A program made the translations under genes and the position numbers. The notes beneath the pieces were generated by a model that was given only the letters and a program-made list of their open reading frames with translations, did no database searches and was not told where the DNA came from. A stretch of DNA of 63,396 nt, filler included, from a bacterium (GTDB lineage Bacteria > JALSQH01): assembly GCA_026985515.1 (NCBI GenBank). It is 3 parts of 3 records of this genome, joined end to end, with 100 filler letters (N's around TTAATTAATTAA, not from the genome) between each part and the next. Parts side by side here need not be neighbours in the genome. Positions count along the whole stretch, not along the records: positions 1 to 21,174 come from JALSQH010000007.1; 2 more parts are not named here. The stretch is one strand, 5' to 3'. Shown here in pieces: positions 1 through 63,396 of this stretch (the first letter of the stretch is position 1; every line of letters begins with the position of its first letter).

Positions 1-270
1 ATTTATCTTCGCAAGAACTGGGCGATAACGGATTTGACGGAGTATGAGTATTTGATAGAGATAAAGCATGTGAGGAGTGGTAAGAGGGGGATAGGTAAGG
101 AGAGGGTGAGGAGGTTGAGGGTGGAGGCGGAGGAGCAGATAAGGAGGTATGCGGAGAAGCTTGAGAGGAAGTTGCCCTCTTATGTGAAGGATAAGGGTTT
201 GCCAGAACTTAAAAAGATAGTGATAATCACCTCCTCAAAGCGTCTTGAGTGGATGGGGGAGGTGGAGTAG
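1..270 (+). CDS. 5'-truncated ORF, probable C-terminal PD-(D/E)XK nuclease domain of an AAA-ATPase-like/PDDEXK_9-type protein
   Basis: Frame is open from base 1 (IYLRKNWAITDLTEYEYLIEIKH...EAEEQIRRY); ExK motif followed by A-x-x-QI-x-x-Y helix. Confidence 0.55.
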   Translation: MYLRKNWAITDLTEYEYLIEIKHVRSGKRGIGKERVRRLRVEAEEQIRRYAEKLERKLPSYVKDKGLPELKKIVIITSSKRLEWMGEVE

Positions 271-279
271 CGTTTGTAG

Positions 280-308
280 TTGAATTCACTCTCGAAAAAT
301 GGTATAAA
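280..308 (+). promoter_or_regulatory. sigma70-type promoter for tRNA-Val/thrS
   Basis: TTGAAT-17 nt-TATAAA with TG extended -10, 11 nt upstream of the tRNA. Confidence 0.55.
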
Positions 309-319
309 TATACCCGGTT

Positions 320-395
320 AGGCACGTAGCTCAGCTGGTAGAGCACTACCTTGACGCGGTAGGGGTCGGCGGTTCGAGTCCGCCCGTGCCTACCA
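320..395 (+). tRNA. tRNA-Val (GAC)
   Basis: Acceptor AGGCACG/CGTGCCT, anticodon arm CTACC-TTGACGC-GGTAG, GTTCGA T-loop, encoded CCA. Confidence 0.97.
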
Positions 396-422
396 TTTTT
401 TTATTTTATAAGGAGTTAAATT

Positions 423-2330
423 ATGCCCTTCATCGTATTTAAAGGGGAAAAGATCGAGATTCCTGAAGGTGTCAAAGTTTCAGACTGGTTAAAAGAAAAC
501 AGGCCAGAAGTCTATAAAAAGGCCGTGGTTCTGAGAAAAGGGGATAAATTGTTAGATCTCGCCTCTACACTTTCCAGTGAGGAGGAAGCAGAGATTCTTA
601 CAGATGAAGACCCTGAATCCCTTGAAGTTCTCCGTCATTCTACTGCTCATCTTATGGCTCAGGCAGTGAAACATCTCTTCCCGGATGCAAAGGTGACCAT
701 TGGACCTGCAATAGAAAACGGATTTTACTACGATTTTGATGTTCCGGAGCCCTTTACCCCTGAGGATCTCAAGAAGATTGAAAAAGAAATGAAAAAACTG
801 GCCTCACAGAAAATCCCCATTGTCAGGGAGGAGATACCCCGTGAAGAAGCCATAAAAATGTTCAGGGAGATGAGGGAAGATTACAAAGTTGAAATTATTG
901 AAGAGATAGATGACGAAAAGGTTTCAATATATAGACAGGGAGATTTTGTTGATCTGTGCAGGGGACCCCATCTTGATCATACCGGTAGAATAAAACACTT
1001 TAAACTCCTCTCAGTTGCCGGGGCATACTGGAGAGGAGATGAAAGAAACAAGATGCTTTCAAGAATATATGGCACTGCGTTCTTTAAAAAGGAGGATCTT
1101 GACAATTATTTGAAATTTCTTGAGGAAGCCAGAAAGAGAGACCACAGAAAACTTGGTAAGGAACTTGATCTCTTCTCCTTCAACGAACATATTGGACCGG
1201 GTCTCGTTCTCTGGCATCCAAGGGGAGCACGGATCAGGAGAATAATGGAAGATTTCTGGGTGGCGGAACATTATAAAAATGGATATGAACTTCTCTATAC
1301 TCCCCACATAGCGAGGGAGGACTTGTGGAGAATAAGTGGTCATTTGGATTTTTACGCAGAGCACATGTTTAAGGGGATGGAAGTTGAGGGGCAAAGGTAT
1401 CTTGTTAAGCCTATGAATTGTCCTTTTCACATTCAGATATACAAAACAAAAAAGAGAAGTTACAGAGATCTTCCCTTCAGGTGGGCAGAACTTGGAACAG
1501 TTTACAGATATGAAAAATCGGGAGTACTTCACGGGTTGCTGAGGGTCAGAGGTTTTACCCAGGATGATGCTCATATCTTCTGTACCCCGGAGCAGCTGGA
1601 GGATGAGATAATTGAAGTGATACGGTTCAGTCTCAAGATATTGAGGACTTTTGGTTTTGAAGATTTTCATGTTTTCCTCAGTACAAGACCAGAAAAATAT
1701 GTGGGTACTCTTGAAAACTGGGAAAGAGCCACAGAAGCTCTCAAAATCGGGCTCGAAAAGGCTGGATTAAAGTATGACATAGATCCAGGTGAAGGGGTTT
1801 TCTATGGTCCGAAAATAGATATCAAAATCAAGGACTCTCTGGGGAGGGAATGGCAGTGTTCCACCATTCAGGTTGATTTTAATCTTCCTGAGAGGTTTGA
1901 CATGACATACATCGGGCCGGATGGGAAGGAACACAGACCAATAATGATTCACAGAGCTCTGATGGGTTCCTTTGAGAGATTTTTTGGAACCCTTATTGAA
2001 CACTATGCTGGTGCCTTTCCCATGTGGCTTGCACCTGAACAGGTGGTTGTTCTTCCACTGAGTGAAAAGTTTGAAAAATACGCCGAAAAAATATACTCAA
2101 TCCTCCGGGAAGAGGGAATCAGGGTTGTTCTTGATAACAGAAGTGAAAGTCTCGGATACAGAATAAGGGATAATCAGAAAAAGAAAGTGCCTGTTATGGT
2201 GATTGTGGGAGAGAAGGAGGAATCCACAGGCACAATTTCGCTCAGATGGAGAGATGGAAAGCAGGAGCATGAAGTTAAAGTTGAGGAATTTATTGCAAGA
2301 ATCAGGGAAATTATAGATAATAAAACCTGA
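423..2330 (+). CDS. thrS: threonyl-tRNA synthetase
   Basis: HSTAHLMAQA, DLCRGPH, KPMNCPFH, RVRGFTQDDAHIF motifs. Confidence 0.99.
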   Translation: MPFIVFKGEKIEIPEGVKVSDWLKENRPEVYKKAVVLRKGDKLLDLASTLSSEEEAEILTDEDPESLEVLRHSTAHLMAQAVKHLFPDAKVTIGPAIENGFYYDFDVPEPFTPEDLKKIEKEMKKLASQKIPIVREEIPREEAIKMFREMREDYKVEIIEEIDDEKVSIYRQGDFVDLCRGPHLDHTGRIKHFKLLSVAGAYWRGDERNKMLSRIYGTAFFKKEDLDNYLKFLEEARKRDHRKLGKELDLFSFNEHIGPGLVLWHPRGARIRRIMEDFWVAEHYKNGYELLYTPHIAREDLWRISGHLDFYAEHMFKGMEVEGQRYLVKPMNCPFHIQIYKTKKRSYRDLPFRWAELGTVYRYEKSGVLHGLLRVRGFTQDDAHIFCTPEQLEDEIIEVIRFSLKILRTFGFEDFHVFLSTRPEKYVGTLENWERATEALKIGLEKAGLKYDIDPGEGVFYGPKIDIKIKDSLGREWQCSTIQVDFNLPERFDMTYIGPDGKEHRPIMIHRALMGSFERFFGTLIEHYAGAFPMWLAPEQVVVLPLSEKFEKYAEKIYSILREEGIRVVLDNRSESLGYRIRDNQKKKVPVMVIVGEKEESTGTISLRWRDGKQEHEVKVEEFIARIREIIDNKT

Positions 2331-2355
2331 CCTAAACACCACAGGAGGTGAAATT

Positions 2356-2931
2356 ATAAGAAGACCGGGACCACCAAAGAAGAAAGGCCCACCGGTTAAT
2401 CGGGAAATAAGGGCAAAAGAGGTAAGATTGATTGACGAAAATGGCAAACAGATTGGAATAGTTCCTTTTTTTGAAGCCCTCAGGATGGCTGAGGATAGGG
2501 GACTTGATCTTGTGGCTGTTAATCCAAATGCGAATCCTCCTGTGTGCAAGATAATGGATTATGGGAAGTACAAATATGAAATGCAGAAAAAGGCGAAGGA
2601 GGCAAAGAAAAAGCAGACAATCATAAAGGTCAAAGAAATCAAATTTCGACCCACCACAGAGAAGAATGATTTGATGATAAAGGTCAAACATATGTTGAGA
2701 TTTTTTGAAGATGGAAATAAGGTTAAGGTTACTGTCAGATTCAGAGGAAGAGAACTTGCCCATCCAGAAAGGGGAGTTGAAGTAATTGAAGAAATATATG
2801 AAAATGTTAAGGATGTTGCTTTGATGGAAAACACCCCCAAACTTGAGGGGAGGCAGATGGTTGTCGTTTTTTCTCCACGGCCTGAGTATCTTAAAAAGTT
2901 AAAGGCAGAAAAAGAGAAGAAAGAGGAATAG
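2356..2931 (+). CDS. infC: translation initiation factor IF-3 (non-AUG start, ATA at 2356 or ATT at 2353)
   Basis: In-frame VNREIRAKEVRLID upstream of the ORF-track start, PPVCKIMDYGKYKY; SD GGAGG at 2344-2348. Confidence 0.95.
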   Translation: MRRPGPPKKKGPPVNREIRAKEVRLIDENGKQIGIVPFFEALRMAEDRGLDLVAVNPNANPPVCKIMDYGKYKYEMQKKAKEAKKKQTIIKVKEIKFRPTTEKNDLMIKVKHMLRFFEDGNKVKVTVRFRGRELAHPERGVEVIEEIYENVKDVALMENTPKLEGRQMVVVFSPRPEYLKKLKAEKEKKEE

Positions 2932-2946
2932 ATTAAGGAGGAGAAA

Positions 2947-3144
2947 ATGCCAAAGATGAAAAGCAACAGTGGAGCTAAAAAGAGATTCAAAGTAACAGGA
3001 AAGGGAAAAATAAAAAGAAAGCACGCATACAAGAGCCACCTCCTTGCCCACAAGTCAAGAAAACGGAAGAGAAATTTGAGAAAATTTGGTTTGATTTCAA
3101 AAGTTGACGAGAAACAGATTAGAAGATTGATTCCATACCTTTAA
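2947..3144 (+). CDS. rpmI: 50S ribosomal protein L35
   Basis: [18 protein letters not shown]; position after infC. Confidence 0.98.
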
Positions 3145-3158
3145 AGGAGAGGTGAAAA

Positions 3159-4534
<1,376 letters not shown>

Positions 4535-4543
4535 AGGTGGATA

Positions 4544-6940
4544 ATGCTCATAAGTTTTTCCTGGCTTAAAAAATTCATACCTCTTGATGCTGATCCTCAT
4601 GATGTGGCATACAGGCTAACTATGGCTGGACTTGAGGTTGATGTTGTTGAGGAAAAATGGGGTGAAGGCTGGGAAGATGTTGTGGTGGTGAAGGTGGAAG
4701 ATGTGGCTCCCTTTCCCGGAAGAGAGGGAAAACTTGTTGTGGGTAAAATTTTTGACGGGAACAATTATTTCAGCATTGTTTCTGCTGATGTTACCATAAA
4801 AAAGGGAGAGAAACTTCTCGGAGTGGTTAAAGGTAAAAAGTTTGATGGAATAGAAATTAAATCCCGCAGGTTTGGCGAATACCTCTCTGAGGCAATGCTG
4901 ATTGCTGCTGAAGATCTGGGGTGGGAGGAAAAGAGTACCCGGCTTCTCAGATTTTCAGATGATTTACCACCCGGCACAGGTTTGAAGGAAATAATAGAAA
5001 TTCCTGATACCATTATTGAAGTTGAGATAACCCCCAACAGGGGTGATTGTCTCAGTCATCTTGGTGTGGCCAGAGAGTTGAAGGCGATTTTTGGACTGGA
5101 GGAGGTGGTCCTGCCTGAAGTTAAAATAGATGAGGAAGATCCGCCTTCCTCTGAATTTTTCAAGGTGATAATTGACTCGCCTGAGAAAGGACCATATTAC
5201 ACTGGCAGATACATCGACAATGTGAAAGTGGTTCCTTCTCCCCTCTTTGTTCAGGCTCAACTGGCAAAAGTTGGAGTGAGGTCTATAAGCAATATCGTTG
5301 ACATTACAAATTTTGTTTTGATGGAACTGGGCCAGCCCCTTCATGCCTTCGATGCAACTCGCATCGGAGGGAAAATAATCAGGGTGAGATCTGCCAGAGA
5401 GGGAGAGAAGATCCTTCTTCTTGATGGCACTGAAAGGGAACTTTCTGGTAGAGATCTTGTGATTGCTGATGAAAAGAATCCCGTTGCTCTGGCGGGAATC
5501 ATGGGAGGTGAGGAAAGCGGAGTTAATGAGAGTACCGGATCAGTCATCCTCGAAAGTGCCTACTTCAATCCAGTGGTGATAAGACATACTGCAAGAAGGC
5601 TTGGAATTCAGACAGACGCCTCCTACAGATTTGAGAGGGGAGTTGATCCTCTCATGATAGATTTCGCTTCAGATAGGGCCTCCTATCTGATACAGAAGTA
5701 TGCGGGAGGGAGAGTGCACAGGGGCATTGTAAAAGCTGGGGAGCTCCCTTATCGTGATAAAATTGTTGAATTGAAGTGGTCGGAACAGGAAAAATTACTG
5801 GGATTGAAAATAGAGAGGGAGAAAAGTACGAAGATCCTGGTGGATCTCGGCTGTCGGGTGGCGGAGAAGTGTGAAGATGGGATAAAGATTATCCCCCCCT
5901 CCTGGAGATATGATCTGGATAGAAGTGTGGATTTAGTTGAAGAGGTGGCAAGGATATATGGTTATGACCAGATTCCTGTAACATATCCTGCCATAAGGGT
6001 GAAGGAATTTTCTCCCGTTTCAGATACTGTTAAATTTTTGAGACTCAGGGAGTATTTCACTCAGTGGGGGTTCAATGAGGTAATTAACTACAGTTTTATA
6101 CCGGAGGATGCTCTAAAGCTTCTTGGGTTAAGTGAGGAGGACAGTCGGCTGAAAGTTGTGAGAATAGTCAACCCCCTCACATCACAGAATGTAATGAGAA
6201 CCACACTGTTACCTGGCATGCTTGAAAATCTACGCACCAATTTGAGTATGCAGTTTTACAATCTGAAGCTGTTTGAAATTGGGAAGGTTTATTTTAAAGA
6301 GGAAAACTATGTTGAGGAGTATCATCTTTCCCTTGCAATGACGGGAAAGAGATTTCTCCCTCACTGGGGGTGGGGAAACGAGGATGTGGACTTTTATGAT
6401 TTGAAGGGAGTTGTTGAAGCTTTTCTTGAAAGAGTTTTCAACGGCTCCTATCAGTGGAGGGAGGAAGCGGAAAGCTTCTATCACCCATATCAGCAGGCTT
6501 CTCTGTGGATTAAAGGTGAGAAGGTTGGTAATATTGGCCAGATTCACCCGGAGATTCTTCAGAAGTTAAAGATTAAACAAAAGGTTTATTATGGAGAAAT
6601 CAATCTCACAAAACTTTTTTCTCTGCCCCAGCAGAAGGTCAAATACAGGGAGATTTCAAAATTTCCTGCTGCTGAAAGGGATCTTGCAGTGGTGGTTCCT
6701 GAAGATCTACCTGTAGAAAAAATTTTGAGAATAGCAAAAGAGAGGGCTGGTGATCTTGCCTGGGATATAAGGATCTTTGACCTGTACAGGGGTGAGAAGA
6801 TTCCACCGGGAAAGAAAAGTGTGGGAATAAGATTCTACTTTCAGAGCAGAGAAAAGACATTGACAGAAGAGGAAATTTCAGAAATAATAGATTCTGTTCT
6901 TGCTGGGCTTGCTGAGGTAGGTGGAGAATTAAGGGAGTGA
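4544..6940 (+). CDS. pheT: phenylalanyl-tRNA synthetase beta subunit
   Basis: ITPNRGDCLS, ELGQPLHAFD, RFERGVD, DLVEEVARIYGY. Confidence 0.98.
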   Translation: MLISFSWLKKFIPLDADPHDVAYRLTMAGLEVDVVEEKWGEGWEDVVVVKVEDVAPFPGREGKLVVGKIFDGNNYFSIVSADVTIKKGEKLLGVVKGKKFDGIEIKSRRFGEYLSEAMLIAAEDLGWEEKSTRLLRFSDDLPPGTGLKEIIEIPDTIIEVEITPNRGDCLSHLGVARELKAIFGLEEVVLPEVKIDEEDPPSSEFFKVIIDSPEKGPYYTGRYIDNVKVVPSPLFVQAQLAKVGVRSISNIVDITNFVLMELGQPLHAFDATRIGGKIIRVRSAREGEKILLLDGTERELSGRDLVIADEKNPVALAGIMGGEESGVNESTGSVILESAYFNPVVIRHTARRLGIQTDASYRFERGVDPLMIDFASDRASYLIQKYAGGRVHRGIVKAGELPYRDKIVELKWSEQEKLLGLKIEREKSTKILVDLGCRVAEKCEDGIKIIPPSWRYDLDRSVDLVEEVARIYGYDQIPVTYPAIRVKEFSPVSDTVKFLRLREYFTQWGFNEVINYSFIPEDALKLLGLSEEDSRLKVVRIVNPLTSQNVMRTTLLPGMLENLRTNLSMQFYNLKLFEIGKVYFKEENYVEEYHLSLAMTGKRFLPHWGWGNEDVDFYDLKGVVEAFLERVFNGSYQWREEAESFYHPYQQASLWIKGEKVGNIGQIHPEILQKLKIKQKVYYGEINLTKLFSLPQQKVKYREISKFPAAERDLAVVVPEDLPVEKILRIAKERAGDLAWDIRIFDLYRGEKIPPGKKSVGIRFYFQSREKTLTEEEISEIIDSVLAGLAEVGGELRE

Positions 6941-6987
6941 TTTCTTGAAGTTACCTCTGTAATGGATAAAATATAAAAGGAAGGAGG

Positions 6988-7278
6988 TTGAAAGTGACAG
7001 TTACAAAAGCGAAGATTGCTGAAAAGATCAACAGAGAAGTGGGTCTCCCTCTGAAGGAATCAGCAGAGGTAGTGGATACTATTCTTGAACTTATAAAATC
7101 CACCCTTGAGAAGGGAGAAAATGTAAAGATAAGCGGGTTTGGAAATTTTATTTTGAGGGACAAGGGCAAGAGGATAGGGAGGAATCCAAAGACAAAAGTG
7201 GAAATTGAAATTCCACCTCGAAGAGTGGTGGTTTTTCATCCGAGTCAGGTGTGGAGGAGGGAAATAAATAGAGGATGA
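6988..7278 (+). CDS. ihfA: integration host factor alpha subunit
   Basis: VKISGFGNF, GRNPKT, RRVVVFHPS; follows pheT. Confidence 0.9.
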   Translation: MKVTVTKAKIAEKINREVGLPLKESAEVVDTILELIKSTLEKGENVKISGFGNFILRDKGKRIGRNPKTKVEIEIPPRRVVVFHPSQVWRREINRG

Positions 7279-7583
7279 ATGAAAAAATTCTCTATCGGAT
7301 AGGAGAAGTGAGTAATAAACTTGGTGTTGAAACTCATGTTCTCAGGTACTGGGAAAAAGAGATTCCTTTTTTGAAGCCCTCTATGAGGGGAAAAGGTGGG
7401 CAGAGATTGTATACAGAGGAGGATGTGGAAAAGTTTGCCCTTGTCAAGAAAATGCTCTATGAAGATGGTATGAGAATAGAGGGAGTCAAAAGATATTTCA
7501 GGCGTGAGGAGAAAAACTTCCACGATATTTCCAGAATAAAGAACATTCTTATTGAAGCAAAACAACTGCTGGAAAAAATTTAG
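7275..7583 (+). CDS. MerR-family transcriptional regulator
   Basis: YRIGEVS...HVLRYWEKE...GQRLY; conserved position after ihfA. Confidence 0.92.
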   Translation: MNEKILYRIGEVSNKLGVETHVLRYWEKEIPFLKPSMRGKGGQRLYTEEDVEKFALVKKMLYEDGMRIEGVKRYFRREEKNFHDISRIKNILIEAKQLLEKI

Positions 7584-7585
7584 AT

Positions 7586-7662
7586 CGGGGCGTAGCGCAG
7601 CCTGGTAGCGCACACGCTTGGGGTGCGTGTGGTCGGCCGTTCAAATCGGCTCGCCCCGACCA
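7586..7662 (+). tRNA. tRNA-Pro (GGG)
   Basis: CGGGGCG/CGCCCCG acceptor, CACGC-TTGGGGT-GCGTG anticodon arm, CCA. Confidence 0.97.
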
Positions 7663-7682
7663 TTTTTTATTTAGAGGTGAGT

Positions 7683-8462
7683 TTGGTAATCCTTATTTCC
7701 AACGATGATGGAATATATGCTCGTGGCCTTCAGGTTCTCTATGAGGAGTTAAAGTCTCTTGGTAAAATTTATGTCGTGGCTCCTGACAGGGAGCGTTCTG
7801 CTGTAAGTCATGCCCTCTCACTTCATCGGCCACTCAGGATCAAGGAGGTAAAAAAGAATTTTTTTGCTGTGGATGGAACTCCCACAGATTGTGTGAATAT
7901 TGCCATTAACGGGTTGCTTCCAGAAAAACCTGATATGGTTGTTTCAGGAATAAATTTTGGTCCCAATCTGGGTGATGATATAACCTATTCAGGAACAGTC
8001 TCGGCGGCCATTGAGGGATGTCTTCTCGGAGTTCCATCAATTGCCTTTTCCCTTGCTACCCTTGATCCTCCTGCCTATTTCAGACCTGCTGGGAGAGTTG
8101 CCAGAAGGATAGTGGAAAAGTTTCTTGAGACCGGCATACCTCAGGGAACAATAATAAATGTCAATTTTCCAAATAAGAGAAGGTGCAGGTACTATAAAGG
8201 GTTGAAGTTTACGAGGCAGGGAAAGAGGAAGTATGGGGAGGCAATAGTGGAGAAGATTGATCCAAGGGGTAAGAAATATTACTGGATCGGGGGGAAAGAT
8301 CTGGGTTATGAAAATATACCAGATTCAGATATTGTGGCTGTGGAGGAGGGATATGTTTCAATCACACCAATTCACCTCGATCTTACCAATTACAGGTTAC
8401 TCCAGGAATTAAAAAAATGGGAAGATCTCTGGAATCAACAACTTTTAAACAACCCGGGATAA
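7683..8462 (+). CDS. surE: 5'/3'-nucleotidase SurE (start about TTG 7683; the ORF-track start lies inside the tRNA)
   Basis: ILISNDDG, GTPTDCV, VSGINFGPNLG, YSGTVSAA. Confidence 0.96.
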   Translation: MVILISNDDGIYARGLQVLYEELKSLGKIYVVAPDRERSAVSHALSLHRPLRIKEVKKNFFAVDGTPTDCVNIAINGLLPEKPDMVVSGINFGPNLGDDITYSGTVSAAIEGCLLGVPSIAFSLATLDPPAYFRPAGRVARRIVEKFLETGIPQGTIINVNFPNKRRCRYYKGLKFTRQGKRKYGEAIVEKIDPRGKKYYWIGGKDLGYENIPDSDIVAVEEGYVSITPIHLDLTNYRLLQELKKWEDLWNQQLLNNPG

Positions 8463-9040
8463 TAAGGAGACTTTACGACTGGGTTCTGGGGTGGGCTGAT
8501 ACTCCCTATGGTCCTGCTGCACTTCTTTTCCTTGCTTTTGCCGAAGCATCTTTCTTCCCGGTTCCACCAGATATACTGCTAATGGCTCTTGCCCTTGGAG
8601 AACCTCTTAAATCCTTCTGGTACGCCTTTCTCTCAACTGTGGGTTCAGTAACTGGAGGATTGCTTGGGTACTACATCGGTTACAGTTTTATGAACACAAT
8701 TGGTGTGAGAATTCTCACATTTTACGGTGCCATGGAAAAATTTGAATATCTCCGTCACCTCTACAACGAATATAATGTCTGGTTCCTTGCTGTTGCAGGA
8801 TTTACCCCCATCCCATACAAGGTGTTCACCATTGCGTCTGGAGCTTTTCATTCTCCAATTCTCCTCTTTATTGTGGTTTCAGCTGCAAGCAGAGCTGCGA
8901 GGTTCTATCTTGTCGCTCTGTTTTTTTACTTTTTCGGAGAGAGGGCAAGGGATTTTATTGACAGGTACTTCAATCTTCTCACAATTCTTTTTGTGGTACT
9001 GCTTATTGGCGGTTTTCTTGTGGTAAAATATTTAATATGA
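8417..9040 (+). CDS. YqaA/DedA-family membrane protein
   Basis: FAEASFFPVPPD, AGFTPIPYKVFTI; several TM helices. Confidence 0.9.
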   Translation: MGRSLESTTFKQPGIIRRLYDWVLGWADTPYGPAALLFLAFAEASFFPVPPDILLMALALGEPLKSFWYAFLSTVGSVTGGLLGYYIGYSFMNTIGVRILTFYGAMEKFEYLRHLYNEYNVWFLAVAGFTPIPYKVFTIASGAFHSPILLFIVVSAASRAARFYLVALFFYFFGERARDFIDRYFNLLTILFVVLLIGGFLVVKYLI

Positions 9041-9915
9041 AAAGGATCCTTGTGAAGACACTGATAGTGCTTGCCTTTTTCTTTTCAGGGTGTTTCACAC
9101 CTCATGGCATTTACCACATTGTAAAGCCCGGGCAGACTCTCTACACAATTGCGAAAACTTATAATGTGAGTCTGTATGAGCTGATGAAGGTAAATAAAAT
9201 CAGGGATCCCACAAAAATAAAACCTGGCGACAGAATTTTTATTCCCGGTGCCACAAGGCAGAGATATGTTCCAAGTACTGTAGGAGATATTATAAGAAAT
9301 TCAGGAAAAGGAGAAAGTGCAAGCAAAAAAAAGTCTTCTCCTGTCCAAAGGAAGAAAAAGGTTGAAACTGCTGGAGAAATTGATTTCACTGTCCCGGAGG
9401 TAAGGTTGCCAGATTTACCTGGAGAGAGGCAAAATAAAAACAGGAGGAAAGAAACATCAAAAGAGATTCAACGAGAGAGGAGCAAGGGTGCACCTTATCC
9501 AGTTAAGAAGAAAAGAAAAAAAGTTCTGGCTTTGAAAATTCCCGAGTTTATATGGCCTGTTGAGGGGGTTGTGACTTCTCCATTTGGCTGGAGAGGCCAT
9601 GAACATCACGATGGAATAGATATTGGAGCACCCCTGGGAACACCTATCAGAGCTGCGGCGGATGGAGTGGTTATCTACAGTGGAAACGGTTTAACGGGAT
9701 ATGGTAACATGATTGTTATTAAGCATACCCCCCGAGTTTTTACCGTTTATGCTCACAATAAGCGAAATCTTGTGAGAAAGGGTCAGAGGGTTAAACAGGG
9801 CCAGATAATAGGTTATGTGGGGAAAAGCGGAAGAGCCACAGGGCCACACCTTCACTTTGAAATCAGGATAGGGACAAGGCCTGTGGATCCCCTCAGGTAT
9901 CTTCCCCGCCGGTAG
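9037..9915 (+). CDS. LysM + M23 peptidase lipoprotein (NlpD-like)
   Basis: Lipobox FSGC, LysM HIVKPGQTLYTIAK, M23 HDGID and TGPHLHFE. Confidence 0.92.
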   Translation: MKRILVKTLIVLAFFFSGCFTPHGIYHIVKPGQTLYTIAKTYNVSLYELMKVNKIRDPTKIKPGDRIFIPGATRQRYVPSTVGDIIRNSGKGESASKKKSSPVQRKKKVETAGEIDFTVPEVRLPDLPGERQNKNRRKETSKEIQRERSKGAPYPVKKKRKKVLALKIPEFIWPVEGVVTSPFGWRGHEHHDGIDIGAPLGTPIRAAADGVVIYSGNGLTGYGNMIVIKHTPRVFTVYAHNKRNLVRKGQRVKQGQIIGYVGKSGRATGPHLHFEIRIGTRPVDPLRYLPRR

Positions 9916-10342
9916 TCATATTTTTTCTGCAATCGGAACAAACACCGTAGAAGTAAACATGGGCGTCATTTACAATATGGCCCTCTATGTCTTTCAATCC
10001 TTCAAGCTCTCTGCAAATTGGAGGGGAGACATCATAAATTTTACCGCAGACTGTGCATTTGAGATGAAAGTGGGGATAAATGTTTGAATCGTAGTAAACC
10101 TTACTTTCATCTATCATCAGTTGCTTTACAATTCCAATTTTAGCAAAGAGTTTCAGTGTGTTGTAAACTGTGGCTATGGATATACTTGGATACTCTTTTT
10201 TCAGAGTTTCGTAAATGCTCTCCGCTGTGTGGTGAGTTTTGTGTTCAAGCACATATTTGAGGATAGTCATTCGGGGCATTGAAATTATGTTCCCCGTGTC
10301 TTTTAATTTTTTCAGTGCCTCTTCATAAGTCATTGTTACCAC
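9893..10342 (-). CDS. Fur-family regulator, probably PerR
   Basis: HHTAESIY, SIATVYNTL, HFHLKCTVCG, GVCSDC; divergent from a peroxiredoxin. Confidence 0.88.
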   Translation of the reverse strand: MVTMTYEEALKKLKDTGNIISMPRMTILKYVLEHKTHHTAESIYETLKKEYPSISIATVYNTLKLFAKIGIVKQLMIDESKVYYDSNIYPHFHLKCTVCGKIYDVSPPICRELEGLKDIEGHIVNDAHVYFYGVCSDCRKNMTTGGEDT

Positions 10343-10392
10343 CCCTTTCTTTAAAATTTAACACACTTTAATTATACCATTTCAAAAAAAAC

Positions 10393-10421
10393 TTGACAAG
10401 TTAAAAATTTTATTTTATAAT
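10393..10421 (+). promoter_or_regulatory. perfect-consensus sigma70 promoter of the peroxiredoxin, overlapped by a Per/Fur-like box
   Basis: TTGACA(10393-98)-17 nt-TATAAT(10416-21); TTATAATGACTTCAA at 10415-10429. Confidence 0.8.
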
Positions 10422-10458
10422 GACTTCAAAACTAAAACTAATAAAAGGAGGTTTAAAA

Positions 10459-11103
10459 ATGGAACAGAGATTCCCATTAATTGGTGAAAGGTTTCCAGAA
10501 CTTGAGGTCAAAACAACTCACGGTGTGAAAAAATTACCTGATGATTACAGAGGGAAGTGGTTTATCCTTTTCAGTCACCCTGCTGATTTCACCCCGGTTT
10601 GTACCACTGAATTTGTTGCATTTCAGAGAAGGTATGAAAAATTCAGAGAGATGAACACAGAGTTGATTGGGCTCAGCATTGATCAGGTTTTTTCTCATAT
10701 CAAGTGGGTGGAGTGGATCAGGGAAAAATTAAATGTAGAAATCCAGTTTCCCATTATTGCTGATGATACTGGTGCTGTTGCAAACAGACTTGGATTGATT
10801 CATCCTGGGAAGGGTACCAATACTGTGAGGGCAGTTTTTATCGTTGATCCAGAGGGAATAATCAGGGCTATTCTTTACTATCCTCAGGAGATAGGAAGAA
10901 ATATGGATGAGATTTTGAGAATGATTGATGCCTTTCAGGTAAGTGATAAGAATGGAGTCGCCATACCTGCCAACTGGCCGGAAAATGAATTGATAGGAAA
11001 TGAAGTGATTATACCGCCTGCTGCTGATGTGAAGACTGCAGAGGAAAGACCGAAGCAGTATGAGTGTTTTGACTGGTGGTTCTGTCACAAATCTCTTGAA
11101 TGA
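10459..11103 (+). CDS. peroxiredoxin (Prx6/archaeal-type)
   Basis: [23 protein letters not shown]-terminal CFDWWFC; SD AGGAGG before ATG 10459. Confidence 0.95.
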
Positions 11104-11123
11104 CCTCTACCTGCCCGCCCTTT

Positions 11124-11147
11124 GAGAGGGGGATAATTCCCCCTCTT
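11124..11147. terminator. hairpin between convergent genes, probable terminator
   Basis: AGAGGGGGA-TAAT-TCCCCCTCT. Confidence 0.6.
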
Positions 11148-11207
11148 TCATTCCAGATGTTCTTCGGAGATGTCAAGTTTATAGCGTTTTGTTTCTTCTT
11201 CTATCAT
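11148..11207 (-). pseudogene. 19-aa micro-ORF, possible remnant of a HEPN toxin gene
   Basis: ATGA overlap with the MNT stop; MIEEETKRYKLDISEEHLE* occupies the HEPN slot. Confidence 0.35.
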
Positions 11208-11527
11208 ATTTTTTTTCCTTCCATAAGAGCTGTTCTTATGAGACTCCCTGGAATATTCTTCCTATTATTAATTTCACACTCCGATTTTATTATCACGTCA
11301 CATGGTATCAGATTTTTCCCAAGGCTTTTACGAATAAGATGACCGATTTCACGTTTCTGTTTTAATGTAAGTGAATCTCTGGTGATAACGAGTATATCCC
11401 AATCACTTAGATTATCAAAATCTCCTCTGGCACGTGATCCAAATAGAATAATTTCTTTTAAAGAAATCCTTTTCATCTCGAAAATTGTTTTAATGGTCCC
11501 TTTGATTTTTTCAATTTCGTTTTTCAT
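11204..11527 (-). CDS. minimal nucleotidyltransferase (MNT, antitoxin-like)
   Basis: ILFGSRARGD...SDWDILV motif, 107 aa. Confidence 0.92.
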   Translation of the reverse strand: MKNEIEKIKGTIKTIFEMKRISLKEIILFGSRARGDFDNLSDWDILVITRDSLTLKQKREIGHLIRKSLGKNLIPCDVIIKSECEINNRKNIPGSLIRTALMEGKKI

Positions 11528-11618
11528 CTGAATCCTACACTTCAGTCATTCATTTTCCTTCTTTCCTAATATTATAGTATAATGATTGTAAACTGATGTC
11601 AAAAGTGGAGGAGGTAAA

Positions 11619-12446
11619 ATGGCTTTCCTGGAATTACTGCTCTGTATCTATATATTCTTCCTTTTTTTTACTTTTCTTCTCAACCAGTATGAGAGAATGA
11701 ATGCACCTTTAGAGGAATCTTTTGACCTCTTCATCTTCTTCTCCATTGTATGGGAGGGAATCACCACAATCTTTGTTTTTATCCTTGATCTGATTGGTTT
11801 TTTCTTCAATTACGATTCTCTCTTCAGGGAAGGCTGGAGGGAGTATCCTGTTATTTTTATCCCCGGATACTCTGCCAACAGGGGTTACTTTTTTCCCTAC
11901 GCTTTTTTCCTTAACCGTGCAGGATTTAGAGTTTTCACAATGCCTCCTGTACCATTTTACTGCAATATTTATTACCTTTCAGAAATTCTTCAGAAAAAAG
12001 TGGAATCTGTTTTGAAACAAACAGGAGCCAGTAAAGTTATTCTGATCGGTCACAGTATGGGTGGGTTAATTGGAAGATATTACATTCAGAGGCTTGGTGG
12101 TGACGAAAAAGTTGCGGCCCTTTTCACAATATCCACCCCTCATCGCGGTACAAAGGTTTCAGTTTTCGGGTCAGGATACAGTGCGAAGGAGATGGTTCCT
12201 GAATCAAATTTTCTTAAGGATCTCAATAGAGATATGGGAAAATATTTTAAAAAAGTGAGACTTGTTTCGCTTGGAACAAAGGCGGATAATCTTGTGATTC
12301 CTTATACTCACTCTTTTGCAAAAATTGGAAGAAGGTATACACTCGATTTTCTGGGACATAACTCAATGATGTTTTCACTTAAAGTGTTTGAGATAATCGT
12401 TGCAGAAGCTGAGGAACTGGAGAGGATTTCAGGTGCAAAAAAGTGA
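11619..12446 (+). CDS. membrane-anchored alpha/beta hydrolase (lipase/esterase)
   Basis: Two N-terminal hydrophobic segments, IGHSMGG nucleophile elbow, STPHRGT, DNLV, GH. Confidence 0.88.
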   Translation: MAFLELLLCIYIFFLFFTFLLNQYERMNAPLEESFDLFIFFSIVWEGITTIFVFILDLIGFFFNYDSLFREGWREYPVIFIPGYSANRGYFFPYAFFLNRAGFRVFTMPPVPFYCNIYYLSEILQKKVESVLKQTGASKVILIGHSMGGLIGRYYIQRLGGDEKVAALFTISTPHRGTKVSVFGSGYSAKEMVPESNFLKDLNRDMGKYFKKVRLVSLGTKADNLVIPYTHSFAKIGRRYTLDFLGHNSMMFSLKVFEIIVAEAEELERISGAKK

Positions 12447-13362
12447 TTTTTTCTCTAAAAGACTTCTGTGGGTAACCGGAAAAGGCGGAGTTGGTAAAAC
12501 CACAGTAGCAATATCTCTTGCGCTTCTTGCCGCGGAATCGGGTAAAAGGGTTTTGCTCATAGAAGTTTCACCCACATCAAGAATTTCAAGATTCCTCGGA
12601 ATTCCAGAGATCGTTTATAAAGAAAGAGAGATTTTGCCAGATATCTTTGCGTTGAATATTGATCCGAGATACGCTGTTGAAGAGTATATGAAGCTTCAGT
12701 TGAAATTCAGGTTTCTCTACAATAGAGTTTTAAAAAATAAACTTTTCAGAATTTTTGCCACTGCTCTGCCAGGGCTTGATGATTTGACCACTGCCGGAAA
12801 AATCTGGTACATGGAGAATCTGAAACGAAAAGATGGTTCCCCACTATTTGACCTTGTGATAGTAGACGCTCCTGCGACGGGACACTGTTTCAACCTTCTC
12901 CGTGTACCCCGGGCGACCATTGAAACAGTAAAATTTGGACCCATAAAAAATCAAACCCAACCCATTCAGGACCTCTTTACTGATCCTGAAAGAACGCTTG
13001 TCAATATTGTGGCTCTGCCGGAGGAGATGCCTGCAAGTGAAACTCTGGAGTTTGCTGAAAAGGTAAGATCACTCTCAATTCCCCTGGGAGTTGTTTTCAT
13101 AAATGGTGTTTATCCTGAGGTTGATGAGGAAAGGTTCATGGTTCTGAGTCAGAAACTGGCAAATGAGGGTATGGAAGATGTGGTTGAGATTCTCTCATCC
13201 ATTGAGAAAAAGGGTACGATGCAGAAAAAATATGTGAAAATACTTGAAGAAAATTTTGCTCCAAATGTAGTTAAAATTCCTTTTCTCTTCACACCCTCCT
13301 TTACACGGGAGGAACTTATTAGAATTGCAACTATCATAAATGTAGAGATGAGTGTGGGATGA
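12433..13362 (+). CDS. ArsA/Get3-like ATPase, subunit 1
   Basis: GKGGVGKTT, VDAPATGH, PEEMP; GTG start with SD. Confidence 0.88.
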   Translation: MQKSDFFSKRLLWVTGKGGVGKTTVAISLALLAAESGKRVLLIEVSPTSRISRFLGIPEIVYKEREILPDIFALNIDPRYAVEEYMKLQLKFRFLYNRVLKNKLFRIFATALPGLDDLTTAGKIWYMENLKRKDGSPLFDLVIVDAPATGHCFNLLRVPRATIETVKFGPIKNQTQPIQDLFTDPERTLVNIVALPEEMPASETLEFAEKVRSLSIPLGVVFINGVYPEVDEERFMVLSQKLANEGMEDVVEILSSIEKKGTMQKKYVKILEENFAPNVVKIPFLFTPSFTREELIRIATIINVEMSVG

Positions 13363-14477
13363 GTTATCTTCTTGACAGATTCATTGATGAGAAAGAGATA
13401 ATTATATGTGGAGGAAGTGGCGGGGTGGGAAAAACCACCACTTCTGCTGCCATAGCCATAAGAGCTGCACAGAGGGGGAAAAATGTTCTCGTTCTCACCA
13501 TTGACCCTGCAAGGAGACTTGCCGATGCACTGGGTATCAAAATTGGAAACGAGGAGACGGAGGTGCCACTGGGGGAACTGGGGCTCAATGCACCGGGTAC
13601 TCTGCATGCGATGATGCTTGATATGAAGAGGAGTTTCGATGAATTAATAGAGAAAATTTCGCCCACAAGAGAGGTGGCAGAGAGGATTTTTTCAAACAGA
13701 TTGTATCAGAACATAACCACTGCTTTTTCGGGCAGCCATGAATATATTGCAATGGAAAAGGTATATGATATTCACAGAAGCGGAAGGTATGATCTGATTG
13801 TGCTTGATACTCCTCCAACCCGCCATGCCATCGATTTCCTTGAAGCTCCTAAAAAGATGGTGGATTTTCTCAACGCAGGAATTATCAATATAATGCTGAA
13901 GCTCTATTTCCAGACAGGTAAAATTGGACTGAAGATTTTCAGAGGCGGGATTGAAAGCCTGTTTATGCTTGTAGAGAGGGTAACGGGAGGAGAAATTTTA
14001 AGAGAGGTATCTGAATTTTTTCTCTCTTTTGAGGGACTCTACGATGGTTTTAAAAACAGGTCAGATGCAGTGATGAAGTTGCTCAAGAGTCAGAAAAGTG
14101 TTTTTCTCATTATTATGGGTCCTCAGGAAGTTAATCTGGATGAAGCTTTTTTTCTGTACGATAAAATCAGTGAAATGGGGTTGCCATTTGGATTTTTCAT
14201 TATGAACAGGGTCCACCTTTTACCCGAAGGGTTTAAGTGGGACAGGGATAAAAAGAGGAAACTTGAATCACTGATTGAAGAAGATGAGAAGTTCATTTTT
14301 GACTGGATTGAAAAGTATATATCTCTGAGTAAAAGGGACAGGGAAGTTGCCATGAATGTAATCAGCAGGACAAAGCAACCTCTGTATCTTGTGCCGGAGT
14401 TTCCTGAGGATGTCCATGATATTACTTCACTTAAAAATTTTATTGACAATTTAATGTCAGGGGAAATTCTCAGGTGA
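13359..14477 (+). CDS. ArsA/Get3-like ATPase, subunit 2
   Basis: GSGGVGKTT, TIDPARRLADALG, LDTPPTRHAIDFL. Confidence 0.9.
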   Translation: MSYLLDRFIDEKEIIICGGSGGVGKTTTSAAIAIRAAQRGKNVLVLTIDPARRLADALGIKIGNEETEVPLGELGLNAPGTLHAMMLDMKRSFDELIEKISPTREVAERIFSNRLYQNITTAFSGSHEYIAMEKVYDIHRSGRYDLIVLDTPPTRHAIDFLEAPKKMVDFLNAGIINIMLKLYFQTGKIGLKIFRGGIESLFMLVERVTGGEILREVSEFFLSFEGLYDGFKNRSDAVMKLLKSQKSVFLIIMGPQEVNLDEAFFLYDKISEMGLPFGFFIMNRVHLLPEGFKWDRDKKRKLESLIEEDEKFIFDWIEKYISLSKRDREVAMNVISRTKQPLYLVPEFPEDVHDITSLKNFIDNLMSGEILR

Positions 14478-15229
14478 AAAGGGCGATTTTTCTGGTAGTA
14501 TTGTTTTTTCTTCTGGGTACAGTTATTTTTTTCCTGCACAGGAATTCAGAAAAAGAAGGTGTTGTTACACACAGCGAAAAGGTTTCCCGTAAAGTTGCTG
14601 TGAAAAAAGAAGCAACACAAGTTTCATCTCATTATTTTAATAATTCAGTAACTCAGGAAAATGAAAGATTCAGTATTCTGGAGAAGAAATGGAGCGATAT
14701 GGTTGAAAAACTTGAAGGTATTCTTGATGAGGATTTTTTCATGCCAGTTTCAAAATATAATCAGGATCTTGCAGGTTTGATGGTGGATTATTTTATCAAC
14801 TACTTTAAGAAGGGATTCAGATACTTTTACTCCAGTTATGTTACTGCCACCAGGAATCTTTCTGGATACAAACTTACAGGAAGGTTAAATTCATATGAGG
14901 CGAGAATTTTTAAGAAATTACCAGGTATCATTATCAGAAATAACAGAAGAATGAAAGAGGGAAAAATTCCCTACTATAAAATTGAAGAAGAGTTTAAGCC
15001 AGTACTGTCAGATAGCATAAAATTTATTTTTTTCATGGTCAAAAGGTATCCATCTGATGAGATCAGAGCTGAAGAAGAAGCATACAGGAAAGGGAGCGGA
15101 TTTTACAGAAATGAAAAATTGCTTATGCGGATGCCCTTTGTTGCTATTCCAGTTGCATTTAAAATTGAGATTGACTACATTGCGGAAACGATAGATTTAT
15201 TCTTTGAGGAAAATGAGATTGAAAAGTGA
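14474..15229 (+). CDS. hypothetical membrane-anchored or exported protein
   Basis: N-terminal hydrophobic helix; GTGA overlap with the upstream ATPase stop. Confidence 0.75.
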   Translation: MKRAIFLVVLFFLLGTVIFFLHRNSEKEGVVTHSEKVSRKVAVKKEATQVSSHYFNNSVTQENERFSILEKKWSDMVEKLEGILDEDFFMPVSKYNQDLAGLMVDYFINYFKKGFRYFYSSYVTATRNLSGYKLTGRLNSYEARIFKKLPGIIIRNNRRMKEGKIPYYKIEEEFKPVLSDSIKFIFFMVKRYPSDEIRAEEEAYRKGSGFYRNEKLLMRMPFVAIPVAFKIEIDYIAETIDLFFEENEIEK

Positions 15230-15306
15230 AGAATTTGTCTTGTAGATGACCTGTTTCTTATGATATAATTGCCATTGGTGTAACTATAATTTAAAAGGGG
15301 GAAGTT

Positions 15307-17388
15307 ATGACGGATAGAGAAAAGTTGAGGAATGTAAGTTTTGTTGCCCATGATGGAGCGGGGAAAAGTGTTCTTATTGAGGCGCTTCTTTTTGATGTTA
15401 AGGCTGTTAAAGGGTTCCGAAAATATAATGGTGGAGAACCAATAGCGGATATGGAAGAGGAGGAGAAGAAGAGAAATTTTACCCTTTACACGCAGGTTTA
15501 CAATTTCAAGTATGGTGATTATGAATTTAACGTACTTGATACCCCCGGTTATTCAAATTTTGTCTTTGATGCAAAAAATGCTCTTTTGGTCAGCGAAGGT
15601 GCGGTGATACTGGTAAGTGCAATTTCTGGCGTGAAGGACCAGACAATAAGATTCTGGGAGTATCTTGATGAGTATGAGTTGCCGAGGCTCATCTTCATAA
15701 ACAAGCTTGATATGGAAAAGTCTGACTACTTGAGAGCTGCTGATGATGTGGAAAAGAACTTCGGGATAAAGCCTGCTCTTCTTCAGATACCCATGGGTAA
15801 AGAGGGAGAGTTTCATGGCTTGATTGATCTTCTCGAGAATAAAGCATATTTCTATGAAACTGATGGGTCAGGAAAGTTTAAGGTTAAGGATATCCCCGAT
15901 GAGTATCAGGATCAGGTGGAGGAATTCAGGAATTCCCTCATTGAGACCATTGTGGAGCAGGATGATGAAATGCTCGAGAGATACCTTGATGGAGAGGAAA
16001 TCCCGAGTGATGAATTGAAAAAAAAGTTGAGATACGGTGTCCTGAGCAGGAAAATTATTCCTGCTGTTATGGGTTCAGCAGCGAAAAATATTGGTGTAAT
16101 CCAGCTTGTTGAAGCAATCAGAGATTATCTTCCATCACCTGTTGAGAGATCCCCCATCCCTGCAAAGGATCCAGATGGTAATGAGGTGGAAATACATCCC
16201 TCCAAGACAGCTTTCCTGTCAGGTATTATTTTCAAAACCACAATAGATCAGTTTGCAGGAAAGGTCAATTATGTGAAAATCTTTTCAGGAACACTTGCGC
16301 AGGATTCTGTGATTTATATACCAAACAAACATTACAAAGATAAGGTCACCCAGATAAACAAAATTTTAGGTAAAAAGTTCATACAGGTTACAGAAGCTGG
16401 AGCAGGAGATATTGTGGCGATTCCAAAGTTAAAGGAGGGTTCCACCGGCGATTCAATTTCGTCTGATAAAAATCCTGTTATTTTCGATCTCATTCATCCA
16501 CCAGAACCTGTCCTTGCCTATGCTGTAAGACCGAAGGGAAAGCATGATGAAGAAAAAATGATCAATGCTCTCAATAGACTGGTGGAGGAGGATCCATCTC
16601 TCAGGCTTGAAAGGGAACCGCAGACAAAGGAATTGCTACTTAAGGGACTTGGGCAGGTTCAAATTGAGGCGGCAATTGAAAAGTTGAAGAGAAAGTACGG
16701 AGTTGAGGTGGAACTCCTTGCCCCAAAGGTTCCATACAGAGAAACAATAAAGAAAAAGGCAAGAGCCCAGGGCAAGTATAAAAAGCAGACTGGAGGTCAT
16801 GGTCAGTATGGTGATTGCTGGATAGAGATTGAACCCCTGGAGAGAGGTAAGGGGTTTGAGTTTGTTGATAAAATTGTTGGTGGAGTTATTCCAAGACAGT
16901 TTATTCCCTCAGTTGAGAAAGGTATCAGAGAAGCCATGCAGAAGGGTCCCCTTGCAGGTTATCCAGTCGTTGATGTTAAAGTGACTCTTTACGACGGAAG
17001 TCACCACCCCGTTGATTCCTCAGACCTCGCTTTTCAGATTGCTGGTTCTCTGGCTTTTAAAAAGGCTGTCGTAGAAGCTCAGCCTGTCCTTCTTGAGCCC
17101 ATAATGAAGATGGAGATTGTGGTTCCTGAAGAGTATATGGGCACAATCACAGGAGACCTCAATGCGAGAAGAGGAAAAATAGTTGGAGTTGTTCCCAAGG
17201 CAGGTGCACAGGTTATAACTGCCTATGTGCCTCTTGCTGAAGTTCTGACATACGCACCTGACCTCAGATCAATGACTCAGGGAAGAGGATACTTTTCCAT
17301 GGAGTTCAGTCACTACGAAGAGGTACCAAGTCACCTTGCCAAAAAGATTATTGACCAGGCAAAGGCTGAATCGGAAGAGAATAAATAA
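15307..17388 (+). CDS. fusA2: elongation factor G paralog (EF-G2 type)
   Basis: AHDGAGKS, DTPGY, NKLD, KKQTGGHGQY, GSHHPVDSS; standalone and divergent in G1/switch I. Confidence 0.9.
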   Translation: MTDREKLRNVSFVAHDGAGKSVLIEALLFDVKAVKGFRKYNGGEPIADMEEEEKKRNFTLYTQVYNFKYGDYEFNVLDTPGYSNFVFDAKNALLVSEGAVILVSAISGVKDQTIRFWEYLDEYELPRLIFINKLDMEKSDYLRAADDVEKNFGIKPALLQIPMGKEGEFHGLIDLLENKAYFYETDGSGKFKVKDIPDEYQDQVEEFRNSLIETIVEQDDEMLERYLDGEEIPSDELKKKLRYGVLSRKIIPAVMGSAAKNIGVIQLVEAIRDYLPSPVERSPIPAKDPDGNEVEIHPSKTAFLSGIIFKTTIDQFAGKVNYVKIFSGTLAQDSVIYIPNKHYKDKVTQINKILGKKFIQVTEAGAGDIVAIPKLKEGSTGDSISSDKNPVIFDLIHPPEPVLAYAVRPKGKHDEEKMINALNRLVEEDPSLRLEREPQTKELLLKGLGQVQIEAAIEKLKRKYGVEVELLAPKVPYRETIKKKARAQGKYKKQTGGHGQYGDCWIEIEPLERGKGFEFVDKIVGGVIPRQFIPSVEKGIREAMQKGPLAGYPVVDVKVTLYDGSHHPVDSSDLAFQIAGSLAFKKAVVEAQPVLLEPIMKMEIVVPEEYMGTITGDLNARRGKIVGVVPKAGAQVITAYVPLAEVLTYAPDLRSMTQGRGYFSMEFSHYEEVPSHLAKKIIDQAKAESEENK

Positions 17389-18000
17389 TCAGCGGATCCC
17401 GATTTTTCGGGACCGCTTTATTTTTATCGATTTTTCTTCTTTCACAGAGTGATCTTCATATCTGATCTGTGCTTTTATTGCTTCATCAGTTATTTCTAAA
17501 AGGGCATATGTTTGTCTGCTCTTTTCCAGAAGGGAAAAGTGCCCCGGATTTACAAATAATCTCCCTGAAAGAACCTCTATTTGAGGTATGTGTGTTGCCC
17601 CGTGGAGAAACAGATATCCATTTTGAATATCCTCTCCAGTAAGATTCTTTATATCATGGACCGCCACAGTAATAACTCCGTTGAGTACAATGTATTCTAT
17701 CAGTGGTGCCAGTCCCTTCCTGGCTGCTTCTTCATTCGCCCCTGCAACCTGAACAATCCTCCTGATTTTTGACAGAGGAGAGTCATCTTCAAGCAGTACA
17801 CTGGCAAGATCTGAGAAAAAGGTTGTTTCTTCCTCCTTTAACCCTGACTCAATTGCCTGGAGGTGGGCTTTTTCAACATCAGAAAAGTTGTGACCAAGAT
17901 GGATAAATCTCTTTATCTGCTCAATTTCACGGAGATAAATGTAGAGTTCCTTTAACCCGGAAAAATTTCCATGTGTATCACTGATAACTGCAATCTTCAT
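17389..18000 (-). CDS. YfcE/MJ0936-like metallophosphoesterase with degenerate motifs
   Basis: MKIAVISDTHGN, HGATHIP, FVNPGH; start is ATG 18000 because the ORF-track extension lies inside the tRNA. Confidence 0.8.
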   Translation of the reverse strand: MKIAVISDTHGNFSGLKELYIYLREIEQIKRFIHLGHNFSDVEKAHLQAIESGLKEEETTFFSDLASVLLEDDSPLSKIRRIVQVAGANEEAARKGLAPLIEYIVLNGVITVAVHDIKNLTGEDIQNGYLFLHGATHIPQIEVLSGRLFVNPGHFSLLEKSRQTYALLEITDEAIKAQIRYEDHSVKEEKSIKIKRSRKIGIR

Positions 18001-18010
18001 TTTTTTATCC

Positions 18011-18087
18011 TGGCGCGCCCAGGGTGATTCGAACACCCGACCCCCGGATCCGCAATCCGATGCTCTATCCAGCTGAGCTATGGGCGC
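18011..18087 (-). tRNA. tRNA-Arg (GCG)
   Basis: Reverse complement GCGCCCA...TCGGA-TTGCGGA-TCCGG...GTTCGAAT...TGGGCGC-G-CCA. Confidence 0.95.
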
Positions 18088-18131
18088 GCTTATCTAATTT
18101 TATTCTAACCGGATGGACAAAACTTGCAAGT

Positions 18132-18533
18132 TTACCTTCTGACAATTTTCAGCACTATGACAGCTGCCCATACCGGATCAGGAAGGTCTCCTGAAACTTC
18201 CCAGATATCTCGAGAGGTATAGTTATATTTGGGTCTGATTTCTCTACCCTGTTTTACCCAGATATCTTTTGATGTGTAGTTGTACTTTGGCCTGAACTCT
18301 CCTCTGTCGAATACCCATATGTCCCGTGATGTGTAGTTATATTTAGGCCTGAATTCTCCCCTTTCATAGACCCAGATATCGGTTGATGATCCGCCATATT
18401 TGGGCCTTAACTCTTTTCCATCAAATATCCAGATATCATTCGATGTTGCGCCATACTTTGGCTTGATCTCCCTTCCATCAAAGACCCAGATGTCATTTGA
18501 AGTGTAACCATATTTTGGTCTCAATTCTACTAT
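18132..18533 (-). CDS. small tandem-repeat protein (6 x 19 aa plus C-terminal hydrophobic helix)
   Basis: Repeat x(R/K)PKY(G/N)x(T/S)SxDIWxxxxxE with synonymous variation; SD AAGGAGG; start ATA 18533 or TTG 18524. Confidence 0.85.
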   Translation of the reverse strand: MVELRPKYGYTSNDIWVFDGREIKPKYGATSNDIWIFDGKELRPKYGGSSTDIWVYERGEFRPKYNYTSRDIWVFDRGEFRPKYNYTSKDIWVKQGREIRPKYNYTSRDIWEVSGDLPDPVWAAVIVLKIVRR

Positions 18534-18552
18534 TTAATCCCTCCTTTTTAAA

Positions 18553-18582
18553 ATGGTAGATTATTTTTGATGTTTCTGTCAA
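18553..18582 (-). promoter_or_regulatory. sigma70-type promoter for the repeat-protein gene
   Basis: TTGACA-18 nt-TACCAT just upstream of the SD. Confidence 0.5.
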
Positions 18583-18597
18583 GTGCCGAAAGACTGA

Positions 18598-18763
18598 AAT
18601 CCTCAAATAGAAATCTGGTTAATACAGCGTCTGCCTTTTTATCCCTATAAATCGGCACCTCACGGCCGTCACCCTTTAGGTGACGGCGGAATATAAGGCA
18701 TGTGTTTTGAAATAATAAATCTTTAGTCACCCAAAATCTCCTAATTGAGATTTTGGGAATAAA
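18598..18763. repeat. structured non-coding dispersed repeat, copy A
   Basis: Colinear homology to 53190-53352; hairpins GCCGTCACC-CTTTA-GGTGACGGC (18665-87) and CCCAAAATCTC-CTAATT-GAGATTTTGGG (18730-57). Confidence 0.85.
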
Positions 18764-18808
18764 GAATTTCTTGAAAAAAAAACAATAAATTGTAAAATAT
18801 GAACTATC

Positions 18809-20914
18809 ATGGTTAGAGGTCAAGTTCAGCTTGAGTTTTTAATTGTTTTCCCTGTGTTACTGTTGGTCATACTTGGAGCAGTTCAATTATCTTTAATAAT
18901 TGCGGCACGCTCCTCTCTCTCCGCTGCTTCATACGCAGTTGCACGGGAAATAATGATGAATCCTGTAAAGGTACTGCATTCAGAAAAGGGTGAAATTTCG
19001 GGTGAAAAATTAAAATTACTGGCAATAAAAAACTTGATTCCTCTTTCTCCGCCTCTGAGTGAAGTGGCTGTTAACTCCTTGGGAAGTGTGGGAGGGTTCT
19101 TAGATTTAAAGAAGGTTGCAGACCTTAAGGAAAAGCTGGGAAATCTTTTTAACCAGCTTAAGAACAGAGGTCCTTCTGAACTTGTTGATGCTCTGGACAG
19201 GGCAATCTATGCGGCAATTTTTACAAAAGTAAAAATTATCCCTCCTGAAAATTTTGATCCCAGGAAAATAAAAGAGGCAGTCAGTAAAGGTGTTTTTAAC
19301 GACATTTCAATACCTTTCCCCTTCGAGGTAACTGTAGACTTTAACTATCCCCTTTTGCCAGTCTTTGGAAAAATTTACTGCACAAAGTTTACCATAAGCA
19401 GGGGAGAAATTGAGGAGAGGGTTGAGGACTGGATTGATGATCAGATGGGAAATGTGAATATGTTTATTTCTGAAAAGGTGGAGGAATACTACTCAAAACT
19501 CCTTACAGGAATTGGAGAGGGGGTAAGGGAATTTTCCGATTCATTTGGAAAGATTGCTAAGAACTTTTCAGATCAGGTCAGCAGTTTCACCTCCGGAATT
19601 GATAATTTAATGGATTCTTTTTCTGGATATGTAACCAGGGTTTCGGGTTATTGTTCTGATCTTACAGCGGTAACTGAAAAAATCCAGTCAAAAATTAATA
19701 CAAAACTTGGGGAAATTGATAGTAAAATCAATGACTTTGAAAATCTCTGTCTTTCTGCGGGAGATGATCAATTTGATACGGTGATTAACAGGTTTAATTC
19801 TGTGGCGGGAGAGATTACCCGGGTTGAGAATGAGATTAAAAGGGGCGTGAGAAGTGTGAAAGGTTATGGCCTGGTGATAAGTAACACTATTGCAGAGGGC
19901 TGTGGTGAGATTGAGAAAATAGAAATTCCTTCAATTCCAGAGTTCAATGTTCCCTCGTGTGAGGAGATAAATTTACCCTGTGATAGGGCAGATATTGATT
20001 TTAAAGATTACTATCCCCCCTCTGTCAGTTACGAAGAGTATATCTCATACTTTGGAACAGGAAGAAAGGTTCTTGATGGTTACAGGAGGATCACATCTTC
20101 GACAGTGAGGGTTATAAACAGAGTTGAGGAGAGAAAGAATGAGATTATTGACATCTGCAGTAAGAGTGTTAATGAGGGGAAGAGGTACTGTGAAATGATT
20201 ACAGATGAGATTGTTGAGGGAGCGAAAAATATCCAGGGATTAAGTGGAAAGGCAAAGGTGTATAAGGGAGAAATCCTCAGGAATTGTGGAAAAATAGGAA
20301 AGGAACTGGACAGCTGGGTGGAGGAAAGTGAGAAAATATCTGCTTCTCTGGATTACGCAGAGAGGGTATCCAGAAGTGTTTATGGAAGAATTGAAGAGTT
20401 CAGAGAAAAAAGAGAAAAATTCTGTTCCATGAGTGCAGGAAAATTAAGGCAATTCAGGAAATTTATTGTCCCTGTTGTTGAAAAAATCAACTCAATGAAT
20501 GGCAGAATTGTCGGGATATGCAGGGATGATGTAGGTGAATTTGTCAAAAAATACCGTAAACTTTCAGGGGGTTACATATCTTTGAAGAAAAGGGTTAATA
20601 GTTATCTGGAAAAAATAAAGAATGTCAATACAGACCCCGTTTCATACCTGGATAATATCTTTCAAAATAAATTGCAGAGCTTCTGGAGCCGGGTGTATGG
20701 GTATGAGAATAGCATTAAAGGAGAGGTAAGGAGTTTCCTTGAGAGAAATATTCCCGATTTTCCACAGTTCAGTGTAGTTGATAAGGATAGATGCAATCCC
20801 TACCTTTACTACCTTGGAATTTATGCTGTGAAACTTTCCTCATCTGAAATTGTTCCGGTTAATTTTGCATCACTTAAAGGGTTAACTGAGGATGAGAGAA
20901 AGAGGATTCATTAA
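18809..20914 (+). CDS. giant TadE-like pseudopilin with a long helical Cys-containing insertion
   Basis: RG|QVQLEF prepilin motif (E+5), hydrophobic helix, SAASYAVAR TadE signature; 701 aa. Confidence 0.75.
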   Translation: MVRGQVQLEFLIVFPVLLLVILGAVQLSLIIAARSSLSAASYAVAREIMMNPVKVLHSEKGEISGEKLKLLAIKNLIPLSPPLSEVAVNSLGSVGGFLDLKKVADLKEKLGNLFNQLKNRGPSELVDALDRAIYAAIFTKVKIIPPENFDPRKIKEAVSKGVFNDISIPFPFEVTVDFNYPLLPVFGKIYCTKFTISRGEIEERVEDWIDDQMGNVNMFISEKVEEYYSKLLTGIGEGVREFSDSFGKIAKNFSDQVSSFTSGIDNLMDSFSGYVTRVSGYCSDLTAVTEKIQSKINTKLGEIDSKINDFENLCLSAGDDQFDTVINRFNSVAGEITRVENEIKRGVRSVKGYGLVISNTIAEGCGEIEKIEIPSIPEFNVPSCEEINLPCDRADIDFKDYYPPSVSYEEYISYFGTGRKVLDGYRRITSSTVRVINRVEERKNEIIDICSKSVNEGKRYCEMITDEIVEGAKNIQGLSGKAKVYKGEILRNCGKIGKELDSWVEESEKISASLDYAERVSRSVYGRIEEFREKREKFCSMSAGKLRQFRKFIVPVVEKINSMNGRIVGICRDDVGEFVKKYRKLSGGYISLKKRVNSYLEKIKNVNTDPVSYLDNIFQNKLQSFWSRVYGYENSIKGEVRSFLERNIPDFPQFSVVDKDRCNPYLYYLGIYAVKLSSSEIVPVNFASLKGLTEDERKRIH

Positions 20915-21174
20915 TGTCTTAGTTGCATTGAGTTTGATTGTTGTGACCTTTGTGGGGTTATGGAGTATGGAGTATATCAGGAGGATAAGACTGGAAAGAG
21001 AATTTCAGAGGAATGTTGACAGGTTAACCCTTGAAGCTTCATCCTATCAGGCTGCGATTCTGAATAGTGTGGCTATCACAAATGATGTAATAATAGGTGG
21101 GGATCTGCTGGCCGGTGTGGTTGCATCTCTCTCAACCGTTGTTGGGATTTTTACTCTTCAGTTAGAAGTGGTTA
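20892..21174 (+). CDS. Tad/TadG-like pilus protein, truncated by the contig end
   Basis: MRERG|FINVLVAL pilin-like N-terminus, FQRNVD...QAAILNSVAITN; overlaps the TadE-like gene. Confidence 0.6.
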
Positions 21175-21274
21175 NNNNNNNNNNNNNNNNNNNNNNNNNN
21201 NNNNNNNNNNNNNNNNNNTTAATTAATTAANNNNNNNNNNNNNNNNNNNNNNNNNNNNNNNNNNNNNNNNNNNN
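21175..21274. other. assembly spacer (contig join)
   Basis: 44 N + TTAATTAATTAA (six-frame stop) + 44 N. Confidence 0.99.
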
Positions 21275-21275
21275 T

Positions 21276-21836
21276 GGTCCCTGTTATGTTATTCAGAAAA
21301 AGACTAAAGAAACTGATGGATATAATGCCATACAGCTTGGTTTTCTGCCCAAGAAGATGCACAGAGTGAATAAACCTCTCAGAGGTCATATGGGGAAGGG
21401 TGGGAGAGGAATGTTTTATTATCTGAGAGAAATAAGACTCACAGACGAAGAGGTTAACAATTATGAGGTGGGTCAGGAAGTAACTCTCGATATATTTGAA
21501 GAGGGTGAATATGTTGATGTGACAGGCAGGTCCAAGGGAAGAGGATTTGCAGGTGTCATGAAAAGATGGAATTTTGGTGGAGGTCGTGCCAGCCACGGAT
21601 CAAAGTTTCACAGGACTCACGGTAGTACGGGAATGTGTGAGCATCCCGGTCGTACATTTAAAGGTACGAGAATGGCTGGACACTATGGAAATGAGAGAGT
21701 AACAATCCAGAATTTGAAAATTGTCGGGAAGGTAAAGGAGAAAAATTACCTTCTCATAAAGGGAGCAATTCCTGGACCGAATAAAGGTCTGGTAATTATA
21801 AAACAATCTGTCAAAAAAGGCGGGGCTAAAAAATGA
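21276..21836 (+). CDS. rplC: 50S ribosomal protein L3 (5' truncated)
   Basis: GPCYVIQKKT...DGYNAIQLG, SKGRGFAGVMKRWNF, MAGHYG. Confidence 0.97.
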   Translation, partial: GPCYVIQKKTKETDGYNAIQLGFLPKKMHRVNKPLRGHMGKGGRGMFYYLREIRLTDEEVNNYEVGQEVTLDIFEEGEYVDVTGRSKGRGFAGVMKRWNFGGGRASHGSKFHRTHGSTGMCEHPGRTFKGTRMAGHYGNERVTIQNLKIVGKVKEKNYLLIKGAIPGPNKGLVIIKQSVKKGGAKK

Positions 21837-22450
21837 AAGCGGATCTTTACAATCAGCAGAAAGAGAAGGTTGGTGAAGTTGAGCTTAAAGAAACAGTTTT
21901 CAATGAGCCGAGAAAACTCAGCATAGTTCATGAATATGTCCGCTGGTTGCTTGCGAGAAAAAGAGCTGGAACAGCCAGCACCAAAACAAGAGGAGAAGTA
22001 AGGGGTGGTGGTAGAAAGCCCTGGAGACAGAAAGGTACAGGAAGAGCAAGACATGGATCCATAAGATCACCCATCTGGAGAGGTGGAGGAGTTGTTTTTG
22101 GTCCTAAACCAAGAGATTACGCTTTTGATTTACCTAAGAAAGTGAGAAGAAAGGCACTCAGAATAGCTCTCTCTGATAGATTCAGGGAAGGAAGAATTTA
22201 TTTTCTTGATAAGATAGAGTTACCCAGGATAAAGACAAAGGATGCTTACGAAATATTGAAGAGATTTGATGCGCTAAATACATTGATTGTGATAGGTGAC
22301 AGAAATGAAGTTTTAATCAAATCTTTCAGGAACATACCAAAAGTAGATGTTTTGAGGTGGGATGAAATCAATGCATATGAAATTTTGAAGAAAAAATATA
22401 TAATGATAACACGTGATGCACTTGATAAAATACAGGAACGGTGGGGTTAG
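21833..22450 (+). CDS. rplD: 50S ribosomal protein L4
   Basis: TKTRGEVRGGGRKPWRQKGTGRAR. Confidence 0.99.
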   Translation: MKADLYNQQKEKVGEVELKETVFNEPRKLSIVHEYVRWLLARKRAGTASTKTRGEVRGGGRKPWRQKGTGRARHGSIRSPIWRGGGVVFGPKPRDYAFDLPKKVRRKALRIALSDRFREGRIYFLDKIELPRIKTKDAYEILKRFDALNTLIVIGDRNEVLIKSFRNIPKVDVLRWDEINAYEILKKKYIMITRDALDKIQERWG

Positions 22451-22453
22451 AAA

Positions 22454-22750
22454 ATGGATGAGAAAAGGTTATATCAGATTATCAAAAGGCCCATAGTTAC
22501 TGAAAAGGTGATGAGATTGAGGGAAAAAAAGAATATTGTGGCCTTTGAGGTTGACATAAATGCCAACAAAAAAGAGATAAAAGAAGCTGTTGAAAAGATA
22601 TTCAAAGTTAAAGTGAAAAAAGTCAGGACCATGATTGTCAGAGGCAAAAAGGTCAGAAGAGGGTGGGTCGAAGGAAAGAGGCCCAACTGGAAGAAAGCTT
22701 ACATTGAGCTTCAGGAAGGTGATAGAATCGAGTATTTTGAAGGTGCGTAA
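22454..22750 (+). CDS. rplW: 50S ribosomal protein L23
   Basis: PIVTEK, ANKKEIKEAVE, WKKAYIEL. Confidence 0.98.
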   Translation: MDEKRLYQIIKRPIVTEKVMRLREKKNIVAFEVDINANKKEIKEAVEKIFKVKVKKVRTMIVRGKKVRRGWVEGKRPNWKKAYIELQEGDRIEYFEGA

Positions 22751-22765
22751 AAAGGGGAAAAGAAA

Positions 22766-23596
22766 ATGGGAGTAAAGAGTTTTAAGCCTGTGACACCAGG
22801 CAGAAGATTTATGACAGTTTCAGATTTTTCTGAGATAACAACAGATAAACCATACAAACCTCTTCTTGTTCCTCTCAAAAAGACTGGAGGAAGGAATAAT
22901 TACGGCAGGATCACCGTCAGACACAGGGGCGGTGGTCACAAGAGAATGTACAGAATAATAGATTTCAAAAGGGATAAGATTGATATCCCTGCAAGGGTAC
23001 TTACCATTGAGTATGATCCCAATCGTTCAGCAAGAATTGCCCTTGTTGTTTATGCCGACGGTGAAAAGAGGTACATCATTGCTCCTCATGGATTGAAAGT
23101 GGGTGATACCATAATTTCCAGCGAAAATGCTGAAATTAAGGTTGGTAATACTCTTCCTCTGAAAAATATTCCGGTGGGAACAATCATACACAACGTGGAA
23201 CTCCACATTGGAAAGGGTGGTCAGCTGGCAAGAGCTGCCGGTGCCTATGCCCAGATAGTTGGTAAGGAAGGAAATTATGCACTTATAAAACTCCCCTCGG
23301 GAGAATTAAGAAAAGTTCATTTGAATTGTAAAGCCACTATTGGTCAGGTAGGGAATCTGGATCATGAGAATATTGTGATTGGAAAAGCGGGAAGAAGCAG
23401 ATGGCTTGGAATCAGACCCACTGTCAGAGGAGTTGCAATGAATCCTGTTGATCACCCCCATGGAGGAGGAGAGGGTAAGCAGAAGGGTTACCCATATCCA
23501 ATGACTCCCTGGGGTAAAAATTGTAAAGGTAAAAAGACGAGACACAATAAGCGAACTGATAAGTTTATTGTGAAGAGAAGGGAAAAGAGGAGATAA
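22766..23596 (+). CDS. rplB: 50S ribosomal protein L2
   Basis: [29 protein letters not shown]. Confidence 0.99.
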
Positions 23597-23599
23597 AAA

Positions 23600-23881
23600 A
23601 TGGCAAGGTCACTTAAGAAAGGGCCCTTTGTTGATGATCATCTTATGAAAAAGGTTTTGAAAGCAAAGGAGACTGGAGATAGAAGACCGATAAAGACCTG
23701 GTCCCGCAGATCAACCATTGTGCCAGAGATGATAGGACTTACAATCGCTGTTCATAATGGGAGAGATTTTGTGCCCGTTTTTATTACTGAGGCGATGGTG
23801 GGTCATAAACTTGGTGAATTCGCGCCTACAAGGACCTTCAGAGGCCACGCCGGTGATAGAAAGAAAAAAGGTAAGAAATAG
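23600..23881 (+). CDS. rpsS: 30S ribosomal protein S19
   Basis: [23 protein letters not shown]. Confidence 0.99.
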
Positions 23882-23892
23882 AGAGGGTTAAA

Positions 23893-24231
23893 ATGCCAGA
23901 GGTTAGAGCAGTTGGAAGGTACATAAGAATTGCACCGAGAAAAGCCAGACTTGTTGCTGATCTGGTGAGGGGAAAAGATGTTGAGGAAGCTCTTGCTATT
24001 CTGCAGGTGACAAACAAGAAGGCAGCTCCAATAATAGCCAAGATTATAAAGTCTGCTGTGGCCAATGCAATTGATAAAGGTGGATTTGATATTGATAATC
24101 TCTATATAAAGCGTATTTTTGTTGATGAGGGTCCACGACTTAAGAGGTTTCAACCCTCCTATGGTGGCAGGGTTAACCTCAGATTGAAGAGATACTCCCA
24201 TATAACAGTTATACTGGACGAAAGACTGTAA
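23893..24231 (+). CDS. rplV: 50S ribosomal protein L22
   Basis: PRKARLVADLVRG, SAVANA, SHITV. Confidence 0.98.
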   Translation: MPEVRAVGRYIRIAPRKARLVADLVRGKDVEEALAILQVTNKKAAPIIAKIIKSAVANAIDKGGFDIDNLYIKRIFVDEGPRLKRFQPSYGGRVNLRLKRYSHITVILDERL

Positions 24232-24245
24232 GAAGGAGGTTTGTT

Positions 24246-24917
24246 TTGGGACAGAAAGTTCATCCAATTGGATTCAGGCTTGGAGTTATTAAGACCTGGG
24301 ATTCAAAATGGTTTGCTGAGGGAAAAACATACAGAGAACTTCTTCATGAAGATTTTAAGATAAGAGAGTATATAAAAAACAGACTTAAAAGGGCGGAAAT
24401 TTCCAGAATTGAAATTGCAAGGAGGGAAGAGTCTGACGTTGTAACGGTGACCATTCACACGGCGAGGCCGGGTTATGTCATAGGTAAAAAGGGACAGGAG
24501 CAGGAAGCACTGAGAAATGCCCTCCAGAGCATGTTTAACAGAAAATTTCAGATAGAAGTTAAAGATATCAAGAAGCCAGAGATGGATGCCCAGATTGTAG
24601 CTGAGAGAGTGGCCTTTATGATTGAGAGGAGAGGCAATTATCGTAGAATAATGAAGAAAGCCGTCAGTGATGCAATGAGAGTGGGTGCCCAGGGTGTAAA
24701 AGTTATGGTAGCTGGAAGATTGGGTGGAGCGGATATGAAGAGAAGAGAGTGGATCAGAGAGGGTAGAGTTCCTCTTCAGACTCTGAGAGCTGATATAGAT
24801 TATGGATTTGCTGAAGCCTTTACAACATATGGTGTGATTGGTGTGAAGGTCTGGATTTTTAAAGGTGAGGTTATTCCTTCCGGGAAAGAGGAAGCAGAAG
24901 TTGAAAGGTTAATCTAA
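24246..24917 (+). CDS. rpsC: 30S ribosomal protein S3
   Basis: [27 protein letters not shown]. Confidence 0.99.
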
Positions 24918-24936
24918 TCTAAAAAGTGAGGAGCAG

Positions 24937-25356
24937 ATGTTACAGCCCAGGAAAGTTAAACACAGAAAACAGCAAAAGGGAAGGATAAAAGGAATTGCCC
25001 ACAGAGGGAACACACTGGCATTTGGTAAGTACGGGTTACAGGCTCTTGAAGCTGGCTGGATCACTGCGAGACAGATTGAGGCTGGAAGAATTGCAATGGT
25101 GAGGAAGGCTAAAAGAGGTGCGAGAATCTGGATCAGGATTTTTCCTGATAAGCCCATTACCAAAAAACCTGCTGAGACAAGAATGGGTAAAGGTAAGGGA
25201 AATGTTGAATACTGGGTCGCTGTTGTGAAACCCGGAAAGATAATTTATGAAATAGACGGTGTGGCTGATGATGTGATGATTGAGGCTCTCAGAAGGGCAG
25301 GGCACAAGATGCCCGTAAAATGTAAAATTGTAAGTCTGGAAGAGGAAGGGATATAA
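24937..25356 (+). CDS. rplP: 50S ribosomal protein L16
   Basis: [24 protein letters not shown]. Confidence 0.99.
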
Positions 25357-25559
25357 TGAAGGCGTCAGAACTGAGAGAATTAACAGACAGAGAACTTGAA
25401 ATGAAAGAGGCTGAATTAAGAGAAGAACTGTTTCATTTGAAGATCAAGAAGAAAATGGGTGAACTTGAAGATGTAACGAAGATAAGAAAAATTAAAAGGG
25501 ATATTGCGAGAATCCTCACAATTCTCAATGAAAGAAGAAGGAAAGGTGAGGCAAAATGA
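25356..25559 (+). CDS. rpmC: 50S ribosomal protein L29
   Basis: MKASELRE...KRDIARILT. Confidence 0.97.
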
Positions 25560-25828
25560 GTGAGAAAAAAATCCGGAGAAAAACATTTGTCGGTGTGGTT
25601 GTGAGTGACAAGATGGATAAAACGGTGGTGGTGCAGGTTGAAAGGCTCGTTCAGCATCCCAGGTTCAAGAAGTATGTGAAAAAGAGAAAAAAGTATATGG
25701 CCCATGATGAGGAAAATAAATGCAGAGTGGGGGATAAAGTCCTCATTAGGGAAACAAGACCCCTCAGCAGACATAAAAGGTGGAGAGTTGTAGAGATACT
25801 TGAGAGAAGAGTAAAAGAAGGTGAATAA
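25556..25828 (+). CDS. rpsQ: 30S ribosomal protein S17
   Basis: [22 protein letters not shown]. Confidence 0.99.
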
Positions 25829-25851
25829 AATCCCAGGCAGGAGAAGCTAAG

Positions 25852-26220
25852 ATGATCCAGATGGAAACGATACTCGATGTGGCTGATAATTCAGGTGCCA
25901 GAAAGGTGAAGTGCATAAGGGTGCTTGGAGCCTCCAATAGAAGATATGCTTCACTGGGTGATGTTATTGTGGCTTCAGTTGTTGATGTAGCACCTGGTTC
26001 CAAAGTGAAAAAGGGTGATGTTGTGCGAGCTGTGGTGGTCAGGACAAGGAAGGAAGTGAGAAGACCAGATGGTACCTATATCAGATTTGATACGAATTCT
26101 GCGGTCCTGATAAATAAACAGAATGAACCTATTGGAACCCGTATTTTTGGCCCCGTAGCGAGAGAGTTGAGGGCGAAAAACTTCATGAAAATCATTTCCC
26201 TGGCGCCGGAGGTGCTTTAA
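25852..26220 (+). CDS. rplN: 50S ribosomal protein L14
   Basis: [19 protein letters not shown]. Confidence 0.99.
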
Positions 26221-26221
26221 G

Positions 26222-26569
26222 ATGGCAAATAAGAAGAAAAAGAGGGTAAAGCTGCATGTAAAAAAGGGTGATCTGGTTCAGGTTATCGCTGGAAAGGATA
26301 AGGGTAAGAGGGGTAGAATTAAAAAGGTTTTCCCCTCTGAGATGAGGGTAATAGTTGAGAAAGTTAACATGGTAAAGAAACACCAGAGGCCCACTGATAA
26401 ATATCCTCAGGGTGGAATTATTGAAAAGGAAGCGTCAATTCATGTTTCCAATGTTATGATAGTTTGTGAAAATTGTGGCAGACCGGTCAGAACAAGGAAG
26501 AAGATTCTCCCGGATGGTACCAAAGTAAGGGTTTGCGTCAGGTGCGGAGAAATTCTCGACAGGACATAA
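26222..26569 (+). CDS. rplX: 50S ribosomal protein L24
   Basis: [22 protein letters not shown]. Confidence 0.99.
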
Positions 26570-26575
26570 TGGAGG

Positions 26576-27130
26576 ATGAATAAAATGGTCCCCAGATTAA
26601 AAAAATATTATTATGAAACCGTTGTGCCTGAAATGATGAAAGAGTTTGGTTATAAGAACATCATGGAGGTACCCCGTCTTGTGAAAATAGTGGTGAATAT
26701 GGGGCTTGGAGAGGCGATTCATGATGGTAAGCTTTTAGACGCAATGAGTGAAGACCTTGCCCTCATCACTGGACAAAAACCCGTAATTACAAGGGCGAGA
26801 AAATCAATATCCAATTTTAAATTGAGGGAGGGTATGGCTATTGGTTTAAAGGTTACTCTCAGAAGAGATTATATGTGGGAATTCTACGACAGGCTTGTGA
26901 ATGTTGCTCTCCCGAGAACGAGGGATTTCAGGGGAGTATCCCCCAGGGCATTTGATGGACATGGAAACTATACTCTTGGAATAAGAGAACATATTATTTT
27001 CCCTGAAATCAATTATGATAAGGTGTACAAGATAAAGGGAATGAATATAACCATTGTGACATCAGCGGAGACTGATGAAGAGGCGAAAGCCCTTCTTGAT
27101 AAACTTGGTATGCCTTTTAGAAGAAGTTAA
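26576..27130 (+). CDS. rplE: 50S ribosomal protein L5
   Basis: ITGQKP, FKLREG, RDFRG, FPEI. Confidence 0.99.
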
Positions 27131-27142
27131 AGGAGGTTTAAC

Positions 27143-27328
27143 TTGGCGAGGAAAGCACTGGTAGTTAAGGCTCAGAGGGAACCTAAATTTAAGGTCAGGA
27201 AGTACAACAGGTGTCCCATCTGCGGTAGGCCGAGGGGATATTTGAGGGATTTTGGAATGTGCAGAATTTGTTTCAGAAAGTATGCATCAAGGGGATTGAT
27301 CCCCGGAGTACGCAAGGCAAGCTGGTAG
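27143..27328 (+). CDS. rpsN: 30S ribosomal protein S14 (Zn-binding type)
   Basis: [10 protein letters not shown]...MCRICFR, 61 aa. Confidence 0.98.
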
Positions 27329-27337
27329 GAGGATGCT

Positions 27338-27751
27338 ATGGTAACGGATCCAATAGCTGATATGCTTACAATAATAAGAAATGGTTTGCAGGCAAGGAAA
27401 AAGGATGTTGTTGTTCCTGCATCAAACTTAAAAAGGGCAATCCTTCAGATTCTGAAGGATGAGGGATATATTGAGGATTTTCAGGAGTTCTCTGTACCAA
27501 CAAGAAAGGGCGAGCAGGGGAAAAAACTCAGATTTCAGATTTTCCTCAAATACTTTAACGGGAAGCCGGTTATTGCTCACATTGAAAGACTCAGCAAGCC
27601 TGGAAGAAGGGTTTATGTTTCTGTTGATGAGATTCCCAGAGTGAGAAATGGACTTGGAATTGCTATTTTATCCACATCAAAGGGAGTTATGACTGATAAG
27701 CAGGCAAGGAAAGAGAGAGTTGGTGGTGAATTACTCTGTATAGTGTGGTAA
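27338..27751 (+). CDS. rpsH: 30S ribosomal protein S8
   Basis: [26 protein letters not shown]. Confidence 0.99.
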
Positions 27752-27765
27752 ACAGGAGATAAAAA

Positions 27766-28335
27766 ATGGCAAGATATGGGAAAATACCTGTGAAAATTCC
27801 TGAGAAGGTTAATGTAACAGTTGAGGGAAGATTGATAAAAGTGAAGGGTCCCAAAGGTGAATTGTCCTGGGAGCATCCGGAAGGAGTCAATGTTGTGGTT
27901 GATAATGGGGAGGTCCGGGTAAAGATCAATGATGAGAGAAATAAACAGTTGCTTGCATATCAGGGTTTAACAAGGAGCCTTATCAATAACATGGTTAAAG
28001 GAGTAACGGAGGGTTTTGTAAAAGAACTTTACCTTGTTGGTACGATTTACAATGCACAGATGAGGGGAAGGAAACTTGTAATGTCCCTTGGGTATTCCCA
28101 TCCTGTTGAGTATGAACCTCCGCAGGGAATTGAACTGGAAGTGGAACCGGCTCAATTTTCCATTAATAATCAGAAGGTTATGATAATCAGAGTTAAGGGA
28201 ATTGATAAACAACTTGTGGGTCAGGTAGCGGCAATCATAAGAGGATTCAGGGAACCGGATAATTACAAGGGCAAAGGTATCAGATATAGTGATGAAAGGT
28301 TGATTCTGAAGGAAGGCAAGAAGTCGAAAAAATAG
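27766..28335 (+). CDS. rplF: 50S ribosomal protein L6
   Basis: KGPKGEL, LGYSHP, YKGKGIRY. Confidence 0.98.
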   Translation: MARYGKIPVKIPEKVNVTVEGRLIKVKGPKGELSWEHPEGVNVVVDNGEVRVKINDERNKQLLAYQGLTRSLINNMVKGVTEGFVKELYLVGTIYNAQMRGRKLVMSLGYSHPVEYEPPQGIELEVEPAQFSINNQKVMIIRVKGIDKQLVGQVAAIIRGFREPDNYKGKGIRYSDERLILKEGKKSKK

Positions 28336-28347
28336 TGAGGTTGTAAG

Positions 28348-28716
28348 ATGCTGAGCAAGAAGGAAAGAAAAAATAAGAGATTGAGAAGGAAGATCAGAAT
28401 CAGAAAGAAGATCAGGGGTACTGCTGAAAGACCAAGGCTTACAGTTTATAAGAGTCTGAAGTATATTTATGCTCAGATCATCAATGATGAAGAGGGCAGA
28501 ACCCTTGTTTCAGCATCCACCCTGGAAAAGGATTTAAGGGAGAAGCTACCCTCCACCAAAGATATTAATGCGGCCAGAGTGGTGGGAGAGCTGATAACGA
28601 AAAGGGCGCTGGAAAAGGGAATTGAAAAGGTCGTTTTTGACAGAAATGGTTACAAATATCATGGCAGGGTAAAAGCTCTTGCAGATGCTGCAAGAGAGGC
28701 TGGTTTAAAGTTTTAA
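28348..28716 (+). CDS. rplR: 50S ribosomal protein L18
   Basis: [21 protein letters not shown]. Confidence 0.99.
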
Positions 28717-28732
28717 GAGGAGGTGACTGAAA

Positions 28733-29236
28733 TTGGCTTTTGAAAGGTTGAGAGAGGATGAGTGGATAGAGAAAACTGTTCAGATAAGAAGAGTAGCGAA
28801 GGTTGTTGCCGGCGGTCGTAGATTTAATTTTTCTGTTCTCGTGGTGGTTGGTGATGGTAAAGGAAGGGTTGGTGTTGGGCTTGGAAAGGCAAGACAGGTT
28901 CCTGATGCGGTGAGGAAGGCTGTGGCAGATGCGAAGAAGAATATAATCGAGGTTCCCATTATAAATGATACCATTCCCCATGAGGTCATCGGGCATTTCA
29001 AGGCAAGCAAGGTTCTGCTAAAGCCCGCCAGTCCAGGTACAGGAGTTATAGCAGGAAGCACAGTGCGTGCAGTTGTTGAGGCAGCAGGAATAAAGAATAT
29101 ACTTACCAAAAGCCTGGGATCCAACAATCCCCAGAATCTTGTTAAAGCTGTTATTGATGGATTTTTGCAGCTGGAATCACCGGAGTATGTTGCAAAGAAA
29201 AGAGGTAAAAAGGTTGAGGAAATTTTAGGGGAATAG
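28733..29236 (+). CDS. rpsE: 30S ribosomal protein S5
   Basis: [23 protein letters not shown]. Confidence 0.99.
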
Positions 29237-29245
29237 GAGGATTAA

Positions 29246-29695
29246 ATGGAACTCTATGAATTAAGGCCGTTTCCCGGTTCAAGGCATAAAAGAAAGAGAG
29301 TTGGGAGGGGAGAGTCTTCCGGCTGGGGAAAGACGGCTGGAAGGGGACACAAGGGTCAGAATGCACGGTCGGGAGGTGGAGTTCCACCTGATTTTGAAGG
29401 TGGTCAGATGCCTTTAAAAAGGAGACTCCCCAAATTTGGGTTCAGTAATGCTCTTTTCAGGAAGGAATATGCTGAAGTGAATGTTGAGAAGCTTAACAGA
29501 TTTGAAGATGGGACAGTCGTTGATCCCGAACTTCTTCTGCAGACAGGAATTGTTAAAAAGATGAAGGATGGTATCAAGATCCTTGGAAAGGGAGAACTGA
29601 AGAGGAAACTCACAGTAAAGGCACACAAATTTTCAAAAGGTGCCAGGGAGAAAATTTTATCTGCAGGTGGTAGCATAGAGGAGATCCAGCAGTAA
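29246..29695 (+). CDS. rplO: 50S ribosomal protein L15
   Basis: [20 protein letters not shown]. Confidence 0.99.
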
Positions 29696-31008
29696 TGCTC
29701 GGGAATATTGATTCTCTCGGAAAAGTTCCTGAATTGAGAAAGAGGATCTTTTTTACCCTTTTAATGCTTGCCGTTTACAGAATAGGTGTTTTCATTCCTA
29801 CCCCCGGTGTTAATACGCAGGCTCTCATGAGTTTTTTCCAGAGGGCCCAGGGAACTCTTTTCGGAATGATAAATCTCTTCTCAGGTGGTGCAATAAGCAG
29901 ATTCTCTGTTACAGCTCTTGGTGTTATGCCCTACATCAGTGCCGCCATAATATTGGAGGTACTTACAGTTGTTATACCAGCTCTCGATCAGCTAAAAAAA
30001 CAGGGTGAGCTTGGAAGGAAGAAGATAACACAATATACCAGGTATCTCACAGTTGCCCTTGCCTTTTTTCAGGGACTTGGAATAGCATATGGACTTGAGG
30101 GGATGAGAGGTCCGGGAGGAGAAGTAATAGTCCTCTATCCGGGTTGGGGGTTCAGAATTTTCACTGCGCTTATCCTTGCCACCGGCAGTACTTTTCTCAT
30201 GTGGTTGGGTGAGCAGATAACTGAGCGTGGTATAGGTAATGGTATCTCCCTTTTAATTTACGCTGGTATTGTTGTGCGACTCCCGGCTGCTATAGGCAGT
30301 ACGATTCAGCTGATGAAGGTTGGCGAACTTTCCCTTTTCACTGTTCTTTTCATACTTATCCTTGCTTCTGTAGTTGTATGGTTTATAGTGTTTATGGAAA
30401 CAGCTCAGAGGAGATTACCCGTTCAGTATGCAAGGAGGGTAGTTGGCAGGAAGGTTTATGGAGGTACAAGTACCCACCTTCCTTTAAAAGTTAACACTGC
30501 AGGTGTTATTCCTCCCATCTTTGCCAGTTCATTGCTGATGTTTCCACTGACTGTGACGAATTTCATCAGGACACCCTTTACAGAGTCTGTCAAGTACTAC
30601 TTTTCACCTGGAACATTCTGGTATGAAATTGCATATGTTGGGTTAATTATTTTCTTTGCATATTTTTACACCGCCATTCAGTTCAATCCGGTTGATGTTG
30701 CTGATAATCTCAAAAAGTGGGGTGGATACATTCCTGGAATAAGACCGGGGAATCAGACAGCAGAATATATTGACAGAGTTCTCTCCAGGATAACCCTTAT
30801 TGGAGCTCTTTATGTTGCAGCAGTTTGTGTTCTTCCCACAATTCTTATCAAAAGATTTAATGTTCCCTTTTACTTTGGTGGTACATCTCTTTTAATCGCT
30901 GTTGAAGTTGCCCTCGATACAATGCAGCAGATACAGGCTCATCTTGTGAGCAGGTACTATGAGGGATTTCTTGGTAAGGGTGCCAGAATTAGAGGAAGGC
31001 GTTACTGA
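29695..31008 (+). CDS. secY: preprotein translocase SecY
   Basis: LGVMPYISA, GIGNGISL, IPGIRPG, FGGTSLLI. Confidence 0.99.
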   Translation: MLGNIDSLGKVPELRKRIFFTLLMLAVYRIGVFIPTPGVNTQALMSFFQRAQGTLFGMINLFSGGAISRFSVTALGVMPYISAAIILEVLTVVIPALDQLKKQGELGRKKITQYTRYLTVALAFFQGLGIAYGLEGMRGPGGEVIVLYPGWGFRIFTALILATGSTFLMWLGEQITERGIGNGISLLIYAGIVVRLPAAIGSTIQLMKVGELSLFTVLFILILASVVVWFIVFMETAQRRLPVQYARRVVGRKVYGGTSTHLPLKVNTAGVIPPIFASSLLMFPLTVTNFIRTPFTESVKYYFSPGTFWYEIAYVGLIIFFAYFYTAIQFNPVDVADNLKKWGGYIPGIRPGNQTAEYIDRVLSRITLIGALYVAAVCVLPTILIKRFNVPFYFGGTSLLIAVEVALDTMQQIQAHLVSRYYEGFLGKGARIRGRRY

Positions 31009-31029
31009 GAATTTAAAAAGGAGAAGGTT

Positions 31030-31677
31030 ATGAACCTTATTTTTCTTGGACCTCCTGGCGCTGGTAAGGGAACCCAGGCGAAGAAGCTTGTGCAGTTACT
31101 TGGAATTCCCCAGATATCAACAGGTGATATTTTAAGGGCAAAGAAGGAGGAGGATTCACCTCTCGGGAGGCAGATTAGAGAAATTATGGCTGAAGGTAAG
31201 CTTGTGCCTGATGAAATTGTGGTGGAAATAGTTAAGGAAAGATTATCGCAGCCTGATTGTGAGAAGGGTTTTATTCTTGATGGTTTTCCAAGAACTATAC
31301 CTCAGGCGGAGGCTCTTGATGAGGTGCTGAAGGAAATGGGAAGAAAGATAGATGCTGTGGTTTACATTGAAGTCCCGGAGGAGGAGCTTATAAAGAGAAT
31401 AAGTGGAAGAAGGGTCTGTGAAAAGTGTGGTGAAGAGTATCATGTTATTTTTAAACCTCCGAAGGTGGAAGGTGTATGTGATAAATGTGGAGGGAGGTTG
31501 ATTCAGAGGGAGGATGATAAAGAGGAAGTGGTGAGGAAGCGAATCGAGGTTTATAACAATTCCACAGCGCCGCTGATAGAGTATTACGAGGAGAGGGGTC
31601 TTTTGAAGAGGATTGACGGAGTTGCCTCAATGGAAGAGGTCTTTGCCAGGATAAAGAAAGCCCTCGGGATAAATTGA
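31030..31677 (+). CDS. adk: adenylate kinase (Zn lid)
   Basis: GPPGAGKGTQA, LDGFPRT, CEKC...CDKC. Confidence 0.99.
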   Translation: MNLIFLGPPGAGKGTQAKKLVQLLGIPQISTGDILRAKKEEDSPLGRQIREIMAEGKLVPDEIVVEIVKERLSQPDCEKGFILDGFPRTIPQAEALDEVLKEMGRKIDAVVYIEVPEEELIKRISGRRVCEKCGEEYHVIFKPPKVEGVCDKCGGRLIQREDDKEEVVRKRIEVYNNSTAPLIEYYEERGLLKRIDGVASMEEVFARIKKALGIN

Positions 31678-32429
31678 TGGGGATCAATTTAAAAAGCAAG
31701 CGTGAAATTGAGATAATGAGGGATGCTAACAGAATAGTGGCTGAAATTCTGTTGGATTTGAAAGAAAGAGTGAAGGAGGGGGTTACCACAGCTGAACTTG
31801 ACAGAAGAGCGGAGGAACTCGCCGGGAAATATGGTGCTGAACCTGCATTTAAGGGATATATGGGATATCCAGCTTCTCTCTGTGTCTCGATTAATGAGGA
31901 GATTGTGCATGGTATTCCCTCAGAAGAGAGAGTAATTAAAAATGGAGATATTGTGAGTCTCGATTTTGGGGTTATTTACAAAGGGTATTATGGTGACGCG
32001 GCTCTGACCGTGGGAGTGGGAAATATTTCTGAAACGGCGAAGAAATTGATGGAAGTGACTGAAAAGGCTCTTTACATAGGGATAGAGGAGGCTGTACCCG
32101 GTAATCATATTGGTGATATTGGTTTTGCTATTCAAAATTTTGTGGAGAAAAATGGTTTTAATGTGGTGAGGGAATTTACAGGACATGGAATAGGTAAAAA
32201 ACTTCACGAAGAGCCGTATGTGCCCAATTATGGAACAAGGGGAAGTGGGCCCCTTATAAGAGAGGGGTTAACCATAGCAATTGAGCCAATGGTCACTGAA
32301 GGCACCTGGAAGGTGAAGATACTTAAGGATGGCTGGACTGCTGTCACCGCAGATGGGAAACTCGCCGCTCATTTTGAGCATACGATTGCTGTTACTTCAA
32401 GCGGACCGGAAATTTTGAGTAGAGTATGA
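31674..32429 (+). CDS. map: methionine aminopeptidase type I
   Basis: CVSINEEIVHGIP, GHGIG..LHEEP, AIEPM, AHFEHT. Confidence 0.99.
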   Translation: MMGINLKSKREIEIMRDANRIVAEILLDLKERVKEGVTTAELDRRAEELAGKYGAEPAFKGYMGYPASLCVSINEEIVHGIPSEERVIKNGDIVSLDFGVIYKGYYGDAALTVGVGNISETAKKLMEVTEKALYIGIEEAVPGNHIGDIGFAIQNFVEKNGFNVVREFTGHGIGKKLHEEPYVPNYGTRGSGPLIREGLTIAIEPMVTEGTWKVKILKDGWTAVTADGKLAAHFEHTIAVTSSGPEILSRV

Positions 32430-32430
32430 T

Positions 32431-32459
32431 TTGCAGGAAGAAAGCAGGTATGGTAAAAT
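32431..32459 (+). promoter_or_regulatory. internal sigma70-type promoter upstream of infA
   Basis: TTGCAG-17 nt-TAAAAT with TG extended -10, in the 57-nt map-infA gap. Confidence 0.5.
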
Positions 32460-32486
32460 TATTTTCAAAAAACAAAAGGGTATTTT

Positions 32487-32723
32487 ATGCCAAAAAAACA
32501 GCCTAAATCAATAGAAGTAACGGGAGAGGTACTTGAATTGTTACCAAATGCAATGTTTAAGGTAAAACTTGAAACGGGTCATGTTATACTTGCCCATATT
32601 TCGGGGAAAATGAGGATGCATTACATAAAGATAATTCCTGGTGATAAGGTCAGGGTTGAAATTTCACCTTATGATCTCACCAGGGGAAGAATAACCTACA
32701 GGTTAAAAGGAGATCAGAAATGA
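32487..32723 (+). CDS. infA: translation initiation factor IF-1
   Basis: [24 protein letters not shown]. Confidence 0.99.
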
Positions 32724-32833
32724 AGGTAAGTGCATCTGTAAAGAGAAGGTGTGAGAAGTGCAAGATTGTCAGGAGAAAAGGAAGGATATATGTAATTTGT
32801 GAGAATCCCCGTCATAAACAGAGACAGGGGTAA
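32720..32833 (+). CDS. rpmJ: 50S ribosomal protein L36 (absent from the ORF track)
   Basis: Translates to [37 protein letters not shown]. Confidence 0.98.
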
Positions 32834-32844
32834 GGAGGATCGGA

Positions 32845-33225
32845 ATGCCAAGAATTGCAGGTGTTGATATTCCAAAGAACAAAAAAATCTTTATAAGTCT
32901 TACCTACATCTATGGTATAGGTAAAACCACATCGCTTGAAATTCTTAAGAAGGCAGATGTTGACCCGGATAAAAGAGCTGGTGAACTTACTGCTGAAGAG
33001 GTGCAGAGGATAAGAAAGGTGATTGATGAAGGATACAAGGTGGAAGGTGCTCTCAGAGCTGAGGTGCAGAGAAACATAAAGAGACTTATGGATATTAAGG
33101 CTTACAGGGGTCTCAGACATATAAGAGGCCTTCCTGTCAGGGGACAGAGAACCCATTCCAATGCAAGGACAAGAAAGGGTCCAAGAAACAAACTGAGCAC
33201 AAAGAAAAAGAAAAAAGAGAAATAG
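32845..33225 (+). CDS. rpsM: 30S ribosomal protein S13
   Basis: [17 protein letters not shown]. Confidence 0.99.
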
Positions 33226-33236
33226 TGTGGAGGTAG

Positions 33237-33632
33237 TTGATGGCGACAAGAAGGAGAACAGGAAAGAAGAAAAAGGCGAAAAAGGGTATAACAGAGGGAT
33301 ACATATACATTCATGCCACTTTCAACAATACTATTGTGACTGTTACCGATCCAAAGGGAAATGTGATAGCCTGGTCATCGGGTGGAGTCGTGGGCTTTAA
33401 AGGTGCAAGAAAAGGAACTCCTTATGCGGCTCAGCTGGCTGCTGAAGATGCTGTGAAGAAAGCCATGGCAATGGGGTTGAAGAGAGCTGGAATCCTGGTT
33501 AAGGGACCTGGTCCCGGTAGAGAAAGTGCTCTTCGAGCAATTGGGATGAGCGGGATTCAGGTCACATTGATTAAAGATATAACACCCATTCCTCACGATG
33601 GGTGCAGGCCACCAAAAAGAAGAAGAGTATAA
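33237..33632 (+). CDS. rpsK: 30S ribosomal protein S11
   Basis: [30 protein letters not shown]. Confidence 0.99.
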
Positions 33633-33644
33633 AGGAGGAATCCT

Positions 33645-34277
33645 GTGGGAAGGTATACCGGTCCAGTTTGCAGATTGTGCAGGCGCGAAGGAGTAAAATT
33701 ATACTTAAAGGGGGAGAAATGTTACTCACCCAGCTGTCCCTTTGAGAAGAGACCTTATCCCCCTGGACAGCATGGTAGAAGTATCAGACCAAGACCCACT
33801 GACTACTGGCTCAGGTTGAGGGAGAAACAGAAAGCCAGAAGGATATACGGGGTCAGTGAGAAACAGTTCAAAAAATATTATGAGATGGCTGATAGAATGA
33901 AAGGTGTAACAGGTGAAAATCTACTTATTCTGCTGGAACGCAGACTCGACAATGTTGTTTACAGAATGGGGTTTGCAGTCTCAAGGAGGCAGGCGAGACA
34001 GCTTGTGGTTCACAGACATTTTAAGGTTAACGGTAGAGTTGTGGACAAGCCTTCTTATCTTGTAAAGCCCGGAGATATCATAGAGGTCAAAGAAGAGAGC
34101 AGGAATGTTGAGTTGTTTAAAGAAAATCTTGAAAGGGCCCAGGAGAGAGGTTTTCCACACTGGGTTGAGGTGGACCCTGAAGCATTGAGAGGTAAATTTG
34201 TTACATATCCTGCAAGGGAAGATCTCAGGGCACCGGAAATTAAGGAACAGCTTATTGTTGAGTTTTACTCAAGATAA
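33645..34277 (+). CDS. rpsD: 30S ribosomal protein S4
   Basis: [32 protein letters not shown]. Confidence 0.99.
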
Positions 34278-34298
34278 AAATCCCCGGGAGGATAGTAT

Positions 34299-35312
34299 AT
34301 GTACGATATTGAAAAATTCTGGGAATCTTTTATTAAGCCGGCCAGGATCCTGTACAATATTTCCAATCTCACAGACAGTTATGGTAAGTTTTATGTTGAG
34401 CCGTTTGAGAGAGGTTATGGTGTAACTATTGGTAATTCATTGAGAAGAGTCCTCCTCTCCTCTATTCCTGGGGCTGCCATTGTTGCCATTAAGGTAGAGG
34501 GTGTTCTGCATGAGTTTACCAGTCTTCCTGGTGTGGTGGAAGATATTCCTGACATAATTCTTAATCTGAAAAGTATAAGAGTGGCCATTCAGTCTGAAGA
34601 TGAGGTTGTGGAAGGTTCCCTGGAGGCTGAAGGGGAAAGGGAAATTAAGGCAGGTGACCTCAAGTTTCCAGAAAGTGTCAAAATCCTCACTCCCGATGTG
34701 CACATTGCCACTTTGTCTTCCAATGGGAAACTCAATATGCGGCTGTGGGTAATGAGAGGTAAGGGATATCTTCCTGCGGAGAGAGTAAAAGAGAAATTTA
34801 TAGAGCCTCCAATTGACATGATTTTCCTTGATGCTGATTTCTCTCCAGTGAGAAAGGTGGCTTATCACATTACCAATGCGAGGGTGGGAAGGATATCAGA
34901 TTATGACAGGCTCAATATTGAAATATTGACTGATGGAAGTGTAAATCCAAAAGAGGCCTTAAATTACGCTGCACAGCTTCTGATCAAGCATTTTGAAATA
35001 TTCAGTAAGATTGAGCCTGAAAAGCAGGAAGAGGAGAAGAAGGAACCGGAGGTGGACCCAGTTTTTTATACTCCTATTGAGGAATTTAAATTTCCTGAAA
35101 GGGCAATGAATTGTTTGAGAAACGAGAATATAAAGTATCTTGGTGATCTTGTACAGAAGACTGAATCTGAACTGATGGGAATAAAGAACCTTGGTGAGAA
35201 AACCCTGAAGGAAATTAAGGAGATCCTGGAAAGCCATGGTTTTCATCTGGGAATGAAGATAGAGGGCTGGAAGCGTCCTGAAGAGAAGAAAGGAGTTGGA
35301 GATGAGACATAG
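34299..35312 (+). CDS. rpoA: RNA polymerase alpha subunit
   Basis: [28 protein letters not shown], alpha-CTD RAMNCL...NLGEK. Confidence 0.99.
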
Positions 35313-35835
35313 AAAGGATCACAGCAAGCTAAACAGAGACAGGGATCACAGGAAGGCATTGATGAGGAATCTGTTGAGGGCTCTCTTTACTCATGAGAAG
35401 ATTGTGACCACTGTGCCAAAAGCCAAGGAACTGAGAAGACATTCAGATAAACTGATAACTCTGGGGAAAAGGGGGGATCTCCACGCGAGAAGGCTTGCGC
35501 TTGCAATTTTACCTGATAAAAAGCTTGTAAAGAAAATTTTTGATGAACTTGCTCCAAGATATAAAAACAGACCTGGAGGATACACCAGGGTATTGAGGTA
35601 CAGAAACAGAAGAGGCGATAATGCTCCACTGGCAGTAGTGGAACTTGTGCAGGAAGAGTTAAAGATAAGAGTGAGGAAGAAAAAGATTCAGGAGGAAAGG
35701 GAAAAGTTAGAGGCGGAGGAAGAGAAGAAGAAAGAGGAAATTCAGGAGGTTAAGGAAGAGGTTAAAGCTGAAACTCAGGAAGAAGCTTCCGTTGAAAGGC
35801 AGGAGGAACAGGAAAATAAGGAAGAGGGGAATTAA
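35302..35835 (+). CDS. rplQ: 50S ribosomal protein L17 with an acidic C-terminal extension
   Basis: [28 protein letters not shown]. Confidence 0.98.
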
Positions 35836-36599
35836 TCCTTTATCCCCTCTTTTATCCAGTTTAACCAGTTTTTAATGTCTTCTCCTTCTTCCAGTTTTTT
35901 TATCAGTGCTGAACCAATTATAAAGCCGTCCACGAGGTTTTTTATTGAAGTAAGCTGTTGGGGTCTGCTTATGCCGAAGCCAGCGGCAACTGGCTTATTT
36001 GTTTCTCTTTTCAGTCTCCTGAAAAGCTCAATACCTTCTGGAGGAATTTCGTCTCTTGCCCCTGTGGTACCTGTTCTGGTTACGGCATAGATGAAACCGG
36101 AAGATGCCTTTACAAGTTTTTTAAAGTATTCACCCTTAATGGTTGGTGGGATCAACATTGGTGTTACAATGCCGAGTGAATTGATTTTTCTGTAAAAATT
36201 TTCCCCTTCAATGAGAGGGAGATCAGGTATTATTATTCCGTCGATTCCGGACTTTTTCAGGTTTTCGATGTATTTGAAACCTTTTCTGGCGATGGGATTG
36301 TAATAACTCATTGTTATTAATGGGATATCTGGATGTTTTTTTCTTATCTCTGAAACTATTTCAAGATATTTTTCAGGTGTCATTCCTCTTTTCAGTGCCT
36401 CCTGGGACGCGAGTTCAATTACCGGACCATCAGCAACGGGATCGCTGAATGGCAATCCAATTTCAAGTATCTCAAATCCAGCTGATATCACTCTGTCAGC
36501 CCATTCCAGAGTGGTTTCATCATCCGGGTATCCGCAGGTGAGATAGCCAATAAAGATTTTTCCAGATCTTCTGAATACCTCATCAACTCTGTTTTTCAT
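35832..36599 (-). CDS. trpA: tryptophan synthase alpha chain
   Basis: [30 protein letters not shown]. Confidence 0.98.
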
Positions 36600-37764
36600 G
36601 AAGTGCCTCCATTATGGTTTCCATATCCTTGTCTCCCCTTCCGGAGATGTTGACCACTACGATGTCTTCCTGCCGGAATTCTCCTCTGTGTTTTAGCAGA
36701 TACGCAACTGCGTGTGCTGATTCGAGAGCAGGTATGATTCCCTCGCTTTCTGCCAGAACTTTTACAGCCTCGATAACTTCGGTATCGGTGGCTGATGATG
36801 CCTTTACCCTTCCCGAATAGACGAGATGGGCCAGTTCTGGCCCCACTCCAGGATAGTCGAGACCAGGAGCTATCGAGTGGACCTTTTTCACCTGTCCATT
36901 TTTGTCCTGAAGGAGCAGGGATCTGGTACCGTGAAGATATCCGGGTGTGCCAAGGTTGAGGGTTGCAGAATGAAGAGAATCAAGTCCTCTTCCCGCAGCT
37001 TCCACGCCTATCAGCCGTGTGTTTCTGTTTCTTATGAAGGCTGAAAATATGCCCATCGCATTGGATCCCCCTCCCACACAGGCAATGACATAGTCAGGAT
37101 CTCTACCCTCAATTTTCCTTATCTGCTTTTTTGTCTCACTTCCAATGACTGACTGGAAAAATTTTACAATTGCTGGATAGGGATGGGGTCCAACAACAGA
37201 GCCAAGAAGGTAGTATGTGGTGGTCACATTCTCTGCCCATTCTCTCAGAGCCTCATTTATTGCGTCTTTCAGTGTTCCACTACCCTTGTTCACCGGTACA
37301 ACCTTTGCCCCCAGGAGTTCCATTCTGAGAACATTCAACCTCTGGCGTTTAACATCTTCGCTGCCCATAAAGATTTCGCATTCAAGGCCAATGTGAGCTG
37401 CAGCTGTGGCTGTGGCAACCCCATGCTGTCCCGCTCCTGTTTCTGCAATGATTCTCCTTTTCCCCATGTATTCAGCCAGCAGTGCCTGACCAATTGTATT
37501 ATTGATCTTGTGGGCGCCAGTGTGAGCCAGATCCTCTCTTTTAAGATAGATTTTTGCTCCGATGATTTTTGAGAGCCGTGGTGCGTATGTGAGGGGAGTG
37601 GGTCTGCCAGCGTATTCCTTCAGCAATTTTCTGTATCTTTTAAGGAATTCACTATCTCTTTTTGCCCTGATGAAGGCACTTTCTAATTCCTCTAAAATGG
37701 GAATAAAGAGTTCAGGTATGTAGACTCCGCCAAAACTCCCGTAGTATCTCTTCAATCTGAACAT
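36583..37764 (-). CDS. trpB: tryptophan synthase beta chain
   Basis: [39 protein letters not shown]. Confidence 0.99.
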
Positions 37765-38381
37765 GCTCCCTCCTTTATTTTTGTGGAAATTTCCCGTAAT
37801 TTTACCGGATCTTTTTTACCCGGCTCCATTTCCACCCCACTGTTAAAGTCAAGCCCGAAGGGTTTGAAGATCCTCACCGCTTCGCAGAAATTGTCTGGAT
37901 TCAGGCCTCCAGCTATGATAATGGGAAAGTCCAGTTTCGCAAGGAAGGAAAATTTTTCCCATTCAAATCTTCTTCCGCTTCCCCCGTAGCTCTTTGAAGG
38001 AGTGTCAACCAGAATGGCAAATAGGGGCAGATTTATGTATTCTTCAATTCTTTTCTGCAGATTTTCATCTGCGTGTAAAGCCTTTATTACTGTTTGTGGG
38101 GGGAGTTTTTTTATGTACTCTGCTGGTTCGTCACCGTGAAGCTGGATCAGGTCAAGGTTTACCTCTCTGTAGATTTCAACCACTTTCCCGGGGTTTTCAT
38201 TTACAAAAATTCCCACTTTTTTAATCCTGGTTGCTTTTGAAATCTTTTTTGCCTCTTCAGGTGGTATGTATCTTTTACTCCCGGGGTAGAAATTGAGGCC
38301 AATGGCATTGAATCCAAGTTTTTCCACAAGTTTTGCGTCTTCAATTGATTTTATGCCACACACTTTAATCCACAACTGCAT
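37752..38381 (-). CDS. trpF: phosphoribosylanthranilate isomerase
   Basis: IKVCGI, QLHGDE, GGSG, AGGL, SGVE. Confidence 0.97.
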
Positions 38382-39126
38382 TTTTCAATTCCCTCACCTT
38401 TTCTTCCAGATTTTCACTTTTAAGAATGGATGTTCCCACAAGAAAACCCATTACACCTTTTTCTCTGAGGAGCCTGATATCCTCCGTCTTTTCAATGCCG
38501 CTTTCACTTACCACTGTTATTCCCTGGGGAATGTGGTCGATGAGGTTTATGGTGGTGGAAATGTCAACTCTGAAGGTTTTCAGATCCCTGTTGTTTATGC
38601 CTATCATAACTGGGTCAATACTGAGTGCCTTCTCAATATCCTCCTTTGTGTGAGCTTCAACGAGCGCCTTCATTCCCAGGCTGTTCACAGCATCGTGGAG
38701 TTTTTCAAGTTCCTTTTCATTGAGTGCGGTGGCAATGAGAAGAACGATATCTGCTCCAAGGCTATAAGCCATTTCCACCTGCCATTCATCCACAACAAAT
38801 TCCTTGAAAAGGATTGGAATTTCGGTCCTTAAGGCTATTTCCCTCACCCAGCATGGATTACCAGAGAAGTATTTTCGATCCACCACCACAGATATTGCAT
38901 CAGCCCCACCTCTGATGTAAAGCTGAGCCATTTCGATGGGGTCAATTTCTCTGATTTTACCGGCTGATGGAGAGGCGGCTTTAATTTCGGCGATGAGAAA
39001 GGGGTGATCTGGTGGAAAGGGAATAACTTCCCTGGGTCTTGAATCTTTCGTGAGTTTTCCGAATTCCTTTTTGAGTTCTTTAATCTCGGATCTCTTGTGA
39101 GAAACTATTTCATCAAGAATACCCAT
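38365..39126 (-). CDS. trpC: indole-3-glycerol phosphate synthase
   Basis: IAEIKAASPS, GINNRDL, VSESGI. Confidence 0.98.
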   Translation of the reverse strand: MGILDEIVSHKRSEIKELKKEFGKLTKDSRPREVIPFPPDHPFLIAEIKAASPSAGKIREIDPIEMAQLYIRGGADAISVVVDRKYFSGNPCWVREIALRTEIPILFKEFVVDEWQVEMAYSLGADIVLLIATALNEKELEKLHDAVNSLGMKALVEAHTKEDIEKALSIDPVMIGINNRDLKTFRVDISTTINLIDHIPQGITVVSESGIEKTEDIRLLREKGVMGFLVGTSILKSENLEEKVRELKNAVVD

Positions 39127-40165
39127 TTTTTACTTCCTCCATCTGGGAAAAACCTACTAACTGGTTCAGCTTTTCAAGTGGTTTTAATGATTCAAGGACT
39201 TTTTTCGCCTCACTGATTCCTTCGGAAATGTCATTTCCATTTTTCAATGCGAAGAGGACACCTGCGTTGAGAATTACAGTGTCAATTGCTACCTGAGGAG
39301 CTTCTCCTCTGAAGATCTTTTTTATCAGCTCTGCACTTTCATCTGGGTTTTTAACTTTTATTTTCTCCCTTTCCTTTTCATCGTGCTTTAAACCAAAGTC
39401 TTCCGGTTTTATTACTCTTTCTTCAGTTCCTGTTTCGTTAAAAAATATAATTCTGGTGGGAGCAAATGGTGATACTTCATCCATTCCATCATAGCTGGAG
39501 AATACAGCACCTCTCCTTGTTCCCATTTCCCTCAATGCAGAGGAGATGGTATCGATGTATGATGGAGAGAACACCCCCATTGAGTGGTATGATACGGGTC
39601 CCGCAGGATTTACAAGCGGTCCAATAATATTAAAGATTGTTCTGAATCCAAGTTTCTGCCTCACCGGCGCCACGGCTTTCATGGCTGGATGGAAGAATGG
39701 TGCAAAGAGGAAGGTTATTCCTATTTTCTTGAGGGCCTCCTCTGCTCTCTGCGGAGTGAGGTTCTTTATGTTTACCCCGAGAGAGACCAGAACATCTGCA
39801 GATCCGGAGGCACTGGTTATTGATCTGTTGCCATGTTTGGCGACTTTGAAACCTCCAGCTGCTGCAAGAAAGGAAACTGCTGTGGAAATGTTGAAGGTTC
39901 CCGAATTATCTCCTCCTGTTCCACATGTATCGGCAAGTTTGTCTTTCTCATCGCACTCAACTTTTACCATCTTTTCCCTCAGTGCCTCTGCAACACCAAG
40001 TACTTCATTGAGTGATTCCCCTTTTATTCTGAGGGCGGTGAGGAAAGCCGCTGTTTGCACCGGGTCTATCTCCCCGTTGAGGACAGAAAGGATAAAGTTT
40101 TTAATTTCCTCTCTTTCGATTTCTTCGCCATTTATCAGTGAATTAATCAGCGTTTTGTAGCCCAT
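39113..40165 (-). CDS. trpD: anthranilate phosphoribosyltransferase
   Basis: DTCGTGGD, NISTA, KHGNR, GSAD. Confidence 0.98.
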   Translation of the reverse strand: MGYKTLINSLINGEEIEREEIKNFILSVLNGEIDPVQTAAFLTALRIKGESLNEVLGVAEALREKMVKVECDEKDKLADTCGTGGDNSGTFNISTAVSFLAAAGGFKVAKHGNRSITSASGSADVLVSLGVNIKNLTPQRAEEALKKIGITFLFAPFFHPAMKAVAPVRQKLGFRTIFNIIGPLVNPAGPVSYHSMGVFSPSYIDTISSALREMGTRRGAVFSSYDGMDEVSPFAPTRIIFFNETGTEERVIKPEDFGLKHDEKEREKIKVKNPDESAELIKKIFRGEAPQVAIDTVILNAGVLFALKNGNDISEGISEAKKVLESLKPLEKLNQLVGFSQMEEVKNGYS

Positions 40166-40748
40166 TGCTTCCTCCTTTTACAATTTCTGTGAAGTTTCTT
40201 ATGATTTTTTTACCTTCAGGTGTGAGGACAGACTCTGGATGAAACTGAATCCCGTATGCGGGATATGTGCGGTGTCGCACCGCCATTATTTCATCATCAT
40301 CTTCAGATCTTGCAAGGATTTCCATTGATTCGGGGATCGCATCTGCCACGAGGGAATGATATCTGCCCCCATCAAATACTTCTGGAATTTCCCTGAATAT
40401 GGTATCACTCTTTATGATCCTGATTTTTGACACCTTTCCATGCATTATTCTTTTTGCCCTTCTGATTGTGGCACCGAAGGCGAATGATAGTATCTGATGA
40501 CCGAGGCATATTCCCAGGATGGGAGTCTTTTCAGAAAAGCGTTTCACAATTTCAACCACACCGGGATAATCTTCAGGATGTCCCGGACCGGGAGATATGA
40601 TAATGGCTTCAGGGGAGAGTTGTATAATTTTTGCAGGTGTGATTACATTTGTTCTGAGAACCAGAAGATTTTCCTCTCCAATTATTTCTCCAAGGTACTG
40701 GTAGAGATTGTAGACAAATGAATCGAAATTATCTATTATCAGATACAT
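40143..40748 (-). CDS. trpG: anthranilate synthase component II (start ATG 40748)
   Basis: [29 protein letters not shown]. Confidence 0.96.
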   Translation of the reverse strand: MYLIIDNFDSFVYNLYQYLGEIIGEENLLVLRTNVITPAKIIQLSPEAIIISPGPGHPEDYPGVVEIVKRFSEKTPILGICLGHQILSFAFGATIRRAKRIMHGKVSKIRIIKSDTIFREIPEVFDGGRYHSLVADAIPESMEILARSEDDDEIMAVRHRTYPAYGIQFHPESVLTPEGKKIIRNFTEIVKGGSNGLQNAD

Positions 40749-42144
40749 CTTCTTCCTCCCTGAGAGCTGATAGAAGTGCTTTTGCCTTGTTGAGGGTTTC
40801 CAGATATTCCTTTTCCGGCACAGAGTCATAAACGATTCCTGCACCTGCCTGAATGTATGCAGTTTCACCAATTTTCAGAATGGTTCTTATGGTTATGCAT
40901 GTGTCGAGATTCCCGTTAAAATCCACATAGCCAATTGCTCCAGCGTAAGGGCCTCTTTTATCAGGTTCGAGTTCTTCAATGATTTCCATTGCTCTTATTT
41001 TGGGTGCACCAGAAACTGTTCCTGCCGGAAATGTGGATGTGAGAAGCATGAGAGGTGTAATGCCAGGTTTGAGGGTGGACACCACATCAGTGACGATGTG
41101 CATTACATGGGAGTAGTATTCCACCCTGAATGGATCAATAAGTTTCACGCTTCCTGCTCGTGAGACCTTTCCCAGATCATTCCTTGCCAGATCAACTAAC
41201 ATTACATGTTCTGCTCTCTCTTTGGGGTCATTAATGAGTTCTTCCTCAAGCATTCTATCTTCGACCGGATTGGATCCCCTTGGTCGTGTCCCCGCAATGG
41301 GTCTTATCAGGGCCTTATCCCCTGCTTTTTTAACATGAACCTCTGGAGATGATCCTATGAGCTGATAATTCCCGTAGTTTAGGAGGAAGAGGTATGGGGA
41401 AGGATTGATGCGACGGAGCTTTCTGTAAATCTCAATGTAGTCCATCGTGGTCTGAACGGAAAGTCTCTGTGAGAGGACAACCTGAAATATGTCCCCCCTT
41501 TCTATATATTTTTTGGCTTTTTCCACAGCTGAGATAAATGCTTCCTTCGTCATGCTGGATCGGGGCGAAGAGGTTGTATGATGGTTGCCAGAGTGAGGAA
41601 TTTTTGAGGAAGTTAGGGCGGTTGTAACTCTATCGAGTCTTTTTCTGATTTCCCCTGTTCTGCCTGATGGGGGTATCACTCCCACAACTTTAAGTGTGTG
41701 ATAGAGATGATCAAAGATCAGATAAACTGAAGGCGCTCTCAAATGAAAATAGGGTAAATTGAAGATGTCCTTTTTCAGATCAGGAATATCCTCAATGTAT
41801 CTCACAAAGTCGTATGAAAAGAATCCCGCAGGACCCCCTGAATAGGGGAGATTCACCTGCTCGGTAGAGATTTTTTCCAGTGCTTCTTCAACGAGGGGAA
41901 TGGGGTTGGAGGTTACAAACTCCTCTTCTGAGTCTTCAATTCTTAATCTGAGCAGTTTTCCTCTGGCTTCAACTTCAAACCATGGGTAAAAACCAATAAA
42001 GGAGTATCTTCCAAGTTCTTCCACCCTCGCTGAGCTTTCAAGGAGGAAAATGGGGTTCAGCTTTCTCAGTTTCAGGAGTGCAGATATTGGGGTTTCTATG
42101 TCTCCCGGCAGTTCTTTAATGATGTAGCCAATCTTTTTCATCAT
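40729..42144 (-). CDS. trpE: anthranilate synthase component I
   Basis: [41 protein letters not shown]. Confidence 0.97.
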
Positions 42145-42157
42145 TTACCTCCTGCAT

Positions 42158-42287
42158 AAAAAAAGCCGCGGGTTTTTGTTAAAACCCGCGGCCCATAAAA
42201 AAAAGGGCCGCGGGGGATTGCCCCGCGGCCCTTTTGCTTTCACGAACTACACCTCAGCCCCGGGGCAATCCTCCCATGTTGTTCCAC
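42158..42287 (-). promoter_or_regulatory. trp leader/attenuator: two tandem intrinsic terminators, an antiterminator and the 3' end of a leader peptide (...W N N M G G L P R G*)
   Basis: Terminators at 42197-42231 and 42158-42192, each followed by U7-8 on the minus strand; segment 42257-42271 is complementary to the first terminator arm; TGG at 42284-86. Confidence 0.8.
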
Positions 42288-42387
42288 NNNNNNNNNNNNN
42301 NNNNNNNNNNNNNNNNNNNNNNNNNNNNNNNTTAATTAATTAANNNNNNNNNNNNNNNNNNNNNNNNNNNNNNNNNNNNNNNNNNNN
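42288..42387. other. assembly spacer (contig join)
   Basis: 44 N + TTAATTAATTAA + 44 N. Confidence 0.99.
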
Positions 42388-42389
42388 CT

Positions 42390-42964
42390 TTTTCCTTTGT
42401 TTACAGGGAGGGGTATGGATACGAAATAAAGGTGACAAACCTCTCAGACATTTATGCGGGAACGGCGAAGCTCACCACTTTCACAATGCTCTTGAATTTT
42501 TACGATAGTTTTGTGCCTGACACTTATGAGTTTGCCACTCTCTACAGGATGGATTCCTTTTCTTTAGGAGTGAGGGTGAGATACAGTGAATGGCATGCAC
42601 TTGAGAAATTGATTAAAGTAAAAACGTTTTTTCTTATGCTGTGGCTTTAAGGCAGTTTATAGGGGGGCCGAAAAGAATTTCACTTTATTACTCCCTGGGC
42701 TATGATCCCTCCCCCCTGGTTTCAACCTATACTCCAAGGGTTAATTTTGTTGACAGTGGTAGGTTTCTGGTGGGGGTGGGGGCAGAGATTTTCTACGTTA
42801 ATCCGACTTACTTGTATAAGCCACTCAAGTTTGAAATAGGCTATCAGTTTTCTCGCCTCAACAGGAGGAAGTTCATAATTGAAGATGCTGATCAAAATAA
42901 AGCCACCACAACCATCAGTGGATATACCAACACCTTATCTTTCATGTTTTCCCTGAATTTCTGA
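42390..42964 (+). pseudogene. 3' part of a FadL/OmpP1-like outer-membrane beta-barrel gene, with a frame break near 42611-42617
   Basis: Amphipathic strands in two frames, GYDPSP...NFVD..R...GVG, terminal Phe (FSLNF). Confidence 0.55.
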
Positions 42965-42970
42965 GTATTT

Positions 42971-43474
42971 CTATTTCTTTGCTGCTTCCACAATCATTTT
43001 TATCAGGCGAGGCATGGCGGAAGGATCCGTTCCGGTAAAGAGATTCCCGTCAGCTTCAACATCCTTGCCAGTATAGATGGCACCTGCGTTTATGAGGTCA
43101 TCTTTTATGGCGTAGTATCCCGCAATCTTTTTGCCTTTCACTATTCCAGCTGATATTAAGACCCACGGTCCGTGACAGATTGAACCAACGATTTTTCCAC
43201 TGTTGTAAAAATCTCTCACAAATTTTAAAACCTTTTCATATCTTCTCAGCCTGTCTGGTGCGTATCCACCCGGGATAAAGAGAATATCGTAATCATCCGG
43301 AGAAACCTCATCTATTGATTTGTCTGATTTGTGCGTCATGCCTTTTTTACCTTTAAATGTTCCTTTCTGTGGAGAGATCACATCCACCTGCCATCCTTCT
43401 TCCTGAAATCTGTAATATGGGTAGAGGAATTCAACATCCTCAACGAATTCTTCAATGAAAATGGCAACCTTCAT
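42971..43474 (-). CDS. PfpI/DJ-1 family protein
   Basis: EDVEFLYP, IPGGYAPD, ICHGPW. Confidence 0.94.
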   Translation of the reverse strand: MKVAIFIEEFVEDVEFLYPYYRFQEEGWQVDVISPQKGTFKGKKGMTHKSDKSIDEVSPDDYDILFIPGGYAPDRLRRYEKVLKFVRDFYNSGKIVGSICHGPWVLISAGIVKGKKIAGYYAIKDDLINAGAIYTGKDVEADGNLFTGTDPSAMPRLIKMIVEAAKK

Positions 43475-44430
43475 TTTTCTTCCTCCTTCAGGAGTTCTCT
43501 GGTGATTTTTTCACCCAGTGTGATGGGATCTACCTCACCATTTTCCATTTTTGAAATAAGGGATTCCATTTTCTCCTGAATTTTCCTGTAAATTTTTTCC
43601 TTGATCAGACTCGTAATTGTATTTTCAAATTCCTTTTCTAACTGCATTCTGATTTTTTCTTTTAATTTACCCGATTTTTTCAGGTATTCAAAATGATTAT
43701 CAATGGCAACAGCAAGTTCTTCAATTCCTTCCCCTTTTGTGGCTATTGTTTTTATCACCGGTGGTTGCCACTCTTTATCTTTTATGCCCGCCATTTCAAG
43801 CATAAATTCAATTTCTTTTACAAGTCTGTTTGCTTCAGGTCTGTCAGCTTTGTTTACCACAAATATATCAGCAATTTCAAGTATTCCTGCCTTGATTGCC
43901 TGAATATCGTCTCCAAGGCCCGGCACAAGGACGACCACTGAAGTGTGGGCGAGTCCGATTATTTCAACTTCATCCTGACCCACTCCCACAGTTTCCACAA
44001 TTATTTTTTCTTTACCCATTGCATCAAGGACTTTTACCATTTCCCATGCTGATTTTGAGAGTCCTCCAAGGTGGCCCCTGGTTGCCACTGATCTGATAAA
44101 CACCTCTGGATCTGTGCTGTGGCTCTGCATTCTGATTCTATCACCTAAGATTGCTCCACCTGTGAAGGGACTTGTCGGATCCACTGCAATTACACCAACT
44201 TTCAGAGACTTCTTCCTGTAAAGTTCAATCAGTTTTGAAACCAGTGTACTTTTCCCTGCCCCCGGGGCTCCCGTAATACCAATAATGTGAGCTTTCCCTG
44301 TGTAGGGATAAATTTTCTTCAGGATTTCTCTTGCTTCTGGAAGTTCATCATCTATCATTCTAAGTGCTCTTGCAGTGGCCACATCATCACCACTGAGGAT
44401 CTTTTCAATGAGAGAGCTATCCAACTGCAA
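43471..44430 (-). CDS. meaB: B12-mutase-associated GTPase MeaB/ArgK
   Basis: GAPGAGKS, AVDPTSPFTGGAILGDRIRM, ETVGVGQDE, NKAD. Confidence 0.96.
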   Translation of the reverse strand: MQLDSSLIEKILSGDDVATARALRMIDDELPEAREILKKIYPYTGKAHIIGITGAPGAGKSTLVSKLIELYRKKSLKVGVIAVDPTSPFTGGAILGDRIRMQSHSTDPEVFIRSVATRGHLGGLSKSAWEMVKVLDAMGKEKIIVETVGVGQDEVEIIGLAHTSVVVLVPGLGDDIQAIKAGILEIADIFVVNKADRPEANRLVKEIEFMLEMAGIKDKEWQPPVIKTIATKGEGIEELAVAIDNHFEYLKKSGKLKEKIRMQLEKEFENTITSLIKEKIYRKIQEKMESLISKMENGEVDPITLGEKITRELLKEEEK

Positions 44431-44439
44431 CTCCTTTGA

Positions 44440-44853
44440 TTATTTTCTCTTGTGGCGAGGTTTTACGTGTTTTTTGACCCATTCGATTGTTTCGCTGACA
44501 GGAGTTCCCGGAGTGAAAATCTCAGCCACCCCCTGAGATTTCAGAAATGGGATATCATCATCAGGAATAATACCTCCACCAAAAACAATTATATCATCTG
44601 CTCCTTTTTCTCTGAGCAGTTTTATAACTGCAGGCATCAGGGTATTGTGTGCTCCAGATAGTATGGAAAGACCAATTGCATCTACATCCTCCTGAATGGC
44701 TGCATTCACTATCTGTTCTGGAGTCTGGTGAAGGCCTGTGTAAATCACTTCAAAGCCTGCTTCTTTCAGTGCCCTTGCAATGATTTTTGCTCCTCTGTCA
44801 TGTCCATCAAGTCCAGGTTTCGCAATTAGTATCCTTACTTTTTCTTCTGGCAT
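44440..44853 (-). CDS. acyl-CoA mutase small (cobalamin-binding) subunit
   Basis: [10 protein letters not shown] DxHxxG motif, SILSGAH, GGIIP. Confidence 0.96.
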
Positions 44854-44864
44854 CTGTTTCCTCC

Positions 44865-46538
44865 TTAGAAGTACGCTGGATCTCTGTATTCTCCAAAAGC
44901 TTCCTTTAATGTGTTGATTATCTCTCCTTCTGTGGCATATTCTCTGACGGCATTTATTATGTAGGGCATCAGATTTTCTGAGTAATCCTCAGCAGCTTCC
45001 CTTAACAGCTTCAGGGCTTCTTTCACCTTTGCGTTATTTCTATCCCTCTTTACCTTTGCCAATCTTTCCTTTTGTTTTTTTTCAAGATCATCGGGTATTT
45101 TAAGTATGGGTATGGGAACATCTTCATCAATTACATATTTGTTTACTCCTACAATTATTTTTTCACCTTTTTCAACCTGCAGCTGGTAGTGATATGCTGC
45201 ATCCTGTATCTCCTTCTGAGGATATCCCAATTCAATTGCTCTCAGCATCCCTCCCATTTCCTCAATTTTGTTTATATACTCCCAGGCTTTTTCTTCCATT
45301 TCATTGGTCAGTTTTTCAATGAAGTAACTGCCACCAAGTGGATCAATGGTATTGGGAATACCGCTCTCGTAGGCAATGATCTGCTGAGTCCTAAGTGCAA
45401 TGGTAACTGCTTCTTCAGTTGGTAGGGCATAGGTTTCATCCATGGAATTGGTGTGGAGAGATTGTGTACCCCCCAGAACAGCAGATAGAGCCTCAATGGC
45501 CGTTCTGATAATATTGTTGTAAGGTTGCTGCGCAGTTAATGAACACCCAGCAGTCTGTGTATGAAATCGCATCAACCATGAAGCTGGATTTTTCGCTTTA
45601 AATCGTTCTTTCATTATTTTTGCCCACATTCTTCTTGCTGCTCTGAATTTTGCAATTTCTTCAAAGAAGTCCATGTGGGCGTCAAAAAAGAAAGATAAAC
45701 GGGGAGCAAAAGAGTCAACATCAAGACCTTCTCTGGTAAAATAGTCAACATAACTTATTCCATCCATTATGGTGAATGCAAGTTCCTGAACAGCAGTTGA
45801 ACCAGCTTCTCTAATATGATACCCTGAGATGGAAATCGTATTCCATCTGGGTACATGCTCACTTGCATAGGCAACTATGTCTCTTATTATTCTCATGGAA
45901 GGTTCGGGCGGGTATATCCATGATTTTTGGGCAATATATTCTTTGAGGATGTCGTTTTGAATTGTACCACCTATCTTATTGGAAGGAACTCCCTGCTTTT
46001 CCGCCACAACAATGTACATAGCCCATAAAATGGCTGCTGGTGCGTTGATTGTCATTGAGGTTGTAACTTTATCAAGGGGTATCCCTTTAAACAGTGTTTC
46101 CATGTCTGCAAGAGTGTCAATAGCTACACCACATTTTCCCACTTCTCCTGTAGCCCTGGGATCGTCTGAGTCAACCCCCATAATTGTTGGCATGTCAAAA
46201 GCAACTGATAAACCTGTTTGACCCTGTTGAAGAAGGTAATGATAACGTTGATTTGTCTCTACAGCTGTTCCAAAACCTGCAAATTGTCTCATGGTCCAGA
46301 GTCTTCCTCTGTACATATTTGGATAGATGCCTCGTGTAAAAGGATATTCTCCCGGAAAACCAAGATCCCTCATGTAATCCAGATCTGCTATATCTTCTGG
46401 TGTGTAAATTTCCTTTATTTCGTGATCAGAAATTGTTGAAAATCTTTCCATTCTTTCCGGATGTTTTTCTATGTGTGGCTTGAGAATCTTTTCTTCCCAT
46501 TCTTTTTTTGCTTTTTTTATTCTTTCAATATCGTCCAT
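44865..46538 (-). CDS. acyl-CoA mutase large subunit, isobutyryl-CoA mutase-like
   Basis: [43 protein letters not shown]. Confidence 0.9.
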
Positions 46539-46550
46539 TTTCCTGCTCCT

Positions 46551-47108
46551 TTAAAATTCAATTCCCTCCCTTGCATCCACCCCCTGGTAGTAGTAATGTT
46601 TTATCTCCTTCATCTCTGTTACCAGATCAGCTTTCTCTATGAGTTCTTTCGGTGCTCCTCTACCTGTTATGACAAGCTCCATATTTTCAGGTTTGCTTTC
46701 CACAATTTTCATCATATCTTCAAGTGAAATTAAATTAAACATGTAAGCCACATTCAGTTCGTCAAGTATAAGAATATCTACTTCATTTCTCTGCATAATT
46801 TCCAGTGCCCGTTCGACTCCTTTTTTTGCAAGTTCTATATCTTCTGGTCGTGGATTTTTGGGGTTCACGAAAGCAGGTCTTCCAAAGGGCTCAATGGTGA
46901 AGAGATCACCAAATTTCCTTGCAGCTTTCCATTCACCATATTCGCTCCACGCCATTTTTTCAGTGCCTTTTCCCTTTAAAAACTGAATCATGTGAACTTT
47001 AAAACCGTGTCCGAGTGCTCTGAAGGCCAGGCCAAGGGCTGCTGTAGTCTTACCTTTGCAATCCCCAGTGTAGACCTGAATATATCCCTTTTTGATTTTT
47101 TTACTCAA
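46551..47108 (-). CDS. cobO: cob(I)alamin adenosyltransferase (CobA/BtuR/CobO type)
   Basis: YTGDCKGKTTAA, QFLKG, ILDE, ITGR, ADLVTEM. Confidence 0.95.
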   Translation of the reverse strand: MSKKIKKGYIQVYTGDCKGKTTAALGLAFRALGHGFKVHMIQFLKGKGTEKMAWSEYGEWKAARKFGDLFTIEPFGRPAFVNPKNPRPEDIELAKKGVERALEIMQRNEVDILILDELNVAYMFNLISLEDMMKIVESKPENMELVITGRGAPKELIEKADLVTEMKEIKHYYYQGVDAREGIEF

Positions 47109-47236
47109 CTTAAACCTCCGTTTATTTAAATTTAAACTATAAGCACTTTGAAGTCAAGAGAAGATAGGGTCTTATTCCTGATTGACTGTGAAGTAATCGT
47201 TACCAGGTAGAACTTGAAGAAATAAAAAAATTTTTG

Positions 47237-47357
47237 GATGTTAAAATTTTTTACATCAGGGCAGCTTCTATGAAAATATCATTATCTTATAACTACTTGA
47301 TAAAAGAGCTTTTTGAAGTGAAAAGAGATTAAGGAATCTTCTGGCACATACATTGCA
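47237..47357 (+). promoter_or_regulatory. sigma54 promoter with IHF site and upstream palindromic UAS
   Basis: TGGCAC-ATACA-TTGCA (47342-57, GG-N10-GC); TATCAAGTAGTTA on the minus strand at 47290-47302 matches WATCAANNNNTTR; GATGT-N11-ACATC at 47237-57. Confidence 0.8.
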
Positions 47358-47383
47358 AATGGTAGAAAAAATCTGAGGAAGTT

Positions 47384-48043
47384 ATGAAAGTACTTGATAG
47401 GGAAGATCGAGTTACGAAATCACTTAAGGAAAAAATTTTTCAGATGGATAGAAGGGAGCTTCTTACTAAAATGGGTTACCATAATCTGGAGAGAGGAAAT
47501 TACACTCTCGAACGATTTTTAAAAACCCCCAGCCTCTACAGATGGCTTGAGAAAGGTAATTATGATTTTCTCTATACTTCGGGGGAATTTGTAAAGAAAG
47601 TGGCAGAAGTTGTGGGATTAAAAAGAGAAGAAGTAGAGAAAGCAATCCGTTTTGCAAAGGATGAGATGAAGAGGATAAGAAGCTTGAAAACACCACATAT
47701 CTATGTAGATACTCATTTTGTAAGAAAAACTGAGCCAGTTTTTGTACTGGCTTTTACTGAAGGATTGAGAAATATAGTTCTGGACAAAGAAGAATTTGCA
47801 TATTTATCTCTGGAAGAAGCCCTTAAAAAAGTGGGGGAGTTTGTCAGAAATCATTATATCCAGAATGATGGGTATCTTGAAGTCTGGGGAAAAATTTACA
47901 CTTATGTTTATTATCATGTTGATGGCAACAAGTACTATTTTGATCCCAGTGGGAATTTAATACATGGTGATGTCAAAGTTTACTATTCAAAAGCCTTTTT
48001 GAGAATTGGCAATAAAGAGGTATCCCACGGAAATAATGAATGA
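47384..48043 (+). CDS. hypothetical protein (sigma54-preceded)
   Basis: 219-aa ORF with SD GAGGA; no motif recognised. Confidence 0.8.
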   Translation: MKVLDREDRVTKSLKEKIFQMDRRELLTKMGYHNLERGNYTLERFLKTPSLYRWLEKGNYDFLYTSGEFVKKVAEVVGLKREEVEKAIRFAKDEMKRIRSLKTPHIYVDTHFVRKTEPVFVLAFTEGLRNIVLDKEEFAYLSLEEALKKVGEFVRNHYIQNDGYLEVWGKIYTYVYYHVDGNKYYFDPSGNLIHGDVKVYYSKAFLRIGNKEVSHGNNE

Positions 48044-48125
48044 GTATACTTATTATGCTGCGGGTGTTGGGTAAAGATGAAATATTATGCTTTGAAAAAG
48101 AAAAAAATGAACTGGAGGATAGGGA

Positions 48126-48833
48126 ATGAATGAGAATTTCTTTGGAGATGAAAGGGATTTCAGGAAATATCTTTTATTGAAAACATTGTTGGAAAATAAT
48201 CGTAGCAAGAAGTTCCTGGTAGCATGGTATCTCACAGAGGAAGAGTCTAATGAGAAGAAAAACAGATGGAGTTATTTAGATAGTAGCGCTTATATAAATC
48301 TTGATGCGGAATTATCAAGCTGGTTAAAAGATTGTGTCAAAAAGAACGATACATCTAAAATCAATTGTATTGAAAATAAATTTCTTTATTTTTCTTACAA
48401 CATAACTTTTTATACTGAACCAGTTCCGAAATGGAAAAAAGAGAGGGAACGATGGTTTAACCAGCTTAAGGATAAGGCTCAGGAAAGTGGCGTAGTTTTT
48501 CTGGATCCGGATACAGGAATAAATTTTGACTCAAAGCGTAATTCAATAAAACATGTGTACATAAATGAGATAGTAGAACTATGGGAGAGTGGAAAATCAT
48601 TGATTGTATTTAATTATTTTCCACGTATTAATCATGAAATTTTTGTTTATGGAACCATGATGGCATTTTTGGTGAGAATACCTGACGCAATTGTGAAGAG
48701 TATCTATGAAGATAAGGTTGCCTATTTTTTTATTTTGCAGAGAAATGATGGAAAAATTTTTGAAAATTTGAAAAAAGGAATAGAAAATATGAGCAACAGG
48801 GTTTTTAAAATAGCTGAAATTAACCTGTGTTAG
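48126..48833 (+). CDS. hypothetical protein with GDxxDxxKY and FLDPDTG motifs
   Basis: 235-aa AT-rich ORF, SD GGAGG; motif layout resembles RlmJ-like Rossmann MTase folds (inference). Confidence 0.7.
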   Translation: MNENFFGDERDFRKYLLLKTLLENNRSKKFLVAWYLTEEESNEKKNRWSYLDSSAYINLDAELSSWLKDCVKKNDTSKINCIENKFLYFSYNITFYTEPVPKWKKERERWFNQLKDKAQESGVVFLDPDTGINFDSKRNSIKHVYINEIVELWESGKSLIVFNYFPRINHEIFVYGTMMAFLVRIPDAIVKSIYEDKVAYFFILQRNDGKIFENLKKGIENMSNRVFKIAEINLC

Positions 48834-50919
48834 CTACCTTTTCCACCCTCACCTTAACCCCACTGAAAGCTGCGTTACCTGTTAGTTTATCGATGAATTC
48901 GTCATCTGTTATGTCATTTACACTTACTCCAGGATGTTTCTTTGCCACCCTCAATTTAACTCCTTCCCTGCTGTGCCCCCATCCGTGAGGAATACTGATC
49001 ACTCCCTCCATTACATCTTCTGTAACCTCCACTTCAATTTCGATTTCGCCTGTCCGGGAGATGATTTTTACTGTTTCTCCATTTTCTATTTCCAGGTTTT
49101 TTGCATCATTAATGTTTATCAACGCCTTACATCTATTTCTCCCTTTAACCATTCTTTGAGAATTGTGCATCCATGAATTGCTGGATCGAATGTCTCTTCT
49201 TCCAATAAGTAAAAAAGGAAAATGGGGATCTCTTTTATTATTCTCAATTGCATTTTTAAGCCTTTTCACATCACTGACAAATTCCCGGGGTGCAAGATGA
49301 ATCAACCTGTCTTCTGTCATGAGCCTGTGTGGAAGAACAGGTTTTAATTGGCCCAGGTCTTTTCCATGCGGATTTTGTTTTAGTTTCTCGATTGTTAAAT
49401 TGTAAGGGCTGAATTGAAGGATGAAATCAATCATTTGCTCCGGTTTCTGTGGTGAAAAATCCTGTCCCGAAATTCTGGCAGAAAGATCAGCAAGAATTTC
49501 CCAGTCATATTGCTGCCATTCATTTTTCTGAAAAAGTGGAGGTGAATATTTCACAAAATTTCTAACTGAAAGGTGATAAAAGAGAATTTCAAAAACTGGT
49601 GTCTCAAGTCCTGTAGCGGGTGGGAGAATTATGTCTGCAAATCTTGTGGTTTCATTGATATATATGTCTATTGCCAGCATGAATTCAAGCGATTCAAGGG
49701 CCTTTTCAAGTTTTTTGCCGTTTGGTGCAGAAAGAACGGGATTGCCTGCTATTGTGATCAGTCCTTTTATCTGTCCTTCGCCCGGAGTAAGAATCTCATC
49801 TGCGAGAGTGGCGACAGGAAATTCACCAGCAAATTCAGGTAATTTTCTGACTCGTGAATGCCTTCTTGCAAATCCACCCTTGCTCCCTGTCATCCGGGAC
49901 ATGGCAATAAGATCAGCGGCAGGGAGGGTAAACATTGCTCCCCCTTCTCTATCCAGGTTGCCAGTTACTATATTCAGAAGATTTATCAACCATTGTGTAA
50001 TTCCTCCAAATTGTTGAGTTGATGCTCCAAACCTGCCATAAATTACAGCCCTGTCTGAAAGAGCAAATTCCCTTGCCAGAGACTTTATTTCCTCAGCTTC
50101 TATTCCTGTGAATTCTGCTACTTTCTCCGGCGGAAAATCATCAGCAATTTCTCTTACGGTCTCAAAATCCCTTGCAATTTCGGTCAATCTTCCCGGTTTT
50201 TCCAGATTTTCTTTGAAAATAACATTGAGCATTGACAGGAGGAGAGCCGCGTCTGTACCAGGTCTTATAAAAAGGTGCTTTGAGCCAAGTTTTGCTGTTT
50301 CCGATTTTCTTGGATCAATCACAGCAAGCTTACCACCCCTTTTCAGGAGTTCTTTTATTCTTGAAACAAAACCTGGAGCAGTCATTATGCTTCCGTTGGA
50401 AACAGCGGGATTCCCTCCAAGTATGATCATGAAATTTGTTCTATCAATATCGGGTACCGGAAGCAGGAGATAGTGACCAAACATCAAGTATGCAGCTAAA
50501 TTGTGAGGGAGCTGATCAATTGATGTGGCAGAGTATCTCTGTTTTGTTCCAAGTGCTTTATGAAGAAAAGGGATAAAAAGCATTGTTCCGAAGTTGTGAG
50601 CAACTGGATTGCCAAGGTATGTTGCGATGGAATTTTTTCCATATTTTTTCTGAATTGTTTTTATTTTTTCAGCAGCTTCATTGATTGCTTCATCCCATGA
50701 GATTTCCTTCCAGCTGTTCTTTATTCTTTTAACAGGTCTTCTGAGCCTGTCAGGATCATTGTAAATGTCCACAAGAGCCACAGCTTTGGGGCAGATATGT
50801 CCCCTGCTCAGTGGATCCTGTTTGTCACCACGAATCGAAATAATCCTGTTGCCATCATATTTAATTTCAAGCCCGCATGTTGCTTCACAGATGTTGCATG
50901 AGCGATAGTGAACATGCAT
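48820..50919 (-). CDS. molybdopterin (bis-MGD) oxidoreductase, cytoplasmic
   Basis: CNICEATC...ICPK Fe-S motif, IDPRKSETA, ETTRFADIILP, NSWMHN; no Tat signal. Confidence 0.92.
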   Translation of the reverse strand: MHVHYRSCNICEATCGLEIKYDGNRIISIRGDKQDPLSRGHICPKAVALVDIYNDPDRLRRPVKRIKNSWKEISWDEAINEAAEKIKTIQKKYGKNSIATYLGNPVAHNFGTMLFIPFLHKALGTKQRYSATSIDQLPHNLAAYLMFGHYLLLPVPDIDRTNFMIILGGNPAVSNGSIMTAPGFVSRIKELLKRGGKLAVIDPRKSETAKLGSKHLFIRPGTDAALLLSMLNVIFKENLEKPGRLTEIARDFETVREIADDFPPEKVAEFTGIEAEEIKSLAREFALSDRAVIYGRFGASTQQFGGITQWLINLLNIVTGNLDREGGAMFTLPAADLIAMSRMTGSKGGFARRHSRVRKLPEFAGEFPVATLADEILTPGEGQIKGLITIAGNPVLSAPNGKKLEKALESLEFMLAIDIYINETTRFADIILPPATGLETPVFEILFYHLSVRNFVKYSPPLFQKNEWQQYDWEILADLSARISGQDFSPQKPEQMIDFILQFSPYNLTIEKLKQNPHGKDLGQLKPVLPHRLMTEDRLIHLAPREFVSDVKRLKNAIENNKRDPHFPFLLIGRRDIRSSNSWMHNSQRMVKGRNRCKALININDAKNLEIENGETVKIISRTGEIEIEVEVTEDVMEGVISIPHGWGHSREGVKLRVAKKHPGVSVNDITDDEFIDKLTGNAAFSGVKVRVEKVANTG

Positions 50920-51216
50920 TTTTTGTTCCTTTCCTGAAGGTCTAATGATAACATATTATTTCAACTTCCTCAATTGGTATGGGTGGGATTGCAAACACCA
51001 TTTATACCCTACTTTAATCCGAAACCATTTAAAAAGGCTAATTTCATTTTTTATCCAAAGAAGCTGGTTATTGCTTTTTTCCCTCTTAAGAAAAGTTTTA
51101 ATGTTCAACTCCCTGTAAAATCATTCTATTTTGACTGGAGATGATGAGGTCTTGACACGACTCTTTTTTTATTTTAATTTATAAGTGAGTGTTAACTTAC
51201 TTAAAGGAGGTTTGAA

Positions 51217-53184
51217 ATGGGAGAATTTGAATTTGGAGGAGGAATTGTATGGAGACCCACTGAGGAATATATTGAAAAAAGCAGGCTTAAAGAGTTTATG
51301 GATATTCACGGGATAAAGACCTGGGATGAGTTGTGGGAAAAATCGGTAAAGGAAACGGAGTGGTTCTGGAAAGCAGTTCTGGATTTTCTGAAAATTGAGT
51401 TTTACGAACCCTATGAGAAAATCGTTGATTTTTCTAAAGGCTATCCATGGACCAGATGGTGTGTTGGGGGGAAGATGAATATTGTCCATAATTGTCTTGA
51501 TAAGTGGATTGGAACACCCAGAGAGAATAAGGTTGCACTTATCTGGGAAGGCGAGGAGGGAACTGTCAGAAAATTGACATACAGGGAACTGTGGCGGGAA
51601 GTTAACAGGGTGGCAAATGGTCTGAAAAAGCTGGGGCTCGGTAAAGGAGATGCAATTGGTCTTTATATGCCGATGATTCCTGAAATAGCAGTGGCGCTTC
51701 TGGCAATAGTTAAAATTGGAGGAATTGTACTTCCTCTATTTTCAGGTTACGGTGCCAAAGCAATAAGTACAAGACTGGCTGATGCTGATGCAAAGGCACT
51801 CTTTACCGTTGATGGAGCGTACAGAAGAGGGAAAATAGTTCCAATGAAGCCCACGGCTGATGAGGCACTTAAGAATGTACCCACCATTGAAAAGGTGATC
51901 GTTTACAGAAGGACAAATATTGAAGTTAACATGAAGGATGGCAGAGATATTTTCTGGGAAGATTTTCTGAAAGATACTTCTGAGGAATTTGAAACTGAAA
52001 AAACTGATGCTGAGGATGTGTTGATGATTATTTACACGAGTGGGACCACAGGTAAACCAAAAGGTGCAGTTCATATTCATTGTGGTTTCCCGATAAAAGC
52101 TGCACAGGATATGGCTCATGGACTTGATCTGCACGAGGATGACATACTTTACTGGCTCACAGATATGGGATGGATGATGGGGCCATGGGAAGTGTTTGGA
52201 ACCCTGTTACTTGGGAGTACATTTGTCCTTTACGATGGGGCCCCTGATTATCCTGATGTTGACAGGTTGTGGAGTCTTGTAGAGAAACACAGAATAACTG
52301 CTCTGGGAGTTTCACCCACTCTGATAAGGAGTCTCATGAAACATGGAGATGGACCTGTTAAAAAACATGATCTTTCATCCCTCAGACTTGCTGGATCTAC
52401 TGGTGAGCCATGGAATCCCGAACCCTGGATGTGGTTTTTCAAAACTGTTCTTGAGGGCAGAAAGCCAATCATAAATTACTCAGGTGGAACGGAGGTTTCC
52501 GGGGGAATCCTCATGGGAAATGTGATGAAGCCTCTAAAACCTGCTGCATTTTCAGGTCCTCTTCCCGGCATGTATGCTGATGTTGTTGATGAAAATGGAA
52601 ATTCCGTTAGAAATCAGGTTGGGGAACTTGTGGTGAGAAAGCCCTGGCTCGGTATGACCTATGGTTTCTGGAAGGATCCAGATAGATACATAAGAACATA
52701 CTGGTCAAGATTCAAAGATGTATGGGTTCATGGTGACTGGGCTGCAGTAGATGAGGATGGTTTGTGGTACATACTTGGAAGAAGCGACGATGTCATAAAA
52801 GTGGCAGGTAAAAGACTCGGTCCTGCAGAGGTGGAAAGCATCGTGGTTGAACATCCAGCTGTGGTTGAGGCTGCGGCTGTGGGTGTACCTGATCCAGTGA
52901 AAGGGCAGGTTGTGGTTGTCTTTGCAGTTTTAAAAGAGGGAGCTGAAGACAGAGAGAAGATAAAGGAGGAAATAAAAGACCTGATTGTTAAGGAGATGGG
53001 GAAGGCTCTTGCTCCAAAGGATGTACACTTTGTTTCGCAGCTGCCTCAAACACGTAATGCCAAAGTGATAAGGAGAGCAATAAGAGCTGCATATATTGGA
53101 GAGGATCCAGGAGATCTCAGTTCCCTTCTGAATCCTGAAGCACTGGAGGAAATAAAGGAACTGGGCAGGAAATACTACCGTTGA
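51217..53184 (+). CDS. AMP-forming acyl-CoA synthetase (Acs-like)
   Basis: YTSGTTGKPKG, STGEPWNPE, GRSDDVIKVAGKR. Confidence 0.93.
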   Translation: MGEFEFGGGIVWRPTEEYIEKSRLKEFMDIHGIKTWDELWEKSVKETEWFWKAVLDFLKIEFYEPYEKIVDFSKGYPWTRWCVGGKMNIVHNCLDKWIGTPRENKVALIWEGEEGTVRKLTYRELWREVNRVANGLKKLGLGKGDAIGLYMPMIPEIAVALLAIVKIGGIVLPLFSGYGAKAISTRLADADAKALFTVDGAYRRGKIVPMKPTADEALKNVPTIEKVIVYRRTNIEVNMKDGRDIFWEDFLKDTSEEFETEKTDAEDVLMIIYTSGTTGKPKGAVHIHCGFPIKAAQDMAHGLDLHEDDILYWLTDMGWMMGPWEVFGTLLLGSTFVLYDGAPDYPDVDRLWSLVEKHRITALGVSPTLIRSLMKHGDGPVKKHDLSSLRLAGSTGEPWNPEPWMWFFKTVLEGRKPIINYSGGTEVSGGILMGNVMKPLKPAAFSGPLPGMYADVVDENGNSVRNQVGELVVRKPWLGMTYGFWKDPDRYIRTYWSRFKDVWVHGDWAAVDEDGLWYILGRSDDVIKVAGKRLGPAEVESIVVEHPAVVEAAAVGVPDPVKGQVVVVFAVLKEGAEDREKIKEEIKDLIVKEMGKALAPKDVHFVSQLPQTRNAKVIRRAIRAAYIGEDPGDLSSLLNPEALEEIKELGRKYYR

Positions 53185-53189
53185 GCAGT

Positions 53190-53352
53190 AATTCTCAAAT
53201 AAAAAAGCTGGTTAGTCCAGCGTCTCTCTTTTTTACTTGTAAATCAGACCTCACCTGCCGTCACTTTTGGAGTGACGGCAGGATATTGAGTGTGTTTTAA
53301 AAATGATAAATTTTAGCTCCCCAAAATATCTTAATTGAGATTAGGGGTTAAA
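53190..53352. repeat. structured non-coding dispersed repeat, copy B
   Basis: Homologous to 18598-18763; hairpins GCTGG-TTAGT-CCAGC, CCTGCCGTCACT-TTTGG-AGTGACGGCAGG (53254-82) and an imperfect CCCCAAAATATC..GAGATTAGGGG. Confidence 0.85.
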
Positions 53353-53407
53353 TTTGACTTCTTTTCCTTTAAAAGGAAAATGATAGAAAAAGAAACGGAG
53401 GTATTAA

Positions 53408-54595
53408 ATGAGTAGAAGGAGAAGTGTAATTGTTTCTGCTGCCAGAACCCCGGTTGGAGCATTTCTGGGAGGACTCAGCAGTGTTCCTGCCCCAAAACTG
53501 GGAGCTGTGGCCATCAAAGAAGCCATAAAGAGAGCAGGAATTGAACCGGAAAAGGTGGATGAGGTAATAATGGGGAATGTCATTACAGGTGGAGAGGGTC
53601 AAGCACCGGCAAGGCAGGCAACTATTTTTGCAGGATTACCTGTAACCACGCCTGCAATGACAATTAACAAAGTTTGTGGCTCAGGTTTGAAAAGCATCAT
53701 GCTTGCTGAGCAGATAATTGCTGCAGGGGATTCAAACATCATTGTGGCAGGTGGTCAGGAAAATATGAGCCTTGCTCCGTATGCGCTGCATAAAGCGAGA
53801 ACCGGATATAGACTCGGGAATGGGGAACTGGTTGATCTTATGATTAAAGATGGGTTATGGGATGTTTACAATGATTTTCATATGGGAGAGGCGGCTGATA
53901 TATGTGCTAAGGAGTGTAACATTTCCAGGGAAGAGCAGGATGAATTTGCTGCTGAAAGCTATAGAAGGGCTCTTAAAGCCATGGACGAAGGATGGTTCAA
54001 GGATGAAATAGTGCCGGTAGAGGTACCTGGAAAGAAAGGTGAAGTAATTGTGGTGGAAGAAGATGAAAGTCCCAGAAATGTTAAATTTGATAAAATTCCT
54101 AAACTAAAACCAGCCTTTACACCTGATGGTACTGTAACAGCTGCCAATGCATCATCAATTAATGATGGCGCTGCAGCTGTTGTTGTGGTTGCTGAGGAGG
54201 TGGCTGAAAAAATGAATTTGAAGCCAATGGCAAGGATAATTGCCCATGCTCAGGCTTCAACTGAACCAAAGTACTTCACGAAAGCTCCCGTCTATGCCAT
54301 TAAAAAGGTTCTTGAAAAGGCTGGTATGAAAATTGAAGACATTGATCTCTGGGAAATAAATGAGGCATTTGCGGTTGTCACTCTTCTTGCCATAAGGGAA
54401 CTTGGTCTTGATCCTGCAAAGGTAAATGTTCATGGTGGGGCAGTTTCAATAGGTCATCCAATTGGGGCAAGTGGAGCAAGAATTCTTACAACTCTTCTCT
54501 ATGCCCTGAAGAGGTATAATAAAAAGTATGGTGTTGCTTCGCTCTGTATTGGTGGTGGTGAAGCAGTGGCTATGATTGTGGAGAATATTGATTAA
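53408..54595 (+). CDS. acetyl-CoA C-acetyltransferase (thiolase)
   Basis: INKVCGSG, NEAFA, GHPIGASG, CIGGG. Confidence 0.97.
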   Translation: MSRRRSVIVSAARTPVGAFLGGLSSVPAPKLGAVAIKEAIKRAGIEPEKVDEVIMGNVITGGEGQAPARQATIFAGLPVTTPAMTINKVCGSGLKSIMLAEQIIAAGDSNIIVAGGQENMSLAPYALHKARTGYRLGNGELVDLMIKDGLWDVYNDFHMGEAADICAKECNISREEQDEFAAESYRRALKAMDEGWFKDEIVPVEVPGKKGEVIVVEEDESPRNVKFDKIPKLKPAFTPDGTVTAANASSINDGAAAVVVVAEEVAEKMNLKPMARIIAHAQASTEPKYFTKAPVYAIKKVLEKAGMKIEDIDLWEINEAFAVVTLLAIRELGLDPAKVNVHGGAVSIGHPIGASGARILTTLLYALKRYNKKYGVASLCIGGGEAVAMIVENID

Positions 54596-54619
54596 AGAAG
54601 AGATTAAAATGAGCATTTT

Positions 54620-54646
54620 CCCTCTCCTTCGGGAGAGGGTTTTTTT
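54620..54646 (+). terminator. intrinsic terminator
   Basis: CCCTCTCC-TTCG-GGAGAGGG followed by T7. Confidence 0.85.
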
Positions 54647-56882
54647 ATTTTTTGAGGAAATTTTGAAGTTCGGGAAAGTCTTTGAAGAGTTTTGATCTCT
54701 CAGCTTTTAATTTCAGCGTTGGGTCAAGGATAAAAGCTTTTTTCAGAGAATTAAGGGCCTTTTCTTTTTCTCCTAACCTGTAGTAAGCCTCTCCAAGATT
54801 GTACCAGGCTTTCGCTGAACCAGGTTTCATGGTGACGGCATCTGAGAGGACAGTGACAGCCCTGCTGTAGTTACCGAGCCTTATCAGTGTTAATCCGAGA
54901 TTTATCATTGCGTCAGGTGTCTTTCTGTATTTGAGGGAATCTTCGAACATCTTTGCGGCAAGCTCATATTTCCCTGAAAGAGTATATACATCCCCTAAAG
55001 CCTGGAGGAACTCGGCGTACTTTTTATAGTATTTCTTCCTGTATTTTATGTTTCTCCTCTGAATTCTCATTAGTTTTGAGGTTGCTCTTTTGTAAGCTTC
55101 AGCTCCAAACTCAATAGCCTTCTTTATTTCACCCTTCTTTATGTAGCATGAAAGAATGTATGTGGCGTATTTTAATGGTGCAGTGTAGTATATTCTGTAT
55201 GCTGTCAGAAGATGAGGTAGAGCTTTATCGCAATTGCCCATCTGATAATAGAAGTAACCCAACTGCTGTCTGCCGATGCCGTAGTATGGAACCATTCTGG
55301 CAGTCTGTTCAAGGTCTCTCAGGGCAGCATCCATCTGCCCCATTTTTATCAGACTCACAGCCCTGTCGTAATAGAAACCTTCCATGGTGGGATTGTTTTT
55401 AATAGCGTCATCAAGGAGTATCTTGGAATAATCCCACTTTCTGATGGATTTCAGAAGTCTTGCTTCTTTGTAAAATACCTCTGCCTTCCATCCTCGAAAC
55501 GACAGAATTACGGTTAGCAGAAAGATGAAAGTTGCAAATGTGGTGAGTCCAATTCTCACAGCTGTACTTTTCACAGAAATAAACCTTCTTTTCTCTGCGT
55601 AATTTCTGTGCATTACCTCCAGCAGGCCCAGAAAACTCCAGAAGTAGAGAGAAGCAGTTGGTTCCTGCAGAGGGAAGGAAAAGAACATCACAGTTAAGAA
55701 GCCCACAATTCCCGTTGAAATTGACCAGAAAAGCCAGAAATCATCCCATTCTGTTATTTTTTTCACGAGAGTCCAGAAGATCATGATTATGGCTGCAATT
55801 ATCCAGAGAAGGATGAGAAATCCCTCAATTCCAAGATCCACAAGTGTCTGTATGTAGTCATTGTGGCTTCTTACCACTCTTGTATTGTTGTGAAGAGTCA
55901 TATTGATGAGATAGGGTGTGTAATAGAGTGGAAAGTATATCTCAAGATTTGCCAGTCCAAGTCCAAATGGGTGTTCCTTCACTATCTGAGGTGCCCTGCT
56001 CCATGTTTCCAGTCTGAATCTGATTGAATCATCCTTGACTGTTTCGAAGTGTATAACCGTGGAAAATTTCTTTCTTATTTTTCTTCCATTTTCGGTCTGG
56101 AACAGGATAAGATAAGCACCACCAATGAATAAAATTGTGAACCACACAATAGTTGCAGTTGAAAATGGTAGTTTTTTCCTTTTTATTCTCACATAGAGAA
56201 TGAGAATAAATATGGCAAAAATGATTTCCACTATTGCACCCAGAAGACTTGCCCTGTTTTTGGCAATGAAAAAGTAGTAATAAAGAGGGAGCATACCTGA
56301 GAGAATCAGGACTCTTTTCAGATTGCTTTTTGTAACTCCAAGAAGACCAATATAAGAAGGCAGGAGAACTATTACATAGTGGAGAACGAAGTTTGTTAAT
56401 CCTATTGTGGAGGAAGGGTCACTCTCTCCATACTGGTCCTTTGGAAGGTAAAGAATCTGAGTGTACTGCAATAGACCATAAAGGATGACTATAAAGGTTG
56501 CGACAAATGCAATTTCAATGAAAGAAATGATATCCTTTCTGTCTTCAAAACTGTTCAGTATCAAATAATAAATACCAACACTACCCCCCACCTTTAAAAT
56601 CAATTCAGCTCCTTTATAGTAGTTGTAGCTCCAGAGAAGCGAAAGGGCAGCAAGAGTTATGAAGAGGGTAACAGGAATTGTGGTCTTACCAATGTAGAAA
56701 GACCATTTCTCTTTTTTAAGTGAATCGATAAGCCAGTAAAGGATTCCTCCATACGCCAGCAGGTTGAGCCAGAAAGCCTTTGACCAGAAATATTCAGTTG
56801 AAACTCTGTTGTCAAAATAAAGAACAGGAATGAGAAAAATTGCAAGATATGGAAATATTTTGAGAGAGATTTTTTTATCCAT
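54645..56882 (-). CDS. O-antigen ligase/O-OTase-like membrane protein with C-terminal TPRs
   Basis: About 12 TM helices, R-x-x-x-W, GLGLAN, SHNDYIQ; TPR motifs AMINLG and AWYNLGEAY. Confidence 0.85.
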   Translation of the reverse strand: MDKKISLKIFPYLAIFLIPVLYFDNRVSTEYFWSKAFWLNLLAYGGILYWLIDSLKKEKWSFYIGKTTIPVTLFITLAALSLLWSYNYYKGAELILKVGGSVGIYYLILNSFEDRKDIISFIEIAFVATFIVILYGLLQYTQILYLPKDQYGESDPSSTIGLTNFVLHYVIVLLPSYIGLLGVTKSNLKRVLILSGMLPLYYYFFIAKNRASLLGAIVEIIFAIFILILYVRIKRKKLPFSTATIVWFTILFIGGAYLILFQTENGRKIRKKFSTVIHFETVKDDSIRFRLETWSRAPQIVKEHPFGLGLANLEIYFPLYYTPYLINMTLHNNTRVVRSHNDYIQTLVDLGIEGFLILLWIIAAIIMIFWTLVKKITEWDDFWLFWSISTGIVGFLTVMFFSFPLQEPTASLYFWSFLGLLEVMHRNYAEKRRFISVKSTAVRIGLTTFATFIFLLTVILSFRGWKAEVFYKEARLLKSIRKWDYSKILLDDAIKNNPTMEGFYYDRAVSLIKMGQMDAALRDLEQTARMVPYYGIGRQQLGYFYYQMGNCDKALPHLLTAYRIYYTAPLKYATYILSCYIKKGEIKKAIEFGAEAYKRATSKLMRIQRRNIKYRKKYYKKYAEFLQALGDVYTLSGKYELAAKMFEDSLKYRKTPDAMINLGLTLIRLGNYSRAVTVLSDAVTMKPGSAKAWYNLGEAYYRLGEKEKALNSLKKAFILDPTLKLKAERSKLFKDFPELQNFLKK

Positions 56883-57486
56883 TTTCTACAGCAATACCCT
56901 TCATAACTAAATCCACAATTTTCTCTTTGAGTTCATCTTCATTTTCAAAATCTTCAATGGCCAATCCTTTTAAAGCAAAACCTGAAAAAATCATTTCCAG
57001 AGAACCAAAGATCATGATTGTTGTTAGCCTTAAATTTATATCTTTTTTGATTTCATTCCTTTCTGAATGTTCCTTAAGAGCTTTTTCAACAATGAGAAAA
57101 GATTTCATAAACCCTTTCAGGTATTCTTTCCTCTTAATTCTGTTAGAGTGGATAACTTCAATGATGATTACCTCTATTAATTCTGGAAAATTTACGTATG
57201 AATTTATAAGGAAAGAAACGAGATTGTAGATCTTTTCTTTAAAGGTTATTGTGTCATCGCTGAATATCTCTTCAAGGACTTTGAGGAAAATGTTCCATGT
57301 TTCGGTGAATATTACATGCAGAATTTTGTCCTTGCCTTTGTAATAATGATACACAAGACCATATGCGACCTTTGCCTCTCTTGCTATATCGGAAATCCTC
57401 GTGTTATCAAAACCCTTTCTTGCAAAGACTCTGATAGCTGCTTCAAGAATAATTTTCTTTTTCTTTTCAGACTTTTTTAACTTCAT
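56875..57486 (-). CDS. TetR/AcrR family regulator
   Basis: ILEAAIRVFARKGF..TRISDIAREAKVAYGLVYHYY. Confidence 0.95.
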   Translation of the reverse strand: MKLKKSEKKKKIILEAAIRVFARKGFDNTRISDIAREAKVAYGLVYHYYKGKDKILHVIFTETWNIFLKVLEEIFSDDTITFKEKIYNLVSFLINSYVNFPELIEVIIIEVIHSNRIKRKEYLKGFMKSFLIVEKALKEHSERNEIKKDINLRLTTIMIFGSLEMIFSGFALKGLAIEDFENEDELKEKIVDLVMKGIAVENG

Positions 57487-57494
57487 TTTAACTT

Positions 57495-57560
57495 ATTCTA
57501 TGATTATGGTCTGGTAATGTCAAGATAGAAAATTGAAGTTAATCCGAAGATTAATATAAT
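57495..57560. promoter_or_regulatory. divergent promoters and candidate operator
   Basis: Minus: TTGACA-17-TAGAAT (57523-57495). Plus: TTGAAG-16-TATAAT (57533-57560), whose spacer is the palindrome TTAATC-CGAA-GATTAA. Confidence 0.6.
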
Positions 57561-57588
57561 TTTACTGAAACTTGAAAAGGATGATAAA

Positions 57589-58740
57589 ATGAAGAGAGTT
57601 CTGTGCTACCTTGCTTTTTTGAGTCTCCTTTCTTCCGTTTACCTGTATTCTTACTCCTTACAGGTTACCGGACCGGTGAAGGACATTAAATTTCATCCTG
57701 TGGTATTTTTTCAGCCTGGATACAGAGTTGTGGGAAACACTTCATTTAACAGGTATGATCAGAACGGTTTCTTTTTTGGAAAGGCCAAGGTTGGGGGAAA
57801 GGTTGAAAGTAAGTTTATGAATAGAAAGGTTATTCTGAAAAGTGTGGCAAATATTTCCACAGGGGTTTTTGAGTTAAACGATCTTTTCATTGATATTGAA
57901 TTTTTACCTCAACTTGTCCTGAGAGTCGGTCAGTTTAAGGTACCTTTCCTCGAAACGAATGAAATTTCTGAATGCAGGAGTCAGTTTACCAGTAAGCCTT
58001 TTTTGTCCACTCTTTCTTTTAAAAGGGACAGGGGTGCCGCAATTAAAGGTAAAATTTCTTTGCTTAAAATAGATTATTTTGCAGGAGTATTCAACGGAGA
58101 AGGCACCGGTCAGCAGGTTAACATTAATGAAAAATATCTCTTCACTTTCAGGGTTGGTTTTTCTCCTTTTGGATATTTTAATTTTAAAGATTCTTCTGAC
58201 CTGGAGAGGGTCAGAAACTGGAAGATCAGAATAGGTGTTGGATATGCCTATAATCCTGATGATTCGCGCTCAAAATTTCATAACAGGAATATAAGATATA
58301 CCGCGGACTTAATGGTAAAATTCAGAGGATTTTCAATGACAGGTGCCTATGCAATTTCAAATAGATTGAGAACTGGCAACGACACATCCTTTAAACCTTT
58401 CAGTCAGAAAGGATGGTTTGTTCAGTTTGGATATATTGAACCCTTTTTAAATATTGTTGAGCCTGTTTTCAGGTATGAGAGGTACGACAACAATGACAGA
58501 AGTGATGGTTTTGTGGAGAAGGAAATAAATGGTATAACCATGAAGGAGTGGAAGGTACCTGATGATGCAGCGAGGGAGAGATATCAGTTTGGTTTAAACT
58601 TTTACTTTGCAAAACACAATCTTGAATTGAAAGCAATTTATTCAATTTTCAATTTTCTTGAAGGTCCCCGAACAGACCTGAATGGAGATCCACTTATAGG
58701 AGACAGTTTTGAATTGCAACTGCAATTCGGAATTTTTTAG
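57589..58740 (+). CDS. porin, OprO/OprP-like
   Basis: Signal peptide, LRVGQFKVPF..E, RDRG, GVFNGEG, terminal Phe. Confidence 0.8.
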   Translation: MKRVLCYLAFLSLLSSVYLYSYSLQVTGPVKDIKFHPVVFFQPGYRVVGNTSFNRYDQNGFFFGKAKVGGKVESKFMNRKVILKSVANISTGVFELNDLFIDIEFLPQLVLRVGQFKVPFLETNEISECRSQFTSKPFLSTLSFKRDRGAAIKGKISLLKIDYFAGVFNGEGTGQQVNINEKYLFTFRVGFSPFGYFNFKDSSDLERVRNWKIRIGVGYAYNPDDSRSKFHNRNIRYTADLMVKFRGFSMTGAYAISNRLRTGNDTSFKPFSQKGWFVQFGYIEPFLNIVEPVFRYERYDNNDRSDGFVEKEINGITMKEWKVPDDAARERYQFGLNFYFAKHNLELKAIYSIFNFLEGPRTDLNGDPLIGDSFELQLQFGIF

Positions 58741-58749
58741 GAGGATAAG

Positions 58750-59793
58750 ATGAGGAAAGTATGGTTTCTTGGATTTTTACTCTCTATATTCATCGTTACA
58801 GGGGGTTGTCGGAAAGGTAAACCTAATGCAGACTGGATTGGTAGTGAAAGATATGTTCAAAAAAGTGTTTTTGAATGTCCCTATCCTGATAGAGGAAATT
58901 TGCCATTTAAATTAGAGGCATCATCTTTCAGACATCCATCTGTAGTTAAAGAGGCGAAAAATGGGGGAATAATTGGATATTTTGCCCCTGACATTCTTTC
59001 CAATAAGAGAGGAGAATCAATCGTCCTGAAAGGAGTAATTGGATATGGAAATGGAATATCGCTTTCATCTCCTTTATCAGATGAGTATGTCAGCGTATGG
59101 TGGTATGATGGTGAAAAATGGAAGATGATTGGAAGAACTCTGACAGATAGTGATGGAAACTACAATATAGAGGTGCCTGGCGAAATTCTTGAAAAGTGGG
59201 GAAATTACAGATTTTATGTTTTTGTTGAGGGGGATGCAACATGTACAACCCAGCTTGTTATGCAGCATCCTGAAGGTTCGAAATTTGTTATAACGGATAT
59301 TGATGGGACATTGACAATCGATGATAATCAGGTCCTTTTACAGTTGCAGGATCCTTCATATATACCTCAAAGCTGGGATGGTGCTGTGGATGTGATGAAT
59401 GGCTATGCCAGGAAGGGTTACTATATAATTTACCTCACTGCGAGGCCCAGGGCACTTGATCTTTTAACAAAATCATGGCTCATTGCAGAGGGATACCCGG
59501 AAGGAGCTGTTCATACTGCTACTAATTTTGTATATGGTGAATCTGCTGCAAGATACAAAACTGAATTTCTTACCCATATAGTGGATGATTTAGGCTGGAA
59601 GATTGTCGCGGCTCATGGAAATGCTGAATCTGATATTGAGGCTTATCAAAATGCAGGTGTACCCGATGACAGAATATTCGTGATCGGGGAAAATGCAGGA
59701 TTAAATGGTTCCACACCGGTCAGTAACTATAAAGATTTTATGAATTCAGATTTTTACAGAAATCTCCCTCCAGCAGAACAGCCGGATAGGTAG
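58750..59793 (+). CDS. lipoprotein with an LNS2/lipin-like HAD domain
   Basis: Lipobox TGGC, TDIDGTLT, YLTARP, K, AAHGNAESD. Confidence 0.8.
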   Translation: MRKVWFLGFLLSIFIVTGGCRKGKPNADWIGSERYVQKSVFECPYPDRGNLPFKLEASSFRHPSVVKEAKNGGIIGYFAPDILSNKRGESIVLKGVIGYGNGISLSSPLSDEYVSVWWYDGEKWKMIGRTLTDSDGNYNIEVPGEILEKWGNYRFYVFVEGDATCTTQLVMQHPEGSKFVITDIDGTLTIDDNQVLLQLQDPSYIPQSWDGAVDVMNGYARKGYYIIYLTARPRALDLLTKSWLIAEGYPEGAVHTATNFVYGESAARYKTEFLTHIVDDLGWKIVAAHGNAESDIEAYQNAGVPDDRIFVIGENAGLNGSTPVSNYKDFMNSDFYRNLPPAEQPDR

Positions 59794-59883
59794 AATCAAC
59801 CTCTTCCTTTCAATTCTCTACTTTTGTGTTAAAATAATAAGAAAATTGCCATGAGGAGTTTTGGTTAAAGAAGGAGGTTTGTA

Positions 59884-60273
59884 ATGAGGATCATGAGACT
59901 CGCTATTCCAAGTGAGGATGACAGGGGACTGAACAGTAGCGTAAATGAACACTTTGGGAGGGCAAAATTTTATACTTTGATAGATGTGAGTGATACGGGG
60001 AAAATATTGAATGTGGAAGTTGTTCCTGTACCCTTTTCAGATCATGGGCCCGGTGATATTCCTCACTGGCTTAAAGAGCAGGGAGTAAATGTTGTTCTGG
60101 CGCTGGGTATGGGTGGAAAGGCAGTTGATTTCTTCTCTTCTCTGGGTATAGAGGTAATAAGGGGAGTTACTGGAAAGATAAGAGAAGTAGTTGAAGGATA
60201 TTTGAGCGGAAATCTTGTGACAGTTGAATGGCACAGTGATAAACATGGAGAAGGACATGGGAAACACCATTAA
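59884..60273 (+). CDS. NifB/NifX-family (FeMo-co-binding-like) protein
   Basis: AIPS...VNEHFGRA, GMGGKA. Confidence 0.88.
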   Translation: MRIMRLAIPSEDDRGLNSSVNEHFGRAKFYTLIDVSDTGKILNVEVVPVPFSDHGPGDIPHWLKEQGVNVVLALGMGGKAVDFFSSLGIEVIRGVTGKIREVVEGYLSGNLVTVEWHSDKHGEGHGKHH

Positions 60274-60919
60274 AGGTGTTGTCTTTGATCTTGATGAAAC
60301 ATTGATTGATTCAAAAGATTCAATTGTTGCATACCACAGAGAACTGTTTAAATATCTGGGACTGGAATTTCCCGAAGATCATGCATACTGGTTCTACACC
60401 CTGCCTGCAGAAGAAATAACCAACAGGTTATTCCCCGATGAGTCTTACAGGGAGAAGGCAAGGGAATTCAGGAAAAATTTTGATTTCAGGAAATTATTCA
60501 AAATGATCAGATTAAAACCCGGGGTTCCTGAAATTCTCAATCGTTTAAGAGAATCTGGGAAAAAGCTGGCAGTGGTAACCAATAGAGGAATATCCACCAG
60601 ACCTGTGCTTGAACACTTTAATCTGCTTGATTTGTTTGATATTGTTCTTCCTGCAAATGAGGTGAAATTTCCCAAGCCCGATCCCTATCCTTTAAAGGTT
60701 ATTATGGAAAAATGGAAAGCAGAAAGGGATGAAATCATTTATATTGGTGATTCTGAAATTGATGTGGAGACAGGAACGAGAGCCGGAGTGTACACTGTTA
60801 CAGTGGGGAGGAAATTTTCAGGTGTTAATTACATTCCAACCCTTGAATATCTACCTGACCTGATAAGAAAATTTGAAAAGGAAAAGGTAAGAGAGGGGGT
60901 GGCAGGTGAGAAATTCTAA
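60257..60919 (+). CDS. HAD-family hydrolase (PGP-like)
   Basis: FDLDETL, VTN, KPDP, IGDSEID. Confidence 0.9.
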   Translation: MGNTIKGVVFDLDETLIDSKDSIVAYHRELFKYLGLEFPEDHAYWFYTLPAEEITNRLFPDESYREKAREFRKNFDFRKLFKMIRLKPGVPEILNRLRESGKKLAVVTNRGISTRPVLEHFNLLDLFDIVLPANEVKFPKPDPYPLKVIMEKWKAERDEIIYIGDSEIDVETGTRAGVYTVTVGRKFSGVNYIPTLEYLPDLIRKFEKEKVREGVAGEKF

Positions 60920-62288
60920 GATATTCTGGTTACTTTTTCTTTTCCCTTTATCGCTTTTTGCCAGTGGAAACATAATAAAATGGAGTGGGGGAAACAGGAT
61001 TCAACTTTTTTATCTCTCCTCCCCTGATCTGGCCTTTGAAGGTGAAAATTATCTTCTTGTAAAACCATGGATTGAAGTTCCAGGTTTTGAAATAGATTTC
61101 CTTCCTTTCCTGAAGGTGAATGTTAAGTTATTCAGGAAAAATGAGCGAATTTATGAAACTGCTCTTTTACCTGCATTGATAAGTGAGTATGGCCTCGTGT
61201 ACTGTGCCACCATAGGAGAGGAGTATTTGGAATCAGCTGATAAAATGGTACTGGTAATAGGTCCCGATAGGGGAATGGTGAAGGATGAAATTGAGGATGA
61301 AGGATCCATACTCGATTCAACTTATATGGTGACCCTCTATCAAATTTCAGTGAGTGATGCTACCCTTGTATGGAAACAGCATTCAGTGAAAAGAATAAGT
61401 GGGATTTTCTATCCCTGGGATTTTCATGAAGATATCCTCAGGATAGTAAATGTAATTGTGCAGGCTGGGAATGACAGTGGAAGTACTCTTGCAAATGATA
61501 TCACCCTTCTAAAGAAAAGATACATTTTTGAGGATAATGATGAGAAGCAGCTTATCTCTCTTGCCTCTAATTTTCTTGCAGAAGGAAAGGAAACTTCTGC
61601 AAGAATGATTCTGAAGGCGTTGAGTTTTTATGCGATAAAGGAAGTTCTTCATGGAACTGTCACATCTTATGAGGATGTTGAAAAGATCTGGGTTTGGGGA
61701 AAGGGTTTTTACAGTTTGCTGGGTAAATGTGGAAAGTCAGATGAATGGGATTCTCTTCTGTACAGTGCAAGAATTGAAGTGTTGATGGGTGAAGATCCCC
61801 TTGCAAATATTCTTGGAAGCTGGGGGTTACTGCTTAACTGTGCAGGAGATAGATATTACAGAGATGTAACCTCAGCCACTTATGAAGCGTTAAGCGAAGC
61901 TGAAGGGTTGCTTTACTTTTTCAAACCTGTTGCTGAGGAAATATCATTTAATACAGAATCATGGGAGAAGTCTCTTACAAGTTACTCTCATCCATCAACT
62001 GAACCTGTTTTTTATGTATTCTCATTTTTGAGAGAGGCTATTTCTTATTACATGGACAGAAGCGAAGAGGGTGAATCCTACTTCCTGAACTTTGTTTCAG
62101 GTCTGGTGGAACTTGCTGGAAACTGGGTTTTTGAGAGATTGGGTGGGGATGCCTTTTCGACATTTAACAACGATTTCAATATATGGAAATCTGCTGTGCT
62201 TTCAGAGAATTATGCTGTGGCGAGGGATGCCAGACTGGATCTTCTTGGTATCATGAATCAACTCATTGAGAGTGTGGGAGGGAAATGA
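60906..62288 (+). CDS. hypothetical exported protein
   Basis: Signal peptide ending SLFA; overlaps neighbouring genes. Confidence 0.75.
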   Translation: MRNSKIFWLLFLFPLSLFASGNIIKWSGGNRIQLFYLSSPDLAFEGENYLLVKPWIEVPGFEIDFLPFLKVNVKLFRKNERIYETALLPALISEYGLVYCATIGEEYLESADKMVLVIGPDRGMVKDEIEDEGSILDSTYMVTLYQISVSDATLVWKQHSVKRISGIFYPWDFHEDILRIVNVIVQAGNDSGSTLANDITLLKKRYIFEDNDEKQLISLASNFLAEGKETSARMILKALSFYAIKEVLHGTVTSYEDVEKIWVWGKGFYSLLGKCGKSDEWDSLLYSARIEVLMGEDPLANILGSWGLLLNCAGDRYYRDVTSATYEALSEAEGLLYFFKPVAEEISFNTESWEKSLTSYSHPSTEPVFYVFSFLREAISYYMDRSEEGESYFLNFVSGLVELAGNWVFERLGGDAFSTFNNDFNIWKSAVLSENYAVARDARLDLLGIMNQLIESVGGK

Positions 62289-62830
62289 TGAAAAAGTTTT
62301 TGGTCCTGCCCATCTTTTTGTTCCTCTTCTCCTGCTCTTCAAGTGTAATTGACATTCCCAAAGATTTTCACCCACATGTAATTTTTTCAGGTATTGCTGA
62401 TGAAATGATAGAATACTCCCTCACAGTTTATCCACCCATGAGATTAAGGTACAGTGGTGAGCTATTTCTACCGGTTAGAGAAGATGCTGATCTGAGTTTT
62501 GTCTTCACTGCAAAATTTGCAAAAAGAATAGGAAACCTGTCAGAATCAACTTTCTTACCCGATTTAAAGGTAACCCTCTACATCAAAGAAAAGAGCGGAA
62601 AAAACTGGTACGAATATACATTTGTGCCTTTTCTTCTCAACGGGGAGTGGAGTTACCTCGCTCAAATAATTTTGCCCTTCAGTTCAAATGAATACAGAAT
62701 GAAACTGAGAGTAGTCAAAGGAGATATGAAATTCTCAACTGATCTGATGATGCTTTTCAGAAACACACCTATGATTGGTGTCCCCTTTGAGAAGGAGTTT
62801 ACCCTTAATCGGATAGATCTCATCGAATAA
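62285..62830 (+). CDS. hypothetical lipoprotein
   Basis: Lipobox LFSC; beta-rich. Confidence 0.75.
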   Translation: MMKKFLVLPIFLFLFSCSSSVIDIPKDFHPHVIFSGIADEMIEYSLTVYPPMRLRYSGELFLPVREDADLSFVFTAKFAKRIGNLSESTFLPDLKVTLYIKEKSGKNWYEYTFVPFLLNGEWSYLAQIILPFSSNEYRMKLRVVKGDMKFSTDLMMLFRNTPMIGVPFEKEFTLNRIDLIE

Positions 62831-62867
62831 GAAGAACAATTTTAATGGAAGAGGAGTCCTAAAAGAC

Positions 62868-63396
62868 ATGAAGCAATTCCCGGTACTGTACGAAGATAAA
62901 GCACTCCAGAAATACATTAAGGAAATTGAAAAAATTCCTCTCTTAACACCGGAAGAAGAGTTTGAACTTGCCAGAAGGTATTATGAAACAAAGGATCCAG
63001 AAGCTGCAAAGAAATTGATCCTTTCCAATTTGAGGTTTGTGGTGAAAATTGCAATGGAATACAGGAATTATGGTGTGAGACTTCTTGATCTTATTCAGGA
63101 GGGCAACATAGGGTTGATGACTGCTCTTCAGAAATTTGATCCATATAAAGGATACAGGTTTATCACCTACGCTGTGTGGTGGATACGCGCCTACATCCAG
63201 AGATATATTTTGAAAAACATGAAAATTGTGGGGATGGGGACAACGGAACTTGAAAGGAAGCTGATTTACAAACTTGGACCAACGAAAAACGCACTTATGT
63301 TACAGGCTGGAGAACAGGTTTCGTCGGAAGATGTGGCGAAGGAGCTCGGTGTTTCTGCCAGAGATGTGGAGGAGATGGAAAACAGATTGTTCACAC
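62868..63396 (+). CDS. sigma70-family sigma factor, RpoH-like (3' truncated; absent from the ORF track)
   Basis: LQKYIKEIEKIPLLTPEEE, SNLRFVVKIAMEY, DLIQEGNIGLM, FDPYKGYRFITYAVWWIRAYI. Confidence 0.92.
   Translation, partial: MKQFPVLYEDKALQKYIKEIEKIPLLTPEEEFELARRYYETKDPEAAKKLILSNLRFVVKIAMEYRNYGVRLLDLIQEGNIGLMTALQKFDPYKGYRFITYAVWWIRAYIQRYILKNMKIVGMGTTELERKLIYKLGPTKNALMLQAGEQVSSEDVAKELGVSARDVEEMENRLFT

Follow-up and report, generated by a model that had tools for sequence, protein, structure and literature searches.

A repeated 160-bp element of an uncultured vent bacterium is very probably a MITE, with ends that are likely ISLbi1-like

The locus and its neighbourhood

The window, that is the whole stretch of 63,396 nucleotides analysed here (filler included), consists of three contigs joined by N and comes from an uncultured vent bacterium, with an assembly of 2.36 Mb in 268 contigs that is 97.6% complete. 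It contains two related segments, copy A on contig C7 and copy B on contig C9. Copy A lies between a divergent pair of genes (a repeat ORF and a TadE-domain ORF) and copy B between a tandem acyl-CoA synthetase and thiolase, and these neighbours are unrelated, as an earlier note on this DNA had observed. The same note had aligned the two segments end to end, and this alignment between separate contigs is confirmed (74% identity over 162 aligned columns). The segments that it delimited are real, but their ends sit 4–6 bases further left (A 18594–18757, B 53186–53347). No reading frame is shared by all copies of the element, in line with the earlier statement that A and B have no ORF in common. 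The features of the two loci, in positions of the window, are as follows.

18553–18582, minus strand: outward sigma70-like promoter match TTGACA-18-TACCAT in host sequence outside A, with the −35 box 11 bp from the left end (consensus scan only)
18594–18757, plus strand (orientation by the convention of the earlier note): copy A, very probably a MITE, 164 bp (ends from the alignment of all copies)
18594–18616, plus strand: left terminus of A, resembling the IRR of ISLbi1-like IS, with CTCA-N5-AAATCT at positions 9–23 (PWM of 11 foreign IRR ends: best site along A, top 1.4e-4 of genome positions)
18665–18687, plus strand: internal GC-rich hairpin of A, 9-bp stem and 5-nt loop (folding; two-sided change in 5/10 pairs, 19 aligned units)
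18730–18757, plus strand: terminal 11-6-11 palindrome of A, its outer arm being the right terminal inverted repeat (folding; two-sided change in 0/12 pairs)
18771–18798, plus strand: outward sigma70-like promoter match TTGAAA-16-TAAAAT in host sequence, with the −35 box 13 bp from the right end of A (consensus scan only)
53181–53185, plus strand: left copy of the decayed target duplication of B, overlapping the synthetase stop codon (3/5 bases identical to 53348–53352; length inferred from the empty site)
53186–53347, plus strand: copy B, very probably a MITE, 162 bp, between acyl-CoA synthetase and thiolase (missing from the orthologous G001 junction; excess 167 = 162 + 5)
53254–53282, plus strand: GC hairpin of B, 12-bp stem with a T-A closing pair (folding)
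53319–53347, plus strand: terminal palindrome of B, interrupted by mismatches (folding, aligned units)
53348–53352, plus strand: right copy of the decayed target duplication of B (flank comparison and empty-site length)
53354–53381, plus strand: host sigma70-like promoter match before the thiolase, with the −35 box 6 bp from the right end of B (same hexamer at the empty G001 site)

Beside copy A, the ORF at 18132–18524 (minus strand) encodes 130 amino acids with about six 19-aa repeats (57-bp period). It has no Pfam family above cut-off, and neither the repeat-ORF region nor the TadE-like gene has a match in the same-family genome G001. Two further observations concern the first part of the window. 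Positions 1–272 adjoin a tRNA-Val and recur over about 180–270 bp, at 94–98%, in C2, C101, C204 and C225, as a small repeated gene or an element end. At 357–486 (minus strand), opposite the tRNA-Val, the Rfam family HPnc0260 scores just over its gathering score, probably as an antisense echo of the tRNA.

Copy number and distribution

The segments had been described as present twice. Instead, an iterated HMM search of the genome (nhmmer) gave 21 non-overlapping matches at E<1e-5, which correspond to 20 loci, and a covariance model built from 19 units, the second search that the earlier note had proposed, recovered the same set together with one reverse-strand echo. Single-unit copies with two ends measure 126–164 bp. 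Several copies are internally deleted, with large deletions, or are missing one end. Pairwise identity among the copies ranges from 61% to 92% with a median of 74%, and the nearest other copy to A is that on C243 (92% identity). In the alignment of all copies, similarity ends abruptly on either side of the element.

All 20 loci lie within or border intergenic gaps, in a genome that is about 92% coding by crude ORF calls. The orientation relative to the neighbouring genes is mixed: past the right end, 7 loci have a gene on the same strand, 9 have one on the opposite strand and 4 have none. One locus, L022 (C11:4023–4312), comprises a single two-ended unit with three tandem GC hairpins, each bearing its own paired substitutions. 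A different high-copy repeat family is also present in the genome (C13:1993–2502, C141:1–405, C205:3377–3890, C71, C161 and others), with a self-blast depth of up to 20.

The element was found nowhere else among the sequences searched. It is absent from 30 other genomes by blastn (0 matches) and from 20 genomes bearing the IS family discussed below by covariance model (0 matches; the positive control was the element's own genome, in a separate run), and blastn against plasmids and phages returned just 3 and 2 short chance matches, respectively. The left-end and terminal-palindrome patterns each gave 0 matches in viral contigs. In metagenomes the palindrome pattern matched at 10 loci, of which 5 are contigs of the same genome and 5 are chance matches (4 of them in one unrelated coding gene), and both of its matches in a genome-contig collection are due to chance; these viral, metagenome and genome-contig scans were keyed to end patterns, so relatives with other ends lie outside their reach.

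Empty sites and target duplications

Four loci (A, B, C118 and C243) were looked up in G001, which is 80% complete, and two of them, B and C118, are empty there. The synthetase-thiolase junction of B is intact in G001 without the element, with a length excess on our side of 167 = 162 + 5, and the genes flanking C118 are adjacent in G001, with an excess of 162 = 156 + 6. Therefore, the excesses of 167 and 162 point to target duplications of 5 and 6 bp. At C118 the element occupies the last codons of the upstream ORF and provides its stop codon (L014 1476–1515), and deletion of the element with one repeat copy restores a normal gene end; the upstream gene reads as Sir2-like. No region orthologous to that of copy A exists in G001, in which a gyrB-like gene comes after the tRNA-Arg, and the C243 region is not covered there. 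Within the genome itself, no clean empty site was seen among the paralogous flank matches listed.

Flanking duplications can also be recognised directly. An exact 5-bp duplication is present at 3/17 two-ended loci, a count reached by 0/20,000 flank permutations, and a duplication with at most one mismatch at 6/17 (permutation p 0.0007); both counts allow the right end to lie 1 or 2 bases further out (+1, +2), offsets that were chosen post hoc. The 17 two-ended loci are those left once C212 (contig end), C73 and one C11 copy were dropped for a missing end. A scan at fixed length and fixed offset gave no single clear answer. No duplication is recognisable at 11/17 loci, as expected of old copies, and direct repeats in MITEs are described in PMC10969869 as being retained in younger copies only. 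Most copies are indeed old (median pairwise identity 74%) and decaying.

The earlier note had offered two readings of these segments, a non-autonomous mobile element or a new structured RNA family. The mobile reading is supported by the copy number, by the two orthologous sites empty in G001 and by the target duplications. We conclude that the element is very probably a MITE.

Terminal sequences and likeness to ISLbi1-like insertion sequences

The termini form an ungapped, imperfect inverted repeat of 17 bp with 12–13/17 positions identical (by eye), and the ends read CC...GGG. The genome also contains an ISLbi1-like insertion sequence, left only as broken or contig-end pieces (C37, C45, C46, C50, C79, C132, C136, C168, C178, C191, C216, C220 and C233; L048–L050). 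The closest named transposase found for this resident IS is that of ISLbi1 (ISNCY). Its full-length homologs carry an rve domain, with an IS481 model score below cut-off, and one of them, P0002 (rve), is 32% identical to the ISLbi1 transposase over 96% of its length. Homologs of the resident IS occur in 21/301 genomes searched, its own included.

The ends of these IS homologs share a motif, TCA-N4/5-AAATCT, from position 10, which recurs in the element. One foreign end, L064, equals the element at 14/14 bases (positions 10–23), and ISLbi1 itself, which was fetched afterwards and stands outside the PWM, has 13/14 of those bases in its inner right-end repeat. The PWM was built from 11 foreign IRR ends, after 4/22 extracted ends had been removed as inner repeats or mis-calls, for a family that had been picked by eye before the test. 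Across all genome positions, it ranks a consensus-like left end within the top 2e-5 and that of A within the top 1.4e-4; in 4/5 copies tested, the left end lies between the top 2e-5 and 1e-3. When whole copies are scanned, position 1 is the best site on the forward strand in 4/5 and position 1 is the best on the reverse strand in 4/5. The right end fits the family weakly, in the top 0.1–0.6% under the IRR matrix and no better under the IRL matrix. Duplications of 5–6 bp flank family members as well (L061, L071 and L068, read by eye), as they do the element.

The likeness has clear bounds. ISLbi1 of Leptospira biflexa p74 (ISNCY; name from the record) and its relatives encode a transposase, whereas the element does not; terminal bases 3–8 differ between the element and the resident IS, the right ends are weakly similar, and the PWM found no strong second site 30–40 bp inside, so that a second internal motif is not clear. 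Aligned locally to the ends of the resident IS, whole copies give no significant match (best z 2.1), and the element HMM reached a best E of 0.44 against 30 IS loci. An autonomous parent with matching ends was found neither in the element's own (fragmented) genome nor in the 30 IS loci, the 20 IS-bearing genomes or the viral contigs. At two loci the element abuts a left end of the resident IS, lying 31 bp inside the IS on C89 and 8 bp inside on C114, where the IS interior is gone. In the part of the literature on ISLbi1 covered, comprising titles and abstract openings, no MITE is mentioned.

These same points bear on a different ancestry, in which the element would be a MITE of another DDE family, its parent missing from the 268-contig assembly, and the ISLbi1-like likeness a chance product of AT-rich DNA. 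Collapsed repeats are presumably often lost from such assemblies, and the missing parent, the non-significant whole-element alignment and the weak right-end score all fit this account. It must nevertheless explain PWM matches in exact register at both termini, identity of 13–14/14 with the L064 and ISLbi1 motifs and a duplication length that agrees with the ISLbi1-like family, in a genome without a match to DDE_Tnp_1, DDE_Tnp_1_3 or Transposase_20. We therefore consider another DDE family rather unlikely, and regard the MITE as most likely ISLbi1-like; judged from these end sequences, membership of that family is likely even though no parent is in hand.

Other transposases were considered as well. 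There is no match in the genome to DDE_Tnp_1 (PF01609), DDE_Tnp_1_3 (IS982-type; PF13612) or Transposase_20 (IS110-type; PF02371); PF04986 was uninformative, as this model matched no control either. An ACCC right end recalls IS982, a candidate that was considered and dropped. On C106 (L021), a MITE copy lies beside an IS481-like element (1711–3100; 386-aa ORF), with a TTGACT box 5 bp away from one of its ends; the first 8–9 bases of this box-side end are repeated between the MITE and the other end of the IS481-like element. As a source of the MITE this element was rejected, as its ends differ.

Proposed origin and mechanism

A family transposase supplied in trans would bind CTCA-N5-AAATCT at each end of the MITE, join the ends across a spacer of 5–6 bp (copy-out, paste-in) and insert the product with a stagger of 5–6 bp. 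The parent's left end, with its transposase leader, may have become the right ~100 bp, which include the GC hairpin; by eye, such a leader hairpin is also seen in the resident IS and in two foreign members of the family. Copies would then survive where genes and promoters are missed.

Hairpins and the RNA reading

The GC hairpin of A (18665–18687) has a C-G closing pair and a CTTTA loop, and that of B (53254–53282) a T-A pair and a TTTGG loop; the hairpin is thus kept, with the closing-pair change and the different 5-nt loops that had been described. In A the second hairpin, also reported as kept, is a perfect 11-6-11 palindrome, whereas mismatches interrupt that of B; 0/12 pairs of this hairpin show two-sided change among the 19 aligned units, where departures are mostly unpaired changes. 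Both copies fold better than 200/200 shuffles (z −4.6 for A, −4.1 for B).

The element could be read as a structured RNA, or as a regulatory element working at the RNA level through the GC hairpin, with a MITE as the possible source from which it was domesticated. Besides the strong folding, many copies lie between promoters and genes, and in a shuffle test of covariation this one hairpin shows two-sided changes in 5/10 pairs (9 cells), matched by 1/500 shuffles. This test overstates covariation, however, as the aligned units are related paralogs and their kinship is ignored, and of the units that covary, two stand in tandem at a single locus. RNAalifold retains just 7 pairs, the terminal helix shows none of the same signal, and neither hairpin is called as an intrinsic terminator. 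The Rfam comparison gave nothing at gathering score on either copy, and the 9 matches around A at E<=10 are weak chance matches, none of them close to that score. An RNA function also sits poorly with the mixed orientation (same strand 7 loci, opposite 9, absent 4) and with two orthologous sites of a same-family genome at which the element was lost or is absent. Near-palindromes are subject to template-switch correction, and the covariation of the GC hairpin may reflect such correction, selection on a hairpin of the parent's transposase leader, or selection at host sites. We consider an RNA-level function of this kind very unlikely. The new structured RNA family of the earlier note is unlikely too, given the mixed orientation, the restriction to one lineage, the large deletions and covariation in the GC hairpin only; since there is no Rfam match and the terminal hairpin never covaries, the element is probably not a new RNA family.

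Other mobile elements compared with the MITE

The mobile form of the earlier proposal was an element derived from IS200/IS605 ends. A further candidate is a palindrome-associated element (PATE) or a REP-like element that a Y1 enzyme (IS200/IS605 TnpA or RAYT) would mobilise in single-stranded form. Folded as DNA, the two hairpins are indeed stable (z −4.9), one locus resembles a REP cluster in having three hairpins in tandem, and roughly half of the copies show a loose GT immediately outside their right end, which on the opposite strand could serve as a target motif. This GT, however, completes the terminal palindrome and is therefore better read as belonging to the end. To our knowledge, Y1 peel-and-paste (IS200/IS605) elements make no target duplications, whereas here the duplications of 5–6 bp agree with the length excess at the empty sites, and there are terminal inverted repeats. 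The search for tnpA and tnpB that had been suggested was run, and neither Y1_Tnp (PF01797) nor TnpB (PF07282) has a match in the genome, while controls matched in 6 and 8 of 14 genomes. With target duplications and no TnpA or TnpB found, the element is not an IS200/IS605 derivative, and its ends match instead those of ISLbi1-like DDE elements; movement by a Y1 enzyme is extremely unlikely. PATEs are likewise short, gene-less and hairpin-bearing, but their hairpins are subterminal, they carry TAM/TEM motifs and TnpA excises them without a scar (PMC10055086).

Xer sites have an 11-6-11 geometry, which the terminal palindrome recalls, and a contig bearing three of the loci also encodes a tyrosine recombinase; the palindrome could on this account be the att site of a tyrosine-recombinase or integron-type element. 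The recombinase, however, reads as an ordinary XerD in a housekeeping context, the palindrome is entirely inside the element, and the flanks are duplicated rather than being hybrid sites, so that this account is scarcely credible. The 11-6-11 layout is given for dif sites in PMC10132070, which also concerns the IS1202 family. In its ISAba32/ISAjo2 subgroup, duplications are 5–6 bp, as in the element, insertion is oriented at 5–6 bp from a protein-bound site, and extra binding sites lie near the ends (bioRxiv 10.1101/2022.12.17.520857, PMC10132070); an IS1202-family element forms circles with its ends joined across 5 bp (bioRxiv 10.1101/2022.12.17.520857). IS1202 elements, however, end in TGT...ACA and target XerCD sites (PMC10132070), whereas our element starts with CC and shows no dif targeting. 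IS1202 family membership was rejected, the ends being CC...GGG and not 5'-TGT...ACA-3'.

The closest parallels are prokaryotic MITEs such as QMITE2 of Coxiella and Chunjie of Geobacter, which, according to PMC10969869, are also below 500 bp, with terminal inverted repeats of 4–30 bp and direct repeats in young copies, and also show intergenic AT-rich sites, stable stem-loops and many truncated copies. The present element is unrelated to them in sequence, has asymmetric ends with one perfect 11-6-11 palindrome, and occurs in a single lineage. It has every MITE feature tested, and lacks those of IS200/IS605 PATEs and of the IS1202 family.

Promoter proximity and possible activity

A TTGACA-like hexamer lies within 14 bp outward of 11/37 element ends, compared with 9% of random intergenic points (p 4e-4), and six of these 11 lie at 11–13 bp; the distance windows were chosen post hoc, survival bias predicts some excess, and 2/11 ends are non-independent, one being the resident IS's own target and one arising from duplication. 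Right ends at the 5–6 bp from a −35 box that is typical of the family number 2/18 (B included), against 1.2% expected per end (p 0.02). TTG stands 5 bp outside 8/10 left ends of the resident IS, and a TTG-starting hexamer lies at this distance in most foreign family members too (both by eye). We regard a bias toward sites just upstream of −35 boxes as a weak signal, and as a lead.

Contigs of four sequencing runs were compared with 20 kb of C11, covering three loci (L025). In run X3, which belongs to a second study, one contig connects the right end of the element to the first base of its left end across 6 bp, in the form of a copy-out, paste-in circle or a head-to-tail dimer; this joint is only a hint, as it comes from one contig, matched at 85% likeness. 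None of the 15 of 32 joints listed for L025 skips an element, and thus no strain-level empty site was seen.

Taken further, the MITE might still be mobile, parasitise a promoter-homing ISLbi1-like transposase and itself be steered to promoters, just upstream of −35 boxes. We consider this doubtful. If true, a covarying GC hairpin would be delivered to the edges of host promoters, and the element, at 160 bp, would be a minimal substrate on which to ask how promoters are located by a lone DDE transposase. The literature on promoter-targeted MITEs, as far as its consulted parts go, held nothing on this point, which is not proof of absence.

Meaning for the host and the ISLbi1-like group

MITEs are common, and a new one is therefore an ordinary finding of modest value. 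At least one host gene end has been altered by this MITE, at C118, where it supplies the last codons and the stop. The ISLbi1-like group is little studied, and the element, apparently a miniature of it, marks the end bases that the transposase of this group would need. Should the promoter bias and the end-to-end junction hold, it would provide a compact tool for studying promoter-directed transposition.
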